NCBI GenBank assembly: GCA_964537895.1
Contig: CAZIDK010000002.1
Span: forward strand, 82,684-146,683
Direction of reading: 5' to 3'
Length of the DNA: 64,000 nucleotides
Origin: an uncultured Gammaproteobacteria bacterium
GTDB lineage: Bacteria > Patescibacteriota > Microgenomatia > Levybacterales > UBA12049
Part shown: piece after piece, positions 1 to 64,000 of the stretch
How the letters are laid out: each line of letters begins with the position of its first letter
Position numbering within the stretch: position 1 is the first letter of the stretch
Position numbers and translations under genes: made by a program
Notes under the pieces: generated by a model
Databases searched by the model: none
What the model was told of the DNA's origin: nothing
What the model saw: the letters and a program-made list of their open reading frames with translations, nothing else

Positions 1-71
1 CATGGTCGAATATTTTATCTGAAATCGTAAGATGGTTTGTAATCATAGTTTTCTTAATCCCAACAGCAGAC

Positions 72-443
72 GTGTGGGGACTTCCAAGAATTATAACCGT
101 CTTAAATGAATTCCTAAATTATTTACCTAATGTTTTCGTGTCAGCGGTAATTGCAATGGTGGGTTTTGTTTTTGCACGACTTTCCCATGACATAATTTTA
201 GCTTCGGTAAAAGGAGTAGATTCGCAAACCGCGAGCACAATAGCATCTGTTACCAGATGGGCTATTAACGTTTTTGTAATCCTTGCTGTTTTAAGTCAGC
301 TTGGTGTTGCAACAGACTTAATAAGAATTCTGTTTACCGGTCTTGTTGCCATGCTTGCGATTGCCGGAGGAATTGCCTTTGGCTTGGGCGGACAAGGAGC
401 GGCTAAAGACGTAATAGCGAGAGTAAAGCAAAAACTTGAGTAA
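72..443 (+). CDS. Small membrane protein with two conserved TM-helix repeats (MscS-associated TM_helix-like); hypothetical
   Basis: Reading frame is open back to the window edge, so the M at 72 may be an internal start. Two hydrophobic helices, each followed by a charged segment. Confidence 0.35.
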   Translation: MWGLPRIITVLNEFLNYLPNVFVSAVIAMVGFVFARLSHDIILASVKGVDSQTASTIASVTRWAINVFVILAVLSQLGVATDLIRILFTGLVAMLAIAGGIAFGLGGQGAAKDVIARVKQKLE

Positions 444-486
444 CCAGCTTGCAAACGCTTGAGCGTAGCAATAGCGGGTATGATTG

Positions 487-515
487 TTGTCTAAATTTTG
501 AACTTAGGCTATAAT
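487..515 (+). promoter_or_regulatory. Sigma70-like promoter upstream of tRNA-Glu
   Basis: TTGTCT, 17 bp spacer, TATAAT, about 38 bp before the tRNA 5' end. Confidence 0.35.
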
Positions 516-552
516 TAGGTCGTTATAACCATTTTTTTTTGATGGGTAAAAT

Positions 553-625
553 GGCGCCATCGTCTAGCGGTTAGGACACAGGGTTTTCATCCCTGTAATC
601 GTGGGTTCGAATCCCACTGGCGTCA
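553..625 (+). tRNA. tRNA-Glu (anticodon TTC)
   Basis: Cloverleaf is readable: 7 bp acceptor GGCGCCA/TGGCGTC, anticodon stem CAGGG/CCCTG, loop TTTTCAT, T-arm GGGTTCGAATCCC. CCA is not encoded. Confidence 0.85.
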
Positions 626-663
626 CTGAAACCTAATTTGACTTCTTAGCCACAATAACTCCC

Positions 664-692
664 TTGACAGTAAGCCCTTTTAGTCCTATTAT
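664..692 (+). promoter_or_regulatory. Near-consensus sigma70 promoter
   Basis: TTGACA (664-669), exact 17 bp spacer, TATTAT (687-692). Confidence 0.45.
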
Positions 693-698
693 AGGGTT

Positions 699-762
699 GT
701 GAAAATCAGATTAAATAGCAGGAAGTTTAATCACATATAGGCCGCCTTATGGCGGTTTTTTT
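699..762 (+). ncRNA. Candidate small RNA or attenuating 5' leader, about 64 nt, bounded by the promoter at 664-692 and an intrinsic terminator
   Basis: Predicted TSS is about 699. The terminator hairpin GCCGCC-TTAT-GGCGGT is followed by seven T (741-762). No convincing ORF lies inside. Confidence 0.3.
741..762 (+). terminator. Rho-independent terminator
   Basis: GC-rich 5-6 bp stem, tetraloop, T7 tract. Confidence 0.5.
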
Positions 763-791
763 GTGATAAAAGGAAGAATATGAATGAATTT

Positions 792-863
792 GCCCGCCTA
801 AGCTCACTTTAAAGCTTTTTAGAACTATTCGTTCACGCTTTAAAGAGTGCTTGGTCGGCGGGC
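792..863. promoter_or_regulatory. Long imperfect inverted repeat in the leader of the 923 gene
   Basis: Arms gcccgcctaagctcactttaaagc and gctttaaagagtgcttggtcggcgggc. Perfect 7 bp and 8 bp blocks flank an imperfect middle; the loop is about 21 nt. Confidence 0.35.
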
Positions 864-922
864 GTAAGAAATTCTAAAACTCGCAAACTTGTTAAGAATT
901 TCTAACGAAAGGAGGTGAAAAA

Positions 923-1960
923 ATGAAAAAAATTATAACATTCTTTTCTTTTCTAGCAATATCTCTTAGTCTTTTAGTCACTCCTGCCTTTGCAGATTCT
1001 CTTTCCGTAAATTTTGAAAACCCACCCTATACATTAGGAACAATAAATTTACAGGATGGATGGACAAGTACAGGAGCAGCAGGATCAGGATGCGCTGTTT
1101 ATGACCATGCAGTAAGCGCAAGCTTAAGCACTGTCGGGTTTGGATCTCAATCTTTAAGAATCTCAAACGCAGTAACTAGTGGTTGTTTTGGAGACATGAC
1201 ATTTGCCAAACCGCTTATTAACTCGGTAGGAGAAACAGGCGCAACTGCTGGAACTTTTTCGGCGGGGACAAAACAAACTCATTTCGAAATGCAGTTTGAT
1301 ATTGCTTCAGCAATACCTGGATCACAACAGCCAGGTTTGTTTATGTCGGTATCTCCAGATAGAGGAGATGGATCTCGTATGAGCTATGTTGGATTTAAAG
1401 ATGTCGCTGGCGGAATAGATATGATCTTCTATGACGTTCAGGGTACAGGTAATCCGGCAAATTTTGTTCTGACGGACTTAGGCACATACACAAGAACTCC
1501 CCATACGGTAAAACTTGTGATGGATGTAGTCGACGGTCCTTCAAATGACGTAGTTAAAGTTTATGTTGATGGCGTTCTCAAGCACACAGGGACAAGCTGG
1601 GAAAACTATTACAGATTCGATAGCGAAGCATCTGTGGAACAATCTGTAAGGATTGTTAAAACAGCAATTTTTAGAACAGGGGGAACAGCAGCGCCGGCAA
1701 CAGCGGGAAATGGTTATTTAGTAGATAACTTTTCCACGCTTTCCGGACCTGTTTTAGTTGGTCCGCCAACTAATAAAGACCAATGTAAGAAAGATGGATG
1801 GAAAACATTCAACAATCCTACATTTAAAAACCAAGGTCAGTGCATAAAATATGTGGAAAATCATAAAGATGATGACCACGATAATGACAGAGATGATCAC
1901 GGAAAAAATAATGATGATGATCATCGCGGAGAAAATGAAAATCACGGAGAACGTGATTGA
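923..1960 (+). CDS. Secreted hypothetical protein with Sec signal peptide and acidic His/Asp-rich C-terminal tail
   Basis: Strong SD aaggaggtgaaaaaATG. N-terminus is MKKIITFFSFLAISLSLLVTPAFA; the C-terminal roughly 45 aa are a D/H/N/E low-complexity tail. Confidence 0.6.
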   Translation: MKKIITFFSFLAISLSLLVTPAFADSLSVNFENPPYTLGTINLQDGWTSTGAAGSGCAVYDHAVSASLSTVGFGSQSLRISNAVTSGCFGDMTFAKPLINSVGETGATAGTFSAGTKQTHFEMQFDIASAIPGSQQPGLFMSVSPDRGDGSRMSYVGFKDVAGGIDMIFYDVQGTGNPANFVLTDLGTYTRTPHTVKLVMDVVDGPSNDVVKVYVDGVLKHTGTSWENYYRFDSEASVEQSVRIVKTAIFRTGGTAAPATAGNGYLVDNFSTLSGPVLVGPPTNKDQCKKDGWKTFNNPTFKNQGQCIKYVENHKDDDHDNDRDDHGKNNDDDHRGENENHGERD

Positions 1961-1984
1961 TAAATCCTTGGTTTAAGATTGAAA

Positions 1985-2012
1985 AACAGGCGGTTAACCC
2001 CGTCTGTTTTTT
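1985..2012 (+). terminator. Rho-independent terminator after the secreted-protein gene
   Basis: Imperfect hairpin aacaggcgg/ccccgtctgtt followed by seven T. Confidence 0.4.
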
Positions 2013-2142
2013 GTGGGATAACTAATTTGAGTAAATTGTAACGTACTGTTCGAAAGTAGCCATATCTGGTTCACCGAGTCAAACTCGGCTTCGCTGAAAA
2101 TGTGAGATTTCAAAACAATCCTTGGGGGTGGAAAGCTAGATT

Positions 2143-2403
2143 TTACTGTGTTGGAGATTCTAATTTTGTGATTCTTTTCTCGTGATTGTCTACCTCTTCA
2201 CGTATCTCTCTTGTTTGATGAGCTCCAATTGTGTTTTCTTCACGCATGGTCTCAAGTTCTTTCATAACCCCATCCAAACCATTTAAAATTTCATCTCTAT
2301 ACTTCTTGCTTTTTTCATCTAATGCTTTAAGCAGTCCATGGCGCAAATCAAACAGAGCTTCTTTTAAATCTCTTTTTGTTACGTACTTTGTAGTTTTTAT
2401 CAT
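2143..2403 (-). CDS. Small charged coiled-coil hypothetical protein
   Basis: 86 aa ORF that is K/E/R rich. No recognisable motif. Confidence 0.35.
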   Translation of the reverse strand: MIKTTKYVTKRDLKEALFDLRHGLLKALDEKSKKYRDEILNGLDGVMKELETMREENTIGAHQTREIREEVDNHEKRITKLESPTQ

Positions 2404-2458
2404 AAGTTTATATTAACAATTTTTGTTTATTATTGCAATTATAAGGCAATGGTCAATT

Positions 2459-3025
2459 TTAGTTTCCTTCGGGTTCGGGGGGTAAGAATTCTTCTCCCCC
2501 GCTGTTTTCTTCCGATTTAGTTACGTTTCCTTTTAACCATTCTATATAAGTGCATCCTGTTGCTACTCGTTTTGCGCTATCCCAGCCGGCGGTTGAACAC
2601 TTTTTCATTCTTTTCCCTGCATTTGTAGTGAAAATTACAAGCGGTTTGCCGCACTCCGGACATTCTTCGTCTGATTTTTCCGTTGTGCCATTAATCCACT
2701 CCACAAAATCACAGCCAACGGCTTTTTTTGTTTCCTTGTCCCAGCTGCCGGCACTGCATTTTTTCATTTTTTTGCCAAATCGTGTAAATTGCATTACAAG
2801 AGGAGATCCGCATTTTGGACATTTTTCGTCCAAAATTTCAGGCTCAATGGCTATCCATTTAACATAATCGCAGCCTTCATTTTGTCTCGTTTCCTTATTC
2901 CAGCTGCCTTTAGAACAGCGCTGCAGCTTACGTCCTGTTGAGGTTTCAGTAATTTCTCCTAAAGGAGAACCGCATTTCGGACACAAATCTTTAGTCATAA
3001 AATATAGAATATATGATTTAAACAT
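2459..3025 (-). CDS. YrdD-like protein with three tandem topoisomerase-type C4 zinc ribbons
   Basis: Three copies of the motif CPKCGSPL...C(S)..GSW(N/D)KETR...GC(D)(Y/F)V(K/E)WI, about 50 aa apart. Confidence 0.55.
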   Translation of the reverse strand: MFKSYILYFMTKDLCPKCGSPLGEITETSTGRKLQRCSKGSWNKETRQNEGCDYVKWIAIEPEILDEKCPKCGSPLVMQFTRFGKKMKKCSAGSWDKETKKAVGCDFVEWINGTTEKSDEECPECGKPLVIFTTNAGKRMKKCSTAGWDSAKRVATGCTYIEWLKGNVTKSEENSGGEEFLPPEPEGN

Positions 3026-3139
3026 AAAATGAAAGACGCAATTTTATTTGTATAATCTTATAGATATTTTTTAGAATAGACTACGTGCTTAAAGTACATA
3101 TATGCCAATATTGACCTCTTTTGACCTACTTTTACTCTA

Positions 3140-3168
3140 TTGACAAAGGCTATTCAGGAGTATAAAAT
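3140..3168 (+). promoter_or_regulatory. Sigma70-like promoter
   Basis: TTGACA (3140-3145), 17 bp spacer, TAAAAT (3163-3168). Two further TTGACC motifs lie just upstream (about 3111 and 3121). Confidence 0.4.
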
Positions 3169-3174
3169 GATTTT

Positions 3175-3254
3175 TACCTTCAGATACGCAAGTATCAAAA
3201 AGGCAGGAAACCTAGCAATAGGTGACCCGGAAAGACCCCGCAAGGGGTTTTTTT
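3175..3254 (+). ncRNA. Candidate small RNA or riboswitch-like leader, about 80 nt, between the promoter and an intrinsic terminator
   Basis: Ends at the hairpin ACCCCGCAAGGGGT (GCAA tetraloop) followed by a T7 tract. The only ORF inside is 19 codons and overlaps the -10 element. The next gene starts about 90 nt further downstream. Confidence 0.3.
3234..3254 (+). terminator. Rho-independent terminator with GNRA tetraloop
   Basis: Stem CCCC/GGGG, extended by A-T, then tttttttg. Confidence 0.55.
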
Positions 3255-3346
3255 GCGGCTAAAACACTTTTACCTTCATTAAGCTGAAGCTAATCTAACG
3301 ACTATAGGTTGACACAGGGAATGCATTAAGTTATAATAAAAATACT

Positions 3347-4087
3347 ATGGGCGAAAAAACAGGACATAGTCCTTCACGCAGAGAAATTCCTGCACCAATG
3401 AAGATGGATTTCAAAGATTTTGTGCAAGGAATGAATGCTTTAGGAGATCCAAGAGGCATTTTTGTCGTAGACGAAGACAAATTATTCGTCGCAAGAAGAC
3501 CGGAAACAGTAGTTCCGGGACAAGAATATAGTGTTACCAGACAATATTACAGACCATCGGACAATTTTTCCGCTCACGATCTGAAGGCCGAAATTGAACT
3601 TATTTTTGACGGTAAATCCCCGGCTCGGCTAAAACATGTTCTGTTGGAAGCTAAAAACGAGAGAGACCTCTTCAGCATTAGAGTAGGAGATGGAATAGAA
3701 ATACTCGCTGGAGTAGCAGGTTCCACGCTGGATATTAAATACAAGCCTACGGGAGAATTAGAGAGTGTTGTAATAGCCGGGCCAAACGGAGATCATCAGA
3801 AGCGTAAGTTCACCTGGCAAGCTTTAGAGAAAATGCGGATGGCAGGGGAAGAAACAGCTGCTATTTCAATTATTGCCCGTTCGGATTTTCAAAGAGCGTC
3901 TGTACCGCTTAAAATAGACCCGCATTTTTCTGAGCTGGTTTTAGTTAGTGACTTAGTGAGTAATCCTATGACCAGTAATACAAGACTTGATAGTCCTTGG
4001 ATAAATGCGAATTGGCAAGAATTGCTTCGAATTGACTGGAAACATGGTTTTAACCCCGTTAGTATTCGTGACGCCGTAAGGTTGTAA
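3347..4087 (+). CDS. Hypothetical protein
   Basis: 246 aa ORF with typical coding composition. No recognised motifs. Confidence 0.45.
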   Translation: MGEKTGHSPSRREIPAPMKMDFKDFVQGMNALGDPRGIFVVDEDKLFVARRPETVVPGQEYSVTRQYYRPSDNFSAHDLKAEIELIFDGKSPARLKHVLLEAKNERDLFSIRVGDGIEILAGVAGSTLDIKYKPTGELESVVIAGPNGDHQKRKFTWQALEKMRMAGEETAAISIIARSDFQRASVPLKIDPHFSELVLVSDLVSNPMTSNTRLDSPWINANWQELLRIDWKHGFNPVSIRDAVRL

Positions 4088-4127
4088 AAAATAAGTTAAT
4101 TGTTTTTGCTGTACAATATACACCTAC

Positions 4128-5291
4128 ATGAAGCTTCCTATTAAGTATATAGCCATAATAGCTTCTTTTTTAATATTAAATTTCTTATTCATAAAAAACT
4201 CATATGCAGTTTACGACCCAACATCCAAAACCAACAATATTGTGGGAATTCACATTTTATTTCCCAGCGAACTGGCAGAAGCTGCAAAATTAGTTAATTC
4301 TACGGGCGGAGATTGGGGCTACGTTACAATTCCAATTCAGGCATCAGACAAAGACTTAGTAAAATGGCAGGGTTTTATGGATGATAGCCGAAAATTTCAC
4401 TTAATTCCCATTATAAGACTTGCTACTAGCGGAGATTATTTTAACACTGTATCTTGGTCTAAGCCTACGGATAGTGATGTTTTAGATTTTGCCAATTTTT
4501 TAAACGCTCTTAATTGGCCTACCAAAAATAGGTATGTTGTGATTTATAACGAACCAAACAGGGGTGATGAATGGGGCGGAGCTCCCGATCCTGCGGGGTA
4601 CGCGGAAATATTAAGTTATGCCGCTGACGTTTTTAAGCAAAGAAGCGATGAGTTTTTTATTATTTCCGCAGGACTTGATAATGCGTCGGCTAATATTGCG
4701 GGACAATCGATAAACGAATACTCTTTTATAAGACAAGTGAATAACGCAGTGCCCGGAGTGTTTGGGAAAATTGACGGCCTGGCCAGTCATTCGTATCCAA
4801 ATCCCGGGTTTTCAGAGCCTCCTTCGGCATACGGATATCAAGGAATAGCCAGCTTTAAGTACGAACAGAGTCTGGTGCAAAGCTTGGAAGGCAAACTTCT
4901 GCCGGTTTTTATTACGGAAACGGGGTGGACGGATACTCAAATTCCGGAATCTGTTCAATCGGAATACTACAGGAGCGCATTTACCTCGATTTGGAACGAC
5001 AAAAATGTTATTGCGGTTACTCCTTTTTTGCTTCGGGCAGGAACGGGTCCTTTCGCCCAATTTTCTTTTATCAAAGACGAGCAGGAAAAACGAAATAAGT
5101 ATAAAACGCTACAAAATTTGCAAAAAAACAAAGGAGAGCCGGTACTAAACGAATACTCATTAACCAAGGGTTCGAACGCTGTAGAAAACGACTTTCCATT
5201 AGACAGGTTTACCAAAAGTATAAAGCAGAATTACACGGCGACTGTTTCAAAGGCAGCAAAAAATTTTATGAAATGGCTTCTAAACATTTAG
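4128..5291 (+). CDS. Secreted glycoside hydrolase, clan GH-A-like (TIM-barrel retaining glycosidase)
   Basis: N-terminal signal or TM anchor. Has an acid/base-type NEP motif (VVIYNEPNRGDEWGG) and a nucleophile-type TE-G motif (VFITETGWTD) at the expected spacing. Confidence 0.45.
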   Translation: MKLPIKYIAIIASFLILNFLFIKNSYAVYDPTSKTNNIVGIHILFPSELAEAAKLVNSTGGDWGYVTIPIQASDKDLVKWQGFMDDSRKFHLIPIIRLATSGDYFNTVSWSKPTDSDVLDFANFLNALNWPTKNRYVVIYNEPNRGDEWGGAPDPAGYAEILSYAADVFKQRSDEFFIISAGLDNASANIAGQSINEYSFIRQVNNAVPGVFGKIDGLASHSYPNPGFSEPPSAYGYQGIASFKYEQSLVQSLEGKLLPVFITETGWTDTQIPESVQSEYYRSAFTSIWNDKNVIAVTPFLLRAGTGPFAQFSFIKDEQEKRNKYKTLQNLQKNKGEPVLNEYSLTKGSNAVENDFPLDRFTKSIKQNYTATVSKAAKNFMKWLLNI

Positions 5292-5308
5292 GATTTGTGC
5301 TATAATTT

Positions 5309-5881
5309 TTGTCTGTCCCCTATTCCGGAAAAAATCAAATGAAAAATTATTTAAATATGGAAAGTTTAGAAATAGACAAGCAAACTTTCCAAAGCTTAAC
5401 GCACGGAAGTTTAATGGTTGAAGAAATAATTGAATTAATCAGGTTTTTTTTGGAAGAGAACCCTAATGCGGAGTACAGCCTTGTAATTGGTACTGATTCA
5501 CACGAAAAAAACGGAACCCCAAACGGCACTCCCAAGAAAATAAACTTAGTAACGGCCGTTTTAATTCATAGAAAAGGGTTTGGCGGAAAATACTTTTGGA
5601 TTAGGAAGGAAGTTGGCAACATTTATTCGTTAAGAGACAAGATTTACGCTGAAACCATCACGTCTTTAAATTTTGCCGGCGCTTTTGTCCCCCTTCTTAA
5701 AAAAGGCTTAAATGGACACTCGCCTAATTATAATTTGGAAATTCATGTTGATGTAGGAGAACACGGCGATACTCGGGACATGATAAAAGAGGTTGTCGGA
5801 ATGGTTACGGGCAATGGTTTTGTAGCTAAGACTAAGCCCGACGCATACGGGGCGTCTTACGTTGCAGATAAACATACCTGA
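5309..5881 (+). CDS. DUF458 / YkuK-like RNase H-fold protein
   Basis: Motifs LVIGTDSH...VTAVLIHRKG...LEIHVDVGEHGDT are typical of this family. Confidence 0.45.
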   Translation: MSVPYSGKNQMKNYLNMESLEIDKQTFQSLTHGSLMVEEIIELIRFFLEENPNAEYSLVIGTDSHEKNGTPNGTPKKINLVTAVLIHRKGFGGKYFWIRKEVGNIYSLRDKIYAETITSLNFAGAFVPLLKKGLNGHSPNYNLEIHVDVGEHGDTRDMIKEVVGMVTGNGFVAKTKPDAYGASYVADKHT

Positions 5882-5904
5882 ACTTAGGAATCAGCAACTA
5901 GCCT

Positions 5905-5939
5905 CTAGCAACTAGTTCGAACTGATGGCTAATTGCTAG
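5905..5939. promoter_or_regulatory. Nested palindrome in the DUF458 / HExxH intergenic region
   Basis: Outer arms CTAGCAA/TTGCTAG enclose the perfect 10 bp palindrome AGTTCGAACT. Confidence 0.3.
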
Positions 5940-5956
5940 TAGCTAAATGCTAATTT

Positions 5957-6349
5957 ATGAAGAGTCAAAAACTGGAATGGGAAGAAGCAAACGAAGTTAA
6001 AAAAGATATTGAAAATATAGTTACCGTCTTAGGTTTTTCTCATATAAATTCTGCTAGAATCTTTTGCTACAGAACAAACGGTTCAAAATCAAGATCATAC
6101 GCCAGAATTTGGGCATTTCCTAAAATTTTTCAAACGGCTTTAAAAACAGAACCGGCTTATGTAATTGAAGTTTTGGCTAAATATTTTGATAAACTGGACA
6201 CTGATAAACAAAAACAAGTTTTAATTCATGAACTATTGCATATTCCCAAGAATTTTTCAGGTGCTCTGCTTCCCCATAGAGGCAGAAATAGGCATTTAGA
6301 GAAAAATGCTTCGCAGCTATTCAAAGATTACAAAAAATTAGCAAAATAA
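5957..6349 (+). CDS. Small HExxH metallohydrolase-like protein (possibly YgjP/DUF45-like)
   Basis: Motif VLIHELLHIP with a downstream His (LLPHRG). Confidence 0.35.
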   Translation: MKSQKLEWEEANEVKKDIENIVTVLGFSHINSARIFCYRTNGSKSRSYARIWAFPKIFQTALKTEPAYVIEVLAKYFDKLDTDKQKQVLIHELLHIPKNFSGALLPHRGRNRHLEKNASQLFKDYKKLAK

Positions 6350-6351
6350 AT

Positions 6352-7044
6352 ATGATAACCATAATCCACGGCGACGACGTCGCAAGCTCAAGAAATTACT
6401 ACGTAGACAAACGGCAGGCATCTCAAAGCCCGGTAATTTTAGATGGCGGTAAGTTTAGCCTTTCGGATTTAATGCAGAGTTTGGAAGGCGGGTCTTTATT
6501 TAATGAAGAAAAAAATATTTTTATTGAGAACTTTTTTTCATCCAAGAAAGCCAACACCAACTTCAAAGAAATCGTTATCTACATTGAAGAACAGGCTTCT
6601 AAAGCAAGTATATTCTTTTGGGAAAATTCCGAATTATCAAAAACAGAATTAACGACTTTTAAAAAAACTACAGCAAAATTATTTAAAATTCCTCAAAATT
6701 TGTTCGGATTTTTAGATAACATAAAACCCGGAAATACAGACAGTATTAAACAATTTCATGAACTGCTTAATCAAACAGCCGAAGAATTAATATTCTTTAT
6801 GATTGTAAGACAATTTAGACTTCTCCTGGCAGTATCGGATCCTGATGCAGAAAATGCAATAGATGAGGTTAAAAGACTTGCTCCCTGGCAAACGGGTAAA
6901 CTTAAAAGTCAGGCAAAGCTTTTCGGGCCGGAAAAATTAATAGCAATATACAAAAGACTGCACGAAATAGATTCCGACAGCAAGACCGGGAAATCGGCAA
7001 CTTCGCTAACCCAAACCATTGACTTTTTCCTCCTCGATTTATAA
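6352..7044 (+). CDS. holA: DNA polymerase III delta subunit-like (short form)
   Basis: N-terminus ITIIHGDD and a C-terminal helical region resemble delta. At 230 aa it is short for the family. Confidence 0.4.
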   Translation: MITIIHGDDVASSRNYYVDKRQASQSPVILDGGKFSLSDLMQSLEGGSLFNEEKNIFIENFFSSKKANTNFKEIVIYIEEQASKASIFFWENSELSKTELTTFKKTTAKLFKIPQNLFGFLDNIKPGNTDSIKQFHELLNQTAEELIFFMIVRQFRLLLAVSDPDAENAIDEVKRLAPWQTGKLKSQAKLFGPEKLIAIYKRLHEIDSDSKTGKSATSLTQTIDFFLLDL

Positions 7045-7053
7045 GATATTGTA

Positions 7054-8436
7054 ATGAATATCGATACAGGTATTTTTAAATCATACGATATCCGCGCAAT
7101 TTACCCCGACCAAATAAACGAACAAAACATAGCTGAAATCATAAAAGCTATTTATAAATTTTTTACCACAAAAATAACTAAAGAAAATTTTACAGTGGCT
7201 TTGGCAAGAGATATGCGTATTTCCTCTCCCGCTTTCTACAAAATTGCAATTGAAACATTAGTATCCATGGGAGCGAACGTTATAGATATGGGTCTTATGT
7301 CTACCCCTACGTTTTATTTTGCTGTATTTAATTATAAATATGATTGCGGAATTCAGATTACTGCTTCTCACAATCCGAAAGAATACAACGGAGCAAAGTT
7401 TGTTATGTATGGACCAAAAGGACTTATCAAAATCGGTAAACAAACCGGCATGGAAGATATAAAAAATTATGCAATTTCGGGCGTTGATTTGCCAACAGAT
7501 AAAAAAGGCACCGTAACTGTAAAAACTCATGTCCTAGAAGACGAGGTTGAGAATGCCGCTAAAATTTTGGGAAATCCGCAAATTAAAAAATTTAAAATAG
7601 TAGCAGATCCTGCAAATGCGATGGGCGGAACGTATATTGATGCGTTCGTAGAAAAATATCCTACGGATTTGGTACGGATGAATTTTGAACTGGATGGCAC
7701 ATTTCCGGTTCACCAGCCGGATCCATTTCAACCAAAAAATCTTGTTGATTTGCAAAAAAGAGTCTTGGAAGAAAAAGCGGATTTAGGCCTTGCCCCCGAC
7801 GGAGACGGAGACAGACTTTTCTTTATCGACGAAAAAGGACAAGCTGTTCCGCCAACAATAATTACAGCTCTTGTAGCCAGAGAACTATTTAAAGAATATC
7901 CGGGATCAATGGTGCTTTTTGATATTAGGTATATCCTTACTCCCAAAAAAATTATTGAAGAAAATGGAGGGAAATATGGAATAACAAAAGTAGGACATGC
8001 GTTTATTACGGAACAAATGGGGAAAACAGGGGCTATATTTGCGGGAGAATCTTCTGCTCATTATTATTTTAAGGCAACCGGTAATGCCGAATCTCAAGTA
8101 ACAATAATGTTAGTCGTACTAAAAGTTTTAGGTGAATTAGGCAAACCATTTTCCGAAGTTGTAAAGGATTTACAAAAAAGCTTTGAATCGGGTGAAATTA
8201 ATTTTAAAGTCTCTAATGCAAAAGATATTATTGAGTCAATTAAAAACGACTACAAAGACGGAGAATTATCGGAACTGGATGGAATTGCAATTTCTTATCC
8301 GACATGGAGATTGAGTGTCAGAACTTCAAATACGGAACCTCTTTTAAGATTAAACGTTGAGGGTTATAATAAGGACGAAATGCAAAAACACAGAGACGAA
8401 TTAATTGATACAATCAAAGCATTGGGACATGAATGA
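7054..8436 (+). CDS. Phosphomannomutase/phosphoglucomutase (alpha-D-phosphohexomutase)
   Basis: Active-site Ser loop TASHNP and the metal-binding motif DGDGDR are both present. Confidence 0.8.
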   Translation: MNIDTGIFKSYDIRAIYPDQINEQNIAEIIKAIYKFFTTKITKENFTVALARDMRISSPAFYKIAIETLVSMGANVIDMGLMSTPTFYFAVFNYKYDCGIQITASHNPKEYNGAKFVMYGPKGLIKIGKQTGMEDIKNYAISGVDLPTDKKGTVTVKTHVLEDEVENAAKILGNPQIKKFKIVADPANAMGGTYIDAFVEKYPTDLVRMNFELDGTFPVHQPDPFQPKNLVDLQKRVLEEKADLGLAPDGDGDRLFFIDEKGQAVPPTIITALVARELFKEYPGSMVLFDIRYILTPKKIIEENGGKYGITKVGHAFITEQMGKTGAIFAGESSAHYYFKATGNAESQVTIMLVVLKVLGELGKPFSEVVKDLQKSFESGEINFKVSNAKDIIESIKNDYKDGELSELDGIAISYPTWRLSVRTSNTEPLLRLNVEGYNKDEMQKHRDELIDTIKALGHE

Positions 8437-8866
8437 TTTAAATAATTTAGATAAAAACTCTTTTAACAACTCTCCTTTTGTCAAAAAAATAGAAAAACCC
8501 TGGGGATATGAAATCCACTGGGTTCCCGAAAATAAACCTTATATGGGAAAGATTCTCCACATAAATAAAGGCAAGAGGCTTTCTCTTCAGGTTCATGATA
8601 AAAAACAGGAGAGCTGGTTTATTCTTAGTGGACGTGCTAAGGTTGTTTGGGATAATGATCAAGGCGAACTTATCGAAACAGAACTTGAACAGGGAAAAGG
8701 ATATAGTTGTCAAATTAGCCAAAGACACAGGTTAGCGGGAATAACGGATTGCGACGTACTTGAAGTTTCAACTCCGGAAATTGGTACGACCTACAGGCTT
8801 GAAGACGACTATAAAAGACCCGACGAAACAGAGGAATTAAGGAAAGAGGAAAGGAAAGATTTATGA
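8405..8866 (+). CDS. Cupin-domain sugar isomerase, mannose-6-phosphate isomerase type II cupin-like
   Basis: KPWGYE...RLSLQVHDKKQESWFILSGRAKV...EDDYKRPDE. The start overlaps the PMM 3' end; an alternative ATG lies at 8426. Confidence 0.65.
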   Translation: MIQSKHWDMNDLNNLDKNSFNNSPFVKKIEKPWGYEIHWVPENKPYMGKILHINKGKRLSLQVHDKKQESWFILSGRAKVVWDNDQGELIETELEQGKGYSCQISQRHRLAGITDCDVLEVSTPEIGTTYRLEDDYKRPDETEELRKEERKDL

Positions 8867-9480
8867 CCAAAGATTTCACCAGCAAGCATTACGCAGTCAG
8901 AACTTACGAGAAAATGAAAGAGGTTCTAATGGATCCTACTGCTCCTGGTCCGGAAGTTCAATACCACATGGTTCGCGGAGGAACCAATCAGCGTAATATT
9001 ACAATTTGGGAACCAGGGAAAGTTGGAAAAGAATACATTAAAACTTACGGACATTATCATATAGGCAAATTAGACGAAACGTATTGGACAATTTTTGGAG
9101 AAGGTGTTGTGCTTGTTCAAAAAAGAGCCGCAGACGCAAACGGTAATCCTGTTGATGACGAAATTGAGCAAGCTTATGCTGTTCATGTTAAGCCTGGAGA
9201 CAGTCTTTTCATACCTTCCGAATGGGGCCATTTAGTGGCAAATATTTCAGATACTTATTTTGTAACCGCCGATGACTCCCCTGTTAACTTTGATGAGGAA
9301 AATCCGGTATCCTTTCCGGGACACGCAGATTACGAGGCCGTAAAGAAAATGCAGGGGTTTTGTTATTATATAGTTGAAGAAAATGGTAAGCCAGCTCTTG
9401 TAAAAAACCCAAGGTATAAGAGAATTCCTCAAATTGAAATCATAGAAGCAAGCGAATATCCTCTCAAAAAAAGTAAGTAA
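8863..9480 (+). CDS. pgiA: Cupin-type glucose-6-phosphate isomerase (archaeal-type cPGI)
   Basis: Motifs PGKVGKEY..TYGHYH, E..Y and C-terminal VEENGKPALVKNPRYK parallel the Pyrococcus cupin PGI. Confidence 0.75.
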   Translation: MTKDFTSKHYAVRTYEKMKEVLMDPTAPGPEVQYHMVRGGTNQRNITIWEPGKVGKEYIKTYGHYHIGKLDETYWTIFGEGVVLVQKRAADANGNPVDDEIEQAYAVHVKPGDSLFIPSEWGHLVANISDTYFVTADDSPVNFDEENPVSFPGHADYEAVKKMQGFCYYIVEENGKPALVKNPRYKRIPQIEIIEASEYPLKKSK

Positions 9481-9526
9481 GCGAAAACTGCTTGATTTAT
9501 TTATCAATCCCTTTCATAATCATATT

Positions 9527-11800
9527 ATGACTGCCAAATCGAGGTTTGTTGCGTGGTTTTCCGAAGTGGATAAAGAGGACGTAGCGTTAGTCGGAGGGAA
9601 AGGTGCAAATTTAGGTGAAATGACAAAAGCTAAATTTCCAGTCCCCAACGGTTTTATTATAACATCCGAGGCTTACTACGCTTTTATAAGAGAAAACAAT
9701 TTCTCTGTAAAAATAAAGCACCTTTTAGAGACTGCAAATTTTGATAAACCCGATTCCTTATCGCAGGTTTCAACGCATATAAAAAAACTGATAATTGATG
9801 GTAAATTATCAAAGGAATTGGTCGGAGACGTTTTTAGAGCTTACAGTAAGCTTGGGACAGTTTTTGACGACACCCTCGTCGCGGTAAGATCTTCAGCAAC
9901 TGCCGAGGACCTTGCTAATGCCTCATTTGCCGGACAGCAGGAAACATTTTTGAATGTTAAAGGCGAAGCGGTGCTTTTGGAAAAAATTAAAGAAGGCTGG
10001 GCTTCGCTTTTTAATGCCCGGGCACTTTTTTACAGGCACGAGCAGCATTTTGACAATTTAAAAATTGGAATTGCGCTGGTTGTACAGAGAATGGTTGAAT
10101 CTGAAAAATCAGGAATAATGTTTACACTGGATCCTGTTACAAATGATAAATCAAAAATTGTAATTGAGGCAATTTACGGATTAGGGGAATTAATTGTGCA
10201 GGGGCAAGAAAATCCCGACCACTATGAAGTGTTAAAAAACGACTTTTCGATTATTTCTAAAAAAGCGGTATTGCAGAAAAAAATGCTTAAAAAAGTTGGT
10301 GCTAAAAATAAAGAGATTAAACTTACTAAATCCCAAGGCGGACACCAAAAATTGTCGGACAAAGAAATTATCGGATTGGCAAAGTTAGGCGAAAGATTGG
10401 AAAAACATTATTATTTTCCCCAAGATATTGAATGGGCAATTGAAAAAAATAAACTTTTTATTGTTCAAACAAGAGCAGTTACAACCGTAAATGAAAAAAA
10501 GCAAACAAAAAAAGCTATTGATGAAATCGCCAACACATCAAGAATACCGATATTAAAAGGCGATCCGGCAAGTCCGGGAATAGCCGCAGGTCCTGTCAGA
10601 ATTATTAAAAGTGCTAAGGAAATAGGCAAAGTAATGCCCGGAGAAGTTTTAGTTGCGCCTCAAACAAATCCTGATTATGTTCCGGCGATGAAAAAGGCCG
10701 TTGCCATTGTTACGGATAGCGGGGGAAGAACTTCACACGCGGCAATAGTCTCAAGGGAACTCGGAATTCCGGCAATTGTCGGTACCCAAAAGGCAACAAA
10801 AATTTTAAAACAAGGAGAGGTAGTAACCGTAAACGGCACAAAAGGCGAGATTTATAAAGGCGGACACTTAACTTCAAATGTAAACATAAACACAATTAAT
10901 CCCGAAGATTTTATAAAAACCGCTACTAAAGTTTACGTAAACTTGGCGGAACCGGAACTTGCGGAAAAAATCGCACAGCAAAATGTAGACGGAGTAGGAC
11001 TTTTAAGAGCCGAGTTTATGATGGCCGGTATTGGAATTCATCCTAAAAAATTGATCAGGGAGGGAAAAAAACAGCTATTTATCGAAAAACTAGCTAACGA
11101 CTTGGAAATGTTTTGCAAGCCTTTTAACCCGAGGCCGGTTGTTTATAGAGCCTCCGACTTTAAAACAAATGAATACAGATCGCTGATTGGAGGTAGGGAC
11201 TTCGAGCCCGAAGAACCAAATCCGATGCTAGGCTATAGGGGTGTATACCGGTATATTCATGATCCGGAAGTTTTTGAACTGGAGCTTGAAGCGATTAAAA
11301 TTGTCAGGAATAAAAAAGGATACAGAAATTTATGGCTGATGCTTCCTTTTGTAAGAACGGTCAAGGAACTTGAGGAAGTTAAGAAGATTATCAATATTTC
11401 CGGATTGCAGCGTTCCCCTACTTTTAAACTCTGGATGATGGTAGAAATTCCTTCTAACGTGATACTGCTTGAAGATTTCATTAAAGCGGGCATTGACGGA
11501 GTTTCAATCGGCTCTAATGATTTGACAATGCTGCTTTTAGGAACAGACCGGGATAACAGCGAAGTCGCATCGGAATTTAGCGAACTTAATCCTGCTGTGA
11601 TGTGGGCTTTTGAGCGCGTTATAAAAACTGCCCGCAAAACCGGAATTACCGCTTCTATTTGCGGGCAGGCAGTGTCAACATACCCTTTGCTTGTTGAAAA
11701 ATTAGTTTCTTGGGGAGTGACAAGTGTATCCATATCTCCGGACGCAGCCGACAGTACGAGAAAATTAATTTCCGAAACTGAGAAAAAAGTGATAAATTAA
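9527..11800 (+). CDS. ppsA: Phosphoenolpyruvate synthase (pyruvate, water dikinase)
   Basis: N-terminal ATP-grasp motif GGKGANLGEM, phosphohistidine domain GGRTSHAAIVSRELGIPAIVG, and a C-terminal PEP-utilising TIM barrel. 757 aa. Confidence 0.8.
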   Translation: MTAKSRFVAWFSEVDKEDVALVGGKGANLGEMTKAKFPVPNGFIITSEAYYAFIRENNFSVKIKHLLETANFDKPDSLSQVSTHIKKLIIDGKLSKELVGDVFRAYSKLGTVFDDTLVAVRSSATAEDLANASFAGQQETFLNVKGEAVLLEKIKEGWASLFNARALFYRHEQHFDNLKIGIALVVQRMVESEKSGIMFTLDPVTNDKSKIVIEAIYGLGELIVQGQENPDHYEVLKNDFSIISKKAVLQKKMLKKVGAKNKEIKLTKSQGGHQKLSDKEIIGLAKLGERLEKHYYFPQDIEWAIEKNKLFIVQTRAVTTVNEKKQTKKAIDEIANTSRIPILKGDPASPGIAAGPVRIIKSAKEIGKVMPGEVLVAPQTNPDYVPAMKKAVAIVTDSGGRTSHAAIVSRELGIPAIVGTQKATKILKQGEVVTVNGTKGEIYKGGHLTSNVNINTINPEDFIKTATKVYVNLAEPELAEKIAQQNVDGVGLLRAEFMMAGIGIHPKKLIREGKKQLFIEKLANDLEMFCKPFNPRPVVYRASDFKTNEYRSLIGGRDFEPEEPNPMLGYRGVYRYIHDPEVFELELEAIKIVRNKKGYRNLWLMLPFVRTVKELEEVKKIINISGLQRSPTFKLWMMVEIPSNVILLEDFIKAGIDGVSIGSNDLTMLLLGTDRDNSEVASEFSELNPAVMWAFERVIKTARKTGITASICGQAVSTYPLLVEKLVSWGVTSVSISPDAADSTRKLISETEKKVIN

Positions 11801-11803
11801 ATT

Positions 11804-13063
11804 ATGGCCAAAATAAAACAAATAGCAGCCCGGGAAATACTTAATTCAAAAGGCATGCCTACGGTTGAAACAACGGTAATATTGAATGACGGTAAAATTG
11901 GTACTGCGTCTACTCCTACGGGCACATCCGTAGGCAATTACGAAGCCAGCGAGCTAAGGGACAGAGATGATAAGCATTTCCAAGGCAATGGCGTTTTAAA
12001 ACCAATCGCCAATATCGAAGATCTTATTGCTCCTAATATTCTTGGTATGGAAGCTACAAAACAGCACGAAATAGACAAAAAAATGATTGAACTGGACGGA
12101 ACCCAGAATAAAGGCAGGCTCGGTTCAAATGCCATGCTTTCCGTATCCATGGCTGTTGCAAAAGCCGCAGCCAAAAGCGCGTTACTGCCTACTTTCTTGT
12201 ATTTACGGGAGTTTATTAATAAGGAGAACACTTCCGTTAAAATTCCGACCCCCGCTTTTAATATTTTAAACGGCGGAAAACATGCGGGAGACAATACGGA
12301 TTTTCAGGAATATATGGTTGTACCCGCTTCGTCGAAAACATATAGCGAGTCTTTAGACATGGCAGTTGTTTTATATAATTCTCTTAGGAAAATTTTAGAA
12401 CAGAACAACTTCTCTACTCTGGTTGGGGACGAAGGCGGATTTGCACCTAAGCTTCAGGCAAATAGAGATGGTTTGGATGTAATGAAACAGGCAATTGATG
12501 CAACTCCGTTTAGATACGGATTTGATGTATTTTTAGGCCTGGACGTTGCCGCTACCAACTTTTTTCAGGGAGGGAAGTACCACATTAAAGATAAAACTAT
12601 GCCACTTTCTTCGGATGCTCTTATTGAATATTACGAGGAGCTAAACAAAGAGTTTCATCTGCTTTATTTGGAAGATCCTTTAGCCCAAGATGATTGGAAC
12701 GGCTGGTCTAAAATATACAGCTTAATATCACAGCAGACATTAATAGTCGGCGATGACCTAACCGCTACAAATCCCTATAGACTCCAGATGGCTCTTGATA
12801 AAAAAACCATAACAGGAATTGTTATTAAACCAAACCAAATAGGAACGGTAATCGAGGCAATGGCTGTTGTTGAGGTTGCAAGACAAGCAGGAATTAAGAT
12901 TATTGTTTCACACCGAAGCGGAGAAACAAACGATGATTTTATAGCCGATTTTGCTGTTGCAGTATCTGCGGATTACGTAAAATTTGGAGCGCCGGTTAGG
13001 GGCGAAAGAGTCGCTAAGTACAACCGGTTGCTGGAAATTGAAAGAGAAATTAAATTGCTATAG
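11804..13063 (+). CDS. eno: Enolase
   Basis: N-terminus IKQIAAREILNSKGMPTVE; catalytic motifs conserved. Confidence 0.9.
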   Translation: MAKIKQIAAREILNSKGMPTVETTVILNDGKIGTASTPTGTSVGNYEASELRDRDDKHFQGNGVLKPIANIEDLIAPNILGMEATKQHEIDKKMIELDGTQNKGRLGSNAMLSVSMAVAKAAAKSALLPTFLYLREFINKENTSVKIPTPAFNILNGGKHAGDNTDFQEYMVVPASSKTYSESLDMAVVLYNSLRKILEQNNFSTLVGDEGGFAPKLQANRDGLDVMKQAIDATPFRYGFDVFLGLDVAATNFFQGGKYHIKDKTMPLSSDALIEYYEELNKEFHLLYLEDPLAQDDWNGWSKIYSLISQQTLIVGDDLTATNPYRLQMALDKKTITGIVIKPNQIGTVIEAMAVVEVARQAGIKIIVSHRSGETNDDFIADFAVAVSADYVKFGAPVRGERVAKYNRLLEIEREIKLL

Positions 13064-13759
13064 ATGGAAAAGTACCACAAACTCCCCCTTAGGTTTATTT
13101 TTATTAAAATGCAGTAGAGCTTCGGATATTTTTTCTTTCCTTACCTCCTCATAAATTTTCGTTAGTTCCCTGGCTGTAACTATATCAATGTCGCCGAAAA
13201 TTTCCTTTAATTCTTCTAGTGTTTTAATCAATCTAAACGGTGATTCAAAAAATATTACCGTTTGCTTAACAGCTTCCACTGCAATTTTAATATTTTTAAA
13301 TAAATCAGTTTTGTGGCCGGGTTTTTTAGGCAGAAAACCAATAAACATAAATTTGTCCGTTGGCAGTCCGGAACTAACAAGCGCCGTGATAACAGAAGAT
13401 GGTCCGGGAATTGCTTCTACTTTAATTTTCTCTTTAACACATTCTCTCACTAATTTAAAGCCCGGATCGGAAATGGTCGGTGTTCCCGCGTCCGAAACTA
13501 AAGCAAAATTAAAATCTTTTTTAAGTAGGTCGATTATTTCCGGTATTCTTTTGGGTTCGTTTTCTTCATAGTAAGATACCAGTTTTGCTTTATTTTTAAA
13601 CTCGGGAAATTTCTTTGCAATTGACCTAAGAAGGGTAGACGTTGTTCTTGTATCTTCACACAAAATAAAATCTACCAAGTCAAGGATATCAACAGCTCTT
13701 AAGCTAATATCTTGTAAATTCCCTATAGGAGTTGCAACAACAAAAAGAGTACCATTCAT
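13058..13759 (-). CDS. rsmI: 16S rRNA (cytidine1402-2'-O)-methyltransferase
   Basis: Tetrapyrrole-methylase fold; N-terminus LFVVATPIGNLQDISLRAVDIL. Confidence 0.75.
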   Translation of the reverse strand: MNGTLFVVATPIGNLQDISLRAVDILDLVDFILCEDTRTTSTLLRSIAKKFPEFKNKAKLVSYYEENEPKRIPEIIDLLKKDFNFALVSDAGTPTISDPGFKLVRECVKEKIKVEAIPGPSSVITALVSSGLPTDKFMFIGFLPKKPGHKTDLFKNIKIAVEAVKQTVIFFESPFRLIKTLEELKEIFGDIDIVTARELTKIYEEVRKEKISEALLHFNKNKPKGEFVVLFHL

Positions 13760-13810
13760 TAAGTTGCATTATATCAAAACACACTCTTTGTACTATATTT
13801 TATGATTTTC

Positions 13811-13819
13811 TGGTATAAT
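13811..13819 (+). promoter_or_regulatory. Extended -10 (TGGTATAAT) for dedA, giving a near-leaderless transcript
   Basis: TGnTATAAT ends 6 nt before the ATG at 13826. Confidence 0.35.
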
Positions 13820-13825
13820 TTTTAA

Positions 13826-14524
13826 ATGGAAATTTTCAGTACGCTTTTGCACTTTGACGAAGCACTTGTCACAATTATTAACCTCTTTGGACCCTTAACT
13901 TATGTAATTCTTTTTGCAATTGTATTTGCTGAAACAGGATTAGTAATTACTCCATTCTTACCAGGCGATTCTCTTCTTTTTGCAGTTGGAACTTTGGCCG
14001 GGGGAAATTACTTAAATATCTGGATTGTTTACCCTACGCTTCTTGCAGCGGCAATTATTGGAGACACGGTTAATTACTGGCTTGGACATCATTTAGGAAG
14101 CCGTGTATTTACAAAGGAAAATTCAAGAATCTTCAAAAAGTCATATTTAGAAAAAACTAGTGAGTTTTATGCAAAACACGGTGGAAAGACAATAATACTT
14201 GCCCGCTTTGTTCCTTTGATTAGGACCTTTGCTCCTTTTGTCGCAGGCGTTGGTAAAATGCATTATAAAACCTTCCTCTCATATAATGTAGTAGGAGCTT
14301 TTTTATGGGTTACCAGCTTAACTTTTGCGGGTTTCTTCTTTGGACAAATGCCATTAATTAGAGAGAACTTTGAGTATGCAGTAATTGGTATTATCCTTAT
14401 TTCTCTTCTTCCGGTTGTAATTGAATTTGTTAAACATAAGCTGTCAAAGAAAACTATTAAAGAGAAAGAAACTTCATACCAGGAAATCCAGGAGATGTTT
14501 AAGAAAGAGCATCTAAACGATTAA
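13826..14524 (+). CDS. DedA/SNARE-associated family membrane protein
   Basis: Motif ETGLVITPFLPGDSLLFAVG; polytopic. Confidence 0.75.
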   Translation: MEIFSTLLHFDEALVTIINLFGPLTYVILFAIVFAETGLVITPFLPGDSLLFAVGTLAGGNYLNIWIVYPTLLAAAIIGDTVNYWLGHHLGSRVFTKENSRIFKKSYLEKTSEFYAKHGGKTIILARFVPLIRTFAPFVAGVGKMHYKTFLSYNVVGAFLWVTSLTFAGFFFGQMPLIRENFEYAVIGIILISLLPVVIEFVKHKLSKKTIKEKETSYQEIQEMFKKEHLND

Positions 14525-14526
14525 AA

Positions 14527-15156
14527 CTATTCAAATCTTCTGACAAGACCCACAACCTTACCTTGAATTACCAAAGAATTTGGATAAATAGGTTCCATTT
14601 CCGAATTGGCGGGTTTAAGAACAACTCTGCCGTTTTCTTTATAATACATTTTTAATGTTGCGAGATTGTCGTCAACTATTGCAACCACGATGTCTCCGTT
14701 ATCGGCAACGTTTACTCTTTCTATAACCACATAATCTCCATCAAGTATTCCCTCTTCAATCATTGAGTTTCCCTTAACCTGTAATGAGTAAGCGGTCTTT
14801 GCGCCAGTAATCATCGTTGCGGAAACAAATATCGAAGCGTTGGGGTCTGTGTGGGGTTCCAGAGGCATTCCGGCGGCGATAAAGCCCATCAGGGGAAGTT
14901 CTATTGCCGGTTGGCTTCCCAGCATAGATAAAGTTACTTTTTCATCAATAATTTTAAGAACCCTTGTATTCCCTTCTACTTTTTTAATATACCCTTTTTC
15001 TACCAAGGATTTTATTAATGTGTGGACCGTGGAATTGCTTTTGTGGCTGGTTGCTTTTGCTATTTCGGCAAGTGTAGGAGAATAGCCGTACTGCCTTTGG
15101 AACTGGGCAAGAAACTCTAATACTTCTCTTTCTTTTTTATATAATACTCCGGGCAT
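14527..15156 (-). CDS. lexA: LexA repressor (S24 peptidase)
   Basis: N-terminal wHTH domain, C-terminal GNSM...GD..VV catalytic region. Ala-Gly cleavage site context is present. Confidence 0.8.
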   Translation of the reverse strand: MPGVLYKKEREVLEFLAQFQRQYGYSPTLAEIAKATSHKSNSTVHTLIKSLVEKGYIKKVEGNTRVLKIIDEKVTLSMLGSQPAIELPLMGFIAAGMPLEPHTDPNASIFVSATMITGAKTAYSLQVKGNSMIEEGILDGDYVVIERVNVADNGDIVVAIVDDNLATLKMYYKENGRVVLKPANSEMEPIYPNSLVIQGKVVGLVRRFE

Positions 15157-15312
15157 ATAATTTGTTTTGGAAAAATCAAATTACGCTGAGCGCAGTCGAA
15201 GTGAGTGATTAATCCGTATGTATATTTTATACGAAAAATAGTAGAATAATGTCAATACCACATTTTAATACAAACTGAGTCAATAATTCTATTTATGATA
15301 GAATAACAAACT

Positions 15313-17334
15313 ATGAAATTTAAGTTAGTTTCAGATTTTAAGCCTACAGGCGACCAGCCCCAAGCCATAGAAAAACTTACCAAAGGACTTTTGAATAACT
15401 ACAAAAATCAGGTTCTTTTGGGGGTTACGGGAAGCGGAAAAACTTTTACCATGGCAAACGTTATTGAAAAAGTGCAGAAACCAACCTTGGTTATTTCTCA
15501 CAATAAAACCCTGGCGGCGCAGCTTTATCAGGAATTTAGGGATTTTTTTCCCAACAACTCCGTTTGCTATTTTGTTTCTTATTACGATTATTACCAGCCC
15601 GAAGCCTATATCCCCCAAAGCGATACTTATATAGAAAAAGAGGTTCAGATAAATGAGGAGATAGATAAACTTAGACTTTCTGCAACTACAAACCTTCTAA
15701 CAAGAAAGGATGTCATAGTTGTAGCCAGCGTTTCCTGTATTTACAATCTTGGTTCCCCAATTGAGTACGGAAAATTTGTTCTTGAGCTTAAAACAGGCGT
15801 TAAGCTTGACCAGAAAGCTATTCTATTACGGCTTACCGATTTGCAATACGAAAGAAACGATTATGCTTTTGAAAGGGGAAGTTTTAGAATTAGAGGTGAG
15901 GACATAGACTTATTTCCGGCATATTTAGATTCAGGTATAAGAATTTCCATAACAAACGGGAAAATAAAAAAAATAGTTGAATTTGATGCTTTAACCGGAG
16001 ACCCGCATAAAATGCTCGATTCTACGGTAATATACCCTGCAAAACATTACATGACTGATCCCATTACTTATCAGGATGTATTCCCGCAAATTAGAGAAGA
16101 TTTATCTAAACAAGTAAAAATGTTTAAAGGGCAAGGAAAGCTTTTGGAAGCGCAGAGGATTAGTCAACGAACAAACTATGACTTGGAGATGATTCAGGAG
16201 TTAGGGTTTGTTAACGGAATCGAAAACTACTCAAGATATTTTGACGGCCGAAAACAGGGGCAGCCCCCCTACTCTCTCCTAAATTATTTTGATGCCTGCG
16301 CTTCCGATTGGCTGACGATTATTGACGAGTCTCATATTACAATTCCGCAGATTAGGGGTATGTATAATGGGGATAAGGCCAGGAAAGAAACCTTAATCGA
16401 TTATGGCTTTAGGCTTCCTTCTGCGCTTGATAACCGACCCTTAAGGTTTGAAGAATTTATGCGAAAAATTAATAAAACCGTTTACGTCAGCGCTACTCCC
16501 GACGAATATGAATTATCCCTTGCTCAGTCAACCTACGAGGTCGGACGCACGGGACCTCGTAGGTTGGAATCTGCAATTGTAGAGCAATTAATAAGGCCGA
16601 CAGGACTTGTAGACCCTAAAGTTGTCGTCAAGCCGACAAAAGGACAAGTCGAAGACTTAATAACGGAAATCAAAAAGCGGGTTAGGAAAAAACAAAGAGT
16701 TTTAGTTACCACTCTTACTAAAAGAATGGCGGAAGACTTGTCTTCGTATCTTGAGGAAAGAGATGTAAAAGTTTCATATCTTCATTCGGATATTGAAACC
16801 CTAAAAAGACAGGACGTTTTAGATAGGCTAAGGCATGGAGAATGCGATGTTTTAGTCGGAATTAACCTCTTAAGGGAAGGTTTGGATTTGCCAGAAGTCG
16901 CTCTTGTTGCGATTTTAGACGCTGATAAAGAGGGATTTTTACGAAGCCGTACTGCTTTAATTCAAACTATGGGAAGAGCGGCCAGGAACATAGATTCACA
17001 AGTTATTATGTATGCCGACAATATGACAGGTTCTATGAAGGCGGCAATTGAAGAAGTTGAAAGAAGGCGTGAAGTTCAGCTTGCATATAATAAGAAACAC
17101 AATATAACTCCAAAAACCATTGAAAAAATTATCAGAACAAAATTGATCGACCAGGAACAGCGCCAGGACGAAATAAATTATTTACTGACGCTTTCTAAAA
17201 AAGAAGTTCTTTTACCGGACGATAAAGAAAAATTAATTAAAAGACTATCTAAAGAAATGCGTGAAGCCGCAAAGGAGCTGGACTTTGAAACCGCAACAAT
17301 CTTGCGAGACCAAATAAAACTCCTCAAGCAGTGA
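15313..17334 (+). CDS. uvrB: Excinuclease ABC subunit B
   Basis: Walker A GSGKT, helicase motifs, C-terminal UVR domain. 673 aa. Confidence 0.9.
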   Translation: MKFKLVSDFKPTGDQPQAIEKLTKGLLNNYKNQVLLGVTGSGKTFTMANVIEKVQKPTLVISHNKTLAAQLYQEFRDFFPNNSVCYFVSYYDYYQPEAYIPQSDTYIEKEVQINEEIDKLRLSATTNLLTRKDVIVVASVSCIYNLGSPIEYGKFVLELKTGVKLDQKAILLRLTDLQYERNDYAFERGSFRIRGEDIDLFPAYLDSGIRISITNGKIKKIVEFDALTGDPHKMLDSTVIYPAKHYMTDPITYQDVFPQIREDLSKQVKMFKGQGKLLEAQRISQRTNYDLEMIQELGFVNGIENYSRYFDGRKQGQPPYSLLNYFDACASDWLTIIDESHITIPQIRGMYNGDKARKETLIDYGFRLPSALDNRPLRFEEFMRKINKTVYVSATPDEYELSLAQSTYEVGRTGPRRLESAIVEQLIRPTGLVDPKVVVKPTKGQVEDLITEIKKRVRKKQRVLVTTLTKRMAEDLSSYLEERDVKVSYLHSDIETLKRQDVLDRLRHGECDVLVGINLLREGLDLPEVALVAILDADKEGFLRSRTALIQTMGRAARNIDSQVIMYADNMTGSMKAAIEEVERRREVQLAYNKKHNITPKTIEKIIRTKLIDQEQRQDEINYLLTLSKKEVLLPDDKEKLIKRLSKEMREAAKELDFETATILRDQIKLLKQ

Positions 17335-17686
17335 TGTTTTCTATGTGTTCTATATTTGAAACCTGATTGTTTGAACTTAAATCAATAAGAATAGCATCAA
17401 TCCGCATGGCTTCGGGTAGTCTTGGATGGAGCATTTTGTAAAATTGCGCTGTTTTTACTAGACTTTTAATTTTATGATAAGTAATTGATTCAATTGCTCC
17501 TCCGTATAGGTCTGACGTTCTTGTTTTTACTTCAATGAAAACTAAAGTATTGTCTTTAATACAAATGATATCTATTTCTCCATAACCTTTTCTAAAGTTT
17601 CTTTCAATTATTTTGTAGCCTTTGTTTTTGAGGTAATTTGTAGCAATTTCTTCTCCAAGCTTGGCAGTGGGATTGGAAATTAACAT
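17324..17686 (-). CDS. yraN: YraN family (UPF0102) endonuclease-like protein
   Basis: Motif GEIDII...E..K (PD-(D/E)XK-like fold) in the typical 120 aa length. Confidence 0.7.
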   Translation of the reverse strand: MLISNPTAKLGEEIATNYLKNKGYKIIERNFRKGYGEIDIICIKDNTLVFIEVKTRTSDLYGGAIESITYHKIKSLVKTAQFYKMLHPRLPEAMRIDAILIDLSSNNQVSNIEHIENITA

Positions 17687-17694
17687 TTAAAATT

Positions 17695-17982
17695 TTAATT
17701 ATTCTTTTTTTCCCTAAGATAATAAAGTTTTGCCCTTCTTACTTTTTCCTTTAAGTGTCCTTTAACTTCTACTTTATCTATATTGGGTGTATTAACGGGG
17801 AATATTCTTTCTACGGCAATGCTTCCCACTGTTTTTCTAACAGTAAAGGATTTGTTTACATCTCTGCCTTTAATCTTTATTACAACTCCTTCGAAAACTT
17901 GAATTCTTGTTTTTTCTCCTTCTTTAATTTTTTGGTGAACTCGAACGATATCGCCGGGGACAAAGTTAATATTAGTTATCAT
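17695..17982 (-). CDS. rplS: 50S ribosomal protein L19
   Basis: N-terminal motif [29 protein letters not shown]. Confidence 0.8.
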
Positions 17983-18026
17983 AACAATACAGTATTATAG
18001 CGTAATTTAATTAACATCTCAAGGAA

Positions 18027-19727
18027 CTATTTGCAGGCGTTAATGAATGCCAAAAATATTGGATGGGGAGACAAAGGCCTGCTTTTGTACTCGGGGTGAC
18101 CTTGTGTACCAAAATAAAAAGGATGAATTTCTTTAGGAAGCTCAACTATTTCTGTTAGGTTTTCAACAACAGACCTGGCGCTTATTATTAAACCTTTATT
18201 TTCAAATTCTTTTGCAAATTCATTGTTAAATTCATACCTATGCCTGTGTCTTTCGCTAGTTAAAGCCTTGCTTTTATTTTTAAAACCATTATATTTGTCG
18301 TATATATCGTAGGTTTGCGTACCTTTTTTTATAATTGCGTCCCAACCGCCAAGTCTCATCGTTCCGCCATAGGCTCTTTTTTTTAAAAGCTGCTTCTGGT
18401 TTGGGATAACGTGTATTACGGTATGCTTTGTTTTCTTATTTTCTTCCGTATCTGCGTCTTTTAAATTGAGTACGTCTCTGGCAAAAGCTACGACTGCAAG
18501 CTGCATCCCGTAACAAAGCCCAAGGTATGGAATTTTACTTTTTCTAGCGTAGGAAGCAGCGGCAATCATTCCCTCCGCTCCTCTTTCCCCCCAGCCAATA
18601 GGAACAATAATTCCGCTTACATTGCCAATAACTTCTTTAATTGCCGTTGATGTATCTTTCCTATCCGCCATAGCCTTGGCGGCGGCGGACTCGACTTTTT
18701 CGGCATCAACCCACCTGGTTTTAACCTTTATACCCTGCTTCCATCCTGCATGATCTATGGCGTCAAAAAGCGCGGCATAAGAATCTCTTAGCTGATATTC
18801 CCCTGTACCGAAGTATTTTCCGACAATTGCAATTTCTACTGTTTTTTTGGCATTTTTCGTGCTTTTTACAAACGCTGTCCATTCCCTAAGATTTGGTTTC
18901 CTAACAGGGAGCCCTAATTTTTTCATAATCTTTTTATCTAGCTCCTGTTTATTGAGAACCAATGGAATCTCGTAAACCGACTGCACATCAGGACTTGAAA
19001 TTACATCATCCTTATGCACATTACAAAAGAGCGCAAGCCTGTCTCTTCTTCTTTGATCGAGATATTTTTCACCTCTTGTGATTATAAAATCGGGCTGAAT
19101 TCCCATTGAATTTAAAGTTCTTACAGAAAGCTGGGTAGGTTTTGTTTTTGGTTCTCCTAAATGTCCCGGAGTCGGAACGTAGCTTACGTGAATGTGAATA
19201 ACGTCCTCTGGCTTTTTTAAAGTCATCATGCGGGAAGCTTCATAGTAAAAAACATTTTGATATTCACCGGTGGTTCCGCCTAATTCTATAATTACAATGT
19301 CCGCTTTCTTATTTTTAGCCAAATTATCAATTCTTGAAATTATCTCGTCTGTTATATACGGAATTGCCTCAACGTCTTCGCCGTTATATTCAAATCTTCT
19401 TTCCCTGTCGATTACCATTTGATAAATACTACCCATTGTTACAAAATTTTCCTTACCCATATCTTCGTTTAGAAATTTTTCGTAGGTTCCAATGTCCATG
19501 TCTGCTTCTGTTCCGTCTTCGCATAAAAACGGATCGCCGTGTTCAATGGGATTAATTGTTCCTGCGTCTAAATTAAGATAATTTTCGAATTTTATCGGGG
19601 CAACTTTGTATCCTGCAGATTTAAGTAGAAGAGCTATTGAAGCCGCAGTTGTTCCTTTACCGATTCCGGATATTACTCCTCCGGAAACAAATATATATTT
19701 TGTGTGTTTAATATTACTACCGGGCAC
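18027..19727 (-). CDS. pyrG: CTP synthase
   Basis: N-terminal KYIFVSGGVISGIGKG and a C-terminal glutamine amidotransferase domain with the GLCYGMQ catalytic Cys. Confidence 0.9.
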   Translation of the reverse strand: MPGSNIKHTKYIFVSGGVISGIGKGTTAASIALLLKSAGYKVAPIKFENYLNLDAGTINPIEHGDPFLCEDGTEADMDIGTYEKFLNEDMGKENFVTMGSIYQMVIDRERRFEYNGEDVEAIPYITDEIISRIDNLAKNKKADIVIIELGGTTGEYQNVFYYEASRMMTLKKPEDVIHIHVSYVPTPGHLGEPKTKPTQLSVRTLNSMGIQPDFIITRGEKYLDQRRRDRLALFCNVHKDDVISSPDVQSVYEIPLVLNKQELDKKIMKKLGLPVRKPNLREWTAFVKSTKNAKKTVEIAIVGKYFGTGEYQLRDSYAALFDAIDHAGWKQGIKVKTRWVDAEKVESAAAKAMADRKDTSTAIKEVIGNVSGIIVPIGWGERGAEGMIAAASYARKSKIPYLGLCYGMQLAVVAFARDVLNLKDADTEENKKTKHTVIHVIPNQKQLLKKRAYGGTMRLGGWDAIIKKGTQTYDIYDKYNGFKNKSKALTSERHRHRYEFNNEFAKEFENKGLIISARSVVENLTEIVELPKEIHPFYFGTQGHPEYKSRPLSPHPIFLAFINACK

Positions 19728-20376
19728 GATTTACTATATCAAATAAAGGTGACTTCGTCAACCTTTCTATAATTTCTCTTGGCTCAGATATCAAATAGTC
19801 AGGGTCTGATTCCATTAACCTTTTTTTTGAATTAAAACCCCAAGTAACAGCAATAATGGGAATACCAGCTTTACGTGCGGCTTCAATATCTCGAACTTCA
19901 TCTCCGATATACATTACATTTTCTTTATTTAATTTATATTGTCTAATTAGATGAGCTAATACTTTTCCTTTTCCAAACAGATTGCTTTCTGAATGAATAA
20001 AATCAAGCTCAGCAATCCCCTCATTTTTTAAGAAAAGCTCGACATTCTTTATTGAATTAGAAGTAACGATCCCTATTTCAATACCTTGCTTTTTTAAATC
20101 TTGAAATACCTCTGCCATTCCCTCAACGATGGAAATATCTTGAATATTTTGCCTTAGCTTCGACTGAATATCTTTAACTAATCGCAGTAACTTCCAAGGA
20201 GGTAATCGATACGTTTTTAGAAGTTCTCTCATGCTGGAGTTCCTTATTTTTTCGATGTCAGAATTCTTTATCACGGGTAAACTGTAAGCTGGAGCGACTT
20301 CATTGAATAATTTAAGTATTGACTCGAGAGTATTAGCAATTGTTCCGTCAAAATCAAAAATAACTACCTTAGGCAT
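19717..20376 (-). CDS. HAD-superfamily hydrolase (phosphoglycolate phosphatase-like)
   Basis: Motif I is FDFDGTI; motif IV is GDEVRD. Confidence 0.7.
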   Translation of the reverse strand: MPKVVIFDFDGTIANTLESILKLFNEVAPAYSLPVIKNSDIEKIRNSSMRELLKTYRLPPWKLLRLVKDIQSKLRQNIQDISIVEGMAEVFQDLKKQGIEIGIVTSNSIKNVELFLKNEGIAELDFIHSESNLFGKGKVLAHLIRQYKLNKENVMYIGDEVRDIEAARKAGIPIIAVTWGFNSKKRLMESDPDYLISEPREIIERLTKSPLFDIVNRAR

Positions 20377-20404
20377 AGCATTATTATAGTCTTGCTGTCA
20401 CTTT

Positions 20405-20479
20405 TGGAGCGGCAGACCGGGTTCGAACCGGCGACCTTCTCCTTGGGAAGGAGACATTCTGCCACTGAACTACTGCCGC
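20405..20479 (-). tRNA. tRNA-Gly (anticodon CCC), CCA encoded
   Basis: Reverse complement reads GCGGCAGTAGTTCAGTGGCAGAATGTCTCCTTCCCAAGGAGAAGGTCGCCGGTTCGAACCCGGTCTGCCGCTCCA. Anticodon stem TCTCC/GGAGA, loop TTCCCAA. Confidence 0.85.
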
Positions 20480-20531
20480 AACATAAACACTTCTGTGTTT
20501 TATTATACAGCAATAACAATAAATAGACGAA

Positions 20532-21146
20532 CTATCTTGGCAGTTTTAGAACATTACCGGAATGAATTACGTCTGGATTTACTAATTTATTTGCTTTTGC
20601 AATTTCCACCCATTTATATCCGTCCCCGTATGCTCTTACCGCAATTGTCCAAAGATAATCACCTTTTTGAACGGTATACGTTGATCCTGTTATGGAACTT
20701 GTTTTTTGAGCACTAATTACGGGATCCGCAGTATTTTTAACTATTATTGGTTTTACGTTAGGAATCGTAAGTTTTGTGCCAACGTATAAAAGTCCTGGAT
20801 TTGCTAATTTGTTTGCCTTGGATACATCAACCCAGTTGTAACCCGAACCGTATATTTTTTCTGATATATTCCAGAGATCGTCTCCTTGTTTAACCAGATA
20901 CGTTTTTGGTAATGATTTATTTGCTTGCTGTTCCTGACTCGTAGAAGTTGACTGCGTTGAACTCGTTTCATTAAAGTTTTTACCCTTTAAAAACGAAAAA
21001 ACAAGAACTGCTGCAACTACAACTACAACGATTCCTAAAAACAAACTCGTATAAGACTCTCCCCATTTTACCCTTGAAAAAACACTGCTACGAGCAACGG
21101 ATCTGGAGACAGCTTGTGTTTTGTTATTTTTTTTTGTTTTTGACAT
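20532..21146 (-). CDS. LysM-domain peptidoglycan-binding protein (N-terminal TM anchor, two LysM repeats)
   Basis: Two copies of the Y.V..GD.LW.I......G.G..W..I..AN.L.NP.....G..L.IP motif. Start trimmed to MSKTKKNNK at 21146 (GGAGGA SD upstream) because the longer ORF runs into tRNA-Asp. Confidence 0.65.
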   Translation of the reverse strand: MSKTKKNNKTQAVSRSVARSSVFSRVKWGESYTSLFLGIVVVVVAAVLVFSFLKGKNFNETSSTQSTSTSQEQQANKSLPKTYLVKQGDDLWNISEKIYGSGYNWVDVSKANKLANPGLLYVGTKLTIPNVKPIIVKNTADPVISAQKTSSITGSTYTVQKGDYLWTIAVRAYGDGYKWVEIAKANKLVNPDVIHSGNVLKLPR

Positions 21147-21189
21147 TTTGTCCTCCTTCCCGGACAGAGGTAAGGAATTTGTTAAGTAT

Positions 21190-21267
21190 TGGCGGGGCGA
21201 ACGGGACTCGAACCCGCGACCTCTTCCGTGACAGGGAAGCGCTCTAACCAAACTGAGCTACCACCCC
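21190..21267 (-). tRNA. tRNA-Asp (anticodon GTC), CCA encoded
   Basis: Reverse complement reads GGGGTGGTAGCTCAGTTTGGTTAGAGCGCTTCCCTGTCACGGAAGAGGTCGCGGGTTCGAGTCCCGTTCGCCCCGCCA. Anticodon loop CTGTCAC. Confidence 0.85.
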
Positions 21268-21340
21268 AAACTTAACGAATCTACGGGTATCCTAGCAAAT
21301 TGTTGAATTATAGTCAATGCTCTGGTATGATTTTTTTGCT

Positions 21341-23194
21341 ATGAGTAACCTGGAAATAGTAAAGCTTTTTAGAAATGTTGCAGCCGCTTACTCAATAAAA
21401 GATGAAAAAAAATTCCGGTTCCAAATTATTGCATATCAAAAAGCCGCGGACACCGTTTCTAATTTAACTTCGGAAATTATTGACTTCTATAAAGATAATA
21501 AACTGAACACTCTTCCCGGTATTGGAGTAACCATAAAATCTCATCTTGAAGAACTATTTAAAACAAATAAGGTAAAGCAGTTTGAATGGGCTTTGCACGG
21601 AATTCCCGAAGCTGTTTTTCCCTTATTAGATATTCCCTCATTTGGTCCCAAAAAAGTATATAGGCTGGTCAAAGAATTTCATCTTAAAAACTCTAAAACC
21701 GTGCTTGAAGATCTTGAAAAAATTGCAAAGCAGGGGAAAATTGCCAGATTAGCTAGTTTTGGAGATAAATCTCAAAGTGACATTCTTAGAGCAATTGCCG
21801 AGTTCAGACTTGGAAAAGGAAAAACAACCAGAATGACACTCCCATATGCAATGGAGGTAGCCGATAAAGTAGTTTCTTATTTAAAGCAGTCAAAAGACGT
21901 AGTTCGCGCAGAACCTTTGGGAAGTTTAAGACGCAGAATGCCCACAGTCGGCGACATAGATATAGCCGTAGCCACAGATAACCCAAAAGGCGTAATTGAA
22001 TATTTTACCTCATATCCGTATAAAGAACGCATTATTGAAAAAGGCGATACAACCTCCTCAATCTTAGTTTCCGGAGGAAAGCAGGTGGACCTTATGACAC
22101 AGCCCCCGGAGGCTTTTGGGTCGCTTTTACAGCACTTTACAGGCAGCAAAAACCATAACATTCACTTAAGGGAATTCGCTCTCAAGAAAGGATTATCTCT
22201 ATCGGAATATGGCATCAGACGGAAAACGCCCGCCCCGCTTCGCTTGGCGAGGCCGGAGGAAAATGCCCGCCCTGAGCGAGGCCCCGCACCGTCTGGTGCA
22301 GGGCGAGGCCGAAGGGGGAAATGGAAAATGGAAAATTTTTCTACAGAAGAACAATTTTATCATGCTGTCGGCCTAGAGTGGATTCCGCCGGAAATAAGAG
22401 AGAATACGGGCGAGATTGAGTTGGCTTCTCAAAAAAAACTCCCTAAGCTCGTTGAGTTACCGGATATCAAGGGGGACCTGCATATTCACACAAGCTTTCC
22501 CATAGAACCAAGCCATGATTTGGGACAAAACACTATTTTAGAAATGCTGGAAAAAGCAAGACTTTTAAAATATGCGTATTTAGGATTTTCCGAACACAAT
22601 CCCAGTATTTCTAAACATAATTCAAATCAAACTTACTCAATTTTGGCAAGAAGAAATGAAGAAATTGAACATATTTTATTGAGTAATAAAGATGTTCGTA
22701 TATTAAAATTACTCGAAATTGATATATTACCTCACGGAAATCTTGCTATAGATGATAAATCTCTGAATCTCTTAGATGGCGCTATAGTTTCTATTCATAG
22801 CACATTCAACATGAACAAGACCGACATGACGGAAAGAGTTTTAAAGGGTTTGTCGCATAAAAAGGCTAAGATACTCGCTCACCCAACGGGCAGAATGTTA
22901 AATGAAAGACAAGGTTACGAATTGGATTGGAGCAAAATATTTGAATTTTGCAAAAAAAATAATAAGGCCTTGGAAATTAACAGCTGGCCGGGCAGATTAG
23001 ATTTACCCGATATGGTAATTAGAATGGCTGTAGAAGCCAAGGTTAAAATGGTAATAAATACAGACAGTCACGCGGTTTCCCAAATGGAGCTTATGAAGTA
23101 CGGCATTGCAATGGCAAGGAGAGGCTGGGCAACAAAAGATGACATACTCAATACTTTATCGTATAATGAATTCTCCGAGTGGTTAAGAAAATAA
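21341..23194 (+). CDS. polX: DNA polymerase X family protein with C-terminal PHP phosphoesterase domain
   Basis: N-terminal pol-beta-like HhH and palm domains, then LHIHTSFP and later His/Asp PHP motifs. An alternative start lies at 21317. Contains a GC-rich insertion that stays in frame at 22224-22318. Confidence 0.75.
   Translation: MSNLEIVKLFRNVAAAYSIKDEKKFRFQIIAYQKAADTVSNLTSEIIDFYKDNKLNTLPGIGVTIKSHLEELFKTNKVKQFEWALHGIPEAVFPLLDIPSFGPKKVYRLVKEFHLKNSKTVLEDLEKIAKQGKIARLASFGDKSQSDILRAIAEFRLGKGKTTRMTLPYAMEVADKVVSYLKQSKDVVRAEPLGSLRRRMPTVGDIDIAVATDNPKGVIEYFTSYPYKERIIEKGDTTSSILVSGGKQVDLMTQPPEAFGSLLQHFTGSKNHNIHLREFALKKGLSLSEYGIRRKTPAPLRLARPEENARPERGPAPSGAGRGRRGKWKMENFSTEEQFYHAVGLEWIPPEIRENTGEIELASQKKLPKLVELPDIKGDLHIHTSFPIEPSHDLGQNTILEMLEKARLLKYAYLGFSEHNPSISKHNSNQTYSILARRNEEIEHILLSNKDVRILKLLEIDILPHGNLAIDDKSLNLLDGAIVSIHSTFNMNKTDMTERVLKGLSHKKAKILAHPTGRMLNERQGYELDWSKIFEFCKKNNKALEINSWPGRLDLPDMVIRMAVEAKVKMVINTDSHAVSQMELMKYGIAMARRGWATKDDILNTLSYNEFSEWLRK
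22224..22318. repeat. GC-rich (about 70% GC) insertion that stays in frame inside polX
   Basis: Three gcgaggcc units and an imperfect palindrome gccctg...cagggc. Left-flank ggaaaacg and an inside-edge ggaaaatg are direct repeats; three ggaaaat heptamers lie on the right. Adds about 25 aa (PAPLRLARPEENARPERGPAPSGAGRGRRG) in the linker between the EYG and TEE motifs. Confidence 0.5.
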
Positions 23195-23209
23195 AAAAGG
23201 AGGTGAAAA

Positions 23210-23761
23210 ATGAATAACAATATTATCATTATATTAATTGCAGTAGGGGTTGTAGCATTTGTTTGGTATCTGTATAACAGCCTCATCGTTACCAAGATGA
23301 GAGTTTCGGAAGCTTTTTCTCAAATAGATGTTCAGCTTAAAAGACGCGCAAATTTAATTCCAAATTTGGTTGAAACAGTTAAGGGTTATGCAAAGCATGA
23401 AAAAGAGCTTTTTGAAAAAGTAACTAAAGAAAGAGCAAACTTAGTATCGGCAAAAAGCTTGGAACAAAAAGCTAAGGCTAATAACCAGCTAACGGAAACT
23501 TTTAAATCAATATTCGCAGTAGCAGAAGCTTATCCTGCCCTTAGGGCAAGTGAAAACTTTCAACAGCTTCAGGAAGAGTTATCTGATACGGAAAACAAAA
23601 TTGCTTACGCAAGGCAGTTTTACAACAGCAATGTTTTGGATTACAATACCAAACTAAAAGTTTTCCCAAGCGTATTATTTGCAAAACTTTTAAGTTTTAA
23701 GGAAGCAGAATTTTTTGGAGCAACCGAAGAAGAAAAAAAAGAAGTAAAAGTTAATTTTTAA
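23210..23761 (+). CDS. lemA: LemA family protein
   Basis: N-terminal TM helix followed by the conserved LemA helical domain. Strong SD. Confidence 0.75.
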
Positions 23762-23763
23762 CT

Positions 23764-24651
23764 ATGAACATGTATTCTGCTATTTCTGCAAATAAAAACA
23801 AAACATGGATAATAATGTTGTTATTTGTGGTGGTAATAACAACTATGGTTTATGTATTTAGTCAAGCGCTCGGATACAGCGGATACAGTCTTGCCGGAAT
23901 AGCGCTGGTACTTGCCGGGTTAACAAGTGTCGGAAGCTATTACTACTCCGACAAGTTAGTGCTTGCAACCACTAACGCAAAGCAAATAAAAAAAGAAGAT
24001 TTCCCAAATTATTATAAAACCGTAGAAAACCTGTGCATTGGAGCAGGACTTCCTATGCCAAAAGTTTACATTATGGAAGAAGCTTCTCCAAATGCCTTTG
24101 CAACAGGCAGGGACCCAAAGCACGCTGTAGTCTGCGCAACTACAGGGCTTTTAAAAACACTTAACGACGCAGAACTTGAGGGTGTTATTAGCCACGAACT
24201 TTCCCATATAAAAAATTACGATATCCGTGTACTCGGAATTGTTGCAATTCTTGTCGGATTTATTGCAATTCTTTCTGATCTTTTCATAAGAGCATCTTTT
24301 TATTCCGATTCTAGGGAAAACAAAGGAAATACGATATTTTTAATTTTGGCAATTGTATTTGCTATTCTTTCGCCAATTGCCGCGATATTAATTCAAACCG
24401 CAATTTCCAGGAAGAGAGAGTACTTAGCAGATGCTTCAGGCGTACTCCTAACAAGATATCCGGAAGCATTAGCCTCGGCTTTAGAAAAGCTTGCAAAAGA
24501 TAAAACTGCACCAAAAAATGCAAGTAATGCTACTGCTCATTTATACATCGAGAATCCATTTGACAATAAAAAAGTAAAAAATTTCTTTACAGGTCTTTTT
24601 AACACCCACCCGCCGCTTGAAGACAGAATACGAATCCTCCGTTCGATGTGA
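23764..24651 (+). CDS. htpX: HtpX-like M48 zinc metalloprotease
   Basis: HELSHIKNYD (HExxH), a downstream E, four TM segments. The lemA-htpX pairing is a known conserved neighbourhood. Confidence 0.8.
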   Translation: MNMYSAISANKNKTWIIMLLFVVVITTMVYVFSQALGYSGYSLAGIALVLAGLTSVGSYYYSDKLVLATTNAKQIKKEDFPNYYKTVENLCIGAGLPMPKVYIMEEASPNAFATGRDPKHAVVCATTGLLKTLNDAELEGVISHELSHIKNYDIRVLGIVAILVGFIAILSDLFIRASFYSDSRENKGNTIFLILAIVFAILSPIAAILIQTAISRKREYLADASGVLLTRYPEALASALEKLAKDKTAPKNASNATAHLYIENPFDNKKVKNFFTGLFNTHPPLEDRIRILRSM

Positions 24652-24661
24652 TGCAAAGCAT

Positions 24662-24728
24662 CATCCTGAGCTTATCGCACATTCGACATAGCTCAGTGCG
24701 ATACTGAGTTTAGCGAATGTATCGAAGG
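24662..24728. repeat. Nested-hairpin repeat element, copy 1 (REP/MITE-like or small structured RNA)
   Basis: cctgagcttatcgcACATTCGacatagCTCAGTgcgatACTGAGtttagCGAATGTatcgaagg. A central perfect 6 bp hairpin sits inside a 7 bp outer stem. The reverse complement of 35461-35530 matches it at about 85% identity. Confidence 0.6.
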
Positions 24729-24737
24729 ATAAATAAT

Positions 24738-26018
24738 ATGATCAATGTCTTGATAATTCTAATCGGAAAGGTTCTCTCTTTTTTGAGTAAAAATTTAAAC
24801 TTGGGACATGGATCAACTTGGCCGGGACATATTGCCCTAAAGATAAATAAAAATTTTATAAAGCAAACAATTGGGTCAAAAACCAAAGTCGTTCTCGTAG
24901 CAGGAACAAATGGAAAAACTACCACTTCTGCTCTTACTTGTCACATTCTTAAACAGAATGGATTTTCGGTAGTTCAAAATAAAAGCGGTGCTAACCTACT
25001 TAACGGAGCGGCATCAGCTATTATTCAAGGAATTAGACCATTTTCATCAAAGACTGACCAAGACTATTTGATTTTGGAAGTTGATGAAAACAATCTGCCT
25101 CTTGTTATAAACCAAACAAATCCATCCTATATCATTGCATTAGACTTGTTCCGTGATCAACTCGATAGATATGGTGAGGTTTATTCAATTATTAATAAAT
25201 GGAAAAATGCTTTTGAAAAACTTAGTAACAATAGTACGTTAATTCTAAATGCCGATGATCCTCAGGTTTCTTACCTTGGTAAAAATCTGAAATCAAAGGT
25301 AATATACTTTGGACTTAATGAAAATGATCAAGAAATAATTGAACACGGAGCAGATTCTATTTTCTGTCCAAAATGTCAACATCTGCTGGATTATAAATCT
25401 ATTACTTTTTCCCATCTTGGGAATTGGTTTTGCTCAAACTGCAATGAAAAAAGACCATCTCTAAATATTTCAAAATTTGAGATTTATCCCATTCCCGGCA
25501 CTTATAATAAGTATAATACTCTAGCTGCAATTTTATTAACAACTGATCAAGGATTATCTGGCAAGCAAATAACTGAAGCATTTAAATCCTTCAAGCCTGC
25601 TTTCGGAAGACAGGAAGAGTTCGAGGTTAATGGTAAAAAAACAAAAATATTTTTATCAAAAAATCCTACTAGCTTTAATGAGTCGCTATCAACTATTTCA
25701 GACCTAAACGCTAAAAATTTATTAATCGTTCTTAACGACAGAGTTCCTGATGGATTGGATATATCATGGATATGGGATACAAACACATCTCTTTTAGGAA
25801 ATATTTCAAACATTACAGTTTCCGGTGATAGGGCCTACGACATGGCTTTGAGAATCAAGTATTCCGGGCTTAAAAATTTCCATATTTTTGAAGATCTTTC
25901 AGATGCGATAAAACAATCTTTAGAGAAAACAAAATTCGGCGAAACACTATTTATTCTTCCTACATATTCCGCAATGCTTGAAACAAGAAAAATATTAACC
26001 GGCAAAAAAATATTATGA
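24738..26018 (+). CDS. murT: MurT-like lipid II isoglutamine synthetase, ligase subunit (Mur ligase domain, Cys4 ribbon, DUF1727)
   Basis: VVLVAGTNGKTTTSAL P-loop, the Cys4 ribbon CPKCQ...CSNC, and the C-terminal DUF1727-like region. Start taken at MINVL (SD aagga 7 nt upstream); the longer ORF would overlap the repeat element. Confidence 0.6.
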   Translation: MINVLIILIGKVLSFLSKNLNLGHGSTWPGHIALKINKNFIKQTIGSKTKVVLVAGTNGKTTTSALTCHILKQNGFSVVQNKSGANLLNGAASAIIQGIRPFSSKTDQDYLILEVDENNLPLVINQTNPSYIIALDLFRDQLDRYGEVYSIINKWKNAFEKLSNNSTLILNADDPQVSYLGKNLKSKVIYFGLNENDQEIIEHGADSIFCPKCQHLLDYKSITFSHLGNWFCSNCNEKRPSLNISKFEIYPIPGTYNKYNTLAAILLTTDQGLSGKQITEAFKSFKPAFGRQEEFEVNGKKTKIFLSKNPTSFNESLSTISDLNAKNLLIVLNDRVPDGLDISWIWDTNTSLLGNISNITVSGDRAYDMALRIKYSGLKNFHIFEDLSDAIKQSLEKTKFGETLFILPTYSAMLETRKILTGKKIL

Positions 26019-26773
26019 AATACAAATTGACAATCGGTTGGCTATATCCCAAGCTCATGAACGTATATGGTGATCGTGGTAACGTAATTACACTGCAAAA
26101 AAGATGTGAATGGCGAGATATTGAAGTGGAAATAAAATATTTGGACGCTCCCCTTTTAGAAAAAGACCTCGAAAAATGTGATTTGCTTATGATGGGCGGA
26201 GCGCAGGATGAACAACAAGAGATTGTTTCAGATGATTTGAAGAAAAAAAACAAAGCACTTAACTCAGCAATCGAAAAAGGAATCCCCGGTCTTTATGTTT
26301 GCGGAGCGTATCAATTCCTTGGAAATTATTATAAAGATGCAAGTGGGACAGAAATTCCCGGCCTTGGAATTTTTGACCTTTATACTATAAATCCCGGTGA
26401 AAACTCAAAAAGATTGATTGGAAATATTGTTACGGAATCGTCAATGGTAAATGGTCAATCGTCAGTTTTAGTAGGTTTTGAAAATCACGGAGGAAGAACT
26501 TATCTTGGAAAGAACACTAAACCATTGGGAACTGTAGTTTCCGGCTTTGGCAATAACGGGAATGATAAAACAGAAGGAGCTATTTACAAAAATTCTATCG
26601 GAACATATTTCCACGGTCCCATTCTGCCAAAAAACCCAAGACTTGCTGACTTCCTTATTGAAAAAGCGCTTGAAATAAAATACAAAAAGAAAATTATCCT
26701 TGAAAAATTGGACGACTCATTTGCCGAAAACGCGAGAAAAGTGATTGCCAAAAGACTGTCCATTGCAATATAA
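26015..26773 (+). CDS. gatD: GatD-like glutamine amidotransferase partner of MurT (CobB/CobQ-type GATase)
   Basis: N-terminus LTIGWLYPKLMNVYGDRGN and the C..Y nucleophile context (LYVCGAYQ). Overlaps murT by 4 nt. Confidence 0.6.
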   Translation: MKYKLTIGWLYPKLMNVYGDRGNVITLQKRCEWRDIEVEIKYLDAPLLEKDLEKCDLLMMGGAQDEQQEIVSDDLKKKNKALNSAIEKGIPGLYVCGAYQFLGNYYKDASGTEIPGLGIFDLYTINPGENSKRLIGNIVTESSMVNGQSSVLVGFENHGGRTYLGKNTKPLGTVVSGFGNNGNDKTEGAIYKNSIGTYFHGPILPKNPRLADFLIEKALEIKYKKKIILEKLDDSFAENARKVIAKRLSIAI

Positions 26774-26778
26774 TAACC

Positions 26779-27063
26779 TTGATGAAAATTGACGTTTCTC
26801 ATATTGCAAAACTGGCTAATTTACCTTTATCCTCAACCGAAAAAACGAAATTTGAAAAACAGCTTGGGGAGACTCTAGAATACATTGAAAGCCTCAACGA
26901 GGTAAAAACAGGAAGCGCTGAGCCGACAAGCCAGGTTACCGGACTTGAAAATATCACCAGAGATGATACCGCTAAACCGTCACTTTCCCAAAACGAGGCA
27001 TTAGCAAACGCAAAATCAACACATAATGGATTTTTTAAAGTAAAGGCTATATTTGAAGAATGA
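26779..27063 (+). CDS. gatC: Asp/Glu-tRNA amidotransferase subunit C
   Basis: 94 aa with the typical GatC N-terminus, directly upstream of gatA. Confidence 0.75.
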   Translation: MMKIDVSHIAKLANLPLSSTEKTKFEKQLGETLEYIESLNEVKTGSAEPTSQVTGLENITRDDTAKPSLSQNEALANAKSTHNGFFKVKAIFEE

Positions 27064-28505
27064 AACTAAACAGCTTAAACATTAAAGAGGCTAAGGAAGG
27101 GTTAAAAAAAAGGGATTTTTCTTCTTTTGAATTAACCAGAGCTTGTCTTGACCAAATAAAAAAGCTCGAAGGAAAATTGAATGCTTTTGTCACGATTACG
27201 GAAAACGAAGCTTTGGAACAAGCGAAAGAAGCCGACATTGAATTAGCTTCGCAAGGCGACGCCTTGGAGGCTAAGCCGCTTTTAGGAATTCCCATTGCTA
27301 TTAAAGATAATTTTTCAACGCTTGGCATTAAAACAACTGCGTCAAGTAAGGTGTTGGAAGATTATATCCCGCCATACGATGCAACAGTTGTTAAAAAATT
27401 AAAAGATGCGGGAATGGTTCTCTTAGGAAAAACCAATATGGACGCTTGGGCTCACGGCTCCTCTACGGAAACTTCTGATTTTGGAGTAACCAGAAATCCC
27501 TGGAACATAAACCATCTGCCCGGAGGCTCTTCGGGAGGGTCTGCGGCTGCAGTTGCAGCGGATGAAGTCATCGCCGCAATCGGTTCCGAGACAGCAGGCT
27601 CAATAAGACAACCTGCCAGCTGGTGCGGTGTTGTGGGACTAAAACCAACATATGGAAGAGTCAGCAGATACGGAGTTATAGCAATGGGTTCATCTTTAGA
27701 TTCTCCGGGCCCGATAACCAAAACCGTTGAGGACAGTGCTTTAATTTTGGAAGTTCTAGCAGGAAAGGACGAAAAAGACGCCACCACTTCCCCATTGCCG
27801 GTAGGGAATTACTCACAAAAGTTAAATAAAAATATTAAAGAATTGAGAGTGGGAATTTCCAGAGAGTACTTTATCGACGGGATTGATAAAGAAGTTAAAG
27901 AAACAGTTGAAAGGGCTGCTAAAGCATTAGAAAAATTTGGTGCAAAAGTTGAAAATATCAAACTATTCGATCCAAAATATGCGATTGATGTCTACACAAT
28001 AATTCAAAGATCCGAAGTCTCATCCAACTTGGCTAGATACGACGGAATTAGGTACGGAAACGGACGCGATTATTTTAAAGATGAGGCAAAGCGAAGAATT
28101 ATGTTTGGTACCTATGCCCTTTCATCCGGATATTACGACCAGTATTACAATAAAGCCCAGCAGGTAAGAACTGTAATCATCAATGATTTTAATAAAGCTT
28201 TTGAAAAAGTTGATGTAATAATTGCTCCCACAAGTCCTTCTCTGGCCTTACCGGTGGGGGCCACTAAAGATGCAACTATGTTTGGAGAAATTGCAGACGT
28301 ATTGGTAGAACCGTCTTCAATCGCAGGGCTAGCGGGTATAAATATCCCCGTAGGGTTTTCGAAATCGGGTCTTCCGATTGGAATGCAGATAATCGGACCG
28401 CAGTTTAGCGAAACGTTAGTTCTTTCTGTTGCGCATCAATATGAAGTAAATACTCAAAATGAGAATCGGAGAAAACTTAGGCCGAATTTACAATTTAAAA
28501 TTTGA
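27060..28505 (+). CDS. gatA: Asp/Glu-tRNA amidotransferase subunit A (amidase signature)
   Basis: Amidase signature motif GGSSGGSAAAVAA plus the Ser-cisSer-Lys catalytic context. Confidence 0.9.
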   Translation: MKLNSLNIKEAKEGLKKRDFSSFELTRACLDQIKKLEGKLNAFVTITENEALEQAKEADIELASQGDALEAKPLLGIPIAIKDNFSTLGIKTTASSKVLEDYIPPYDATVVKKLKDAGMVLLGKTNMDAWAHGSSTETSDFGVTRNPWNINHLPGGSSGGSAAAVAADEVIAAIGSETAGSIRQPASWCGVVGLKPTYGRVSRYGVIAMGSSLDSPGPITKTVEDSALILEVLAGKDEKDATTSPLPVGNYSQKLNKNIKELRVGISREYFIDGIDKEVKETVERAAKALEKFGAKVENIKLFDPKYAIDVYTIIQRSEVSSNLARYDGIRYGNGRDYFKDEAKRRIMFGTYALSSGYYDQYYNKAQQVRTVIINDFNKAFEKVDVIIAPTSPSLALPVGATKDATMFGEIADVLVEPSSIAGLAGINIPVGFSKSGLPIGMQIIGPQFSETLVLSVAHQYEVNTQNENRRKLRPNLQFKI

Positions 28506-28584
28506 AATTTATAATCAAACTCAAATGTTTTAAAATTGAAACATTGAAAATTCATTGAAAATTTAAAATTGGTAATTAAAAATT

Positions 28585-29961
28585 ATGAATAAATATACGC
28601 CAGTAATCGGCCTTGAAGTGCACGTTGAGTTAAAAACCACCAGCAAAATGTTTTGTGCTTGCTCTGCTGACTACTTTGGCAAAAAGCCTAACACCCATAC
28701 TTGCCCCGTTTGCCTTGGTCTTCCTGGCGCACTTCCCTATCCAAATAAAAAAGCAATTGAATGGTGCGTAATGATTGGACTTGCATTAAATTGTAAGATT
28801 CCCCTATTTTCCAAATTCGACAGAAAAAATTATTTTTATCCTGACCTTGCCAAAGGTTACCAAATTTCACAGTATGACAAACCATTTTGCCAAAATGGAT
28901 GGATAGAATTACAAAACGGCAAAAGAATTGGAATTACCAGGGTCCACATGGAAGAAGATACCGGTAAATTAATTCATGAAAAAGTTGACGGAGAAAATGT
29001 AAGCTTAATCGATTTTAACCGAAGCGGAGTCCCGCTTGTTGAAATAGTTACAGAACCGGATTTTGAAACGGCTGATGAAGTAAAAGAATACCTGCAAAAA
29101 CTTCAGCAAATTGTCAGATACCTTGGGGTTTCCAATGCCGACATGGAAAAAGGAGACATGAGATTGGAACCTAACATTTCACTTCGTGAAATCAGCAATC
29201 AGCAATCACCTGCCCGCAATGCTTCGCAAAGCGATGCAGGCGGGGCAATCAGCAATCAATTACCACCCTATAAAGTTGAAGTAAAAAACATAAATTCGTT
29301 TGCTTTTGTATCAAAAGCGATTGATTACGAAATAAAAAGACAAACAGAAATTTTGGAAAAAGGAAAAACTCCCGTACAGGAAACAAGGGGATTTGTTGAA
29401 AAAACCTCGTCGACAGTTACGCAAAGAGTTAAGGAGGAGGCATCAGACTACAGATATTTCCCAGAACCGGATATTCCTCCAATCCGTTGGCTTGAATCTC
29501 AAATTTTAAATCTTAAATCTCAAATGCCGGAGCTTCCGGATGCAAAACTTGATAGGTTTCAAAAACAATACTCACTCTCCCAATACGACAGCGGCCTATT
29601 AACAAGAATAGCTGAGCTTGCAAGTTTTTTTGAAGAAGCTGTTACTTTGGGCAAAGAACACAACCTTATTCCTAAACAAATCGCCAATTTTATTATCAAT
29701 CGAAAAATTAACCTTGATGAAATTCTGCCCGCAGAGCTTGTTAAAAAGGTTGTTTCTGCAAGTAAAACCGATGATATAAACGAAGAAGAGTTAGTAAAAA
29801 TCATTAAAAAAATATTGAAAGATAATCCGAAAATCGCAGAAGATTATAAAAAAGGCAAGGATTCTGTCATCCAGTTTGCCATTGGACAAGTTATGTATAT
29901 AATAAGAAAGAAAATAGATACGGATATTTTGACAAAACTAATAAAGGAGGAATTAAAATAA
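28585..29961 (+). CDS. gatB: Asp/Glu-tRNA amidotransferase subunit B
   Basis: N-terminus YTPVIGLEVHVEL; C-terminal YqeY-like tail. Contains a GC-rich insertion that stays in frame at 29190-29259. Confidence 0.85.
   Translation: MNKYTPVIGLEVHVELKTTSKMFCACSADYFGKKPNTHTCPVCLGLPGALPYPNKKAIEWCVMIGLALNCKIPLFSKFDRKNYFYPDLAKGYQISQYDKPFCQNGWIELQNGKRIGITRVHMEEDTGKLIHEKVDGENVSLIDFNRSGVPLVEIVTEPDFETADEVKEYLQKLQQIVRYLGVSNADMEKGDMRLEPNISLREISNQQSPARNASQSDAGGAISNQLPPYKVEVKNINSFAFVSKAIDYEIKRQTEILEKGKTPVQETRGFVEKTSSTVTQRVKEEASDYRYFPEPDIPPIRWLESQILNLKSQMPELPDAKLDRFQKQYSLSQYDSGLLTRIAELASFFEEAVTLGKEHNLIPKQIANFIINRKINLDEILPAELVKKVVSASKTDDINEEELVKIIKKILKDNPKIAEDYKKGKDSVIQFAIGQVMYIIRKKIDTDILTKLIKEELK
29190..29259. 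repeat. GC-rich palindromic insertion flanked by caatcag heptamer repeats, in frame inside gatB
   Basis: Left flank atcagcaatcagcaatca, core cctgcccgcaatgcttcgcaaagcgatgcaggcgggg, right flank caatcagcaatcaa. Adds about 25 aa (ISNQQSPARNASQSDAGGAISNQ) between conserved GatB blocks. Confidence 0.5.
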
Positions 29962-30752
29962 TGGCATCAGATATTTCATCAGTTGAAACATCAACACCGC
30001 AAGTACCTTCGAAATTAAGGGAGGCAGGAAGTAGACATGACGAAATAGCCCAGAGAATAAAAACAATAAAAGATTATGCTTTATTAGAAGGGTTACTGGC
30101 ACCAGAAGGACTGGGTGAAGATGAGCATTTTTGGTTTACTGTTATGAATACCTATCGCTCTGTTGAAACCGTGCTTGAAAAACCTATACAGGATAAGGAT
30201 GTAAGAAGAAAAACAGCAATCGCGATTGCCATAGATCAGTCAAAAGAAAAAATGGAGATTGAAAAAAAAGCTGCTACCGATGGACTAACAGGAGCTTGGT
30301 CAAGACGTTCTTTGGATAATTTCTTAGGAAACATGACTGCGAAACAAAGAGAGGATTCTGTTACAGGAGTAATGTTAATTGATATAGACCACTTTAAAAA
30401 AATAAATGACGAAAAAGGACACCCAGCGGGAGATCAAGCACTTAGGGATTTAGTTACCTTGCTTAGAGGACATTCTAGAGGGGATGACATGGTCGCAAGA
30501 TATGGCGGGGAAGAGTTTTGCCTAGTCTTGCCAGGCGGCGGAGGTTTAATAAACGAAAGAGCTGATGAAATAAGAAAAAGCGTTCAGGAAATCTTTGATT
30601 TTACAGTTAGCGTTGGAACAACTAAAATAGATTCCAGCGATACTTCTATAAAATCTGTATATGAAAGAATAGATAAAAACCTTTATAACGTAAAACATAA
30701 CGGCAGAAACAACGTAGCAGACGATAATGGATTAATACACCCTACAGGATAA
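29961..30752 (+). CDS. GGDEF-domain diguanylate cyclase (stand-alone, with RxxD I-site)
   Basis: GGEEF in RYGGEEFCLVL, RGDD five residues upstream, and DxLTG substrate-binding motifs. No N-terminal sensor domain recognised. Confidence 0.75.
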   Translation: MASDISSVETSTPQVPSKLREAGSRHDEIAQRIKTIKDYALLEGLLAPEGLGEDEHFWFTVMNTYRSVETVLEKPIQDKDVRRKTAIAIAIDQSKEKMEIEKKAATDGLTGAWSRRSLDNFLGNMTAKQREDSVTGVMLIDIDHFKKINDEKGHPAGDQALRDLVTLLRGHSRGDDMVARYGGEEFCLVLPGGGGLINERADEIRKSVQEIFDFTVSVGTTKIDSSDTSIKSVYERIDKNLYNVKHNGRNNVADDNGLIHPTG

Positions 30753-30756
30753 GTTT

Positions 30757-33700
30757 ATGGCGGATTTTGTACATCTTCATAATCACAGCGAATTTTCTTT
30801 ACTTGACGGTCTTTCGAAAATAAAAGACATGGTCGCTCGTGCAAAAGAGCTCAACATGAAATCAATTGCAATTACCGACCATGGCAACATGTATGGAGCA
30901 ATAACTTTTTACAAAACCTGCATTGAGGAGGGCATAAAACCGATAATCGGCGCTGAAATTTACATAAGCAAAAGATCAAGGCACGACAAAGAAGCCGGTA
31001 TTGATGGAGACAATAACCATCTAATTCTGCTTGCGGAAAACCTTCAAGGATACAAAAATTTGATGAAAATTATTTCCATTGCCAATCTTGAAGGATACTA
31101 TTATAAACCAAGAACGGATATGGAACTTCTAAGGGAGTATCACGAAGGATTAATTTGTTTAAGCGCCTGCGTAAACGGCTATGTTTCCGAACCGCTAATA
31201 GCCAACCAGGAAGAAACTGCAATAAAAAGAGCGCAAACTCTTTCGGAAATATTTGGCAAAGACCATTTTTATCTGGAGATACAAAAACATACTAACGTTA
31301 AAGATCAGGATATTCTAAACGAAAAGTTAATAAAATTATCGCAAAAATTAGGCCTTCCTCTGGTTGCAACAAATGATAACCATTATATTTACAATACCGA
31401 TGCCAAGGCACAGGAAGCACTCCTTTGCATACAGACTCAATCAACGTTAGACACGCCAAACAGAAAGCTTTCGATGATTTCTTCTCCTGATTTTTACATA
31501 AAAAGTCAGGAGGAGATGACAGGACTTTTTATTCAAACTCCGGAAGCAATTGAAAATACAACAAAAATTGCAGACATGTGTAACGTCGAAATTTCGCTCG
31601 GCAAATGGATAATGCCTATTTTTGAGGTTCCGGGAGGCAAAACCCCGGCAGAATACATTACCCAAAAGGTAGAAGAAGGACTTAGGCGTAGATATAAAAA
31701 AATAACTCCGGAAATGAAAGAAAGAACCGATTATGAATTATCGGTTATCCTTAAAAAGGGATACGAAACCTATATATTAATAGTTGCGGATTTTGTTAAT
31801 TGGGCAAAAATGCAAGGCATTACCGTTGGCCCGGGCAGAGGTTCAAATGCCGGTTCTATTGTTTCTTACGCGCTGGGAATATCAGACATTGACCCCTTAT
31901 TTTTTAAGCTTCCCTTCGAAAGGTTTTTAAACCCGATGCGGCCATCTCCGCCGGACATTGATTTGGACTTTGCGGATAACAGAAGGGACGAGGTCATTGA
32001 GTACGTAACGCAAAAGTACGGAAGAGATAAAGTTGCTCAAATTATAACTTTTGGGACAATGGAAGCCAGGGGCTCTGTCAGGGATACCGGCAGAGTAATG
32101 GGTATGCCTTACTCGGCGCCTGACCGGATATCAAAAATGATTCCTCCCGGCTGGCAGGGGCACACAATGACCATAGATAAAGCAATGGAACAAAGTCCCG
32201 AACTTAAACTTGTTTATACAACCGAACCCGAAACCAAAAAGCTACTTGATCTGGCAAGGAAATTAGAAGGGGTAGCACGACATGCATCGGTACATGCGGC
32301 AGGAGTTGTCATAGCAGACAAAGAAATTACAGAATATACTCCCCTGCAGCGTGAATCAAATGGTGACAAAATAATTACACAATATGATATGTATAGCATT
32401 GGTGAGGACGGCGTTGGGCTTTTAAAGATTGATTTCCTGGGCCTTAGAAACTTAACTATTATTCAAGAGGCGCTTAGATTTATAAAAGACAATCAAGAAA
32501 AAGATATCAATTTTTCCAATATTTCGTTTGACGATACAAAAACTTACGAACTCTTGGCTTCGGGAGAAACAACAGGAATATTCCAACTCGAATCTTCCGG
32601 AATGAGAAGGTATATAAAGGAACTAAAGCCGACTTCAATATTCGATTTACAAGCAATGGTTGCTTTATATAGGCCGGGCCCGATGGCTAATATTCCCGAG
32701 TTTATAAAAAGAAAACATAACCCCAAGCTCATAAAATATCCCGATAAAAGACTTGAAGACGTTTTAAAAGAATCTTACGGAATAATTACTTTCCAAGACG
32801 ATCTTCTGCTTACGGCTATAAAAGTTGCCGGATATTCGTGGCTTGAAGCAGACAAGCTAAGAAAAGCTGTGGGTAAAAAAATTCCTTCGGAAATGAAAAA
32901 AGAGCACGATCATTTCGTGCAAGGCTGTATTACAAACGGAATGGCGAAGGAAAAGGCAGAGACACTGTGGATTCTGTTCGAACCTTTTGCCGGATACGGT
33001 TTTGGGAAGGCACATGCTGCTTGTTACGCAACAATCGCTTTCAGAACAGCCTATCTGAAAGCTCATTATCCCGTTGAGTTTATGACTGCTCTTCTTACAG
33101 CGGAGTCCCGCGGATCTTCGGGACCAATAAAGAACGAAAAAATCGCGCAGGCGATTGCCGAATGCAAAAGACTAAAAGTTATCGTGCTCCCTCCGGATAT
33201 AAATAAATCCGACAACGAATTCGAAATCGAAGATGAAAAAAGCATAAGATTTGGACTTTCGGCCATAAAAAACGTCGGAGAAGCTGCGATAGGCAGCATC
33301 CTCAAGAAAAGAAAGAGCGGTCCCTTCAAAAATCTGGAAGATTTTTGTTCGCGGGTAGATCTTAGCGCTGTAAACAAAAAGACCGTTGAGAGCTTAATCA
33401 AAGCCGGCGCAATGGATAACTTTGGCAAACGTGCGAATCTTCTAATTAATTATCCTGAAATTATAGAAAAATCTCATAGGAAAATAAAACAGCAGCAATC
33501 GGGCCAAACGAATCTTTTTGGCGATTCCGATGAAAACGACTTTGCTTCTTTACCAAAAGACGTTGAGGAATTCTCATCAAACGAAAAATTAGCTTTTGAA
33601 AAAGAGTTTTTAGGTTTTTATTTAACCTCTCACCCCCAAATGGACAGCCTGTCAAAAATTAGATCGCTTGTTAGCCACGAGATTGAGCTACTACAGGAGG

Positions 33701-33975
33701 AAAACGAAGGCACCAAGGTAACTATTGGCGGTATTATCGAGAACATAAGAAGAATATTCACAAAGAAAACCGGAAACGAAATGGCATTTATTACATTAAG
33801 CGATGAAAAAGGATTAATTGCCGAATGCATAATTTTTCCGAGGATATTTGAACAATATAAAAATTTACTGCTAAAAGATTCTGTGATAGTCGTTAGCGGA
33901 AAAATCGACACAAAAAATGACAAACCGATAATTATTGCCGAAAGAATATCTTCGTTCGCCAATTTTTCTTCTTGA
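30757..33975 (+). CDS. dnaE: DNA polymerase III alpha subunit
   Basis: N-terminal PHP domain (VHLHNHSEFSLLDG), polymerase core, and an OB-fold at the C-terminus. 1072 aa. Confidence 0.9.
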   Translation: MADFVHLHNHSEFSLLDGLSKIKDMVARAKELNMKSIAITDHGNMYGAITFYKTCIEEGIKPIIGAEIYISKRSRHDKEAGIDGDNNHLILLAENLQGYKNLMKIISIANLEGYYYKPRTDMELLREYHEGLICLSACVNGYVSEPLIANQEETAIKRAQTLSEIFGKDHFYLEIQKHTNVKDQDILNEKLIKLSQKLGLPLVATNDNHYIYNTDAKAQEALLCIQTQSTLDTPNRKLSMISSPDFYIKSQEEMTGLFIQTPEAIENTTKIADMCNVEISLGKWIMPIFEVPGGKTPAEYITQKVEEGLRRRYKKITPEMKERTDYELSVILKKGYETYILIVADFVNWAKMQGITVGPGRGSNAGSIVSYALGISDIDPLFFKLPFERFLNPMRPSPPDIDLDFADNRRDEVIEYVTQKYGRDKVAQIITFGTMEARGSVRDTGRVMGMPYSAPDRISKMIPPGWQGHTMTIDKAMEQSPELKLVYTTEPETKKLLDLARKLEGVARHASVHAAGVVIADKEITEYTPLQRESNGDKIITQYDMYSIGEDGVGLLKIDFLGLRNLTIIQEALRFIKDNQEKDINFSNISFDDTKTYELLASGETTGIFQLESSGMRRYIKELKPTSIFDLQAMVALYRPGPMANIPEFIKRKHNPKLIKYPDKRLEDVLKESYGIITFQDDLLLTAIKVAGYSWLEADKLRKAVGKKIPSEMKKEHDHFVQGCITNGMAKEKAETLWILFEPFAGYGFGKAHAACYATIAFRTAYLKAHYPVEFMTALLTAESRGSSGPIKNEKIAQAIAECKRLKVIVLPPDINKSDNEFEIEDEKSIRFGLSAIKNVGEAAIGSILKKRKSGPFKNLEDFCSRVDLSAVNKKTVESLIKAGAMDNFGKRANLLINYPEIIEKSHRKIKQQQSGQTNLFGDSDENDFASLPKDVEEFSSNEKLAFEKEFLGFYLTSHPQMDSLSKIRSLVSHEIELLQEENEGTKVTIGGIIENIRRIFTKKTGNEMAFITLSDEKGLIAECIIFPRIFEQYKNLLLKDSVIVVSGKIDTKNDKPIIIAERISSFANFSS

Positions 33976-34745
33976 CTTGGAAAAAAATTATCTTTAAAAT
34001 AAGGCTGATGGTCTCATTTGCAGCAGAACCTGTTTTTAGTTTGGGCTTTTTTCAGATTACAAACACCTTTATTCATACCCTCTTAGTTGACGGGATACTC
34101 ATCGCAACGTGCTTCTACTTCAGAAATAAAATTACTCTTATTCCGGGAAAAATTCAAAATCTTGCGGAGCTTGCCATCGAGACTTTTTATAATCTTTCGG
34201 AATCAATCGCCGGGGAACGAGGGAAGAAAATCTTCCCTTATTTTATGACTTTTTTTCTCTTCATACTTATCGCGAACTGGACCGCTCTTCTTCCGGGATT
34301 CAACGTTTTAGGAATTAAAGAACACGAAGGTTTAGTCCCATTATTAAGAGGCGCTACAAGCGACGTAAATGTCACGTTTGGCCTTGCAATAATTTCTATA
34401 GTTGCCACGCATATTTTCAGTATAAAAACCATAGGTATCCGCGAGTATTTGTCCAGATATCTTTCTCTTAATCCTGTATTTCTTTTTATAGGGATTCTGG
34501 AAATAATTTCGGAATTTACAAAAATAGTCTCGTTAGGTTTCCGTTTATTCGGAAACATTTTTGCGGGTGAAATAGTTTTGGGTACAGTTTCCGGCCTTTT
34601 CGCTATTGTGGTTCCCCTACCATTTCTTACGCTCGAAGTGATTGTAGGATTTGTACAGGCTTTAGTTTTTGCAATGTTAACGCTTACTTTTATGACAATT
34701 CTTTCAACACCTCATCACGAAGAGGCAAAGGAGGTGAGTCATTAA
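33972..34745 (+). CDS. atpB: F0F1 ATP synthase subunit a
   Basis: Polytopic, with the conserved Arg-containing helix (GFRLFGNIFAGE). First gene of the atp operon. Confidence 0.8.
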   Translation: MTWKKIIFKIRLMVSFAAEPVFSLGFFQITNTFIHTLLVDGILIATCFYFRNKITLIPGKIQNLAELAIETFYNLSESIAGERGKKIFPYFMTFFLFILIANWTALLPGFNVLGIKEHEGLVPLLRGATSDVNVTFGLAIISIVATHIFSIKTIGIREYLSRYLSLNPVFLFIGILEIISEFTKIVSLGFRLFGNIFAGEIVLGTVSGLFAIVVPLPFLTLEVIVGFVQALVFAMLTLTFMTILSTPHHEEAKEVSH

Positions 34746-34952
34746 GTGGAATTTCACGTTACAGGAGGTCTTATAATCGCTATCGGAGGAATGCTTCCTG
34801 CATTAGCTGTCGGACTTATTGGTGCAAAAGCTATGGAAGCCATGGGAAGAAACCCGGAAGCATCCGGAAAAATCCTCCCGGCTATGATTTTAGGGATGGC
34901 ATTTGCAGAAGCTATTGCTATTTACGCATTAATCCTGGCATTTATCGGCTAA
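34746..34952 (+). CDS. atpE: F0F1 ATP synthase subunit c (GTG start)
   Basis: 68 aa two-helix hairpin with the conserved acidic residue in helix 2 ([13 protein letters not shown]). Confidence 0.8.
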
Positions 34953-34958
34953 TAAAAT

Positions 34959-35456
34959 ATGGAAATATTTACAAAATTTGGGTTTGATCCCGTTATGCTC
35001 GGTGCTCAAATCATAAATTTTCTAATCATTTTTTATATACTAAAAAGGTTTTTATATAAACCTATCCTTGAAATGCTTAAAAAACGCAAGGATGCCATTG
35101 AAAAGGGAGTAAAAGATGCGGAGGAAGGCAGGCTAACATTAGAAAAGGCGCTGGAAGAAGAAAAAAAGATTTTAAGAAAAGCGCAGGAACAATCAAAAAA
35201 AATTATTGATGACGCCGCGAGTCAAGCCATTCTAATAGCAAACGATATTGGGCAAAATTCAAGAAAACAAGCGGAAAAAATACTTGATGATGCAAAAACT
35301 CAAATCCAGCAAGAAACAAAAGAAGCGGAAAAAAGATTATCACAAGATGTTAGTAAATTATCCATTGAGTTTCTTAGTACATCCTTAAAGGAAATTTTTG
35401 GAGAAAAAGAAGAAAAATTAATAATAAAAAAGACATTAAAACAACTAAAAAAATAG
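34959..35456 (+). CDS. atpF: F0F1 ATP synthase subunit b
   Basis: Single N-terminal TM helix followed by a long charged helix. Confidence 0.75.
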   Translation: MEIFTKFGFDPVMLGAQIINFLIIFYILKRFLYKPILEMLKKRKDAIEKGVKDAEEGRLTLEKALEEEKKILRKAQEQSKKIIDDAASQAILIANDIGQNSRKQAEKILDDAKTQIQQETKEAEKRLSQDVSKLSIEFLSTSLKEIFGEKEEKLIIKKTLKQLKK

Positions 35457-35460
35457 TATG

Positions 35461-35530
35461 ACCCATTCGATACGTTCGATAAACTCAGTATCGCACTGAG
35501 CAAAATCGAATGTGCGACGTTGTTCAGGGT
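35461..35530. repeat. Nested-hairpin repeat element, copy 2, in inverted orientation relative to copy 1
   Basis: Reverse complement reads gaccctgaacaacgtcgcACATTCGattttgCTCAGTgcgatACTGAGtttatCGAACGTatcgaatgggt. The central 17 nt is identical to copy 1, and the outer stem is kept by a G-U-compatible change. Confidence 0.6.
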
Positions 35531-35551
35531 CATAATGAGTAAAATCGAATT

Positions 35552-35917
35552 ATGACAAAAAAATATATTAAAAAAATAGCCTTGGCAAGTTATGCAAAAA
35601 ATGAATTGGATTCTAAAAAAGTTAGAAAAATCGCCGGCTTTTTAACACGAAATAATCTTAAACAATACATAAAAGAATTAAAATTGTTGGAAAGTCAAAA
35701 AACTATTACAATTTTAACGCCGTCATTTAGCAAAACAACGCAAAATGATATAAAAAAACAATTTGCTAAAGTTTTCGTTGGTAAAAAGATTATAATAGAT
35801 AGTGATCCGTCTTTAATTCTTGGCGTAAAAGTAATAAATAACGATTTAATTTATAACTTGAGTTTAAAAAATACACTTGATAATCTAAATATGCATATAA
35901 ATGAACAGTATGATTGA
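35552..35917 (+). CDS. atpH: F0F1 ATP synthase subunit delta (short form)
   Basis: The C-terminal block DSDPSLILGVKVINNDLIYNLSLKNTL matches the OSCP/delta signature. Confidence 0.65.
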   Translation: MTKKYIKKIALASYAKNELDSKKVRKIAGFLTRNNLKQYIKELKLLESQKTITILTPSFSKTTQNDIKKQFAKVFVGKKIIIDSDPSLILGVKVINNDLIYNLSLKNTLDNLNMHINEQYD

Positions 35918-37433
35918 TAGCGAAGAAATTATAAAACAATTGGAAAAAGGTTTATCTACTTTTAACCTTGATACCAAATTACAAAACGTAGGCACGGTTC
36001 AAAAGAATACAGATGGGGTCATTGTTGCTTCCGGCCTATCTAAAGCGTTTATGGGCGAACTGGTGGCCTTTGACGATGGTACAAAAGGAGTAATACTTAA
36101 TCTTGATGAGGATACTGTTTCAATTATACTTTTAGACTCGGGTAAACAGATAAAAGAAGGCGACAGGATAAAAACAACCGGAAGATTACTTTCCATAAAT
36201 GTGTCCGAAGATTATTTGGGAAGAGTTATTAATCCGCTTGGAATCCCAATAGACGGCAAATCAAAACCCAAAAAAGGCAAGGATATGCCGTTGGAAAAAA
36301 TTGCGGCCGGTGTAGTTGAGAGAGAACCTGTAAATACTCCTCTTAAAACAGGGATTAAAGCAATTGACGCAATGATTCCCATAGGCCGTGGTCAACGTGA
36401 GTTAATAATCGGAGACCGGGGATTTGGAAAAACTGCCATCGCCATAGACACAATCATAAACCAAAAACAAAGCGCGAAAACTACAAAATTAAGACAAGTT
36501 CTTTGCGTGTACGTAGCCATCGGCCAAAAACAAAGTACAATCGCCCAAGTCGTGGAAAAACTAAAAGAAAAAGGTGCCATCGACTATACGGTAGTACTAG
36601 CTGCTTCGGCTTCTGACCCCGCTTCCTTACAATATCTGGCTCCTTATGCCGGTTCCGCTATTGCCGAATATTTTTTGGAAAAAGGCGAAGATGTTTTAGT
36701 AGTTTACGACGATTTAACCAAACACGCCTGGGCCTACAGACAGCTTTCCCTTGTTTTAAAAAGACCTGCGGGAAGAGAGGCCTATCCGGGAGATATCTTC
36801 TACCTTCATAGCAGACTGCTGGAAAGAGCTGTCAAATTAAACAAACAAAACGGCGGCGGGTCTATAACCGCGCTGCCCATTATTGAAACCCAAGCAAACG
36901 ACGTTTCCGCCTATATTCCAACCAACGTTATCTCAATAACCGACGGCCAAATATACCTTGAGGGCGATTTGTTTAACAGTGGCATAAGACCTGCTATTAA
37001 TATCGGCATTTCCGTTTCAAGGGTAGGGGGATCGGCACAAACTCAAGCAATCAAATCTGTTGCGGGAAAAATGAAACTTGAACTGTCTCAATACAGGGAA
37101 ATGGCTGCTTTTGCTCAATTCGGAAGTGAATTAGATCAGGTAACAATGCAGCAGCTCGAAAGAGGCAAAAGAACAACGGAAATTTTAAAACAACCTCAAT
37201 ATCAATCGCTTTCGGATGCTTTTGAGTACTTAAGCATGTGGTCGGTAACAAACGGACACCTGGACCAAATACCCGTAGAAAGTATTCAAAAATTTGAAAA
37301 AGAATATCACAGCTTTATAAAAATTAATTATCCAAAAATAACAGATGCCCTATCAACAGGCGATAAACCAAGCGAGGAAATCTTAAAGCAACTTGAAAAA
37401 GCAACTATAGAATTTAAGAAGGGATTTTCATAA
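35901..37433 (+). CDS. atpA: F0F1 ATP synthase subunit alpha
   Basis: P-loop GDRGFGKTAIAIDTIINQ. Confidence 0.9.
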   Translation: MNSMIDSEEIIKQLEKGLSTFNLDTKLQNVGTVQKNTDGVIVASGLSKAFMGELVAFDDGTKGVILNLDEDTVSIILLDSGKQIKEGDRIKTTGRLLSINVSEDYLGRVINPLGIPIDGKSKPKKGKDMPLEKIAAGVVEREPVNTPLKTGIKAIDAMIPIGRGQRELIIGDRGFGKTAIAIDTIINQKQSAKTTKLRQVLCVYVAIGQKQSTIAQVVEKLKEKGAIDYTVVLAASASDPASLQYLAPYAGSAIAEYFLEKGEDVLVVYDDLTKHAWAYRQLSLVLKRPAGREAYPGDIFYLHSRLLERAVKLNKQNGGGSITALPIIETQANDVSAYIPTNVISITDGQIYLEGDLFNSGIRPAINIGISVSRVGGSAQTQAIKSVAGKMKLELSQYREMAAFAQFGSELDQVTMQQLERGKRTTEILKQPQYQSLSDAFEYLSMWSVTNGHLDQIPVESIQKFEKEYHSFIKINYPKITDALSTGDKPSEEILKQLEKATIEFKKGFS

Positions 37434-37499
37434 ATCCTGCACTTTTTCGCAGCATAATATTGTGTTTAAACGAACAAGTAGCAGGTTAAAGTGCAGGAT
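37434..37499. promoter_or_regulatory. 12 bp perfect inverted repeat between atpA and atpG
   Basis: ATCCTGCACTTT ... AAAGTGCAGGAT, separated by about 42 nt. Confidence 0.3.
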
Positions 37500-37504
37500 A
37501 AATT

Positions 37505-39764
<2,260 letters not shown>

Positions 39765-39827
39765 ATCCTTCACTTTTATGCTAAACTTATTTGCTAACAA
39801 TTTTTTAAGAAAGAAAGTGAAGGATAA

Positions 39828-40244
39828 ATGAATCTTCTTCTTGAAATTATTACTCCGGAAAAAGTTGTTCTAAAGGACGAGGTTGATGAAATAATTGTTC
39901 CCACCGTAACCGGAGAAATTGCAATTTTATCAAATCATACACAGCTTTTGACGAAAATAAATCCCGGCGAGTTAGTCATTAAAAAAAATGGCAAAAGTCA
40001 ATCGTTTGCCATACTGGGAGGATTTTTGGAAGTAATTAATAACCATATCAGCGTCCTTGCCGATTATGCTATAAGAGCCGAGGACATTGAAATTGCAAAA
40101 GTGCAAGAAGCACAGGAAAGAGCCAGGCAAAAAATGAAACAAAAAGATACGGAGCAAAACTTTAGAGTCGCCGAAGCAGAGCTTAGAAAATCTCTTTTGC
40201 AGCTTAAGGTAGCCCGCAAGCATAAAATTAAATATACCCCTTAA
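39828..40244 (+). CDS. atpC: F0F1 ATP synthase subunit epsilon
   Basis: N-terminal beta-sandwich, C-terminal helical hairpin, 138 aa. Confidence 0.8.
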   Translation: MNLLLEIITPEKVVLKDEVDEIIVPTVTGEIAILSNHTQLLTKINPGELVIKKNGKSQSFAILGGFLEVINNHISVLADYAIRAEDIEIAKVQEAQERARQKMKQKDTEQNFRVAEAELRKSLLQLKVARKHKIKYTP

Positions 40245-40280
40245 TTTGCCTAAACGCTCTAAATTTCATAGAATAAGGTA

Positions 40281-40322
40281 CTGCCGGAGTAACTCAGGGA
40301 ACGGAGCAAAGCGAGTTCGCCT
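40281..40322 (+). pseudogene. tRNA 5'-half-like fragment 1
   Basis: gccggagtaactcagggaacggagcaaagcgagttcgcctgc, a degenerate acceptor and D-arm. Shares its start (gccgnagtaactcag) and its end (ttcgcctgc) with fragment 2. Confidence 0.4.
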
Positions 40323-40440
40323 GCTTGATCGCGTCAGACGCGACTTGACAGACGCGACGAGCAAGTGTTTCGTCCCAGCATTTTCTTGCAAATTTTGATA
40401 AAATTTGCTTAGAAATGCGGGATCCCGTAAATCTAAGCTT

Positions 40441-40479
40441 GCCGAAGTAACTCAGCGGTAGAGTAGCTCTTTCGCCTGC
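40441..40479 (+). pseudogene. tRNA 5'-half-like fragment 2
   Basis: gccgaag-ta-actc-agcggta-gagt-a-gctct-ttcgcct aligns position by position with nt 1-37 of the adjacent tRNA-Thr and breaks off after the anticodon-loop position. Confidence 0.5.
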
Positions 40480-40487
40480 CCGCCATC

Positions 40488-40559
40488 GCCAACATAGCTC
40501 AGTGGCAGAGCAGCTGTTTCGTAAACAGCAGGTCGTTGGTTCGATCCCAACTGTTGGCT
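40488..40559 (+). tRNA. tRNA-Thr (anticodon CGT)
   Basis: GCCAACA/TGTTGGC acceptor, D-stem GCTC/GAGC, anticodon stem GCTGT/ACAGC with loop TTCGTAA, T-arm GTTGG-TTCGATC-CCAAC. Confidence 0.8.
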
Positions 40560-40582
40560 CAGGCAAGCAAGATTTACTGGGA

Positions 40583-40621
40583 TAAACAGCAGGTCCTCGG
40601 TTCAATCCCGAGAGACGGCTC
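40583..40621 (+). pseudogene. tRNA 3'-half-like fragment 1
   Basis: aacagcaggtc matches tRNA-Thr from position 38 on. The T-arm CTCGG-TTCAATC-CCGAG has compensatory changes. Preceded by gatttactgggata. Confidence 0.5.
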
Positions 40622-40647
40622 AATAAACGGCTGAATTTACCGGGATA

Positions 40648-40686
40648 AACACTAGGTCGCAGGTTCGATTCCCGCCATCGGCTCTG
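40648..40686 (+). pseudogene. tRNA 3'-half-like fragment 2
   Basis: aacactaggtc, then T-arm GCAGG-TTCGATT-CCCGC and an acceptor-like 3' end catcggctc. Preceded by gaatttaccgggata. Confidence 0.45.
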
Positions 40687-40702
40687 AATTTGTAATATAA
40701 TT

Positions 40703-41425
40703 GTGAATATGTCTAAAAGAAGATCAAGATTAAGTCTTAAAACGGAAAAAAGAACCCGTAAGACAATTTTCTTAACCAGTCTTGGAATACTGATAATTTT
40801 AATTTTGCTTATTAAGTTTGGCATTAATATACTGGTCGGTTTTAGTGTTTTTTTGGCAGGCACTAAGAATCAAGCTTTGACAACATCTAGCTCTTCTAGT
40901 AACACCTTTATCGCTCCCCCGGTTCTAAATCCTCTTCCTAGCGCCACAAACAGCGCCAGGATTGTAATTTCGGGTAAGTCCCAATCTGATAAAACAGTTA
41001 AACTTTATATAAATAACGATTTAAAAGATACAACTCAAGCCGACAAAGACGGGAATTTTTCATTTATTCAAACTCTTTCTGCCGGAGACAACCGGATTGA
41101 AACAAAAGCTGATAAAAATAATAAATCCAGTGATTTTTCCAATAGCTTTACTGTTTTTTTGAAAAATAACGCACCTTCTTTGACCGTAGACTTTCCTTCC
41201 AACGGACAATCATTTTCAAAAGATCAAAACAGCGTTAACGTAAAAGGAAAAACAGATTCGGAAACAAGCGTTACTGTTAATGGCTTTTGGGCAATTATAG
41301 ATGAGAACAGCAATTTCTCTTACAATCTTCCCCTTCAGAATGGAGACAATCAAATAAAAATAACCGCTACAGATCAGGCCGGAAACAAAACCGAAAAGGA
41401 TTTAAAAGTTACCTATTCTCAGTAA
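40703..41425 (+). CDS. Membrane-anchored surface protein with Ig-like (Big) beta-sandwich repeats
   Basis: N-terminal TM helix, then two repeats of about 90 aa each ending in the pattern DKDGNFSF / ENSNFSY. Confidence 0.4.
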   Translation: MNMSKRRSRLSLKTEKRTRKTIFLTSLGILIILILLIKFGINILVGFSVFLAGTKNQALTTSSSSSNTFIAPPVLNPLPSATNSARIVISGKSQSDKTVKLYINNDLKDTTQADKDGNFSFIQTLSAGDNRIETKADKNNKSSDFSNSFTVFLKNNAPSLTVDFPSNGQSFSKDQNSVNVKGKTDSETSVTVNGFWAIIDENSNFSYNLPLQNGDNQIKITATDQAGNKTEKDLKVTYSQ

Positions 41426-42608
41426 GTCCCGTTACAATCCATATCCATTGAAAAATTAACACATAAAATAGACTATTTATAAATAAACTATTAAAAATTA
41501 ATCCCGCAAGCGAAGAAAAAAATATTATTGAAAAGACGTTATTTTTTAGATTTTTTTTAGCAAGCAAAAATAAATTATAAAGCAAGTAAGTATAGGCCCC
41601 AAATCCGACAATCCCTGTTGTCGCAAGAATAAAAAGGAAGCTGTTATCGGTTCCTGCTCCCGAGTGAGTAATTTGCCAGATTTTATTATTTAAACCATAT
41701 TTATTTTGCGCGTATCGGTATGCGTTAAAACCAACACCGAATACCGGACTGCTTTGAAATATTTTTAAAGCAACTTGTGAAGATTCTATTCTTTGCTGGC
41801 TTGAAAATGTTCTAAACAAATTAGTTCCTTCGGTTTGAAACGATTTTGGTATTATAAAAATAATTAGTAAAAGAAGTGTTATTGAGGCAGCTATCATCTT
41901 TTTTCTGCCAATTAAGAAAAGAAACGTTGCGGTGCTTAAAATAAGCATAATTAAAGCGCTTCTTGAATAAGTCAAATAAACTGCGATTAAAACAAAAACT
42001 CCCAATACGCTCAACACAAAACTATGCAAAAGTAATTTCTTTCTAAGAAAATCGTAAGTTAATCCCAAAATGAATATAAAAAACAGAACAAAAAAGCTAC
42101 CGGCAAAATTTGGATCAAGAAAACTGGAAAACATTCTGTAAAGATGCTCATCCCATCCTAAATAAAATAAATTTTTCAAACTGGGATATAAAAAATATTG
42201 CGCGTAGCCGGCTACAACAAATAATAATCCTGAAAACAATAATAAGTAAGGGATTTTATTTCTAAACTCTTTATTAAAACCCCTAACAATAAAAAACAGC
42301 AGGGCATACATTACCCATCTTAACAGGTATAAGAATGAAATTAAAAAATCTGTAACTGAAAGATTTGCTATGTTTAAAACAAGTGAAATTAAGGCGACCG
42401 TAATAAAAATAAGTATTGGTTTAGCAAGGCTATTTTTATTAATCCCCTTCTTATTCAAAACGTGATAAGAAACCCAGGCAACAATTAAGGCTATTAAAAA
42501 AACATCGTTTATGGAAAATGCAACGCCATTTGGAAACTGAAACCTGCCAATTTCAGCAATTGGAAAACTCATAATTAATAATGAAAAAATAGTTTTTAAT
42601 ACGACCAT
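41409..42608 (-). CDS. O-antigen ligase / Wzy-like polytopic membrane protein
   Basis: About 10-12 TM helices with one larger periplasmic loop, sitting in a glycan-assembly gene context. Confidence 0.4.
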   Translation of the reverse strand: MVVLKTIFSLLIMSFPIAEIGRFQFPNGVAFSINDVFLIALIVAWVSYHVLNKKGINKNSLAKPILIFITVALISLVLNIANLSVTDFLISFLYLLRWVMYALLFFIVRGFNKEFRNKIPYLLLFSGLLFVVAGYAQYFLYPSLKNLFYLGWDEHLYRMFSSFLDPNFAGSFFVLFFIFILGLTYDFLRKKLLLHSFVLSVLGVFVLIAVYLTYSRSALIMLILSTATFLFLIGRKKMIAASITLLLLIIFIIPKSFQTEGTNLFRTFSSQQRIESSQVALKIFQSSPVFGVGFNAYRYAQNKYGLNNKIWQITHSGAGTDNSFLFILATTGIVGFGAYTYLLYNLFLLAKKNLKNNVFSIIFFSSLAGLIFNSLFINSLFYVLIFQWIWIVTGLTENR

Positions 42609-44245
42609 TCTTGTCCTCCTAAAGAATAAAGTTTTACTTTTGTAATCGGATTATAATAGATTTGCTGCCAATTATTAAATTTTTTAGGTAGGTCGCTATT
42701 TTGAATACCAATATAATTAAATTTATCCCCTTTCTTCACCCAGCTTGAGTCAATAAACGGAAAATCTACATAAAATAAATTATGGAATCCAAAAAGAAGA
42801 ACTTTATCCGTAGGTTTTATATTATTTTTAAAATAATTATCTGTATCGTAAAAGTCTCCAAATGCAAAATTTAAGTTTTTTGTTAAAAACTCTGCTTTTG
42901 TTTCTTTTCCTAAAACAACGGGTATATATTTTTTGTTTGCCAATGTTCTATATCCGATTGAAGTCAAGCTTATGAATATAATTATCATTAATAGAAAATT
43001 TTTAAGTTTAATATTCTTAAGCTTACCTACCGAATAAACCGCTAAAACAGAAAACGCGGGAAGATACGGAAGTATAAATCTTCCTCCGCCGATTCTAGGC
43101 GTCAAATACCATAATAATAAGCCTAATAATGAGTACATATAAATAATTTTAAATTCTCTCTTAGCTTTTGTGAAAAAAATAAACAATAGAGGTAAAACAG
43201 CTAAATAAATAGGAGATATAGGATCATTAGAATATATAAAAAGGTTTAATAAATCATTCATTACGTTTGAAATGTTTGGCAAACTAAAACCGGTTCCTAT
43301 ATCTATACTTTTGCTAAAAAATGGATAAAAAGGATTGCCGGTATTAATAAAGGCAAAAATAAACCAAGGCAAAGGAACTAAGATAGAAAAAAAGCAAAAA
43401 TATAAAATATTAGTAATCAAATAATGAATTTTTTCTTTATTCATTAAATATAAATATATAAAAAGTGAGATAAATATGAAGACTGATTCCAAGGCTATTA
43501 TTTTTGCTGAAATAGCCAGTCCCAACATTGTTCCGGAAATTGCTAACCATTTTCTTTGCTTATTTTCCATCCATTTTAAGAATCCCCAAAGAGCCAGCAC
43601 TTCAAAAAATGTTCTTGCTAAATCAATGTATGCAGTTATAGATTCCCAACCGACAACCAAATTGGAATAAAAAATTAAAGCGGCAAGTAAGGATAAATTT
43701 TTCGATAAATATTTTTTTGACAGTTTATAAATTACTACTAACGTCAATATTCCAAATATAAAATGTATAAGCTTAGCACCTAACTCGTTTCCAAACAAGA
43801 GTAAAGGAATATACAACATTTCTGTCAATTTTGGCATATCAGAATAAAATAAAAGGTTTCCGGGAATATGAAAAATGGCATATTGCAGGATATATAGCTT
43901 TGGAAGAGTTAAATGATACCAAAGCGCATCAAAAGAAATTTCCGGTCCCAAAACGCCTATTAAATTAATACTGATCTGCAGAATAAATATCAGAACTAAT
44001 AACGATTCAAATCTATTATTCTTTATATAATTTAATACATATCTTGGATTTATTGTTTTAGCGGTTTCTCTTAAAGACGCTAATTTTTTAAAAAGCTTAA
44101 CTAGCTTATTTTTATAGTAAAAGCCAATTATAAAAATAAAGATCAGAGTTATAGATGTGAGGACGGATTTATATATTAGTCCCAAAACTCCAAGTGAAAA
44201 AATGAGATATGAATAAGTTCCAATCAAAATAGCTAACGAAAACAT
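42596..44245 (-). CDS. GT-C-fold membrane glycosyltransferase (PMT/ArnT-like)
   Basis: Polytopic N-terminal region with an acidic first loop, then a soluble C-terminal domain. Confidence 0.4.
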   Translation of the reverse strand: MFSLAILIGTYSYLIFSLGVLGLIYKSVLTSITLIFIFIIGFYYKNKLVKLFKKLASLRETAKTINPRYVLNYIKNNRFESLLVLIFILQISINLIGVLGPEISFDALWYHLTLPKLYILQYAIFHIPGNLLFYSDMPKLTEMLYIPLLLFGNELGAKLIHFIFGILTLVVIYKLSKKYLSKNLSLLAALIFYSNLVVGWESITAYIDLARTFFEVLALWGFLKWMENKQRKWLAISGTMLGLAISAKIIALESVFIFISLFIYLYLMNKEKIHYLITNILYFCFFSILVPLPWFIFAFINTGNPFYPFFSKSIDIGTGFSLPNISNVMNDLLNLFIYSNDPISPIYLAVLPLLFIFFTKAKREFKIIYMYSLLGLLLWYLTPRIGGGRFILPYLPAFSVLAVYSVGKLKNIKLKNFLLMIIIFISLTSIGYRTLANKKYIPVVLGKETKAEFLTKNLNFAFGDFYDTDNYFKNNIKPTDKVLLFGFHNLFYVDFPFIDSSWVKKGDKFNYIGIQNSDLPKKFNNWQQIYYNPITKVKLYSLGGQEWSY

Positions 44246-44351
44246 ATCCCCCCTCTACAAAGCAAATATTCTATGTAGAGAAATATTACAATGAAAACAA
44301 AAAATACATAAAGCGGGATAAGAATTTTCTTAGATAATTTTAATTTGACAA

Positions 44352-45104
44352 TTAGTTTTTGCTTTTGTAGGTCCATAATTTGGCTCTGACTAAAAATGAA
44401 TGAAAACTCATCATAATTGCAAAAACCAAGCCTTCGATTCCATCTAAAAATCCCAGCTTCAGAAAATAATTTAAGAAAAACTTTGCCTTTGGATATAAAA
44501 CTATTTTATAAAAATTAGTTCTAATGCCACTGTCATAAAGTTCTTTTGCTCTCAAGTCCGTATAATAATTTATTTCTCTTAAAAAACTCCCGATAGCCTG
44601 ATGGGGATAATGTAAAAGCGGCATTTTGAAATTTCCTAAATTTCCGCTTATTTTCCAAACTTCGTGAACCCTACCATGCCAAACTCCGGCGTTTTTCTTT
44701 GCAAATCTCAAAAGCTTGATATTTCCAGTCTCTCCATGCTTTAATTCTTTTCCCCACAAAATATCCCTTCTTTTTATGTAAAACCCACTGAATTCTATAT
44801 TTTTTGAAGAAACACAATCCATTATTTCCCCCTTTAAGCTATTGCTAGGCCTTTCGTCGGCATCTACAAACAATATCCACTCCCCTCTTGCTTTAGATAA
44901 ACCAAAGTTTCTCTGTGCAGAAAAGTCTCCCTGAAGCTCATGCTGGAATATTTTTACTCTTGGATTAAAGTTTTTAATTACTTGTAACGTTCTATCTGTG
45001 GAAAAATCATCAACTACGATTATTTCATCGCACCAGTCAATGCTTTCTAAACAATCTACGATATTGTTTTCTTCATTTTTAGTTAAAATTATTGTGCTAA
45101 TCAT
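44352..45104 (-). CDS. Glycosyltransferase family 2
   Basis: N-terminal ISTIILTKNEE...IIVVDDFSTD (DxD region). Confidence 0.6.
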   Translation of the reverse strand: MISTIILTKNEENNIVDCLESIDWCDEIIVVDDFSTDRTLQVIKNFNPRVKIFQHELQGDFSAQRNFGLSKARGEWILFVDADERPSNSLKGEIMDCVSSKNIEFSGFYIKRRDILWGKELKHGETGNIKLLRFAKKNAGVWHGRVHEVWKISGNLGNFKMPLLHYPHQAIGSFLREINYYTDLRAKELYDSGIRTNFYKIVLYPKAKFFLNYFLKLGFLDGIEGLVFAIMMSFHSFLVRAKLWTYKSKN

Positions 45105-45105
45105 A

Positions 45106-47298
45106 TTACTTTCTCACAACTATTCCCTTTTTAGTTTCCGAAATAATAATCTTAAGTTTAACATTTTTTTCTGCTGGAGGATGCTTTTTCCACCATAATA
45201 AATACTCATAATTCATCGTAAAACTTTCGAACTGGCTTCCCGAACCCATACCTATTAAATTATATTCCTCGCCATTAGCTAATTCAATTATTTTATCTAC
45301 CGCACTTATTCTTTGTGTAAATCCGTTTGTTTGGCTGCTTTTAAAGCTGGCATAGGAATTAAAAACAACTATCAGAAAAAAAGCAACCATTGAAACAGTT
45401 CTTATCTTCTCTCTGCCCAGTAAATAATCAAAAAATAAAGCTATAAGTAAAATTATTAAAGGAAAGGTTATGGGCAGGTAAGCATCTGAAGGAGACTTAT
45501 TTATCAATATTCCGCCAATTGAAGTTAGCAAAAATATTAAAAGCAGTAGTTTCGGATTTTCCAAATTAAAATTATTTTTTTTAAGTAAATCCTTAACTGC
45601 AATAACAACCGATAAACTAAAAAGAAAAAGAGCTATGGCAAGACTTGCTTCAAACGTGATTTTCTGCATGCTTTGCAGTAAGAACTTAACCACAACGGCA
45701 ATGCCTGAATTAGCTCCTTCCAGAGAATGTTTAAATAAAAAGCTAAAGGGCTTATATATAAAAACCCATCCTAAAAAAACAAGAGTTTGTTTGAATCCGT
45801 TTGTAAAATCGTAAACAATAATTGGCGCCATTACGGTAATAAGCCCTGTTATTGAATAAATGAATATTTTTCTATTCAAGATATTTTTTATCCAGTGTTT
45901 TCTTTTATAAAGACCGTATAAAAATATAAAAAATAAAGGGAAAAAGAGGCTAAACGTTGCAAGCTCCAAATTGTAAAGAAGTGAAAGTAATATTACTATT
46001 AGCGGAAAATACAAAGCCTGCCCCTTCAGCCATTTATAAATACAGTAAAAATATAATATTGTAAAAAATGGAACTACGGAAGGATCAAAAGGCATCCTCT
46101 CAAAAAAAACAATAAGAGGCGAAACCGCGTATAAAGATGCCGCTACTATTCCTACCCTTTGAGAAAACATTTCCGAACCCAATTTATACATCAAAAAAGT
46201 AGCTCCGACTCCAAATGCTGCAGTAAGTAGTCCTCCTGATATTGGATTAAAATTTCCTAATAAAAGAGCTACGGAAAGCATATATGTCCATAAAGGTCCC
46301 TGATGGAGCCATGTATGGCTCGACGTTATGCCGACAAGCGGAATTTTTCCTTCTATAAGTAAATCTCTTGCCGATAGGTAAAACCACCCCTGGTCTCCGA
46401 TAAAAACCATGCTTTGGGAAAGATTGTAAATTCTAAGAAATAAAGCTAGTAATAATGTTAATAATATCAAGAAGAAAGTCTTATTAATTCTTAAAAATGC
46501 CTCGACCAGTAATGCCTTAACAATACCGTAATGTTTTTTAAAGTACAAAAACCTGCTTCTTGAAAAAATTTTATTTGAATTTCTTAATTGCTTGGTGCTG
46601 GCGCCTACTTCATGAAATATTTTTGCTTTTGATAAAAGATAAATCTTGTAACCTAATTTCCTGACCCGGTTAGATACGTCATCTTCCTCAAAGTATAGGA
46701 AAAACTTTTCGTCAAAACCGTTTATTTTATCAAACAATTTACGGGAAATCATAAACGCGGTACCAGGGCAGACCTCTATCTCTTTAAGTGCTGTATGATT
46801 CCAATCTTTTAGCCAATACTCTCTTGAAAAACGATTCTTCGGAAATATTTTTTCAATAAATGAAAGGCAGATTATACCCTTGAGCGGGGTAAGTTCACTT
46901 GTCCCTTGAAGAACAAACGGCTTTTCGTCTTTATCCACCAACAAGGGAGATACAATGCCTACATTTTTGTTTCTAGTGAGAAAACTCGCTAATTCGTCAA
47001 TCGTGTTCTTGAAAACCAGAGTATCAGGATTTAAAATAAATAAATATTCCCCTTTTGCATATTTTGCCCCCAAATTATTTCCTCCGCCGTATCCTAGATT
47101 AGATGGACTTTTTATATATTTAACGTCAGGAAATAATTTTAACAATTCTTTCTCTATTACACTTTCTTCATCGTTATCGACGACTATAATTTCAAAAGAA
47201 GTTTTAGGTTTTGAGTCGTATATTGAGTTTATGCAGGCAAAAAGTCTTTCTTTTACTTTATAATTTACTATAATTATTGAGACCTTTAGATTTTTCAT
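45106..47298 (-). CDS. Fusion protein: N-terminal GT2 domain plus C-terminal polytopic GT-C-like membrane domain
   Basis: VSIIIVNYKVKE...VVDNDEES GT2 core, followed by about 12 TM helices. Confidence 0.5.
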   Translation of the reverse strand: MKNLKVSIIIVNYKVKERLFACINSIYDSKPKTSFEIIVVDNDEESVIEKELLKLFPDVKYIKSPSNLGYGGGNNLGAKYAKGEYLFILNPDTLVFKNTIDELASFLTRNKNVGIVSPLLVDKDEKPFVLQGTSELTPLKGIICLSFIEKIFPKNRFSREYWLKDWNHTALKEIEVCPGTAFMISRKLFDKINGFDEKFFLYFEEDDVSNRVRKLGYKIYLLSKAKIFHEVGASTKQLRNSNKIFSRSRFLYFKKHYGIVKALLVEAFLRINKTFFLILLTLLLALFLRIYNLSQSMVFIGDQGWFYLSARDLLIEGKIPLVGITSSHTWLHQGPLWTYMLSVALLLGNFNPISGGLLTAAFGVGATFLMYKLGSEMFSQRVGIVAASLYAVSPLIVFFERMPFDPSVVPFFTILYFYCIYKWLKGQALYFPLIVILLSLLYNLELATFSLFFPLFFIFLYGLYKRKHWIKNILNRKIFIYSITGLITVMAPIIVYDFTNGFKQTLVFLGWVFIYKPFSFLFKHSLEGANSGIAVVVKFLLQSMQKITFEASLAIALFLFSLSVVIAVKDLLKKNNFNLENPKLLLLIFLLTSIGGILINKSPSDAYLPITFPLIILLIALFFDYLLGREKIRTVSMVAFFLIVVFNSYASFKSSQTNGFTQRISAVDKIIELANGEEYNLIGMGSGSQFESFTMNYEYLLWWKKHPPAEKNVKLKIIISETKKGIVVRK

Positions 47299-47304
47299 AA
47301 ATAA

Positions 47305-48381
47305 TTAGATTATTGTCTTAGCAATATTCAAAAAACTATTTGCGCTTTTTCCCCAGGTAAATTTATCTAAAACTAGTTTCCTCCCGTTTTTCCCCATTTC
47401 GACTCTTAGTTTGTCATCCGAAAGCAAAAAGTCTATTTTATCTTTTAACTCTTCCTGTTTTCTTTCAATCAAAAACCCTGTTTTGCCCTCGATTACAGAT
47501 TCCCTGAATCCACCTTCGTTCACGGCTACTACCGGAACTTCACAGGCCATTGATTCTATGGGAATTAACCCGAACGGCTCACTTCTGCTTAGTGCTAGAA
47601 CAATTTTTGACTTATTAATTTCTTCCGTCAAATTTTCTTCTGCAATACCCTCCCCTTTTTCGTTTCTTACGACATACCGGACCGAAGGTTTTTTCTTATA
47701 TATTTTCAGAGTTGCGTTAAGCAAATCATATCCCTCTATGGAAGATTTTTCGCCTATAAATAACAGGTCATAAGGTTTTTTAATGTTTTTGGGAGAAAAT
47801 CTGTCCGTGTCTGCTCCCAGATAGCATACCTTAGCATTAATACCGTAAGCGTCGTATATATTATCTCTTGAAAATTCGGAGTTTGCTAAAACAATTCCTG
47901 CATTGTGGATATTTCCCTTATCTATCAGTTTTCTTATTTTTCGGTTATAGAATTCGTATTGTTTTTTAAAAAGATTCAAATTACGGGGAATTACCATTAA
48001 AGGGTCATAAATCATTCTCAATGGTTCCTGGCAAAAATATATTGTTTTATTAATCATTCGCAATAAAAATGGCGCTTGGGTAAATTTTGAGGGGCTCACG
48101 AAAACAAAATCGTAGTCTTTATCTTGCATAATTTTTGCAATTTTTCTATGAAGAAAAAATAATCTGATTAATCCTATTGAATCACGATAAATTCTTGACT
48201 TGCTTCCTGCAAATTTAAAATAATAAACCTTGTTAAAAATTGAGGGAACTCTTGAATCTTCCCCATCGTCAACATAATACAAATCTACCTCGTGTTCTTT
48301 ACCGAGGATTTTTCCGTATTCCTCAACCACCTTTCTGGCTCCACTTAAAGGAGTTAATTCATGAAAAAATGCTATTTTCAT
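47305..48381 (-). CDS. Glycosyltransferase family 4 (GT-B)
   Basis: Motif EPFGLIPIESMACEVPVVAVNEGGFRESV (E-X7-E). Confidence 0.6.
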   Translation of the reverse strand: MKIAFFHELTPLSGARKVVEEYGKILGKEHEVDLYYVDDGEDSRVPSIFNKVYYFKFAGSKSRIYRDSIGLIRLFFLHRKIAKIMQDKDYDFVFVSPSKFTQAPFLLRMINKTIYFCQEPLRMIYDPLMVIPRNLNLFKKQYEFYNRKIRKLIDKGNIHNAGIVLANSEFSRDNIYDAYGINAKVCYLGADTDRFSPKNIKKPYDLLFIGEKSSIEGYDLLNATLKIYKKKPSVRYVVRNEKGEGIAEENLTEEINKSKIVLALSRSEPFGLIPIESMACEVPVVAVNEGGFRESVIEGKTGFLIERKQEELKDKIDFLLSDDKLRVEMGKNGRKLVLDKFTWGKSANSFLNIAKTII

Positions 48382-49217
48382 TTCTTATTTACTAATATAC
48401 TAACGAAATCACTTCCACAGAGTATATTAAAAGGAAATTTTCTAGAAATTGGGTCCAAAAATACCAAAAAATTAAAAATTGTATCTTTAGAACTAAATAT
48501 TGGTTTTCTGACTGTAACATTACTACTTTCTAAGCTTCCCTCGAATTTAAATTTTTTAAATAAACTTGAAAGTGAAAAATATGTTGACTCATTAATATGC
48601 ATTATTAAATGAGAGTCAGTTCTTATTTGTGAAGGAGAAGCAATGTTTGGATATTTACTGCTATTTATAGTATTCCAAAATTTTGTAATTAAACTACCTA
48701 CTGGATAAGAGTAAAATCTATAAAAAAAATCGTTGAAGAGCTTATTGGGCGCAGTATGAATAATAAGCTTACCTTTTGGCTTAAGAACTCTTTTAATCTC
48801 TTTGAAAGCAAGTTCTAATTCCTCGGGATACAAATGCTCTACAACATCAGTCATAATTATCAAATCGAATGAATTATCTTTAAATTTAAGTTTTTTTGCA
48901 TCCATATATAGGAATTTTGTTTTAGATTGCACTAACTTAGATTGCTTTTTTTGAGCTAATTTCGCTAAACCTATTGAATCTTTTGAGTAATCTACTCCTA
49001 CACCCTCTGCTCCATGTTTTGCCGCATAAAATATCATTTCCCCTCTTCCACACCCTACATCTAACACTTTCTGTCCCGGTTTAATTTTAAAGTGTTTAAT
49101 CAATTCTTTAAATCTAACCTCAAGCTCTTTTCCGTAACTTTTATGGAATTCTTGATATCCAGTACAATCCGTTAAATAATATTTTTTGGTATAAACGCTT
49201 GGACTAACTCTTCTCAT
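48378..49217 (-). CDS. Class I SAM-dependent methyltransferase
   Basis: Motif I VLDVGCGRGEM. Confidence 0.6.
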   Translation of the reverse strand: MRRVSPSVYTKKYYLTDCTGYQEFHKSYGKELEVRFKELIKHFKIKPGQKVLDVGCGRGEMIFYAAKHGAEGVGVDYSKDSIGLAKLAQKKQSKLVQSKTKFLYMDAKKLKFKDNSFDLIIMTDVVEHLYPEELELAFKEIKRVLKPKGKLIIHTAPNKLFNDFFYRFYSYPVGSLITKFWNTINSSKYPNIASPSQIRTDSHLIMHINESTYFSLSSLFKKFKFEGSLESSNVTVRKPIFSSKDTIFNFLVFLDPISRKFPFNILCGSDFVSILVNKK

Positions 49218-49220
49218 AGA

Positions 49221-50486
49221 TTAATGTTGATATATTATCTTAAAGGTGAAATATGTCATAAACGGCAAAGCAACTAAGGAGCCAATTAATGCTGATAATC
49301 CTGCTCCATATATTCCATAAGTTATAACTAATGGAACTATTGTCACAGCAAGACCTATTATGCTAACTAAAGTTACTACTGTTACGTATTTTTGTTTTCC
49401 GACAGATAAAAAAAGAGCAGAGGATGATCCCGATATAGCTCTAATTACGCCGAATATAACAAGAATTCGAAGCACATCTACTATTCCTAACCATTTTTGT
49501 CCAAGAACTACTTTTACAATTTCATTGGGGAATAATACCAATATTATTCCGAATGGTATAGTTACTATTGAAACAAAAAGAAGGGTTTTTAAGAATGCTT
49601 TTCTTAAACGCAATCTATCTTCAGATATTATTGTGTAAACAGGAAAAGTAACTTTGGAAATTACATCTGCAACATCGGTTATTGGTAGCATTGAGATGTT
49701 ATAAGCCATCTGGTACAAACCCAAACTTCCTGTTCCTAAAATTCTTCCAACCACTATGTTGTCAAAATTATGAAATAGGTAACTAAATATTCCGCTCAGG
49801 GTTATCCATTTACCTCTACTTAGTATCCTTGAAAAATACTTTTTGTCAATTGAAAAATGAGGCTTTGGGGAAATAAACAAAAATGAAAAAACAATCTCCA
49901 GAATAACTCCTGCGATAAGGCCAAAAATAAGACCATTAACTGAATGAGTTAAAAAAGCTAACGTTATTGAAACGGATGAACCAAAAAAGAATATTATTAA
50001 TCTATACCAAAACTCTTTACGAAAATTTAATTCTTTTTGAAATTTAATTACAGAAGGATTAATGAATCCCCTTAAGAACGGAACGATTGCTAATAAGAAT
50101 AATACATCAAGGGAACCTGGAGAATGAAAAAATACCGAAACAAAAGGAGCCAATATCAATATGGATATAGCAATAAAAATTCCTCTTATTATCGACACTA
50201 TCCATGCAGAATTTAGATAATTCTCTATTTTACCTTTTTCCTGTATAAGTAGCACATTTATGCCGGTCTCTGTTAGCACCTCCAATAAAGCCATAATTAA
50301 CATAGCAATTCCATATACTCCAAATTGAGAAGGACTAAGAATGCGAGCAAGCAATATGATGCTAAGAAAAGAAACTGCTCTTGTAGAAAGCTTAAGTGCC
50401 CATGTCCACGAAATACCAGTTATTACGTTTTTTGTAAACCCCATATTTAGTATTGAAATTATACCAGCTTTAGCTTTATAATACAT
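49221..50486 (-). CDS. Wzx-like polysaccharide flippase (MOP superfamily)
   Basis: 421 aa with about 12 TM helices and the polysaccharide-biosynthesis-protein signature pattern. Confidence 0.5.
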   Translation of the reverse strand: MYYKAKAGIISILNMGFTKNVITGISWTWALKLSTRAVSFLSIILLARILSPSQFGVYGIAMLIMALLEVLTETGINVLLIQEKGKIENYLNSAWIVSIIRGIFIAISILILAPFVSVFFHSPGSLDVLFLLAIVPFLRGFINPSVIKFQKELNFRKEFWYRLIIFFFGSSVSITLAFLTHSVNGLIFGLIAGVILEIVFSFLFISPKPHFSIDKKYFSRILSRGKWITLSGIFSYLFHNFDNIVVGRILGTGSLGLYQMAYNISMLPITDVADVISKVTFPVYTIISEDRLRLRKAFLKTLLFVSIVTIPFGIILVLFPNEIVKVVLGQKWLGIVDVLRILVIFGVIRAISGSSSALFLSVGKQKYVTVVTLVSIIGLAVTIVPLVITYGIYGAGLSALIGSLVALPFMTYFTFKIIYQH

Positions 50487-50503
50487 TATCCTGCCTCAAT
50501 CAA

Positions 50504-51748
50504 ATGATAATTAAAAAATGCAGATCTTGTAATTCTAAAAACCTAATCAAAATTATCTCTTTAGGAAATCAGTATTTATCCGATTTTACAAAAACTAGAA
50601 GAAAACCAAAAGCCTTTCCCCTAAGACTCGTTCTTTGTAAAAAATGTTTTCTCGTACAGCTTGACTACACCGCTCCTTCGAAATACCTTTATACCGAAAG
50701 ATACGGATATAAATCGGGCATAAACCAGACAATGCAGGAAGAATTAAAAGAAATAACTCAAAAATCCCTGAAAAAAATAAAAAAATTGAGTGGAACGAAA
50801 TCCGCCTCTGGCAGAACAAACGAAAAAATAATTGCTGTGGATATAGGCGCAAATGACGGCACACTGCTAAAAAATTATCCTAAGAGTATTTACAGAATAG
50901 GTGTTGAACCAATTACTAAATTTGCGAAAGAGGCAAAAAAATACTCCGACAAAGTTATAAATGATTTTTTTACATACGAATCGTTCTATAATGCTTTAAA
51001 AAATAAAAGAGCGGATATAATCACAATAATTTCCTGCTTTTACGACATGGAAGACCCTAATAAGTTTATTTCCGATGTAAAAAAAATAATGAAGGATGAC
51101 GGAATATGTGTAATTCAGCAGAATTATCTTGTCGGCATGCTTAAACAAAACGCTTTTGATAACATTGTTCACGAGCATTTGGAATATTACTCTCTTCTTT
51201 CTCTAAATAATCTTCTTAATAGGCATGGGCTGGAAGTTTTTGACTTAGAAAAACGAACCCTTAATGGAGGAAGTTTTAGAACGTATATCGCTTTTAAAGG
51301 CAAAAAAGGGATATCAAAGGCTGTAGAAAAACTTAACAAGTATGAAAAAAGGTTAGGACTTAACAAAAAGAAAATTTATCTTGATTTTGCAAAAAGAATA
51401 GAAAAAAACAAAAAAAACCTGTTTGAATTTATAAAGAAAGAGGCTGCAAAAGGAAAAACAATATATCTTTACGGAGCTTCCACCAGGGGGAACACCCTAC
51501 TCCAATATTTTGGCTTAGATAATAAGCTGATAAAAAAAGCAGTAGAAAGAAATCCCGAAAAATGGGGAAAAATAATTGCATCCGTTGGAATACCCATCAT
51601 ATCTGAAGAACAGGCAAGAAAAGATAAACCCGACTATATGCTTGTTCTGCCTTGGTTTTTTAAAGAGGAGTTTTTAAAAAGAGAAAGTAAATACCTTGAA
51701 AACGGCGGACATTTTATTTTCCCTCTCCCAAAATTTGAAGTTATTTAG
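50504..51748 (+). CDS. C-methyltransferase-like protein (N-terminal zinc-binding domain, SAM MTase, C-methyltransferase C-terminal domain)
   Basis: CRSCNS...CKKCFLVQ zinc ribbon, IGANDGT motif I, and a TylCIII-like C-terminal region. Confidence 0.45.
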   Translation: MIIKKCRSCNSKNLIKIISLGNQYLSDFTKTRRKPKAFPLRLVLCKKCFLVQLDYTAPSKYLYTERYGYKSGINQTMQEELKEITQKSLKKIKKLSGTKSASGRTNEKIIAVDIGANDGTLLKNYPKSIYRIGVEPITKFAKEAKKYSDKVINDFFTYESFYNALKNKRADIITIISCFYDMEDPNKFISDVKKIMKDDGICVIQQNYLVGMLKQNAFDNIVHEHLEYYSLLSLNNLLNRHGLEVFDLEKRTLNGGSFRTYIAFKGKKGISKAVEKLNKYEKRLGLNKKKIYLDFAKRIEKNKKNLFEFIKKEAAKGKTIYLYGASTRGNTLLQYFGLDNKLIKKAVERNPEKWGKIIASVGIPIISEEQARKDKPDYMLVLPWFFKEEFLKRESKYLENGGHFIFPLPKFEVI

Positions 51749-53999
51749 AAGAATAGATATCAACTATCGGGGCTCCAGCCGCCTTTACCTGATGTATTAA
51801 TTTATAATTTCTTCTTATTTGAGAATCATCAAAACCTTCTCTTAAAACATGGTAATAATTTACGACTACGTAATCGTATTTTATTTTAGGATCGTAAATT
51901 CCTTTATTAGGATCTATAAATATAAGCTTTTGATTTTTTATCGGTGGAAAGACATGGGGCGGAGAAATAAAAAGCGCTATTGATGAATTCTTTTTTGCAT
52001 TGTCTCTTAAATAATACCCCGCTTCCCTAAGCCCCTGTCCCCACCAGCCAAGCTCAAAGTACTTTTTATCGTAAACCCCTTTCGGACCTCCGACTAAAAT
52101 ATTAAAATAATCTAAATAATAAGGTTTTGTCTGATAAATAATGGAAAACATATATAGCGTTACTACTATAATTGAGAATACTTTTACTTTCGTACCAAAT
52201 TTGAATTTTTCAATTAAAAAACTTACTCCCATCGCCGCTATTATTGCAAGGGGAGCATAAATCTCAATAATATATCTTACTCCATGAACTCTCCAAGCAT
52301 AAAAAGACTGAATAAACGGAAAGATAAACCAAATAATTAATCCGTATAAAACCCAGTTTCTCATTTTCTCTATTTTCTTCAACCCAATTAAAGAAAGAAA
52401 AATAATTAAAAGCGGTGTGGTTATAAAGAAAAAAGTTACAAAATATATTACTGGACTAAACATTAATCTTCCCCAAAAAATTGTTGGAGGAGATGTTTTT
52501 ACCAGCCAAATTTTTTGATTAATGGCATTAATTACATCCAGATGGAAATATGGCATTGGCCAAAGAACTATAAACGTAATTGCTGAAATTATTCCTATTA
52601 AAAATAATGAAAGGAATTTTTTATTAATAAACTTTTCTTTTAGTTTTCCTGTATTAAAATACCACAATAAATATATAAGACCAAAAATTGGAAACAGCAG
52701 GGCATTAGATTGTTTAGCCTCCAAGGAAAGTCCAACTAAAATTCCCGTTAGAACCAGTTTTTTGAAGGAAAAGCTTTTTAAAAATCTGATAAGTGAATAA
52801 ACGGAAGACGTAAACAGAAACATTAAGATACTCTCCGTAGTTACCAATTGGGATAAACCGATAAAAAAGGGTAGGGTAGAAAATATAATTCCAGAAGTTA
52901 ATCCGACAAAAGGAGAGATATACTCCCACGCAATTAATAAAACCAATACCGCAGACAGACTTCCAAAAATTGCGGAGAGTAATCTTGAATAAGTATAATC
53001 ATAATTAAATATCGGATTTCCGCTTTTGTCAGTCCCTGTTTTATCCAAGTGAGCAGTTAAACCATAAATATATTTAACAAGCGGGGGATGATCATAAGTA
53101 GTAACAAAATATTTATTACCAAAATCTCCCTTAACTATCAGCTCATCCAGCTTATATCCTTGCTCTATATATTCAGGCTCATCCCAAGTTCTCCCCATTT
53201 GATTCAATGTTGCAATTCTTAAAGTCAGCGACAATAGGAAGATGAAAATTATTGAAATAATTATTTTCCATCTGCTTTTAAAGAGATATTCCAGTTTCAT
53301 TAGAATTACAAACGATAAAGACTTGAATAATTCCTTAGCATTTACTGTTGATTTACCATATATTCTATAATTCCAGGTAATTGGTACTTCTCCGATCTTA
53401 AATCCTGCAAGATGCAGTTTATATGCTGTTTCCGATAGCGTTATAAAGCCTTTTGACCTTAGCTTTGTTTTAACAAGAAACTCAACCGCTCTTCTGTTAT
53501 ATAGTCTAAAACCGCTTGTGTGATCGCTTAAATGAATTCCTAACCAGTAATACAAAAATTTATTTATAACCCTGCTCATAATTGTTCTGCTTGCGGCAAT
53601 ATTTATTATTCTTCCTCCGGGAAGGTATCGTGAGCCGATAATTAAAGCAAAATCCTCGCTATTCTTTTTCTTTATAAATCTCTCCATTTCTAAAGGATCG
53701 TGAGCCAAATCCGAATCCATTTCGAATACATATTCGATATTTTTTTCTTTCAAAACTTCTCTAAAACCGTCTAAAACCGCGCTGCCCCGCCCAATTTTTC
53801 TAAGTCTTGAAATAAGAATGATATTCTTTTTTCCTTTTACAATTTTTTTTAGTTTTTCGTTTTCATCCAGACGTGAATCGTCAACTATTACGATTTTCGA
53901 CAACGGAAGATTTTTATTTATTCCCTTAATAAGGATAGAAAGATTTTTTACCTCGTTATATGAGGGAATAACAACCGCAATGTTTTTATAATTTTTCAT
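51741..53999 (-). CDS. Fusion protein: N-terminal GT2 (Dpm1/polyprenol-phosphate glycosyltransferase-like) plus polytopic GT-C-like domain
   Basis: IAVVIPSYNEVKN...VDDSRLDEN, followed by about 13 TM helices. Confidence 0.5.
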   Translation of the reverse strand: MKNYKNIAVVIPSYNEVKNLSILIKGINKNLPLSKIVIVDDSRLDENEKLKKIVKGKKNIILISRLRKIGRGSAVLDGFREVLKEKNIEYVFEMDSDLAHDPLEMERFIKKKNSEDFALIIGSRYLPGGRIINIAASRTIMSRVINKFLYYWLGIHLSDHTSGFRLYNRRAVEFLVKTKLRSKGFITLSETAYKLHLAGFKIGEVPITWNYRIYGKSTVNAKELFKSLSFVILMKLEYLFKSRWKIIISIIFIFLLSLTLRIATLNQMGRTWDEPEYIEQGYKLDELIVKGDFGNKYFVTTYDHPPLVKYIYGLTAHLDKTGTDKSGNPIFNYDYTYSRLLSAIFGSLSAVLVLLIAWEYISPFVGLTSGIIFSTLPFFIGLSQLVTTESILMFLFTSSVYSLIRFLKSFSFKKLVLTGILVGLSLEAKQSNALLFPIFGLIYLLWYFNTGKLKEKFINKKFLSLFLIGIISAITFIVLWPMPYFHLDVINAINQKIWLVKTSPPTIFWGRLMFSPVIYFVTFFFITTPLLIIFLSLIGLKKIEKMRNWVLYGLIIWFIFPFIQSFYAWRVHGVRYIIEIYAPLAIIAAMGVSFLIEKFKFGTKVKVFSIIVVTLYMFSIIYQTKPYYLDYFNILVGGPKGVYDKKYFELGWWGQGLREAGYYLRDNAKKNSSIALFISPPHVFPPIKNQKLIFIDPNKGIYDPKIKYDYVVVNYYHVLREGFDDSQIRRNYKLIHQVKAAGAPIVDIYSSK

Positions 54000-56580
54000 A
54001 AACCGAAACTGTATTAGGTGCTTGCACTAATCCGGAAATAAAATATTCCAATTCGTTGTTAAATATTTTATAATATTTAAAGTTAGGTTTAAATTTGGCA
54101 ATAATTTCATATCCTTCATTGTTTAATCTTTTTACGAGATTTTTTTTGTCCGATTTTTTTAGATAACTCGTTTCTAATTCATCATTTGTTATAATTATAA
54201 CTTTTGGAATAGTCAAGCTTTTGCTGCTTGCAACTTGATACCTATAATTAGTTTTAACTTTTTGGCCGTATTGAATTAAATAGAATTCTTTTTGGACAAC
54301 GTCCGGTAAGAATTGGTAAATTGGGATATTTTCGATGCCGATTAATGTACCCTTTGGCACGTTTCTAATTATCCAATCAGAGGATAATTGCCTGGGACTA
54401 GCAGACCATTTTATCGGAAACCAAGAATATGTTTCAACTGTTTGAAACAATAACGCCGAAAATACTATTAAAATAAATATTAATCTTAGTAAATTATTTT
54501 TAATTTTTGAGTAAACATTGTTAATAAGCAGCGCAATAGACAAGGCCATAAAAGGAAGTAAAACTAAAACTCGATTATTCGTAGCTTCAGTTTTTATTAG
54601 GTATAGACTTAAGGAGAAAGTAAGAAAAACTAAAAATAATAATATTTGATATTTGTACTCATAAACAGTTTCTTTTGTTTTTTTGAATATTCCTCTATTT
54701 ATTAAAAATAAAATTCCAAAAGAGAACGAGAACAGAAATGAAATGTAAAACGGATGACCAAAAATTGCAGGATATAATTTAGTTAAGTAATACTCCCAAT
54801 AGCTCATTCCAAAAACAAAATTAGATGCTCTTATGGGAGCCTGTATTACGTTAGAATAAATATACTCGGACACGTTTCCCTTGCCCAACAGAATATCCGG
54901 ATTACCAAAAAATAAATAAACTAAAATATAAACAGAAAGGCCTATTGTTAAATGTTTTAACTTCCTTAAATAATTTGGGGTAAATATAAAAAACGTTAAT
55001 ATATACACCAAAAAAAGTGGCAAAGGCGATAATAGCTTAACGGACATCGCAAGAGCTGAAAAAATTCCGCCAAATAAAAAATTAATAAAATTTGGTTTCT
55101 CTGCATATTTTAAGAAAAACAAAAAAGACATTAGTATCCAAAACATTAAAGCAATATCGTATTTATAATAGTTGCTTAGCATAAGCCAAATAGGATTTAT
55201 GGTAAACAGAAACGACGCGATAAATGCGTTGAGTTTGAAATATTTTTTTGCAATGTAAGTAAAAAGTACTATCGATAAAATTCCAAAAAATAGGGTGTTT
55301 AATTTTAATACTACAAATAGCGAGCTCTGAATCTGCAGGTCTGTTACAGAAGATTTGATAGCAAAAAGATCAATAATTCCTAAAATGTAAAAGGGAATTA
55401 AATAAATACCTGTCAGAAAAAAATGAAAAATTGATCCGTTTGCGGAGCCTGCAATATTTGGAGTTCCGTATTTAAATAAATTGCGTACTGACTGTGACTG
55501 ATGCCACTCGTCCATAAAGTAATTAAACGGATGGTTAATGTTTGGAATACCATAAGAAATAACCGACAGCATAGTTAAAGCGTAAACGATAATAACAGCG
55601 GTAACTCCTTTGTTATTGAAGATAATCTTTAAAAATGACTTTAGAGATAAACTCCGGACAAAACCTAAGGTGGTTCCAATTATAACTGCAACATCGGACG
55701 TAAACTGAAGCAGGGGGAGGTAAAAGATAGCCTTAGGATTAGCAACGTATCTGTAGTTTTTCCAAATCGACCAAGCAACATATAACAAGAAACAAAAAAA
55801 TATAAATCCGTACAAATAAGCTGAGCGCTCAATAAATGAAAGTAAAATTAAATAAAGAGTAAAAGTATATCTTAAAAAAATAAAAATAACCTTATCTCTA
55901 TAAATGTTGGATTCTGCATCACCCAAGGCAAACCTGAAAAACATTACGAATGCCTGCTTTAAATTTTCTCTTGGAATCCAATTAACAATGGCATCTTTTT
56001 CAAACACAATTTTTGCATTAATTTTCTTTAACTTATTGGCAAAGGCATAATCTTCATTATGAGAAAGCTTTTCATCAAATCCCCCGACCTTTTTCCAAAT
56101 TGATTTTTTAAAAGCCATTGACCTCGTGGCAGGCAGAAAATTATTTTTATCCACTTTATCGGGCATCACTAAAACGTACGGAATAAGCGCTCTTTGAAAC
56201 AAACTTTCGGCTTTTCCTTTATAGTATCCTGCGACAACGTCAACCTTCTTATTCTTGAATGGTTTTATAATTTCTTTGACCCAATCCTTGTCTAAAACAC
56301 AGCCGGCATCCGAAACAAGAATTATTTCTCCTTTTGCATTTTTTATTGCCTCGTTTCTGCCAATAGATCTGTTTCCTTTTTGAAACAATATCTTTATATT
56401 GGGGTTATTTTTCCTTTGAGGAAACTTAAATTTTGATATTTCCGAGAGCGTGCTATCGGTAGAGCCGCCATCAACAATAATTATTTCATCCGGTAATTTA
56501 GTTTGCGCAAATACCGATTCGAGAAATTTTATAATTGTCTCTTGCTCGTTAAATACGGTTGTAATAAAAGATAATTTCAT
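53986..56580 (-). CDS. Fusion protein: N-terminal GT2 plus polytopic membrane domain plus C-terminal soluble domain
   Basis: LSFITTVFNEQE...IIVDGGSTDST GT2 core, followed by more than 14 TM helices. Confidence 0.5.
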   Translation of the reverse strand: MKLSFITTVFNEQETIIKFLESVFAQTKLPDEIIIVDGGSTDSTLSEISKFKFPQRKNNPNIKILFQKGNRSIGRNEAIKNAKGEIILVSDAGCVLDKDWVKEIIKPFKNKKVDVVAGYYKGKAESLFQRALIPYVLVMPDKVDKNNFLPATRSMAFKKSIWKKVGGFDEKLSHNEDYAFANKLKKINAKIVFEKDAIVNWIPRENLKQAFVMFFRFALGDAESNIYRDKVIFIFLRYTFTLYLILLSFIERSAYLYGFIFFCFLLYVAWSIWKNYRYVANPKAIFYLPLLQFTSDVAVIIGTTLGFVRSLSLKSFLKIIFNNKGVTAVIIVYALTMLSVISYGIPNINHPFNYFMDEWHQSQSVRNLFKYGTPNIAGSANGSIFHFFLTGIYLIPFYILGIIDLFAIKSSVTDLQIQSSLFVVLKLNTLFFGILSIVLFTYIAKKYFKLNAFIASFLFTINPIWLMLSNYYKYDIALMFWILMSFLFFLKYAEKPNFINFLFGGIFSALAMSVKLLSPLPLFLVYILTFFIFTPNYLRKLKHLTIGLSVYILVYLFFGNPDILLGKGNVSEYIYSNVIQAPIRASNFVFGMSYWEYYLTKLYPAIFGHPFYISFLFSFSFGILFLINRGIFKKTKETVYEYKYQILLFLVFLTFSLSLYLIKTEATNNRVLVLLPFMALSIALLINNVYSKIKNNLLRLIFILIVFSALLFQTVETYSWFPIKWSASPRQLSSDWIIRNVPKGTLIGIENIPIYQFLPDVVQKEFYLIQYGQKVKTNYRYQVASSKSLTIPKVIIITNDELETSYLKKSDKKNLVKRLNNEGYEIIAKFKPNFKYYKIFNNELEYFISGLVQAPNTVSVYEKL

Positions 56581-56632
56581 ACCTTCCGTCTGTTGGTTGA
56601 AATTATACCATTCTTTTGCTTAGAATACATTA

Positions 56633-58474
56633 ATGCTAAACGCACAAATAACCAGCCTGCCTTCAAATATTCTAAACAATATAAATTATCTAAAACAAGA
56701 CTATCTGGGATTAAATCCAAATTTTGATTTTTTAGTTAATTTTACTTTTGGTTTTATCATATCAATTTCCTTTTTAATTATTTCCCTTTTAATAGGACAA
56801 AAAATCAGGAGTTTGTTTTTTATAAATGCTGATCTTAAGGATATTAATTATTTAGTTGATATTGCCCTCGGAACAATAGCAATCGGAACCGGAGTGGCTT
56901 TGTTGGGATTTTTCTCTCTATTGAATACACCCGCACTCTTATCCTATCTAATATTGTTGGTGATAATTTCATTTTATAGATTTAAACCTGCTTACTTAAA
57001 AAACGTAAAGAAAAGTTTATTGCTTAACTTAAGATTATTAAAAAAGAATAAATTCGTTTTTTTATGGATAACGCTTTTTATAATCCTTGCTCTTGTTAAT
57101 TTAATCAATCCGGAAGCAAGAGAAGACCAGTACCACGTAGATTTGCCAAAAATGTATCTTGCAAAGCAGAGCATTATGATACCACCCAGGGAGCAAATAC
57201 AAGTTTCCGCAAGCCCGCTTTTATCAGAAATGTCCTATTTAATGGGTGTTTTCTTATGGTCCGGAGAGTCTGCTAGATATATACATTTTTTGTTTTATTT
57301 ACTGGCAATACTGACTTTGTTTGAATTCTCCAAAATCAAAGGATACAAATTTGCTGTCTATGCCCCTTTATTATTCGCTACGGCACCCGTAGTTATACAT
57401 GAAGCATCATCTATGTATGTAGACTTTCAATGGATATTTTATTTTTTATTGTCTATTTTTATTATTACTTTTAACAAAAAGCTCAATTATTCAAATTTAG
57501 CTTTGGCGGGATTATTTTTGGGAGGAATGGTAGCAACAAAACTTTGGACAATTGTATTTATTCCTATTTCCGTTTTGTATTTAATAATTTTGTTAAAAAA
57601 TAATAGTGTTAATAAAATATTAAAAAGTTGCTTTGTATACGTAGCTATGACTCTATCCGTGTCGTTGATATGGTTTTTAAGAGCTTTTCTCTTAACAGGA
57701 AATCCGTTGTACCCGGCCTTTGACAATTCATCAGGCATCTCAATATCGCTATCTTCTGTTATCGGATTTAATTACCCCCTTTTAAATCCGATATCTTATA
57801 TAAATGTTTTTAGTCCTTTATTTTTTATCGGAAGCATCTTTCTTTTGTATCGGCTTAGGAGTAATATAAAAATCTTTTGGAATAACAAACTGTTTATTTT
57901 TTTCTTACTGTTGCTTGCATTATATTTATCAATACATTATCCGTTTGGAAGATATCTCCTTGGGCTTTATGTATTTTTTATAATTTTTGCTTCCATGGGA
58001 ATATATAGACTAATAAATATTTCCCGGCTTTCAAGGATTTTTTTGAATATTCTCCTTCTTCTTTTATTCTTGTACTACCTTATTAACTCCCTTCTTGTTT
58101 TACCCTATTCGCTGGAACTTGCCGATAAAAACAGACATTTGACCAGAATTCTTTCAAGAGACAATTCCAGCTATTACGATTTTAACAGACAATTTAATAA
58201 ACATATTTCTAGAAACGACTACGTAGCTACATACGGAATATTCGGCTATTATTACGCAAACTTTCGTTATATTGATTTTAATTTTATCTTTGATAGCAAG
58301 AACAGATCGTTTGATTTATATAAAAAAAGCGGAGTGACAAAATTATTTATCAAGGGTGGCGATATAAACTGGTTTTGTCTAAAAGAAAACATAAACGATT
58401 GCGATAAGTCTAAATACTCGTATGTTTCAACATATATGGGTACCCAACCGTATTATCTTTATAATATAAAATAG
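56633..58474 (+). CDS. Polytopic membrane protein, GT-C-like (acidic motif in first extracytoplasmic loop)
   Basis: NPEAREDQYH loop, followed by many TM helices. Confidence 0.3.
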   Translation: MLNAQITSLPSNILNNINYLKQDYLGLNPNFDFLVNFTFGFIISISFLIISLLIGQKIRSLFFINADLKDINYLVDIALGTIAIGTGVALLGFFSLLNTPALLSYLILLVIISFYRFKPAYLKNVKKSLLLNLRLLKKNKFVFLWITLFIILALVNLINPEAREDQYHVDLPKMYLAKQSIMIPPREQIQVSASPLLSEMSYLMGVFLWSGESARYIHFLFYLLAILTLFEFSKIKGYKFAVYAPLLFATAPVVIHEASSMYVDFQWIFYFLLSIFIITFNKKLNYSNLALAGLFLGGMVATKLWTIVFIPISVLYLIILLKNNSVNKILKSCFVYVAMTLSVSLIWFLRAFLLTGNPLYPAFDNSSGISISLSSVIGFNYPLLNPISYINVFSPLFFIGSIFLLYRLRSNIKIFWNNKLFIFFLLLLALYLSIHYPFGRYLLGLYVFFIIFASMGIYRLINISRLSRIFLNILLLLLFLYYLINSLLVLPYSLELADKNRHLTRILSRDNSSYYDFNRQFNKHISRNDYVATYGIFGYYYANFRYIDFNFIFDSKNRSFDLYKKSGVTKLFIKGGDINWFCLKENINDCDKSKYSYVSTYMGTQPYYLYNIK

Positions 58475-58478
58475 CTAT

Positions 58479-60317
58479 ATGTTAGATCCCTACAGAATGG
58501 TTCTTGTTAATATAATTGCTTCTGCTTTAGTTTTAGCAGGAACTCTTTTTTATAGATATATTTATCCAAAAAAGAAAATTAATTTATTTGTTTTGCTTCT
58601 TATTATTTCTATCCTACCGATAATAAGTATCTTTAGAACGGGTGCTTACGAAAGCGGAGACTTTAACATTCATATCTATAGAATAATGTCTTTTTATGAT
58701 TCCTTAAAAGAAGGTATTCTTATGCCTTCCTGGGCAGCTGAGCTCAATGCCACATACGGTAACCCACTATTTATCTTTAATTACCCTCTTCCCTACTACG
58801 TTATTTCTTTTCTTCATTTTCTAGGACTTAGTTTTATTTCAAGTATGAAATTATATCTGGGCCTTACTCTGTACCTGTCTGGAATTTTCATGTATCTACT
58901 TTTTAAAGAGCTTTCAAATAATAAGCTTGCAGCTTTTACGGCGGCAATATTCTATATTTTTAATCCATATCATTTAATAGACGTCCACTTTAGAGCAACA
59001 TTGGGAGAGTCTACTATCTTTACTCTTGTTCCATTATTATTTTTGTTTATCGTCAAATATTTAAAAGAGGACAAAAAGATATACCTTGTTTTAATTATTT
59101 TCTTCACTGACTTGCTCTTTCTTGCCCATCCGCTTTTAGCCGGAGTTTTCTTAGGGATAGCTGTACTATACGTTATATTATTTGCCAAAAATACAAGAAG
59201 AATATTGTCTTCAATAGCTTCGCTTTTAATTGGGGCTTTTTCTTCTATTTATACTTGGAGTCCTTTCTATCTATATTCACAATATATGTTTAAATTTAAT
59301 GAGCCGTCTGTCAGAGACATTTCCTTTTATCCCTTCTACGAATTATTTGTTTCTCCTTGGAGATTTGGATTTCTGTTTCAGGGTCCAAAAGGAGAATTAG
59401 CCCAAATAATAGGATATACACAAATCCTCGTGGTTCTTCTATCGATAACACTGATTGTATTTAAGAAAATTCAGGAAAAGATAAAAAAAGAATATATCTT
59501 CTGGTTATCCTTATTTTTCCTTACTCTCTTCATGATGAATCCTGGCTCAAACTTTTTTTGGAGATACATGCCTAATATTGGTTCTATGTTAAATTTGTAC
59601 GGCAGACTATCTCTTGTCTTAAGCTTCGGCACTTCTGTAATTGCCGGATACTTTATTCTTTCTTTTCCTTTAAGAAAAAGGCCAATGTTTATATACTTAC
59701 TAATTTTAATAACCATATCATACACAATATTAAACTGGGGACATCGAAGGGTAATACCGGAAATTAACGACGCTGTGCTTAGAAAGAACGTTTGGATTAG
59801 CACTGCGGTGGCCGAGGGGACTACCGCTTATTTTTTAAACACTAAATGGGCGGATATTAACAATTTTTGGTTTTCAAAACGTCCGGATAAACCACTAGAT
59901 GTTCTTAAAAGAAATGCGACTGTAAAACCAATTAAAAGAACTTCTATTTTACACACTTATGATGTTGATGCTAAAACGGCTTTAACTATTAGAGAAAACA
60001 CACTATATTTTCCCGGATGGACTTTAAAAAGCAACAATAAAATCGTAAATATATATCCGGGTGAAAGAGGAATAATCAATGCGTACCTGCCCGCCGGAAA
60101 ACAATACCTAACATTGTTTTATAAAGATATACCGGCTTATGCGCTTACAAAAACAATAAGCGGTATATCATTCTTAGTATTAATACTTATATTAGTCATT
60201 TATTATCTATTTTCTTTTTTGCCTATCCATAACATTTCTCCCGGTAAGCGTAAAACCCAACTTGGTTTAAGTATAAAAAAGGGAGCAAGCAATTTCATAA
60301 GCCCCGGACGGAAGTAA
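58479..60317 (+). CDS. Polytopic membrane protein, GT-C/YfhO-like
   Basis: GAYESGDF loop after TM1-2, followed by many TM helices. The 3' end overlaps the convergent methyltransferase gene by 115 nt. Confidence 0.3.
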   Translation: MLDPYRMVLVNIIASALVLAGTLFYRYIYPKKKINLFVLLLIISILPIISIFRTGAYESGDFNIHIYRIMSFYDSLKEGILMPSWAAELNATYGNPLFIFNYPLPYYVISFLHFLGLSFISSMKLYLGLTLYLSGIFMYLLFKELSNNKLAAFTAAIFYIFNPYHLIDVHFRATLGESTIFTLVPLLFLFIVKYLKEDKKIYLVLIIFFTDLLFLAHPLLAGVFLGIAVLYVILFAKNTRRILSSIASLLIGAFSSIYTWSPFYLYSQYMFKFNEPSVRDISFYPFYELFVSPWRFGFLFQGPKGELAQIIGYTQILVVLLSITLIVFKKIQEKIKKEYIFWLSLFFLTLFMMNPGSNFFWRYMPNIGSMLNLYGRLSLVLSFGTSVIAGYFILSFPLRKRPMFIYLLILITISYTILNWGHRRVIPEINDAVLRKNVWISTAVAEGTTAYFLNTKWADINNFWFSKRPDKPLDVLKRNATVKPIKRTSILHTYDVDAKTALTIRENTLYFPGWTLKSNNKIVNIYPGERGIINAYLPAGKQYLTLFYKDIPAYALTKTISGISFLVLILILVIYYLFSFLPIHNISPGKRKTQLGLSIKKGASNFISPGRK

Positions 60318-61096
60318 TATCTTCCTAAGTAATTATTCATAAGTTTTTGAGTAGCTACGAAAGGATAAGTATCAGTTTTTATATGCCTAATCCCGCATAA
60401 TTTCCCTAAAAGACTCAAGCTCTTCTCTGTGAAATACTGTATATGCTGCCCTTGCCAGTACCACCAGCGTCTTCCTAAAATCTTGCTTATAATTGAATCT
60501 ACGTCTCCGGTCCAAATCACGAGCACTCCTCCAGGCTTTAATAGTTTGTTTAAGTTATTCATTTCATCTAAGGGAAATTCAAAGTGCTCTATTACTCCAA
60601 ATAAGGTAATAATGTCATAATATTCAGGAAATTCCTTTACCAACGACTTCAAGGTTTTTCTATGAATTTTTATCCCCCTCTTTTTCGCTATTTCCGAAGA
60701 CCATTTTGACAACTCAAGACCCTCCACTGAAAAACCAAAATCTTTAGCAACTGTTAGGAATTCACCCGTTGCACAACCCACGTCTAATAATTTACCAGTA
60801 GGAACTAACTTTTTTATCAAGGGCATTATTATACCTGCAGATATCTTTGCAGAAATCTCATATTTAAGGTATTGCTCATCTACGACATCCTCATAGTTTT
60901 TGTAAATATTTGCTGGAATTGGAGAACAAAATACATGAGTACATTTATTGCATTTTAAAGACCTAAAGGTTTTATTAGAATCAGGAGTTTTTGTATAAGT
61001 AAAGGATAACTTACTTAATTCTATGTTTGCAGGGTAAAGTTCGACAACATCGGAAGAATTGCATATTGGACATTTGGCTAATTTCATAAAAAACAT
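60203..61096 (-). CDS. SAM-dependent methyltransferase with N-terminal Cys4 zinc ribbon
   Basis: CPICNS...CNKC ribbon; motif I LLDVGCATGEF. Confidence 0.55.
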   Translation of the reverse strand: MFFMKLAKCPICNSSDVVELYPANIELSKLSFTYTKTPDSNKTFRSLKCNKCTHVFCSPIPANIYKNYEDVVDEQYLKYEISAKISAGIIMPLIKKLVPTGKLLDVGCATGEFLTVAKDFGFSVEGLELSKWSSEIAKKRGIKIHRKTLKSLVKEFPEYYDIITLFGVIEHFEFPLDEMNNLNKLLKPGGVLVIWTGDVDSIISKILGRRWWYWQGQHIQYFTEKSLSLLGKLCGIRHIKTDTYPFVATQKLMNNYLGRYYFRPGLMKLLAPFFILKPSWVLRLPGEMLWIGKKENR

Positions 61097-61123
61097 TTAT
61101 TGATTTTACCTTAAAATACTAAG

Positions 61124-62200
61124 CTATTCAATATTCCAAAGTTTTAAATAAAGATTAACCATATTATCCCACGTTTTATCTTTTACCCATTCATATCCTT
61201 TATTAATTTTTATATTTTTTGATGTAGTATCTGTTAAATATTTTTCTAATTCAGATAGAATTTCCGTATGGTCTTTAGATATCGAAATAAATTCGGAAAA
61301 TGGAGTAATTTTTAGATAATCTTTCTTAATATCATTGTTATAAACTGCTAGAACAAATTTTTTACTCATTAAAGATTCAAGTATTCCTAGGTATCTTGAT
61401 GTGAATACAAAAGATGTTCTATTGATATAAATGAGTACATTTTTTACGAATCCCTTAAATTCTGTGTTCAATTGATTTTGTGCGGCATACCTCTTAGCTT
61501 CGCCCATTTGGACACCATCACCAAGAACAACTAGTCTTAATCCTTTATGGCTTCTCCCTACTTCTTTAAATGCTTTAAGGTACTCCATTATCCCTGCCTC
61601 TTCTTCCAATCTTCCCAAAAAAACAACTAAGTTCTTGTCGTAATTTTTACCGTTTTTTTCTTTTTGAAAATCCACCGCTCCATATGTTACAAAGGTTGGT
61701 TTTGTGCCATACCATTTTTTAAGAAAGTCTCCAACGCAAATATTTCCATAAGATAATTTCTCCGAAAGCTTGTGCATAAAGATTGCTCTTTTATTTGGAA
61801 TATTATTTCCTTCATATCCATGAAAAGTTGTATAAACTTTTTTAAAAGGGAATAAAAATCTAAAAGGAAGATACCAGAAGAAAACGTCGTGGCAATGAAC
61901 CACATCCGCATTTCTAATCAAGCCTCTATGCTTCCAAAGCTCCTTCCAGAGCCTGAATTTCTTGAACCAATCGTCTTTTCCGAGGTTAATATTATAGGAC
62001 TCTAGGTTTTTGAGCTTCCCCACGAGCCTGGCACTAGAGGAACTTGACTGATAAGAATTATTATGGGACTCTGGGATATTTTCCGATATTACTATAACTC
62101 TATGCCCTTTTTCCGCCAATCTGGTACCAACCTCGTAAACATGCTTCTCCACCCCACCGATATGAGGGTAAAACAACCTTGATAAAAACAAAACCGTCAT
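61124..62200 (-). CDS. Glycosyltransferase family 4 (GT-B)
   Basis: C-terminal Rossmann half with an E-X7-E-like motif (TSRYLGILESLMS). Confidence 0.5.
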   Translation of the reverse strand: MTVLFLSRLFYPHIGGVEKHVYEVGTRLAEKGHRVIVISENIPESHNNSYQSSSSSARLVGKLKNLESYNINLGKDDWFKKFRLWKELWKHRGLIRNADVVHCHDVFFWYLPFRFLFPFKKVYTTFHGYEGNNIPNKRAIFMHKLSEKLSYGNICVGDFLKKWYGTKPTFVTYGAVDFQKEKNGKNYDKNLVVFLGRLEEEAGIMEYLKAFKEVGRSHKGLRLVVLGDGVQMGEAKRYAAQNQLNTEFKGFVKNVLIYINRTSFVFTSRYLGILESLMSKKFVLAVYNNDIKKDYLKITPFSEFISISKDHTEILSELEKYLTDTTSKNIKINKGYEWVKDKTWDNMVNLYLKLWNIE

Positions 62201-62253
62201 ATCTTTATTTAAAAGCTATTATACCACTGTTTGAGGTTGGAGATGCATTTGAC

Positions 62254-62886
62254 TTACCTTACGAATGTTTCAATTGAGCTTGAATCATTAATTGTTAAAG
62301 TCTGCGTGCAAGAATTATAATTACCGGTAATGATAACTGTAGAATTAGCAAATTTTACAACATCATCCTCTTCTGAATGAGGAATATAAATTGTCGTGTT
62401 ATCGTTTTTCACTAAAACCATTCTGTTTTTTATGTATTTTTGTGAAGGAGTCATAAGCTCAAGAATGTAAGATAAGAAAGGAACAGGTTTTGAATATATT
62501 TCTCTAGCATTTAAAATCTTAACCGTTCCTATCTGACTTTGCGTTCCTTTATCACAAATTATCTGTCCTCCTCCAAATATTCCAAATACCGATATAACCA
62601 AAACAACTCCGGCAATTCCTAAGCTTCCTTTTAAGGTAAAAGAAAATGCTTTTTGATTTTTAATTTCCTCCAGAAGCTTAACAATTCTCCCTAAAGGATT
62701 TCCAACTCTAATATCCAAGATATCATCTTGATCTTTATAATTACCCGTGTGGCTTAAAAGAAATTTTTCAAGCGGATTTTTCGCTGTTTTAATATCCGGT
62801 GGATTTATAAATTGGCCTTGCTCATCTCTTGGCTTACTTGAAGTTACTTCACTTTTTAATTTATCTGCTGGCTCTTGCTTGGGCAT
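62254..62886 (-). CDS. Hypothetical single-pass membrane protein
   Basis: Charged N-terminal region, one TM helix (GIAGVVLVISVFGIFGG), and an extracytoplasmic C-terminal domain. Confidence 0.4.
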   Translation of the reverse strand: MPKQEPADKLKSEVTSSKPRDEQGQFINPPDIKTAKNPLEKFLLSHTGNYKDQDDILDIRVGNPLGRIVKLLEEIKNQKAFSFTLKGSLGIAGVVLVISVFGIFGGGQIICDKGTQSQIGTVKILNAREIYSKPVPFLSYILELMTPSQKYIKNRMVLVKNDNTTIYIPHSEEDDVVKFANSTVIITGNYNSCTQTLTINDSSSIETFVR

Positions 62887-62991
62887 ATGTATTTATTATT
62901 ACTGCTAGATTCCTGGAAATGCAAGTGTCAATAATACAGATTGCGCGGCATGACTTACTCGCTATAAATTGTCGGATAGTTTTTTAAAGTT

Positions 62992-64000
62992 TTAAATAAT
63001 TTGAACTCTTGAGTTAATAATACTAATGTAATCTTCTTTTAGTTTTTCCTTTATTTCATCTATTTTATAATATTTCTGAGCCATTTCCTTTTGTCTTTTT
63101 AAGTTAAACTCCCCATTCTTATTTATGGGGATTTCCATATATATTTCGCTCATTCTCTCTATGCCTAATCTTTTATTTGCTCCTTCACCAAGAGTTCTGC
63201 TTGGTAATACCTGTCCTAAAATAAAACACGAATATTCAAAGTCGATTTTACCTTTATACATTTGCCGTAATTCTAAAATCCCTGCGTGTGTAGTAATTGA
63301 AAATTTTCCATTTCTATAAAAGACTGTTCCTGCATGAACACCATCAGTCGTCCAACTTAGACATTCTTTTTCATAATCGAAAGTATCAATTTTTCCAATC
63401 TCGCCAAAATTAACAGTTTGAGATGAATATAGTGGATATTCTCCTTTGTGTTCATGTATATACTTTTTTGTGTAAGTTGAGTTTCCTTTTTTAGGGGAAA
63501 ATATCCTAGTTACTGGAACTAGTTTTGTTTCATACTTGCTACTTATGTCAACTCTTGATTTGATTAAACTATTGAAAACACTACTAAGCTCAAGCTTTAA
63601 GTTTTGGATTTCAAGATATTTTTTAGCAAGCTCTCTCTGTTTTTTCAGATCAAATGCGCCATTATTGTTAACTGGAATTAAAATTTGTACATCTTTTATT
63701 TTATCAACACCACATTTGTGAAGGTATGAAAAACCACATAAAAATAATTGCCTCTCAATTTCAAATTTAAGGTATAACTTATCCAATTTATCATAATACT
63801 TCTGTTTTATTATTAACGCCCTATGATCTTCATTGGTAGTGAATTTGTGGTCTCTTATAAAGACGTACCCAACTGAACCGTTCCTGTTCCAGCTTAAACA
63901 GTTCTCATAGTATTTAACTCCTTTTAGGTTGTTTTGTATAAATCCAAGTGTAGATTTTTCATCTCTTGATGATGCATAAACAGGAATAGATCCCTTATTT
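62992..64000 (-). CDS. hsdS: Type I restriction-modification specificity subunit (HsdS)-like, with the N-terminal part (on the minus strand) beyond the window
   Basis: The frame stays open from the TTG at 63786 to position 64000. Two similar target-recognition-type blocks (IPVYASS...ENCLSWNRNGSVGYVFIRDHKF and YPLYSSQ...KECLSWTTDGVHAGTVFYRNGKF) are each followed by a conserved helical spacer (LAKKYLEIQNLKLEL and MAQKYYKIDEIKEKL). Confidence 0.55.
   Translation of the reverse strand, partial: NKGSIPVYASSRDEKSTLGFIQNNLKGVKYYENCLSWNRNGSVGYVFIRDHKFTTNEDHRALIIKQKYYDKLDKLYLKFEIERQLFLCGFSYLHKCGVDKIKDVQILIPVNNNGAFDLKKQRELAKKYLEIQNLKLELSSVFNSLIKSRVDISSKYETKLVPVTRIFSPKKGNSTYTKKYIHEHKGEYPLYSSQTVNFGEIGKIDTFDYEKECLSWTTDGVHAGTVFYRNGKFSITTHAGILELRQMYKGKIDFEYSCFILGQVLPSRTLGEGANKRLGIERMSEIYMEIPINKNGEFNLKRQKEMAQKYYKIDEIKEKLKEDYISIINSRVQII

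What the first reader, a model, noticed from the sequence alone, without database searches (positions are those of the whole stretch)
29190..29259. GC-rich palindromic insertion flanked by caatcag repeats, in frame inside gatB
The core cctgcccgcaatgcttcgcaaagcgatgcaggcgggg has nested stems (cctgc/gcagg and tcgc-aaa-gcga). It is bracketed by tandem caatcag heptamers (2.5 copies on the left, 2 on the right), like a target-site duplication or slippage footprint. It adds about 25 residues between two conserved GatB blocks (NISLRE and KVEVKNINSF) without a frameshift. Its architecture (GC-rich palindrome plus flanking short tandem repeats, in frame, in an essential gene) matches the polX insertion. 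Together they suggest a family of small mobile or slippage-generated elements that are tolerated as protein insertions.
Basis: partly seen in the sequence, partly recalled or inferred. Interest (0 to 1): 0.6.

Follow-up and report, generated by a model that had tools for sequence, protein, structure and literature searches.

The report
Mobile 36-base hairpin inside gatB
A 36-base GC-rich hairpin lying in frame in a surface loop of the essential enzyme GatB is one copy of a nearly identical sequence found in many unrelated bacterial phyla, often inside essential genes, so it looks like a tiny mobile DNA element that has apparently not been described.

Summary
At 29209-29244 a 36-nt, 67% GC hairpin sits codon-aligned in gatB (residues 209-220, PARNASQSDAGG). 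It lies inside a (CAATCAG)n heptamer array.

The flanking heptamers are not a target-site duplication. A relative with 80% identical GatB has (CAATCAG)x4 and no core, and deleting the 36 nt restores a perfectly phased array.

The polX insert (22228-22316) holds two related copies. They also sit in a heptamer array that exists empty in another relative.

About 110 loci hold true copies of a 36-nt (or 30-nt) element. They come from Patescibacteria, Verrucomicrobiota and other PVC lineages, Nitrospirota, Desulfobacterota and others.

- The hairpin is supported by compensatory changes.
- Copies inside ORFs strongly favour the PARNASHSDAGG frame.
- Hosts include ribosomal proteins S2, S9 and S11, ribonucleotide reductase, GyrA, GrpE and a tRNA synthetase.
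- Related genomes differ in presence or absence.
- Most copies have no duplication at the ends, no target motif and no neighbouring transposase.
- Period-7 repeats are 11-fold enriched in the flanks.

Best reading: a non-autonomous mobile hairpin, tolerated as a loop extension. It was not found in Rfam or in the searched literature.

The parts
28585..29961 (+). gatB coding sequence (458 aa), host gene of the element
   Evidence: ORF. Homologues carry PF02934 and PF02637 and are named GatB by their sources. Matches solved GatB 3h0l_B at E=1e-117.
29189..29208 (+). left part of the heptamer microsatellite: AAATCAG CAATCAG CAATCA
   Evidence: The same array, uninterrupted as (CAATCAG)x4, is in relative L003.
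29209..29244 (+). 36-nt GC-rich hairpin element, variant V1 (CCTGCCCGCAATGCTTCGCAAAGCGATGCAGGCGGG). It encodes residues 209-220, PARNASQSDAGG.
   Evidence: Unique in the window. Covariance model R1 scores it 60.2 bits, E=1.6e-13. Identical to a copy in locus L032 and 1 nt from the commonest 36-mer of the family. Codon-aligned.
29245..29259 (+). right part of the heptamer microsatellite: G CAATCAG CAATCAA, in phase with the left part once the 36 nt are removed
29185..29259 (+). whole variable loop of GatB (residues 201-225, REISNQQSPARNASQSDAGGAISNQ) between strands 192-202 and 231-234
   Evidence: Alignment of 120 homologues. AlphaFold model: coil, with pLDDT below 50 for residues 207-221. 19-residue gap against Aquifex GatB.
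21317..23194 (+). polX-like gene (HHH_8 and DNA_pol_B_thumb domains in the orthologues), second host gene in the window
   Evidence: ORF. Domains of the orthologues. Alignment.
22228..22257 (+). 30-nt element, variant V2 (GCCCGCCCCGCTTCGCTTGGCGAGGCCGGA), in frame in polX
   Evidence: R1 scores it 40.5 bits, E=2.6e-8. It matches the scan pattern exactly. Absent from L003 and L004.
22265..22316 (+). second, rearranged V2-like copy with 24 extra nt in its apex
   Evidence: R1 scores it 14.3 bits, E=0.23, a weak match with outer arms aligned and 24 nt inserted in the loop. It is part of the 81-nt gain relative to L004.
22221..22336 (+). GGAAAAT-type heptamer array that brackets and separates the two polX copies: GGAAAAC | E1 | GGAAAAT | E2 | GGAAAT GGAAAAT GGAAAAT
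   Evidence: A degenerate version of the array is present without elements in L004.

Best explanation
The 36 nt at 29209-29244 are a copy of a very small, non-autonomous, hairpin-forming repeat element that is spread across many bacterial phyla.

In the ancestor of the window's lineage one copy landed inside a pre-existing (CAATCAG)n heptamer microsatellite. That microsatellite already lengthened a solvent-exposed beta-hairpin loop of GatB. The element is 36 nt long (its sister variant is 30 nt), so it does not shift the frame. In the frame used here it has no stop codon and reads PARNAS(H/Q)SDAGG, a small, polar, flexible peptide. The insertion is therefore tolerated as a disordered loop extension of an essential enzyme and is carried along as selfish or neutral DNA. 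The polX gene of the same genome took up two copies of the 30-nt variant in the same way, again inside a heptamer array in a loop.

**Shown:** membership of the family, the in-frame position, the hairpin with compensatory changes, the pre-existing arrays in relatives, presence/absence differences between related genomes, and the frame bias.

**Inferred:** that the copies arise by transposition-like insertion of a defined unit, usually without target duplication; that single-stranded or slipped DNA (heptamer repeats, tips of other hairpins) is a preferred target; and that the insert has no function for GatB.

The enzyme that moves the element is unknown.
For: **Family**
About 110 loci hold true copies that extend to the full 36-nt or 30-nt consensus, although the pattern covers only 26 positions.
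- By record title (my count) the hosts are about 45 Patescibacteria loci, 27 PVC, 6 Nitrospirota, 6 Desulfobacterota and others.
- The commonest 36-mer is identical in 19 loci.

**Defined unit**
- The flanks become random immediately outside the 36 nt.

**Hairpin**
- At positions left free by the pattern, pair 11-21 occurs as AU 29, CG 12, UA 6, GC 5, and pair 12-20 as CG 31, UA 22. Pair 3-30 occurs as UA 22, CG 16.
- The covariation score is 0.177, against 0.087 in shuffles (0 of 500 reach it) and at most 0.072 when partners are slid.

**Insertion rather than ancestral sequence**
- L003 has (CAATCAG)x4 and no core. Removing the core restores array phase.
- L004 has the empty polX site, 81 nt shorter.
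- Among related Nomurabacteria-like loci the element is present or absent in S11, S9, the RpoA linker and GrpE.
- Nested copies occur in L021, L067 and L102.
- Only the window's lineage has it in GatB.

**Tolerance filter**
- 77 of 125 copies lie in long open frames. 38 of those are in the PARNASHSDAGG frame (chi-square p=3e-14).
- Hosts include RNR, ArsA, a class I tRNA synthetase, S2, S9, S11, NusB, GyrA and GrpE.
- An old copy keeps the frame through a 3-nt indel.
- In GatB the insert is predicted coil with pLDDT below 50.
- The polX insert diverges about 3 times faster than the gene (6 of 81 against 2.6%).

**Heptamer link**
- Period-7 tandem repeats occur in the flanks of 9 of 127 copies, against 0.6% of control positions. 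No other period is enriched.
- The window has 3 strict period-7 arrays against 0.25 expected, and 2 of them abut the element.
Against: - No transposase or other gene recurs in the 8-kb neighbourhoods.
- Most copies have no target-site duplication and there is no target motif, so no known transposition chemistry is implicated.
- Near-identity across phyla is hard to explain by ordinary vertical or occasional horizontal spread of a non-autonomous element.
- The scan pattern fixes 19 positions, so conservation there is by construction.
- Whole genomes, including the window's own, were not searched. Copy number per genome is known only from fragments: 3 copies in this 64-kb window, and up to 4 in 8 kb elsewhere.
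- Translation of the insert is inferred from the open frame, not shown.
- A base-exact empty allele in a very close relative was not found.
Confidence: 0.75

Rival explanations
1. The copies are not moved by an enzyme. They are copied from one site to another by replication or repair errors: template switching at stalled forks, or gene conversion between hairpin-bearing sites. Heptamer repeats and hairpin tips are simply places where forks stall.
For: - No mobilising gene near any copy.
- No duplication at the ends in most copies and no target motif.
- Association with slippage-prone period-7 repeats and, weakly, with tips of other palindromes.
- Allele exchange by recombination does happen at this GatB loop for another insert type.
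Against: - Element ends are sharp, at 36 or 30 nt, in over 100 unrelated sites. Template switching would give ragged ends.
- Near-identical copies occur in different phyla, which cannot template each other.
- Subfamilies with compensatory changes indicate selection on the hairpin of the propagating copies.
Confidence: 0.12
2. The hairpin is a functional nucleic-acid signal that hosts keep because it is useful, for example a protein-binding site, an RNA-processing or stability element, or a replication or segregation signal. The GatB copy would be one such site.
For: - The sequence is constrained far more tightly across phyla than a decaying parasite would be.
- The hairpin is kept by compensatory changes.
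- Four copies sit in one ribosomal-protein operon, all in the sense orientation.
- One copy abuts a tmRNA gene.
- REPs, the nearest analogues, are proposed to have such roles (PMC3733652).
Against: - Copies are present or absent between close relatives in the same genes.
- After insertion they decay (polX copy in L001; diverged copies in L012).
- Both orientations occur.
- No match to any Rfam family.
- There is no consistent position relative to genes.
Confidence: 0.1
3. The insert is an adaptive, lineage-specific extension of GatB (and of PolX) selected for a protein function. The DNA palindrome would be incidental.
For: The insert is in frame, stop-free and retained unchanged in two sampled relatives. 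The loop is lengthened in many Levybacteria.
Against: - The same 36 nt occur in all frames, in non-coding DNA and in dozens of unrelated proteins.
- Only one lineage of GatB has it.
- It is predicted disordered.
- Loop inserts at this site differ completely between sister lineages.
Confidence: 0.04
4. The palindrome arose locally, by slippage or fold-back synthesis within the heptamer array, and only resembles the polX insert by chance. Alternatively it is an assembly artefact.
For: It sits inside a slippage-prone array.
Against: - The identical 36-mer occurs in L032, and versions 1 nt away occur in 19 loci of other phyla.
- The element is present in three independent assemblies.
Confidence: 0.01

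Closest known systems
Rickettsia palindromic elements (RPE; 'selfish DNA in protein-coding genes', Ogata et al. 2000, from my own knowledge; papers listed)
   Same: A palindromic repeat that inserts in frame into essential protein-coding genes. It is carried as an extra peptide in surface-exposed regions, has no coding capacity of its own, has no obvious duplication at its ends, and occurs in small reduced genomes.
   Different: RPEs are about 100-150 bp, are confined to Rickettsia and are AT-rich like their hosts. This element is 36 or 30 nt, is GC-rich in AT-rich hosts, and is nearly identical across several phyla. No sequence relationship was tested or is expected.
REP / REPIN elements mobilised by RAYT (Y1) transposases, including intragenic REPs (Di Nocera et al. 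2013, PMC3733652)
   Same: Imperfect palindromes of 20-40 nt, many copies, no coding capacity, hairpin with conserved mismatches. Some copies lie inside genes, notably replication, repair and tRNA-synthetase genes.
   Different: - REPs carry a GTAG or CGTC tag at one end; this element does not.
- REP sequences are specific to a species or genus, whereas this one is shared between phyla.
- REPs are mostly extragenic, whereas here 77 of 125 copies are in open frames.
- No RAYT gene was found next to any copy.
Bacterial MITEs (Correia/NEMIS, RUP, ERIC, Nezha; review PMC10969869, listed)
   Same: Non-autonomous, palindromic, dispersed, sometimes fused in frame to genes.
   Different: MITEs are 70-300 bp, with terminal inverted repeats matching a parent IS and a fixed target duplication. 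This element is 30-36 nt, no parent IS is seen, and most copies have no duplication.
Mobile GC clusters of yeast and fungal mitochondria and other organelle 'coding palindromes' (PMC8811140, PMC6649704; listed)
   Same: Short GC-rich palindromes that spread through AT-rich compact genomes and can sit inside coding sequence.
   Different: They occur in organelles, not bacteria, and have different sequences and lengths. Some organelle cases need translational bypass; this one is simply read through in frame.
Heptanucleotide simple sequence repeats (over-represented in bacteria; STRR of cyanobacteria; PMC4692102; TAACTGA repeats, PMC4679880)
   Same: The flanks (CAATCAG)n and (GGAAAAT)n are ordinary period-7 microsatellites of the kind known to be over-represented and attributed to polymerase slippage. 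They vary in copy number between relatives.
   Different: Known heptamer repeats are mostly intergenic and have not, to my knowledge, been linked to an embedded conserved hairpin. Here they lie in coding loops (changing in steps that keep the frame) and are 11-fold enriched next to the element.

Membership tests
Rickettsia palindromic elements (RPE) | Palindromic repeat found in frame inside protein-coding genes, compatible with translation | tested here: met
   Codon-aligned and stop-free in gatB. 77 of 125 copies lie in long open frames, with a strong frame bias.
Rickettsia palindromic elements (RPE) | Length about 100-150 bp; restricted to Rickettsia (own knowledge) | tested here: not met
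   Length is 36 or 30 nt. Hosts are Patescibacteria, PVC, Nitrospirota and others.
REP / REPIN (RAYT-associated) | 20-40 nt imperfect palindrome present in many copies | tested here: met
   36 nt, with the hairpin supported by covariation. Up to 4 copies in 8 kb, and 180 model hits counting both strands in 0.7 Mb of loci.
REP / REPIN (RAYT-associated) | GTAG or CGTC tetranucleotide at one end (PMC3733652) | tested here: not met
   The ends are CCYGCC... and ...GGCGGG in 71 distinct sequences. No such tag lies in the adjacent flank.
REP / REPIN (RAYT-associated) | Cognate Y1 transposase (RAYT) gene in the genome, typically flanked by the repeats | tested here: inconclusive
   No recurrent transposase-like ORF family among 2,684 ORFs of the 120 loci. 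Whole genomes could not be searched.
REP / REPIN (RAYT-associated) | Predominantly extragenic location | tested here: not met
   77 of 125 copies lie inside long open frames. All 3 copies in the window are intragenic.
MITE (DDE-transposase derived) | Fixed-length target-site duplication flanking terminal inverted repeats | tested here: not met
   76 of 127 copies have no flanking direct repeat of 4 nt or more. Only 3 of 35 non-coding V1/V3 copies have one of 6 nt or more. In gatB the 'duplication' is a pre-existing array.
MITE (DDE-transposase derived) | Size 70-300 bp, with ends matching a parent insertion sequence | tested here: not met
   30-36 nt. No larger element shares the ends in the loci examined.
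IS200/IS605-type single-strand transposon ends (PATE) | Insertion next to a conserved tetra- or pentanucleotide target, without duplication | tested here: not met
   Absence of duplication is met. However, the flanks show no conserved motif in 84 full-length copies; position -1 merely avoids T and +1 avoids A.
Heptanucleotide simple sequence repeat (the flanks only) | Tandem 7-nt units whose number differs between relatives | tested here: met
   TRF period 7. L003 has 4 uninterrupted units, and other homologues carry NQQSAISNQ-type loops of different length.
Conserved lineage-specific GatB insertion | Same length and sequence across distant GatB orthologues | tested here: not met
   Only P0001 and P0002 of 120 homologues carry it. 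Sister lineages have other loops or none. A scan for the element next to the YKVEVK motif found no match in JGI metagenomes.
Any Rfam RNA family | Score at or above the family's gathering threshold | tested here: not met
   Window and 18 loci: only tRNA, tmRNA and unrelated hits, none on the element. A permissive scan of 29150-29300 gave only a chance mir-122 hit at E=0.95.

The most novel reading that the evidence does not exclude
The element could be a new class of ultra-small mobile DNA: a 36-nt (or 30-nt) hairpin that is kept nearly identical across at least five bacterial phyla and has no duplication, no target motif and no linked transposase. On this reading it is moved by an unrecognised and widely shared machinery, or by a broad-host vector, that inserts it into single-stranded loops such as slipped heptamer repeats and the tips of other hairpins. 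It would be a general writer of 10-12-residue peptide insertions (PARNASHSDAGG and its variants) into the core proteins of candidate-phyla-radiation bacteria. It might also help explain why period-7 repeats are over-represented in bacteria.
Probability: 0.35. Interest if true: 0.85.

Novelty: new variant of a known kind. Interest (0 to 1): 0.7.

Why it matters
**Selfish DNA in core genes.** If the reading is right, a single 36-base sequence has written the same dozen amino acids into ribosomal proteins, gyrase, ribonucleotide reductase, tRNA-charging enzymes and repair polymerases of many uncultivated bacteria. That extends the 'selfish DNA inside protein-coding genes' idea, so far a Rickettsia curiosity, to the candidate phyla radiation and beyond.

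**Practical consequences.**
- It explains a class of puzzling low-complexity or GC-rich inserts in proteins from metagenome-assembled genomes.
- It offers a marker for recent insertion events and for strain typing.
- It warns that such inserts are not adaptive domain features.

**Testable questions it opens.**
- What moves a 36-nt hairpin that has no duplication and no linked gene?
- Why is it so tightly conserved between phyla?
- Is it mechanistically tied to heptanucleotide repeats, whose over-representation in bacteria is still unexplained?

Tried and rejected
- **Target-site duplication.** Rejected. The heptamers are a pre-existing array, and most family members have no flanking repeat.
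- **Conserved target motif.** None found.
- **Other copies in the window.** Exact or near-exact search finds only the gatB site. blastn-short finds no further convincing copy in the window or in L001-L007. The covariance model finds only the gatB and polX sites.
- **Linked mobilising gene.** All-against-all clustering of 2,684 ORFs from the 120 loci gave only housekeeping families and a 23S_rRNA_IVP-like four-helix-bundle family in 5 loci. That family is not adjacent to the element and fits the background frequency in these genomes.
- **Known RNA family.** No Rfam match.
- **tRNA or tmRNA context.** Some Verrucomicrobia copies are followed by a T-arm-like sequence, but no tRNA or tmRNA is called there.
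- **Plasmid and phage reference collections.** No match in plasmids and only a chance partial match in phages. IMG/VR has 18 stretches, one of them a chance high-GC match and the rest mostly one Desulfobacterota-type variant embedded in a larger repeat, so phages are not an obvious reservoir.
- **Literature.** No paper contains the DNA or peptide strings. Keyword searches for CPR or MITE, REP or Verrucomicrobia, and in-frame palindromes gave only analogues.
- **Base-exact empty gatB allele.** A scan of JGI metagenomes with the window's own flanks gave 0 hits.
- **Same element at the same GatB loop in other lineages.** 0 hits in JGI metagenomes.
- **The minimum-free-energy fold (tcgc-aaa-gcga inner stem).** Weaker covariation than the TTC-triloop fold.
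Full report
**1. The observation**

The window is an AT-rich (about 36% GC) stretch of a Levybacteria-like member of the Patescibacteria. Its best GatB homologues come from 'Candidatus Levybacteria' and 'Patescibacteria group' assemblies.

gatB is the ORF 28585-29961. It matches solved GatB chains at E=1e-117.

At 29209-29244 lies CCTGCCCGCAATGCTTCGCAAAGCGATGCAGGCGGG.
- It is unique in the window even with three mismatches allowed.
- It is 67% GC.
- As a single strand it folds at -12.8 kcal/mol, z = -3.4.
- It is bracketed by AAATCAG CAATCAG CAATCA on the left and G CAATCAG CAATCAA on the right.
- The 13-mer CAATCAGCAATCA occurs exactly twice in the window, at these two places. TRF reports a period-7 array.
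- The 36 nt are codon-aligned and read PARNASQSDAGG, residues 209-220.
- The same insert is present in two independent assemblies of a relative whose gatB is 95% identical in DNA, so it is not an assembly artefact.

**2. The GatB loop**

I aligned the 120 best homologues. The usual sequence between ...EPNISL and LP.YKVEVKNINSF is seven residues (for example RKEGEKE). The window has 25.

The site is a hotspot. Different Levybacteria carry quite different in-frame inserts there:
- NQQSAISNQ-type, which is the translation of (CAATCAG)n;
- EHVAGSKNHEPRATR-type;
- SPSGRGQGEGNW-type;
- ILASEASPESKKDAGQASMTN-type;
- TNTTNTTN-type.

These types are scattered over a tree built from the rest of the protein. 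Sister sequences occur with and without an insert. Several of the inserts are themselves palindromic at the DNA level.

Only the window and its 96% identical relative carry PARNASQSDAGG.

The decisive comparison is with L003, whose GatB is 80% identical. Its loop DNA is AAG CAATCAG CAATCAG CAATCAG CAATCAG TTA, a clean four-unit heptamer array with no GC-rich core. Deleting the 36 nt from the window leaves ATCAG CAATCAG CAATCAG CAATCAG CAATCAA, a perfectly phased array.

The heptamers are therefore an older microsatellite, shared in diverged form by several clades. The 36 nt were added inside it in one lineage. They are not a target-site duplication.

An AlphaFold model (58-sequence alignment, mean pLDDT 83.6) places residues 203-230 in coil between strands 192-202 and 231-234, with pLDDT below 50 for residues 207-221. 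Against Aquifex GatB the segment is a 19-residue gap in the loop RPKGSKEFGT.

**3. The polX insert**

The polX-like gene (21317-23194) carries 27-28 extra residues relative to L003 and L004. Its 98% identical orthologue in L001 has them too.

Relative to L004 the gain is exactly 81 nt. It lies inside an A-rich, degenerate GGAAAAT-like heptamer run that L004 has without any GC-rich material.

The layout is GGAAAAC | 30 nt | GGAAAAT | 52 nt | GGAAAT GGAAAAT GGAAAAT.

The 30-nt piece shares 19 of 26 ungapped positions with the gatB core: GCCCGC NNN GCTTCGC NNN GCGA N GC.

**4. The family**

I used those shared bases as a pattern to scan one genome for each of 185,579 species.

About nine to eleven matches are chance hits in high-GC genomes that do not extend beyond the pattern. 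The rest extend to a full consensus although the pattern covers only 26 positions. Three variants stand out:
- V1: CCYGCCCGC AAY GCTTCGC RTA GCGATGC RGGCGGG (36 nt)
- V2: GCCCGCCCCGCTTCGCGGAGCGAGGCCGGG (30 nt, the polX type)
- V3: CCCGCCCGCCTTGCTTCGCAACGCGAAGCGGGCAGG

The single commonest 36-mer is identical in 19 loci. The window's copy differs from it by one base and is identical to a copy in L032.

By record title (my count) the loci break down as follows.

| Group | Loci |
|---|---|
| Patescibacteria (Microgenomates, Parcubacteria, Saccharibacteria-labelled, Gribaldobacteria) | about 45 |
| Verrucomicrobiota, Kiritimatiellia, Lentisphaerae | 27 |
| Nitrospirota / Thermodesulfovibrionia | 6 |
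| Desulfobacterota-type | 6 |
| Bdellovibrionales | 2 |
| Labelled Gammaproteobacteria | 9 |
| Melioribacter | 2 |
| Terriglobales | 1 |
| Unclassified | 13 |
| Chance hits in high-GC genomes | 9 |

Taxon labels of third-party assemblies are not always reliable. For example, L012 is labelled Saccharibacteria, yet its RpoA is 80-85% identical to those of Nomurabacteria-labelled loci. Even so, copies in 55-66% GC Verrucomicrobia contigs of several hundred kb, and in complete 'Deltaproteobacteria' chromosomes, show that the spread across phyla is real.

A covariance model built from 71 distinct copies finds only three places in the window:
- gatB, 60 bits;
- polX piece 1, 40.5 bits;
- polX piece 2, 14 bits, with 24 nt inserted in its apex.

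The model finds nothing in the syntenic loci of other Levybacteria. It finds many additional diverged copies in the other loci, up to four in 8 kb.

**5. Structure**

The only positions the pattern left free inside the element covary as a hairpin.
- Pair 11-21 occurs as AU 29, CG 12, UA 6, GC 5.
- Pair 12-20 occurs as CG 31, UA 22.
- The outer pair 3-30 occurs as UA 22, CG 16, UG 12.
- The covariation score is 0.177, against 0.087 for shuffles (0 of 500 as high) and at most 0.072 for slid partners.

The supported fold is CCYGC. CGC N NN GC [TTC] GC NN N GCG .. GCRGG CGGG. The minimum-energy fold with the tcgc/gcga inner stem has much weaker support.

Covariation of a palindrome cannot tell a single-strand hairpin from a symmetric double-strand binding site.

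**6. Coding context**

77 of the 125 copies lie in long stop-free spans. Frame use is very uneven (chi-square p=3e-14).

| Frame | Copies |
|---|---|
| PARNASHSDAGG | 38 |
| PPASLREALRAG (opposite strand) | 18 |
| Other four frames | 21 |

Host proteins:
- class II-like ribonucleotide reductase, inside the barrel domain;
- ArsA-type ATPase;
- a thioredoxin/FTR fusion linker;
- a class I tRNA synthetase;
- ribosomal proteins S2, S9 and S11;
- NusB;
- the GyrA C-terminal domain;
- GrpE.

Four related Nomurabacteria-like loci (RpoA 80-85% identical) show clean presence/absence.
- S11 has the 12 residues only in L012.
- S9 has them in L012 and L078, a shortened remnant in L060 and nothing in L091.
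- GrpE has them only in L091.

In L012 all four copies are in the PARNA... frame. One old copy keeps the frame through a 3-nt indel.

After insertion the sequence seems free to decay. The polX insert differs at 6 of 81 positions between the window and L001, against 2.6% for the gene as a whole.

**7. Ends and targets**

Base composition becomes random immediately outside the 36 nt. Position -1 merely avoids T and position +1 avoids A.

Exact flanking direct repeats:
- Repeats of 7 nt or more occur in 12 of 127 copies, against 1.65% of control positions.
- 76 of 127 copies have no repeat of even 4 nt.
- Only 3 of 35 non-coding V1/V3 copies have a repeat of 6 nt or more.

What is specifically enriched is period-7 tandem repetition in the flanks: 9 of 127 copies against 0.6% of controls, and no other period from 4 to 12. 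Examples are GTGAACC, GTTGTCA, GAGTTTT, GAGTGAC, TATTCAC, ATAATTC, AAAATCG and GTGATTT, a different unit at each site. Where arrays lie on both sides they are in phase across the element.

The window itself has three strict period-7 arrays against 0.25 expected. Two of them abut the element.

Some copies sit at the tip of another palindrome or inside another copy (L021, L067, L102, L039, L093, L115). Flank complementarity of 7 bp or more occurs in 5 of 116 copies against 0.7% of controls. These numbers are small.

No ORF family other than housekeeping genes recurs near the copies.

**8. How it most likely works**

Shown:
- A defined 36-nt (or 30-nt) unit with a covariation-supported hairpin is present at more than a hundred unrelated sites in several phyla.
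- It is present or absent between relatives.
- In this genome it sits in two pre-existing in-frame heptamer arrays in protein loops.
- Inside genes, one reading frame dominates.

Inferred:
- The unit is inserted as such, usually without duplicating the target.
- Compact, gene-dense genomes retain only those insertions that keep the frame (both lengths are multiples of three), avoid stop codons, and fall in loops, linkers or termini. There the small, polar PARNAS(H/Q)SDAGG peptide does no harm.
- Slipped heptamer repeats and hairpin tips, that is, transiently single-stranded DNA, are favoured targets.

An alternative link is that the hairpin stalls the polymerase and breeds 7-nt slippage next to itself. 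Heptamer repeats are known to be over-represented in bacteria, and this has been attributed to polymerase slippage (PMC4692102). The empty arrays in L003 and L004 favour 'array first' at these two sites.

The agent of mobility is unknown.

**9. Comparison with known elements**

- **RPEs.** In behaviour this is closest to the Rickettsia palindromic elements (in-frame selfish palindromes in essential genes).
- **REPs.** In size it is closest to REPs, some of which lie inside replication and repair genes (PMC3733652).
- **Why it is not a member of either.** It is too short and in the wrong hosts for RPEs. It lacks the GTAG/CGTC tag, the extragenic bias and (so far) the RAYT neighbour of REPs.
- **MITEs.** It is not a MITE: it has no fixed duplication, it is too small, and no parent IS is seen.
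- **IS200/IS605-type ends.** It does not resemble these, because there is no target motif.
- **Organelle analogues.** GC clusters of fungal mitochondria are a functional analogue in organelles.
- **Databases and literature.** It matches no Rfam family. It is absent from the plasmid and phage reference sets. Its DNA and peptide strings occur in no searchable paper.

I therefore rate it a new variant of a known kind, the small non-autonomous palindromic repeats. Two unusual traits set it apart: near-identity across phyla and a specific tie to heptanucleotide repeats.

**10. Caveats**

- Nineteen positions were fixed by the scan pattern, so their invariance is by construction.
- The scan was truncated, and no genome was searched whole.
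- E-values of the model are rough.
- Translation of the insert is inferred.
- The literature search covers open-access text only.

Noticed in passing
window 16533-16564 (inside ORF 15313-17334): A perfect palindrome with 11-bp arms, CCTACGAGGTC GGACGCACGG GACCTCGTAGG, lies in frame in a UvrB-like gene (my reading of the translation). It reads ...LAQS TYEVGRTGPRRLE SAIVEQLIRPTG.... It looks like a third in-frame GC-rich palindromic insert in this window, from a different family with CTAC...GTAG ends.
   Followed up: partly
window 40280-40620: tRNA-Thr (40488-40560) is flanked by sequences that look like the 5' half and the 3' half of another tRNA. Neither is called by ARAGORN or Rfam. The stretch just upstream contains CGCCTGCCCGCC, which resembles the element's 5' arm.
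   Followed up: no
L001 9633-10004 and L146 2633-3004 (equivalent to window about 28505-28585): A 123-aa 23S_rRNA_IVP (PF05635) four-helix-bundle gene sits between gatA and gatB in two separate lineages. In L001 it is flanked by inverted repeats (TAGCTCGTAG / CTACGAGCTA); the L146 flanks were not read. It changes the GatB N-terminus. It is absent from the window, L003, L004 and L147, so it looks like a small mobile cassette.
   Followed up: partly
GatB loop in L004, L005, L006, L007, L146: Other Levybacteria carry unrelated in-frame inserts at the same loop. Several are palindromic, and one type has GTAGCG...CGCTAC arms. P0007 and P0014 are 92% identical in DNA, yet the whole loop plus a more divergent patch of about 25 nt upstream is replaced. 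This suggests allele exchange by recombination.
   Followed up: partly
L005 15565-16209 and L005 GATase_3 gene 6781-7611: A Y1_Tnp (PF01797) gene lies next to dnaE in a Levybacteria genome. The same locus has a 16-residue in-frame insert in the GatD-like amidotransferase.
   Followed up: no
window 42000-64000: GC content drops from about 38% to about 31% after roughly 42 kb.
   Followed up: no
window 28532-28584: The gatA-gatB spacer is an AAAATTG-like period-7 array of about 8 units. It is largely conserved in L004, and it is where L001 has the IVP gene instead.
   Followed up: no
L050 3479-3514 and 3513-3930: One copy of the 36-nt element directly abuts the start of a tmRNA gene, overlapping it by about 2 nt in the model's coordinates. 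In Verrucomicrobia loci L030 and L045 a copy is followed directly by a T-arm/CCA-like sequence that no tool calls as a tRNA.
   Followed up: partly
L129, L133, L139, L142 (IMG/VR contigs): In some viral-labelled contigs a Desulfobacterota-type variant of the element is the core of a larger repeat (...CTCTGTGTCC [element] TCTGTGTCCTCTGTGAGAG...). That repeat is present 3-5 times per contig.
   Followed up: no

What the first reader, a model, noticed from the sequence alone, without database searches (positions are those of the whole stretch)
35461..35530. Second copy of the nested-hairpin element splitting the atp operon between atpF and atpH
Same element as at 24662-24728, but in the opposite orientation. 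It occupies almost the entire atpF-atpH spacer, where most bacteria have a few bases or an overlap. It could act as an internal attenuator or processing site that sets the stoichiometry between the F0 and F1 parts, or it could be a neutral insertion. A short direct repeat aaaatcgaat occurs twice here (35503-35512 and 35541-35550).
Basis: seen in the sequence. Interest (0 to 1): 0.5.

Follow-up and report, generated by a model that had tools for sequence, protein, structure and literature searches.

The report
Nested mobile hairpin at atpH start
The 95-base gap between atpF and atpH holds a copy of a small, self-nesting hairpin repeat that is scattered through low-GC groundwater bacteria, lands on start codons and rebuilds them, so it is an insertion and not a conserved atp-operon regulator.

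Summary
The atpF-atpH spacer (35457-35551) holds a nested hairpin, and its 47-nt core recurs at 24675-24721 on the other strand. These are the only two copies in the window (covariance-model scores 81 and 83 bits).

It is not an atp-specific feature. Twelve related Patescibacteria have atpF-atpH spacers of -4 to +5 nt. Only the closest relative has an element at this site, with a different interior.

A 19-mer from the core found 50 genuine copies in metagenome contigs. They sit in front of unrelated genes (recO, PBP, smpB, rplE, corA and others), usually with the start codon at a fixed offset.

The anatomy is an outer ~45-nt hairpin unit (TTCGA..CTCAG-apex-CTGAG..TCGAA) inserted after the ATGAC of atpH. 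A second TATGAC recreates the start codon. A homologous 47-nt inner unit is nested directly after TTCGA.

In both layers the apex is the reverse complement of the unit's joined ends plus the flanking bases. This holds across many variant sequences (0 of 2000 permutations reach the observed value).

Presence/absence pairs, nesting in either arm, and an in-frame copy inside a nuclease gene all indicate a non-autonomous mobile element. The mobilising enzyme is unknown. A regulatory side-effect on atpH translation is possible but unsupported.

The parts
35454..35456 (+). atpF stop codon TAG
   Evidence: ORF 34959-35456; sequence
35457..35464 (+). Left junction J_L, TATGACCC. It contains the ancestral atpH start ATG (35458-35460) plus the first bases (CC/CCC) of the outer unit, and it pairs with the apex (helix P1, 8 bp).
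   Evidence: Relatives read TAA(A)T-ATGACAAAAAAA at the empty site. P1 appears in the minimum-free-energy fold. P1 = 8 bp.
35466..35470 (+). TTCGA, first word of the 5' arm of the outer unit. The inner unit is inserted directly after it.
   Evidence: TTCGA-like in 39 of 42 copies
35471..35517 (+). Inner 47-nt unit (IE): TAC-GTTCGA-TAAA-CTCAG-TATCGCA-CTGAG-CAAAA-TCGAA-TGTGCGA. Its apex GTATCGCAC (35488-35496) is the reverse complement of both of its junctions, CGA|TAC and GTG|CGA.
   Evidence: Model R1 scores 81 bits. Alignment of 42 copies. Unit parse.
35518..35527 (+). Rest of the outer 5' arm: CGTTG plus TTCAG, a degenerate CTCAG word
35527..35536 (+). Outer apex GGGTCATAAT, the reverse complement of ATT+ATGA+CCC (last bases of the unit, flank, first bases of the unit). 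It can pair with J_L (P1) or with J_R (H3).
   Evidence: H3 is in the minimum-free-energy fold of the longer context.
35536..35549 (+). Outer 3' arm TGAGTAAAATCGAA, with a weak Shine-Dalgarno-like GAG (GAGG or GGAG in other copies)
35550..35556 (+). Right junction J_R, TTATGAC. It holds the second copy of TATGAC and the present atpH start ATG at 35552-35554.
   Evidence: ORF 35552-35917. Direct repeat of 6 nt.
24675..24721 (-). Second copy of the inner unit (IE), reverse-complemented relative to the flanking genes. It is nested in the 3' arm (CTGAG 24666-24670 .. TCGAA 24722-24726) of an outer half-unit bounded by ATCC (24663-24666) and GGAT (24727-24730). This lies between the htpX-like stop (24649-24651) and the murT-like ATG (24738).
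   Evidence: (83 bits). Orthologous copy in L054.

Best explanation
The atpF-atpH spacer holds a copy of a dispersed, non-coding, self-nesting hairpin repeat, which I take to be a small non-autonomous mobile element.

What is shown.
- An outer unit of about 45 nt has the form f-TTCGA-n-CTCAG-apex-CTGAG-n'-TCGAA-l. It sits immediately after the ATGAC that opens atpH. A second TATGAC at its 3' end recreates the start codon.
- The site was already occupied in the common ancestor with the closest relative (L006).
- A homologous 47-nt inner unit lies directly after the TTCGA word of the outer unit's 5' arm. In the 24.7-kb copy it lies in the 3' arm instead, which is why the two copies have opposite orientations.
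- In every layer the apical loop is the reverse complement of the unit's own last bases, plus the flanking bases, plus its first bases. An integrated copy can therefore form three mutually exclusive helices: left junction with apex, apex with right junction, and arm with arm.

What is inferred.
- Units move as folded single strands through an unidentified enzyme supplied in trans.
- The apex acts as a built-in guide or template for the junctions.
- Copies survive mainly where they rebuild a start codon, because insertions elsewhere in these compact genomes break genes.
- For the atp operon the element is a tolerated insertion. It replaces a stop/start junction of 1-5 nt with a structured 95-nt leader and may dampen atpH initiation. 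It is not a conserved operon regulator.
For: Family and distribution. A 19-mer from the core finds 51 metagenome stretches, 50 of which share the flanking architecture. The model scores them 69-86 bits.

Empty and filled sites.
- Twelve relatives have an atpF-atpH spacer of -4 to +5 nt reading TAA(A)T-ATGACAAAAAAA. The window and L006 share both junctions but differ inside.
- L029 and L060 differ by a clean 39-nt insertion.
- L040 and L053 carry the same outer unit at orthologous genes, with the inner unit in opposite arms.

Association with start codons. The start codon lies +64 to +69 nt or -24/-25 nt from the core in about 24 loci. The downstream genes are unrelated: RecO, PBP, CsoR-like, P-type ATPase, ABC, SmpB, L5, aminotransferase, CorA.

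Apex rule.
- In 21 outer units the mean P1 is 7.2 bp and the mean H3 is 5.7 bp. With apexes permuted the means are 4.2 and 2.9, and 0 of 2000 permutations reach the observed values.
- At least 7 variants of l and 4 of f are each matched by the apex.
- Six further units with unrelated apexes obey the rule.

DNA-level behaviour.
- A 48-nt unit flanked by TTAA sits in frame inside an SNase-domain ORF.
- The inner unit occurs in both orientations relative to transcription.
- Pairing decays at orthologous loci (L028 and L032 versus L070).
- Both strands fold about equally well.
- Logan contigs from three runs break inside the element, as expected for a repeat.
Against: - No transposase or other candidate enzyme was found in 670 kb of held DNA. 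The queries were recalled from memory, so this test is weak.
- Copy number is modest. The window has 2 copies in 64 kb, and a 720-kb contig yielded one exact 19-mer match.
- Direct repeats at the ends range from 0 to 9 nt or more, so there is no classical fixed target-site duplication.
- Some copies are half-units only.
- Actual movement has not been observed, and gene conversion between copies could produce some of the presence/absence patterns.
- The element has persisted at the atpH start in two lineages, which neutrality allows but does not predict.
Confidence: 0.8

Rival explanations
1. The element is, or has become, a cis-acting RNA switch that tunes atpH (delta, 1 copy per complex) relative to atpF (b, 2 copies). 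The apex GGGUCAUAAU pairs either with the decoy start (P1, real start free) or with the real start (H3, start sequestered). Ribosomes terminating at the atpF stop, 1 nt upstream of P1, would shift the balance.
For: - The two states are nearly isoenergetic: -30.5 kcal/mol for P1 and -31.1 for H3. In the ensemble of the longer context the start codon is about 90% paired.
- The closest relative keeps an element at the same site.
- Two other spacers of the same operon hold hairpins that pair a Shine-Dalgarno-like AGGA with a segment starting directly at the upstream stop codon.
- From my own knowledge: structure-mediated translational coupling is established for E. coli atpHA.
Against: - The element is absent from 12 relatives with the same operon order.
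- The same architecture precedes unrelated genes and lies inside a coding region.
- The pairings decay at orthologous loci.
- The inner-unit stems show no covariation, and that unit occurs antisense in half of the loci.
- No terminator-like site is present.
Confidence: 0.12
2. The palindromic core (CTCAG-N7-CTGAG flanked by TTCGA/TCGAA) is a double-stranded DNA operator for a dimeric DNA-binding protein, and the copies define a regulon.
For: - The core has 5-7-5 dyad symmetry and is very strongly conserved across diverged hosts.
- It lies within 25-70 nt of start codons in either orientation.
Against: - One copy lies inside an operon between translationally adjacent genes.
- The nested architecture, the clean presence/absence insertions and the apex-junction rule are not explained by an operator.
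- The downstream genes have no common theme.
Confidence: 0.03
3. The unit is removed at the RNA level, like a very small intron. The apex would act as an internal guide that aligns both junctions, so that the original AUGAC... reading is restored in the mRNA.
For: - The apex is complementary to both junctions.
- Short direct repeats at the ends would allow precise excision.
- One unit is tolerated inside an SNase gene.
Against: - No known ribozyme or intron family matches.
- The in-gene copy is exactly 48 nt and in frame, which would not be needed if it were spliced out.
- Most copies sit where excision is unnecessary.
- About 45 nt is far below any known self-splicing RNA.
Confidence: 0.03

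Closest known systems
REP / REPIN elements mobilised by RAYT transposases (Pseudomonas, E. coli; PMC3116915 was listed but not read, so the properties given are from my own knowledge)
   Same: Short, non-coding, extragenic palindromes that form hairpins, are dispersed in many copies and depend on a factor supplied in trans.
   Different: - No GTAG-type conserved tetranucleotide.
- No RAYT gene found (a weak test).
- Units nest inside each other.
- The apex is complementary to the junctions.
- Copies sit exactly on start codons.
- Copy number appears low to moderate.
IS200/IS605-family single-strand transposition (guide sequences pair with the cleavage and target sites; insertion 3' of a fixed tetra- or pentanucleotide; no target duplication). 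From my own knowledge.
   Same: - An internal sequence is complementary to both element/flank junctions.
- The inner unit is always found 3' of TTCGA.
- Its fold is asymmetric between strands, with an invariant T.G pair.
- There is no fixed-length target duplication.
   Different: - One hairpin spans the whole element instead of two different subterminal hairpins.
- The guide-like segment is the apical loop, not a segment at the foot of a hairpin.
- No TnpA was found.
- Flank repeats of up to 9 nt occur.
Bacterial MITEs such as Neisseria Correia elements (from my own knowledge)
   Same: Small elements with terminal inverted repeats, located in intergenic regions and co-transcribed with neighbouring genes, where they can alter mRNA structure and expression.
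   Different: - MITEs have a fixed target-site duplication (TA for Correia) and derive from an IS with the same ends.
- Here the end repeats range from 0 to 9 nt or more, and no parent IS is known.
Rickettsia palindromic elements (RPE); mitochondrial GC clusters and double-hairpin elements (from my own knowledge)
   Same: Very small selfish hairpins that spread within compact genomes, can nest, and can sit in frame inside protein-coding genes (compare L045).
   Different: - Unrelated sequences and hosts.
- As far as I know, neither the apex-junction rule nor rebuilding of start codons has been described for them.
Structure-mediated translational coupling in the E. coli atpHA mRNA (from my own knowledge)
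   Same: An mRNA structure within an atp operon that masks a downstream initiation region.
   Different: That structure is a conserved part of the operon. This one is a family-wide repeat missing from most relatives.

Membership tests
REP/REPIN (RAYT-dependent) | Short imperfect palindrome, extragenic, repeated | tested here: met
   Hairpin z-score about -4. 50 copies in metagenome contigs.
REP/REPIN (RAYT-dependent) | Linked RAYT (Y1 HUH) gene in the genome | tested here: inconclusive
   tblastn with three Y1-transposase sequences recalled from memory found no hit below E = 0.1 in 670 kb. No whole genome was available.
REP/REPIN (RAYT-dependent) | Hundreds of copies per genome | tested here: inconclusive
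   Two copies in 64 kb, up to 4 units in 14 kb of L050, and one exact 19-mer match in a 720-kb contig.
MITE derived from a DDE transposon | Terminal inverted repeats | tested here: met
   Arms TTCGA..CTCAG and CTGAG..TCGAA.
MITE derived from a DDE transposon | Target-site duplication of fixed length | tested here: not met
   End repeats of 0-1, 3, 4, 5, 6, 7 and 8-9 nt in different copies.
IS200/IS605-type single-strand element | Insertion 3' of a specific short sequence | tested here: met
   The inner unit follows TTCGA in 39 of 42 copies, in either arm of the outer unit.
IS200/IS605-type single-strand element | Two different subterminal hairpins, each with an adjacent guide tetranucleotide | tested here: not met
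   A single hairpin spans the unit, and the complementarity to the junctions lies in the apical loop.
Integron attC site | Follows cassette ORFs in an array next to intI | tested here: not met
   Copies lie 5' of core genes (atpH, murT, rplE, smpB and others). There is no array and no integrase-like ORF in the window.
Riboswitch or other conserved cis-regulatory RNA | Conserved at orthologous positions, compensatory changes in stems, coherent set of regulated genes | tested here: not met
   Absent in 12 relatives. No Rfam match. Stems are invariant, with no covariation. Downstream genes are unrelated.
Intrinsic terminator / attenuator | GC-rich hairpin followed by a T run | tested here: not met
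   No terminator-like site between 35457 and 35551. The hairpin is followed by AATGAGTAAAATCG.

The most novel reading that the evidence does not exclude
These units are a previously undescribed class of ~45-48-nt mobile hairpins.

The apical loop would serve as a built-in guide or template for the unit's own junctions and for the target. Either insertion is directed by base pairing, or the end sequences are re-copied from the apex at each insertion. The second option would explain why so many variant ends are perfectly matched by the apex.

If so, this would be the smallest known guide-bearing mobile DNA. It would also be one that specifically colonises start codons while supplying a new ATG and a Shine-Dalgarno-like motif.
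Probability: 0.3. Interest if true: 0.8.

Novelty: new variant of a known kind. Interest (0 to 1): 0.55.

Why it matters
- It removes an attractive but wrong reading, that this is an atp-operon stoichiometry device. It also shows that in these streamlined genomes the stop/start junctions of core operons are being colonised by tiny hairpin insertions: three in this atp operon alone.
- The family has a simple, testable sequence rule (apex = reverse complement of the joined ends plus flank). The rule points to a pairing-based or templated insertion mechanism carried out by an unknown enzyme.
- Such repeats break assemblies of Patescibacteria genomes and add spurious alternative starts and small ORFs, so recognising them improves annotation.
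- If the guide idea is right, the system would be a minimal, reprogrammable DNA-insertion module.

Tried and rejected
- Rfam, at gathering thresholds on the whole window and in permissive mode on 35400-35600: only chance-level hits.
- Terminator and promoter scan of the atp operon: nothing in the element.
- Covariation in the inner-unit stems: none, because the stems are invariant. No RNA-structure claim is made from it.
- Search for HUH (IS200, ISHp608, RAYT) transposases in all held DNA: nothing. The queries were recalled from memory, so this is weak.
- The window ORFs, read by eye, show no transposase, integrase or reverse transcriptase.
- Viral contigs:
  - The 17-mer gave 3 unrelated chance hits.
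  - Two generic unit patterns gave 6 stretches, about the number I estimate from chance alone. Only one (L079) obeys the apex rule.
- Phage and plasmid collections: no match.
- Literature: no paper contains the core sequences, and none describes MITE-like repeats in the Candidate Phyla Radiation.
- A tRNA-derived origin (the TTCGA and GCTCAG words resemble T- and D-arm motifs) was considered and dropped. No tRNA-model hit appeared even at E <= 10.
- A fixed target-site duplication model was dropped because the repeat lengths vary.
- Growth of the palindrome by templated correction around the inner hairpin was considered. It does not fit, because an asymmetric 10-nt loop separates the inner stem from P1.

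Full report
**1. The observation**

The window is low-GC (35.8%). It carries an atp operon in the order atpB-E-F-H-A-G-D-C on the + strand. atpF ends with TAG at 35454-35456 and atpH starts at 35552, so the spacer is 95 nt.

The spacer folds into a nested hairpin of -30.5 kcal/mol, with z about -4 against dinucleotide shuffles. Its core recurs at 24662-24728 on the opposite strand:
- a 21-mer is identical, with none expected by chance;
- 65 nt align at 83%.

A covariance model built later from 42 family members scores these two sites 81 and 83 bits. Nothing else in the window scores above 19 bits.

The short repeat AAAATCGAAT is real but lies at 35502-35511 and 35541-35550, and two matches are not unusual on their own.

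**2. Not a feature of atp operons**

A protein-guided scan of one genome per species found 15 loci encoding AtpF relatives. Those with informative titles are named Patescibacteria, Levybacteria or Microgenomates.

- In 12 of them the atpF-atpH spacer is -4 to +5 nt and reads TAA(A)T-ATGACAAAAAAA. One further locus has an unrelated 31-nt spacer.
- Only the closest relative (L006; AtpF 88% and AtpA 95% identical) has a long spacer, of 111 nt.
- L006 shares both junctions with the window..AAAAAAATA[G/A]TATGACCC[A/G]TTCGA.. on the left and ..TCGAAT[T/C]TATGACAAAAAAATATATTA on the right. Its interior is different.

The left junction TAGT-ATGAC is the ancestral stop/start junction. The insertion follows ATGAC, and a second TATGAC at its 3' end now supplies the atpH start.

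**3. A dispersed family**

The 19-mer ACTCAGTATCGCACTGAGC has 51 exact matches in metagenome contigs.

- Fifty share the flanking architecture. The remaining one (L027, 56% GC) is a chance match.
- The host contigs have 33-46% GC, with a median of 37.5%.
- Several contig names suggest groundwater filtrates ('Hain-H51-01um'). The host taxa of these contigs were not determined.
- The family model finds no copy in 253 kb around the atp operons of the 15 relatives. It finds 48 strong and several weaker copies in the metagenome loci.
- There is no match in Rfam, in the phage or plasmid collections, or in the searchable literature.
- Logan contigs from three sequencing runs end or begin inside the atp copy, as expected for a repeated sequence.

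**4. Anatomy**

Reading the copies side by side gives one unit type: f-TTCGR-n(4-5)-CTCAG-apex(7-10)-CTGAG-n'(4-5)-TCGAA-l. Here f and l are the first and last 2-5 bases of the unit.

- *Outer unit.* At atpH it runs TATGA|CCC-A-TTCGA-[inner unit]-CGTTG-TTCAG-GGTCATAA-TGAG-TAAAA-TCGAA-TT|ATGAC.
- *Inner unit.* The inner 47-nt unit (35471-35517) has the same plan: TAC-G-TTCGA-TAAA-CTCAG-TATCGCA-CTGAG-CAAAA-TCGAA-TGTG(CGA). It sits directly after a TTCGA word in 39 of 42 copies.
- *Orientation.* The inner unit occurs either in the 5' arm of an outer unit (same strand as the gene, 'class A') or reverse-complemented in the 3' arm ('class B'). This explains the opposite orientations of the two window copies. 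At 24.7 kb the inner unit lies in a 3' arm, ATCC-CTGAG-CTTA-[inner unit, reverse-complemented]-TCGAA-GGAT, 7 nt before the murT-like ATG.

**5. The apex rule**

In both layers the apex is the reverse complement of (last bases of the unit) + (flanking bases) + (first bases of the unit).

- The outer apex GGG-TCAT-AAT matches the junctions ATGA|CCC and ATT|ATGA.
- The inner apex GTA-TCG-CAC matches the junctions CGA|TAC and GTG|CGA.

Support across copies:
- In 21 outer units the left-junction:apex helix averages 7.2 bp and the apex:right-junction helix 5.7 bp. With apexes permuted among copies the averages are 4.2 and 2.9 bp, and 0 of 2000 permutations reach the observed values.
- The matches hold through many variants. 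The last bases include GTA, ATT, ACC, GCA, AAG and CTA. The first bases include CCC, TCC, CAC and TA. The flank includes ATGA, GTGA (through G.U pairing), TCAA and CAAAAA.
- Six further units with unrelated apexes, found only through their arm words, obey the rule as well.

An integrated copy can therefore form three mutually exclusive helices. If the ends were joined, the result would be a ~48-nt single strand in which every segment has a partner.

The inner-unit stems are invariant, so they give no covariation signal. An invariant T.G pair shows that the first and last bases need not pair with each other, while each pairs perfectly with the apex.

**6. Evidence for mobility at the DNA level**

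- *Empty versus filled sites.* The atpF-atpH site is empty in 12 relatives and filled in the window and L006, as described above.
- *Clean insertion.* L029 and L060 are the same locus and differ by a clean 39-nt hairpin insertion after CTCAG.
- *Independent nesting.* L040 and L053 carry the same outer unit in front of orthologous genes. The inner unit is in the 5' arm in L040 and in the 3' arm in L053, and each shows the other's site empty.
- *A copy inside a gene.* A 48-nt unit flanked by TTAA lies in frame inside an ORF whose SNase domain spans it (Pfam residues 74-189). The alignment to staphylococcal nuclease stops at the unit.
- *Decay in place.* At orthologous loci the junction-apex pairing decays: L070 has 8 and 8 bp, L028 has 3 and 9, and L032 has 4 and 2. 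This suggests the complementarity matters for spread, or is set at insertion, and is not maintained in place.
- *No strand preference in folding.* Both strands of the window copies fold about equally well.

Direct repeats at unit ends vary: 0-1, 3, 4, 5, 6, 7 and 8-9 nt. There is therefore no fixed target-site duplication.

**7. Association with start codons**

- The start codon of a long ORF lies +64 to +69 nt from the core in 11 class A loci, and further away when extra modules are nested.
- In 13 class B loci it lies at -24 or -25 nt.
- Viewed in the sense of the gene, all read ..ATGAxCC-[TTCGA..CTCAG]-GGxTCAT-xx-[CTGAG..TCGAA]-xx-ATG. The 3' arm often carries GAGG or GGAG 10-13 nt before the ATG.
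- The genes are unrelated: AtpH, MurT-like, RecO, a penicillin-binding protein, a CsoR-like repressor, a P-type ATPase, an ABC ATPase, SmpB, ribosomal protein L5, an aminotransferase and CorA.

My inference is as follows. Units insert next to short sequences such as (A)TGA, and their own 3' end repeats that sequence. Only insertions that rebuild a start codon, or that fall in the few non-coding bases, escape purifying selection in these compact genomes.

**8. Consequences for the atp operon**

- In a short context the minimum-free-energy fold has the P1 helix (TATGACCC:GGGTCATA) and leaves the atpH start unpaired.
- In a longer context the fold of -31.1 kcal/mol instead has GUCAUAAU:AUUAUGAC, and the start codon is about 90% paired in the ensemble.
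- The two states are thus nearly isoenergetic, and some effect on atpH initiation is plausible.
- The ancestral ATG at 35458 now opens a 13-codon reading frame that ends at TGA 35497-35499 (read directly).
- No terminator-like or promoter-like site lies in the element.

Whether any of this is used by the cell cannot be decided here. The absence from relatives argues against a required role.

**9. Mechanism: shown and inferred**

Shown:
- family membership;
- the nested architecture;
- the apex rule;
- insertion polymorphisms;
- rebuilding of the start codon.

Inferred:
- movement as folded single strands;
- a role of the apex as guide or template.

The many perfectly matched variants of the end bases are more simply explained if the ends are copied from the apex (or the reverse) at each insertion than by repeated double mutations.

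No enzyme was identified. A tblastn search with recalled IS200, ISHp608 and RAYT sequences found nothing in 670 kb, and the window ORFs look like ordinary housekeeping genes.

**10. Comparison with known systems**

The family behaves like REP/REPIN elements, bacterial MITEs, Rickettsia palindromic elements and mitochondrial hairpin elements. Its junction complementarity resembles the guide logic of IS200/IS605.

It fails the defining features that could be tested:
- no fixed target duplication;
- no pair of subterminal hairpins;
- no linked transposase found.

It also fails the tests for a conserved cis-regulatory RNA. I therefore file it as a new variant of the known kind 'small non-autonomous palindromic mobile repeat', with one unusual property (the apex rule) that may point to a new insertion mechanism.

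Noticed in passing
window 37434-37499 and 39765-39825: Two more hairpin insertions lie in the same atp operon. One is ATCCTGCACTTT..42 nt..AAAGTGCAGGAT between atpA and atpG. The other is ATCCTTCACTTT..37 nt..AAAGTGAAGGAT between atpD and atpC. Their 12-bp stems differ by one compensatory change. Each starts directly after the stop TAA and ends ..GGA-TAA just before the ATG, and the 3' arm holds a Shine-Dalgarno-like AGGA. The closest relative L006 has only 'taa att atg' between atpA and atpG, and L007-L015 have atpA-atpG and atpD-atpC spacers of -1 to 9 nt. They look like portable translational-coupling hairpins. Their outer ends resemble the ATCC..GGAT flanks of the 24.7-kb copy.
   Followed up: partly
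window 40488-40685: tRNA-Thr(CGU) at 40488-40560 is followed by two further copies of a tRNA 3' half (40583-40622 and 40646-40685; 80% and 73% identical). Each is preceded by GA(A)TTTACYGGGA. They are not complete tRNAs according to ARAGORN or Rfam. L023 shows a similar run of tRNA 3' halves, with a family unit inserted after ..GCACCA. These may be remnants of repeated integration at the tRNA, or something else.
   Followed up: partly
L045, minus-strand coordinate about 4466 (ORF starting at 486 on the + strand): A 48-nt unit flanked by TTAA is translated in frame (NPFDKLRVNTEQSRSIK) inside an SNase + lamin-tail-domain protein, in the manner of Rickettsia palindromic elements. A near-identical unit at L053 7498 differs by a matched pair of changes, apex ..ATG with end GC versus apex ..ATA with end GTA.
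   Followed up: partly
L006 4920-4950, L060 about 470-510, L042, L030, L050, L053/L056/L069: Other nested mini-hairpins are built from the same words:
- a 30-39-nt type, GCC(G)TTCG..CTCTGAGG..CCTCAGG..TCGAAGA, inserted after CTCAG;
- a loop-less palindrome, CTTCGACTGAGCTCAGTCGAAG;
- a 27-nt hairpin, CCCTGCACCAGACGGTGCGGAG+CTTCG.

They do not obviously follow the apex rule.
   Followed up: no
window 24642-24651 and 24717-24740: The last codons and the stop of the htpX-like gene (..CGT TCG ATG TGA) overlap a TTCGA word of the outer unit. An in-frame ATG at 24717 inside the element gives an alternative, probably spurious, start 21 nt upstream of the murT-like ATG at 24738.
   Followed up: no
L016-L020 (atp loci of more distant relatives): These genomes have other long atp spacers: atpE-atpF 77-108 nt, atpA-atpG 114 nt in L019, and atpD-atpC 54-89 nt. 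Some hold CCTGA/CCGAAGG-type words. Different lineages seem to have different spacers colonised.
   Followed up: no
L001-L005 (Logan contigs of SRR13723393, SRR13723396, SRR13723397): Contigs carrying atpF end at about window 35495, and contigs carrying atpH begin at 35473. Short-read assemblies therefore break inside the inner unit.
   Followed up: yes

What the first reader, a model, noticed from the sequence alone, without database searches (positions are those of the whole stretch)
40281..40690. tRNA-Thr embedded in an array of tRNA 5'-half and 3'-half fragments
A complete tRNA-Thr(CGT) sits at 40488-40559. Two upstream fragments align to tRNA positions 1-37. Both begin gccg(g/a)agtaactcag and both end ttcgcctgc, i.e. 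just after the anticodon position, the canonical 37/38 intron and split site. Two downstream fragments align to positions 38-73. Their T-arm stems keep pairing through compensatory changes, which suggests they come from different functional tRNAs. Each is preceded by the same roughly 15 nt leader (g)atttac(t/c)gggata. The 10-mer cccgccatcg occurs both in front of the intact tRNA and inside the last fragment. A 160 bp spacer (40323-40440) contains its own hairpins (gcaaatttt/aaaatttgc and the palindrome cgggatcccg). The array lies exactly at the boundary between the atp operon and a 21 kb glycosylation island. It therefore looks like stacked attachment-site scars from repeated integration or excision at a tRNA. 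A split or permuted tRNA arrangement is the alternative reading. Either way it is unusual for a bacterial locus.
Basis: seen in the sequence. Interest (0 to 1): 0.75.

Follow-up and report, generated by a model that had tools for sequence, protein, structure and literature searches.

The report
Nested relics of replaced tRNA-Thr genes
One working tRNA-Thr(CGU) gene of a Levybacteria-like (Patescibacteria) genome sits inside the broken halves of three earlier tRNA-Thr genes, each cut inside its anticodon by a small insert that brought a replacement tRNA.

Summary
The array is real. It holds one intact tRNA-Thr(CGU) at 40488-40560 (allele T4), 5' pieces upstream and 3' pieces downstream. All pieces break between anticodon nucleotides 35 and 36, not at 37/38.

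Each piece matches a different functional tRNA-Thr(CGU) allele found intact in close relatives:
- D matches T1 (38/38 to L113).
- C matches T3 (38/38 to L002).
- B matches T2 (32/33).

Relatives show the empty site (T1, T2 or T3 alone between the same promoter and the same downstream gene). They also show clean intermediates: L211 has T1 interrupted by a T3 cassette, and L204, L132 and L175 have an intact outer tRNA interrupted by a 100-110 bp cassette.

The "glycosylation island" is syntenic in all ten related genomes fetched by atpC, so it is not what integrated. No integrase, group I intron or phage/plasmid match was found. The halves cannot pair into tRNAs.

Best reading: a Russian-doll stack left by three nested insertions at 35/36, each killing the resident gene and supplying a new one. 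Deletions between repeats followed. How the inserts move is unknown. Small cassettes with inverted-repeat arms, moved in trans, are my inference.

The parts
40246..40274 (+). Sigma-70-like promoter TTGCCT-17-TAGAAT, ahead of the outermost 5' piece. It probably drives the whole array.
   Evidence: The same promoter precedes the plain tRNA in L113, L114, L209 and L214.
40283..40297 (+). A1: GCCGGAGTAACTCAG, nt 1-15 of a T2-type tRNA-Thr(CGU).
   Evidence: D2. 14-15 of 15 identical to intact tRNAs of L146, L157, L144 and L142.
40298..40358 (+). The 'D-loop insert', a structured element: a GAAC..GUUC helix around a variable hairpin, then the CGCCTG-CTTGA-CAGGCG palindrome. Here it carries a 14-nt tandem duplication. 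It is seen only in dead outer 5' halves.
   Evidence: Shared with L002, L009, L157 (alignment A2) and with L204 and L211. Duplication: D4.
40359..40372 (+). A2: GAGCAAGTGTTTCG, nt 22-35 of allele T1, ending at G35. Its AGTGT is the partner of ACACT in D.
   Evidence: D3 and I4. 14/14 identical to intact T1 tRNAs.
40373..40422 (+). Left arm of cassette K1: a long imperfect hairpin TCCCAGCATTTTCTT..AGAAATGCGGGA, with end motifs M1 and M2.
   Evidence: I1. Homologous arms in L002, L156 and L211, with a different inner hairpin in L156.
40423..40440 (+). TCCCGTAAATCTAAGCTT: left inverted-repeat arm (motif M3) of the cassette that carried T2.
   Evidence: Pairs with 40562-40582 in the MFE fold. I5.
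40441..40474 (+). B: 5' half (nt 1-35) of allele T2, ending at G35.
   Evidence: nhmmer E=3e-6. 32/33 to the intact tRNAs of L157, L144 and L153.
40475..40487 (+). CCTGCCCGCCATC: C-rich left arm of the 'class II' cassette that carries the live tRNA.
   Evidence: The identical 13-mer lies between the same kind of 5' half and the tRNA in L008. Related arms occur in L204, L132, L175, L007 and L147.
40488..40560 (+). Intact tRNA-Thr(CGU), allele T4. It is the only functional gene of the array.
   Evidence: ARAGORN. Rfam tRNA 69.8 bits. 96-97% identical to the tRNAs of L008 and L009.
40561..40582 (+). Trailer / right arm AGGCAAGCAAGATTTACTGGGA (motif M4).
   Evidence: The near-identical trailer TGCAAGCAAGATTTACTGGGA (21 of 22 bases the same) follows the intact T2 tRNA in L142. 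Inverted repeat of 40423-40443.
40583..40622 (+). C: 3' half (nt 36-76) of allele T3, starting at T36.
   Evidence: 38/38 to the intact tRNA of L002 and 37/38 to that of L114. nhmmer E=7e-4.
40623..40645 (+). ATAAACGGCTGAATTTACCGGGA: right arm of cassette K1 (motif M5).
   Evidence: The same arm follows intact T3 in L002, L211 and L156.
40646..40685 (+). D: 3' half (nt 36-76) of allele T1, the original resident. The native downstream flank TGAATTTGTAATATAAT follows it.
   Evidence: 38/38 to the intact tRNA of L113. The same flank is found in L113, L209 and L217.

Best explanation
Shown:
- The locus between atpC and the Big-domain gene is the conserved home of the tRNA-Thr(CGU) gene in this Levybacteria-like lineage.
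- In the window the original resident (allele T1) was cut between anticodon nucleotides G35 and U36 by an insert (K1) carrying a complete T3 gene.
- T3 was cut at the same position by an insert carrying T2.
- T2 was cut at the same position by a short C-rich/G-rich-armed insert carrying T4.
- Only the innermost gene, T4, is intact.
- The outer genes survive as 5' pieces upstream (A1/A2, B) and 3' pieces downstream (C, D).

Inferred from the layout:
- Deletions between direct repeats removed the T3 5' half and the T2 3' half.
- A further small element sits in the D-loop of the outermost 5' piece.
- The whole array is probably one transcript from the promoter at 40246-40274. RNase P and RNase Z would cut T4 out of it, and the relics would have no function.

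Inferred mechanism (about 0.4): the inserts are small non-autonomous cassettes. Each is a tRNA gene flanked by inverted-repeat arms, with or without its own promoter. An unidentified site-specific enzyme, encoded elsewhere, recognises the anticodon stem-loop DNA and cuts after TTCG. Because the insert destroys the resident tRNA-Thr(CGU) gene (presumably a needed one) and replaces it, it cannot easily be lost. Repeated invasion therefore produces nesting and rapid allele turnover.
For: 1. Identity of the pieces. D equals T1 of L113 (38/38), C equals T3 of L002 (38/38), B is 32/33 to T2 tRNAs, and A2 is 14/14 to T1. The pieces are much less similar to the window's own T4: 25/34, 30/38 and 28/38.

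2. Empty sites, with the same promoter and the same flanks:
- T1 alone in L113, L209, L210 and L217-219.
- T2 alone in L206 and L216.
- T3 alone in L114, L214 and L220.

3. Intermediates. L211-213 (three assemblies) carry T1 interrupted by K1[T3], with a complete T1 3' half. L002 is a modified version of this state.

4. Clean nested cases elsewhere. In L204/L205, L132 and L175 the outer halves pair perfectly (acceptor and anticodon stems). When the insert is removed in silico from L132 and L175, ARAGORN calls a tRNA-Thr(cgt). That outer tRNA is the lineage's own allele (71/73 and 68/72), while the inner tRNA is foreign (at most 62/74).

5. Junctions. Every 5' piece but one ends at G35 (L157's ends at the 3' end of its anticodon-stem 5' strand), and every 3' piece starts at T36. 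This holds at about ten left and nine right junctions, in different outer alleles and distant genomes.

6. Arm families recur with different cargo and different targets. The linker CCTGCCCGCCATC is identical in the window and in L008, whose AtpC is only 50% identical. The arms are mutually complementary.

7. On a Big-domain protein tree, alleles T1, T2 and T3 are interspersed. At least seven states of the locus occur among genomes with 77% identity or more.
Against: - No recombinase or transposase was found in the 64 kb window. None was seen next to the arrays in relatives either (only a few ORFs tested).
- No free or extrachromosomal form of a cassette was found. IMG/VR scans gave only chance hits. 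Phage and plasmid BLAST gave only generic tRNA similarity.
- The inner alleles are the same alleles that are residents in sister strains. The K1 arms resemble a native promoter and downstream flank. The inserts could therefore be captured copies of a relative's locus rather than dedicated elements.
- The junctions show no shared overlap, no target duplication and no known end signature, so no known enzyme family is implied.
- The deletion steps in the reconstruction are inferred, not observed.
- The D-loop insert is conserved across distant genomes and remains unexplained.
Confidence: 0.65

Rival explanations
1. Break-and-capture. The tRNA-Thr gene suffers a recurrent double-strand break in the palindromic anticodon region. 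DNA taken up from related strains is captured at the break. Only captures that include a working tRNA-Thr(CGU) gene survive selection. No dedicated mobile element exists.
For: - The inner alleles T1', T2 and T3 are also ordinary residents in sister genomes.
- K1 spans roughly a promoter, the tRNA and about 23 nt of downstream flank, laid out like the native locus.
- No recombinase was found.
Against: - Random captured fragments would not share conserved, mutually complementary arms across distant genomes with different cargo. Such arms are seen in the window, L008, L204, L132 and L175.
- The inserts are uniformly tiny (about 100-140 bp).
- The agent of the site-specific break is as unknown as a recombinase would be.
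Confidence: 0.2
2. Classical integrase att scars. Phage- or ICE-type elements, possibly the downstream glycosylation cluster, integrated into the 3' part of the tRNA several times and left duplicated 3' segments.
For: - The 3' pieces C and D, each preceded by a similar leader, look like attR sites.
- tRNA genes are the classical targets, and the anticodon loop is a known sublocation (Williams 2002, cited in PMC9897764).
- GC content falls after 42 kb.
Against: - The cluster is syntenic in all ten relatives, whatever the state of the tRNA.
- There is no distal repeat and no integrase.
- 5' halves upstream are not produced by this mechanism.
- The spacers between copies are only about 22 nt.
- attL and attR share no overlap segment.
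- Clean 100-110 bp insertions exist in L132, L175 and L204.
Confidence: 0.05
3. Functional split or intron-containing tRNA. The outer halves are expressed and joined in cis or in trans, as in Nanoarchaeum split tRNAs, or as with the 35/36 group I introns of Patescibacteria. The inner tRNA would then be part of an intron.
For: - The outer halves in L132, L175 and L204 are undamaged, and the arms form a helix that would bring the two ends together.
- Position 35/36 is the preferred group I intron site in Patescibacteria tRNAs (PMC13011429).
Against: - In the window C has no 5' partner. B+C, and A (with its insert)+D, are not tRNAs.
- No group I intron hit was found in the window region or in five related loci.
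- The 5' exon would end in G35, not U. The class I insert does not end in G.
- Inserts of 100-140 nt, 74 of them a tRNA, are too small for a group I core.
- No splicing endonuclease that acts on bulge-helix-bulge motifs (the enzyme that joins archaeal split tRNAs) is known in bacteria.
- Sister genomes do without the halves.
- Outer and inner tRNAs have the same anticodon, so a joined product would add nothing.
Confidence: 0.04
4. Local tandem duplication of the resident tRNA followed by decay, or a chimeric metagenome assembly of strain variants.
For: - The copies recur at 61 and 63 nt spacing (D1).
- Logan contigs break between 40462 and 40506.
Against: - The pieces are identical to alleles of other genomes, not to the resident T4.
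- The order is nested, not tandem.
- Both flanks are reproduced in independent assemblies. The B-T4 junction recurs in L008. Analogous arrays occur in assemblies from many studies.
Confidence: 0.03

Closest known systems
tRNA-gene attachment sites of integrative elements, and the partial tRNA copies they leave (Reiter 1989; Williams 2002; van der Gulik 2023, PMC9897764)
   Same: A tRNA gene is the target. The break lies in the anticodon loop. The incoming DNA restores a working tRNA. Partial copies of the old gene remain.
   Different: The known cases duplicate only the 3' segment, at the far end of a 9-120 kb element that carries an integrase. Here the insert is about 100-140 bp and brings a whole tRNA gene. 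It leaves both a 5' half and a 3' half, shows no overlap segment, and has no integrase nearby.
tRNA-Thr(GGU) locus heterogeneity in Caldiarchaeum subterraneum (Sugahara 2012, PMC3293823)
   Same: Population-level variants of one tRNA-Thr locus. A 5' fragment of the old gene lies upstream of a replacement tRNA-Thr. Replacement is attributed to a mobile element.
   Different: That case is archaeal. The intervening DNA is a 1.8 kb element encoding a recombinase. The tRNAs carry BHB introns, and no nesting of several generations is seen.
Split and permuted tRNA genes of Archaea and red algae (PMC3218864, PMC4033280)
   Same: Separate 5' and 3' tRNA halves, with complementary sequences next to the break.
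   Different: Those halves are the only copy of the tRNA. They are joined by the BHB endonuclease and a ligase, and they are conserved. Here an intact gene with the same anticodon sits between the halves, the halves are mismatched or orphaned, and relatives lack them.
Group I introns at position 35/36 of Patescibacteria tRNA genes (Nakagawa 2026, PMC13011429)
   Same: The same phylum and the same unusual position in the anticodon loop.
   Different: Those introns average about 257 nt, follow a U35, are detected by group I intron searches (here: the Rfam group I model) and self-splice. Here nt 35 is G, there is no group I hit, and most of the insert is a tRNA gene.
MITE-like non-autonomous elements and IS200/IS605-type insertion 3' of a fixed tetranucleotide without target duplication (own knowledge)
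   Same: Small size, inverted-repeat or hairpin ends, no coding capacity. Insertion is always directly after TTCG and leaves no duplication.
   Different: No transposase partner is known. The end architecture does not match IS200/IS605 (no subterminal hairpin at a fixed distance). The cargo is a functional tRNA gene. The target is a single gene rather than many TTCG sites, as far as could be seen.

Membership tests
Integrase-mediated genomic island at a tRNA gene | The island is flanked by the intact tRNA and a direct repeat of its 3' segment at the distal end. | tested here: not met
   An nhmmer tRNA-Thr profile over the whole window finds partial copies only at 40441-40684. None lies beyond the glycosylation cluster.
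Integrase-mediated genomic island at a tRNA gene | The island is present or absent among relatives. | tested here: not met
   The order Big-domain gene, Wzy, PMT, GT2, GT2/PMT, GT4 is conserved in all ten genome loci.
Integrase-mediated genomic island at a tRNA gene | A tyrosine or serine recombinase gene lies next to the att site. | tested here: not met
   Pfam scans of 40 of the window's 59 ORFs of 120 aa or more found no integrase, resolvase or transposase. The untested ORFs include the other atp-operon genes and ORFs nested in larger ones.
Integrase-mediated genomic island at a tRNA gene | attL and attR share an identity (overlap) segment. | tested here: not met
   The left junctions read TTCG|TCCCAG or TTCG|CC(T/C)GCC. 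The right junctions read GGGA|TAAA or CAGG|TAA. At most one shared base.
Split tRNA genes (Nanoarchaeum type) | The halves pair into a complete cloverleaf (acceptor and anticodon stems). | tested here: not met
   B+C is not called a tRNA. A with its insert, joined to D, is not called either. C's acceptor AGACGGC has no GCCGTCT partner in the window.
Split tRNA genes (Nanoarchaeum type) | No intact gene exists for that isoacceptor, and the halves are conserved in relatives. | tested here: not met
   An intact tRNA-Thr(CGU) lies between the halves. Relatives L113, L114, L206, L209, L214, L216, L217 and L220 have only a plain gene.
Split tRNA genes (Nanoarchaeum type) | A BHB motif and a splicing endonuclease are present. 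| not testable with these tools
   Only 64 kb of the genome is available. No such enzyme is known in bacteria (own knowledge).
Permuted tRNA gene | The 3' half is encoded upstream of the 5' half. | tested here: not met
   All 5' pieces lie upstream and all 3' pieces downstream.
Group I intron in a tRNA anticodon loop | A group I catalytic core is detectable (Rfam RF00028). | tested here: not met
   No hit at E<=10 in 40200-40760. No hit at E<=1 in L132, L175, L156, L002 or L157.
Group I intron in a tRNA anticodon loop | The 5' exon ends in U and the intron ends in G. | tested here: not met
   The 5' pieces end in G35. Class I inserts end in ...GGGA. Only class II inserts end in G.
MITE / DDE-transposon derivative | Terminal inverted repeats are present. 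| tested here: met
   40423-40443 pairs with 40562-40582 in the MFE fold (about 19 of 21 complementary by my reading of the two arms). Motif TCCCRGYAWWT has three exact matches (four in the whole 64 kb) plus two near variants, all within 270 nt, in alternating orientation. Class II arms are complementary.
MITE / DDE-transposon derivative | A target-site duplication flanks the insert. | tested here: not met
   Removing the insert restores the tRNA exactly, with no duplicated bases, in L132 and L175.
MITE / DDE-transposon derivative | Many dispersed copies, and an autonomous partner encoding a transposase. | tested here: inconclusive
   The motifs are not enriched elsewhere in the window.

The most novel reading that the evidence does not exclude
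A family of about 100-140 bp non-autonomous 'tRNA replacement cassettes' exists in Patescibacteria. Each is a complete tRNA-Thr(CGU) gene between inverted-repeat arms. Each inserts precisely between nucleotides 35 and 36 of the resident tRNA-Thr(CGU) gene, killing it and substituting for it, so the host cannot lose the invader. Serial invasion would drive the unusually fast turnover of tRNA-Thr alleles seen in this clade. Selection to escape tRNA-targeting nucleases may add to it.
Probability: 0.35. Interest if true: 0.8.

Novelty: new variant of a known kind. Interest (0 to 1): 0.62.

Why it matters
1. It would be a new way for a selfish DNA to persist. The insert destroys a tRNA gene that the cell presumably needs and carries the replacement, all within about 100 bp and without encoding any protein.

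2. It shows an unusually fast-evolving tRNA locus. Three strongly different tRNA-Thr(CGU) alleles and at least seven locus states occur among close relatives. This raises the question of what selects for tRNA replacement in these reduced genomes.

3. Practically, such relics are a source of false "split tRNA" or pseudo-tRNA calls and of contig breaks in metagenome assemblies of Patescibacteria.

4. Nested relics give a readable record of the order of past events.

Tried and rejected
- IMG/VR scans. The leader pattern gave 101 hits, none followed by a T-loop, so they are chance. The B/T4 junction gave 0 hits. A T-loop plus GGCTCAGGCAAG trailer gave 10 hits, none a tRNA.
- BLAST against phages and plasmids found only generic tRNA similarity to 40488-40560.
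- Rfam at permissive thresholds found only the intact tRNAs, no group I intron or other family.
- ARAGORN in intron mode did not report the outer tRNAs. At a lowered score it gave only spurious calls. I used in-silico removal of the inserts instead.
- Genes between atpC and the tRNA in L008 and L010 have no Pfam match, and no recombinase is among them.
- I suspected an internal promoter in the K1 arm (TTGCTT-17-TAAATC). The consensus scan does not call it in the window, L002 or L156, so I do not rely on it.
- I considered and set aside several mechanisms because the junctions do not fit: integron attC/attI (no G|TT core), a tyrosine recombinase with a 7-bp overlap, a serine recombinase with a 2-bp overlap, Tc1/IS630 TA duplication, the IS200/IS605 end architecture, and a Xer/dif-like site.
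A collection-wide search for the cassette arms was therefore not possible.
Full report
**What is in the sequence.** Downstream of atpC (39828-40244) lies a sigma-70-like promoter, TTGCCT-17-TAGAAT, at 40246-40274. After it come tRNA-derived pieces around one intact gene. ARAGORN finds a single tRNA here, tRNA-Thr(CGT) at 40488-40560. Rfam gives it 69.8 bits and reports nothing else credible in 40200-40760.

I built a profile from about 60 intact tRNA-Thr(CGU) genes of related loci and ran it over 590 kb. In the window it detects three partial copies:
- 40441-40474, profile positions 1-34, E=3e-6.
- 40583-40621, positions 35-73, E=7e-4.
- 40646-40684, positions 35-73, E=2e-6.

The repeat finder adds three further matches:
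- 40282-40297 matches 40440-40455.
- 40359-40373 (GAGCAAGTGTTTCGT) matches the D-stem to anticodon part of the tRNA, and is complementary to 40647-40659.
- The 10-mer CCCGCCATCG occurs twice.

All 5' pieces end ...TTCG and all 3' pieces begin TAAA. The break is therefore between nucleotides 35 and 36, inside the anticodon CGU, and not at 37/38. It holds nt 1-15 (40283-40297), then a 61-nt insert in the D-loop (40298-40358), then nt 22-35 (40359-40372).

**Organism and conserved context.** AtpC relatives in GTDB genomes are Levybacteria/Patescibacteria MAGs. All ten have a tRNA-Thr(CGT) downstream of atpC. In all ten the tRNA is followed by the same genes: a Big-domain gene (homologue of 40709-41425), Wzy, PMT, GT2, GT2/PMT and GT4. 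The glycosylation cluster is therefore a conserved part of the chromosome, although its GC content is lower. It is not an island that entered at the tRNA.

No further tRNA-Thr piece lies beyond the cluster. No integrase or transposase was found among the 40 window ORFs tested, out of 59 of 120 aa or more.

**Where the pieces come from.** Each piece is essentially identical to a functional tRNA-Thr(CGU) allele that is intact in a close relative:
- D is 38/38 identical to the tRNA of L113 (allele T1).
- C is 38/38 identical to that of L002 (allele T3).
- B is 32/33 identical to the tRNAs of L157, L144 and L153 (allele T2).
- A2 is 14/14 identical to T1, and A1 is 14-15/15 identical to T2-type tRNAs.

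The pieces are far less like the window's own live tRNA (T4): 25/34, 30/38 and 28/38. The A·C mismatch in the T-stem of D is also present in the intact T1 genes, so it is not decay.

**Empty sites and intermediates.** I fetched close relatives through the Big-domain protein. All have the same promoter and the same downstream flank (..ATTTGTAATATAAT..ATG). The states of the locus differ:

| State of the locus | Loci |
|---|---|
| T1 alone | L113, L209, L210, L217-219 |
| T2 alone | L206, L207, L216 |
| T3 alone | L114, L214, L215, L220 |
| T1 cut at 35/36 by a cassette (K1) with intact T3; complete T1 3' half after it | L211-213 (three assemblies) |
| The same, with further changes in the 3' relic | L002 |
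| T2 cut at 35/36 by CCCGTCCGCCATC + a T1'-type tRNA + GGCTTTGGCGGGTGGA; the T2 halves pair perfectly | L204/L205 (96% identical Big-domain protein, the closest relative) |

The intergenic distance ranges from 136 nt to 464 nt (the window). On a rough NJ tree of the Big-domain protein, the three alleles are interspersed. Allele replacement has therefore happened repeatedly.

**The same thing in distant relatives.**
- L132: the outer halves together form a perfect tRNA, equal to the intact tRNA of L142 at 71/73. They are separated by a 17-nt arm, a foreign tRNA-Thr(CGU) and another 17-nt arm.
- L175: the same architecture with a different outer allele (68/72 to L177 and L181), a different inner tRNA and related arms. 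In both L132 and L175, deleting the insert in silico gives a sequence that ARAGORN calls tRNA-Thr(cgt).
- L008: AtpC is only 50% identical, yet it has the same junction as the window. A T2 5' half (nt 1-35) is followed by CCTGCCCGCCATC and a T4-like tRNA.
- L009, L010, L156, L157, L147/L152, L007 and L142 carry further relics of the same kinds.

About 14 of the roughly 80 loci with sequence upstream of the Big-domain gene hold relics.

**Reconstruction for the window** (inference from the above).
1. T1 was the resident, since D and its flank equal L113.
2. K1 inserted at 35/36, giving the L211 state. K1 consists of the hairpin arm 40373-40422, T3, and the arm 40623-40645.
3. A cassette carrying T2, with arms 40423-40440 and 40561-40582, inserted at 35/36 of T3. 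The same trailer follows intact T2 in L142.
4. A class II cassette (arm 40475-40487 plus T4) inserted at 35/36 of T2.
5. Two deletions between direct repeats removed the T3 5' half and the T2 3' half with the class II right arm. The first lay between the similar arm motifs TCGCATAAAT and TCCCGTAAAT. The second lay between the GGCTCA-GGCAAGC ends.
6. The left end (A1 plus the D-loop insert) resembles L204. It may have arrived by recombination within the shared insert, where the window has a 14-nt duplication (D4).

The order 5' T1, 5' T2, [T4], 3' T3, 3' T1 is what nesting predicts. Tandem duplication does not predict it.

**Function.**
- The relics cannot form tRNAs. C has no 5' partner in the window. 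B+C, and A (with its insert)+D, are rejected by ARAGORN.
- Sister genomes lack the relics.
- Only the upstream promoter is called by the consensus scan.
- The most likely course is one precursor transcript, from which RNase P and RNase Z release T4 (inference).
- The array folds much more stably than shuffled controls (z = -5.2). The fold includes a 21-nt helix between the arms at 40423-40443 and 40562-40582. This is expected for inverted-repeat arms and stacked tRNA pieces, and does not by itself show function.

**Mechanism of insertion: not shown.** The junction features are as follows.
- The cut is almost invariant, after TTCG and before TAA. One relic, in L157, ends five bases earlier.
- The flanking stems differ between targets, so only the loop and the hairpin shape are common to them.
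- There is no target duplication and no overlap segment.
- There are two arm families. Class I has the motif TCCCRGYAAAT at its ends, with five copies in alternating orientation in 270 nt of the window. Class II has a C-rich left arm and a G-rich right arm that pair with each other.

These features fit none of the recombinase or transposase signatures I checked. They do fit an enzyme that recognises a DNA hairpin.

I rate a trans-mobilised, non-autonomous cassette as the most likely mechanism (about 0.4). Break-and-capture of a relative's locus, filtered by selection, comes next (about 0.2). The conserved arms, shared across distant genomes with different cargo and targets, favour the first. 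Two points favour the second. The inner alleles are ordinary residents elsewhere, and K1 resembles a whole native transcription unit.

**Comparison with what is known.**
- Integration into tRNA genes with restoration of the gene is classical. It leaves a 3' copy at the far end of a large element that carries an integrase (PMC9897764 and references there).
- The Caldiarchaeum tRNA-Thr locus shows a 5' fragment and a replacement tRNA, separated by a 1.8 kb recombinase element (PMC3293823).
- Patescibacteria are known for group I introns at 35/36 in tRNA-Asn, Asp and Tyr (PMC13011429). Here nt 35 is G, the insert is too small, and no group I core is detected.
- Three full-text searches found no description of small cassettes that carry a whole tRNA gene and nest inside the anticodon of the same isoacceptor gene.

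I therefore class the array as a new variant of a known kind (tRNA-targeted insertion with gene restoration). The array in the window is its most eroded and most deeply nested example.

**Verdict.**
- The "att scars" idea is right in spirit but wrong about the island and the mechanism.
- The split-tRNA idea is not supported.
- Interest is moderate to high. The relics themselves do nothing, but the process that made them appears to be undescribed and is now testable.

Noticed in passing
window 40298-40358; also L002 1588-1628, L009 13573-13620, L157 2039-2084, L204 1274-1314, L211 1246-1286: A 42-61 nt structured element sits in the D-loop of dead outer 5' halves only. It has a GAAC..GUUC helix around a hairpin whose sequence varies but keeps pairing, then the palindrome CGCCTG-CTTGA-CAGGCG, which contains a perfect TTGACA. 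It occurs in both T1- and T2-type halves and in genomes with only about 40% Big-domain identity. It is never seen in an intact tRNA. Its origin and role are unexplained.
   Followed up: partly
L002 1800-1883: An 84-nt insertion lies in the T-loop (between T55 and C56) of the dead outer 3' relic. It starts with the hairpin TTGTAGATCCTACAA. With the D-loop and anticodon-loop inserts, all three loops of dead tRNA genes in this clade carry insertions. This hints at a loop- or hairpin-targeting process.
   Followed up: no
window 40462-40506 (L001 ends, L203 begins): Two independent Logan assemblies of related samples both break inside the B / linker / T4 segment, although no 31-mer is repeated there. 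This may reflect strain-level polymorphism of the array in those samples.
   Followed up: no
L113, L114, L206, L209, L214, L216, L217, L220 (tRNA just upstream of the Big-domain gene): Three strongly different tRNA-Thr(CGU) alleles segregate among genomes with 77-96% identical neighbouring proteins. Their acceptor stems are GCCGATG, GCCGGAG and GCCGTCT, and their anticodon and T stems also differ. The alleles are interspersed on the tree. This is unusually fast tRNA turnover.
   Followed up: partly
window 42000-64000: GC content drops from about 0.38 to about 0.30 across the glycosylation cluster, even though at least its first 8 kb are syntenic in all relatives. The low GC is a property of the cluster, not evidence of recent acquisition.
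   Followed up: partly
L004 10557-10952 and L115; L010 17775-18329: In some relatives a single extra gene sits between the tRNA and the Big-domain gene. It is a PCC-domain protein in L004 and, by DNA similarity (not scanned), in L115, and a GNAT acetyltransferase in L010. In L010 a 3' tRNA relic and a leader-like sequence (AAAATTACTGGCTATAAA) lie just before it.
   Followed up: no
L158, L159, L180, L185, L188: In distant relatives tRNA-Gly(CCC) lies directly upstream of tRNA-Thr(CGU), preceded by tRNA-Asp(GTC) in L158, L159 and L180. In the window, tRNA-Gly(CCC) and tRNA-Asp lie 19 kb away on the other strand (20405-21267). The tRNA cluster has been rearranged in this lineage.
   Followed up: no
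window 62992-63786 (-) and 21317-23194 (+): An ORF with a type I restriction-modification specificity (HsdS) domain lies at the far end of the glycosylation cluster. A PolX-like ORF (DNA polymerase beta thumb plus HHH domains) lies next to tRNA-Asp.
   Followed up: no
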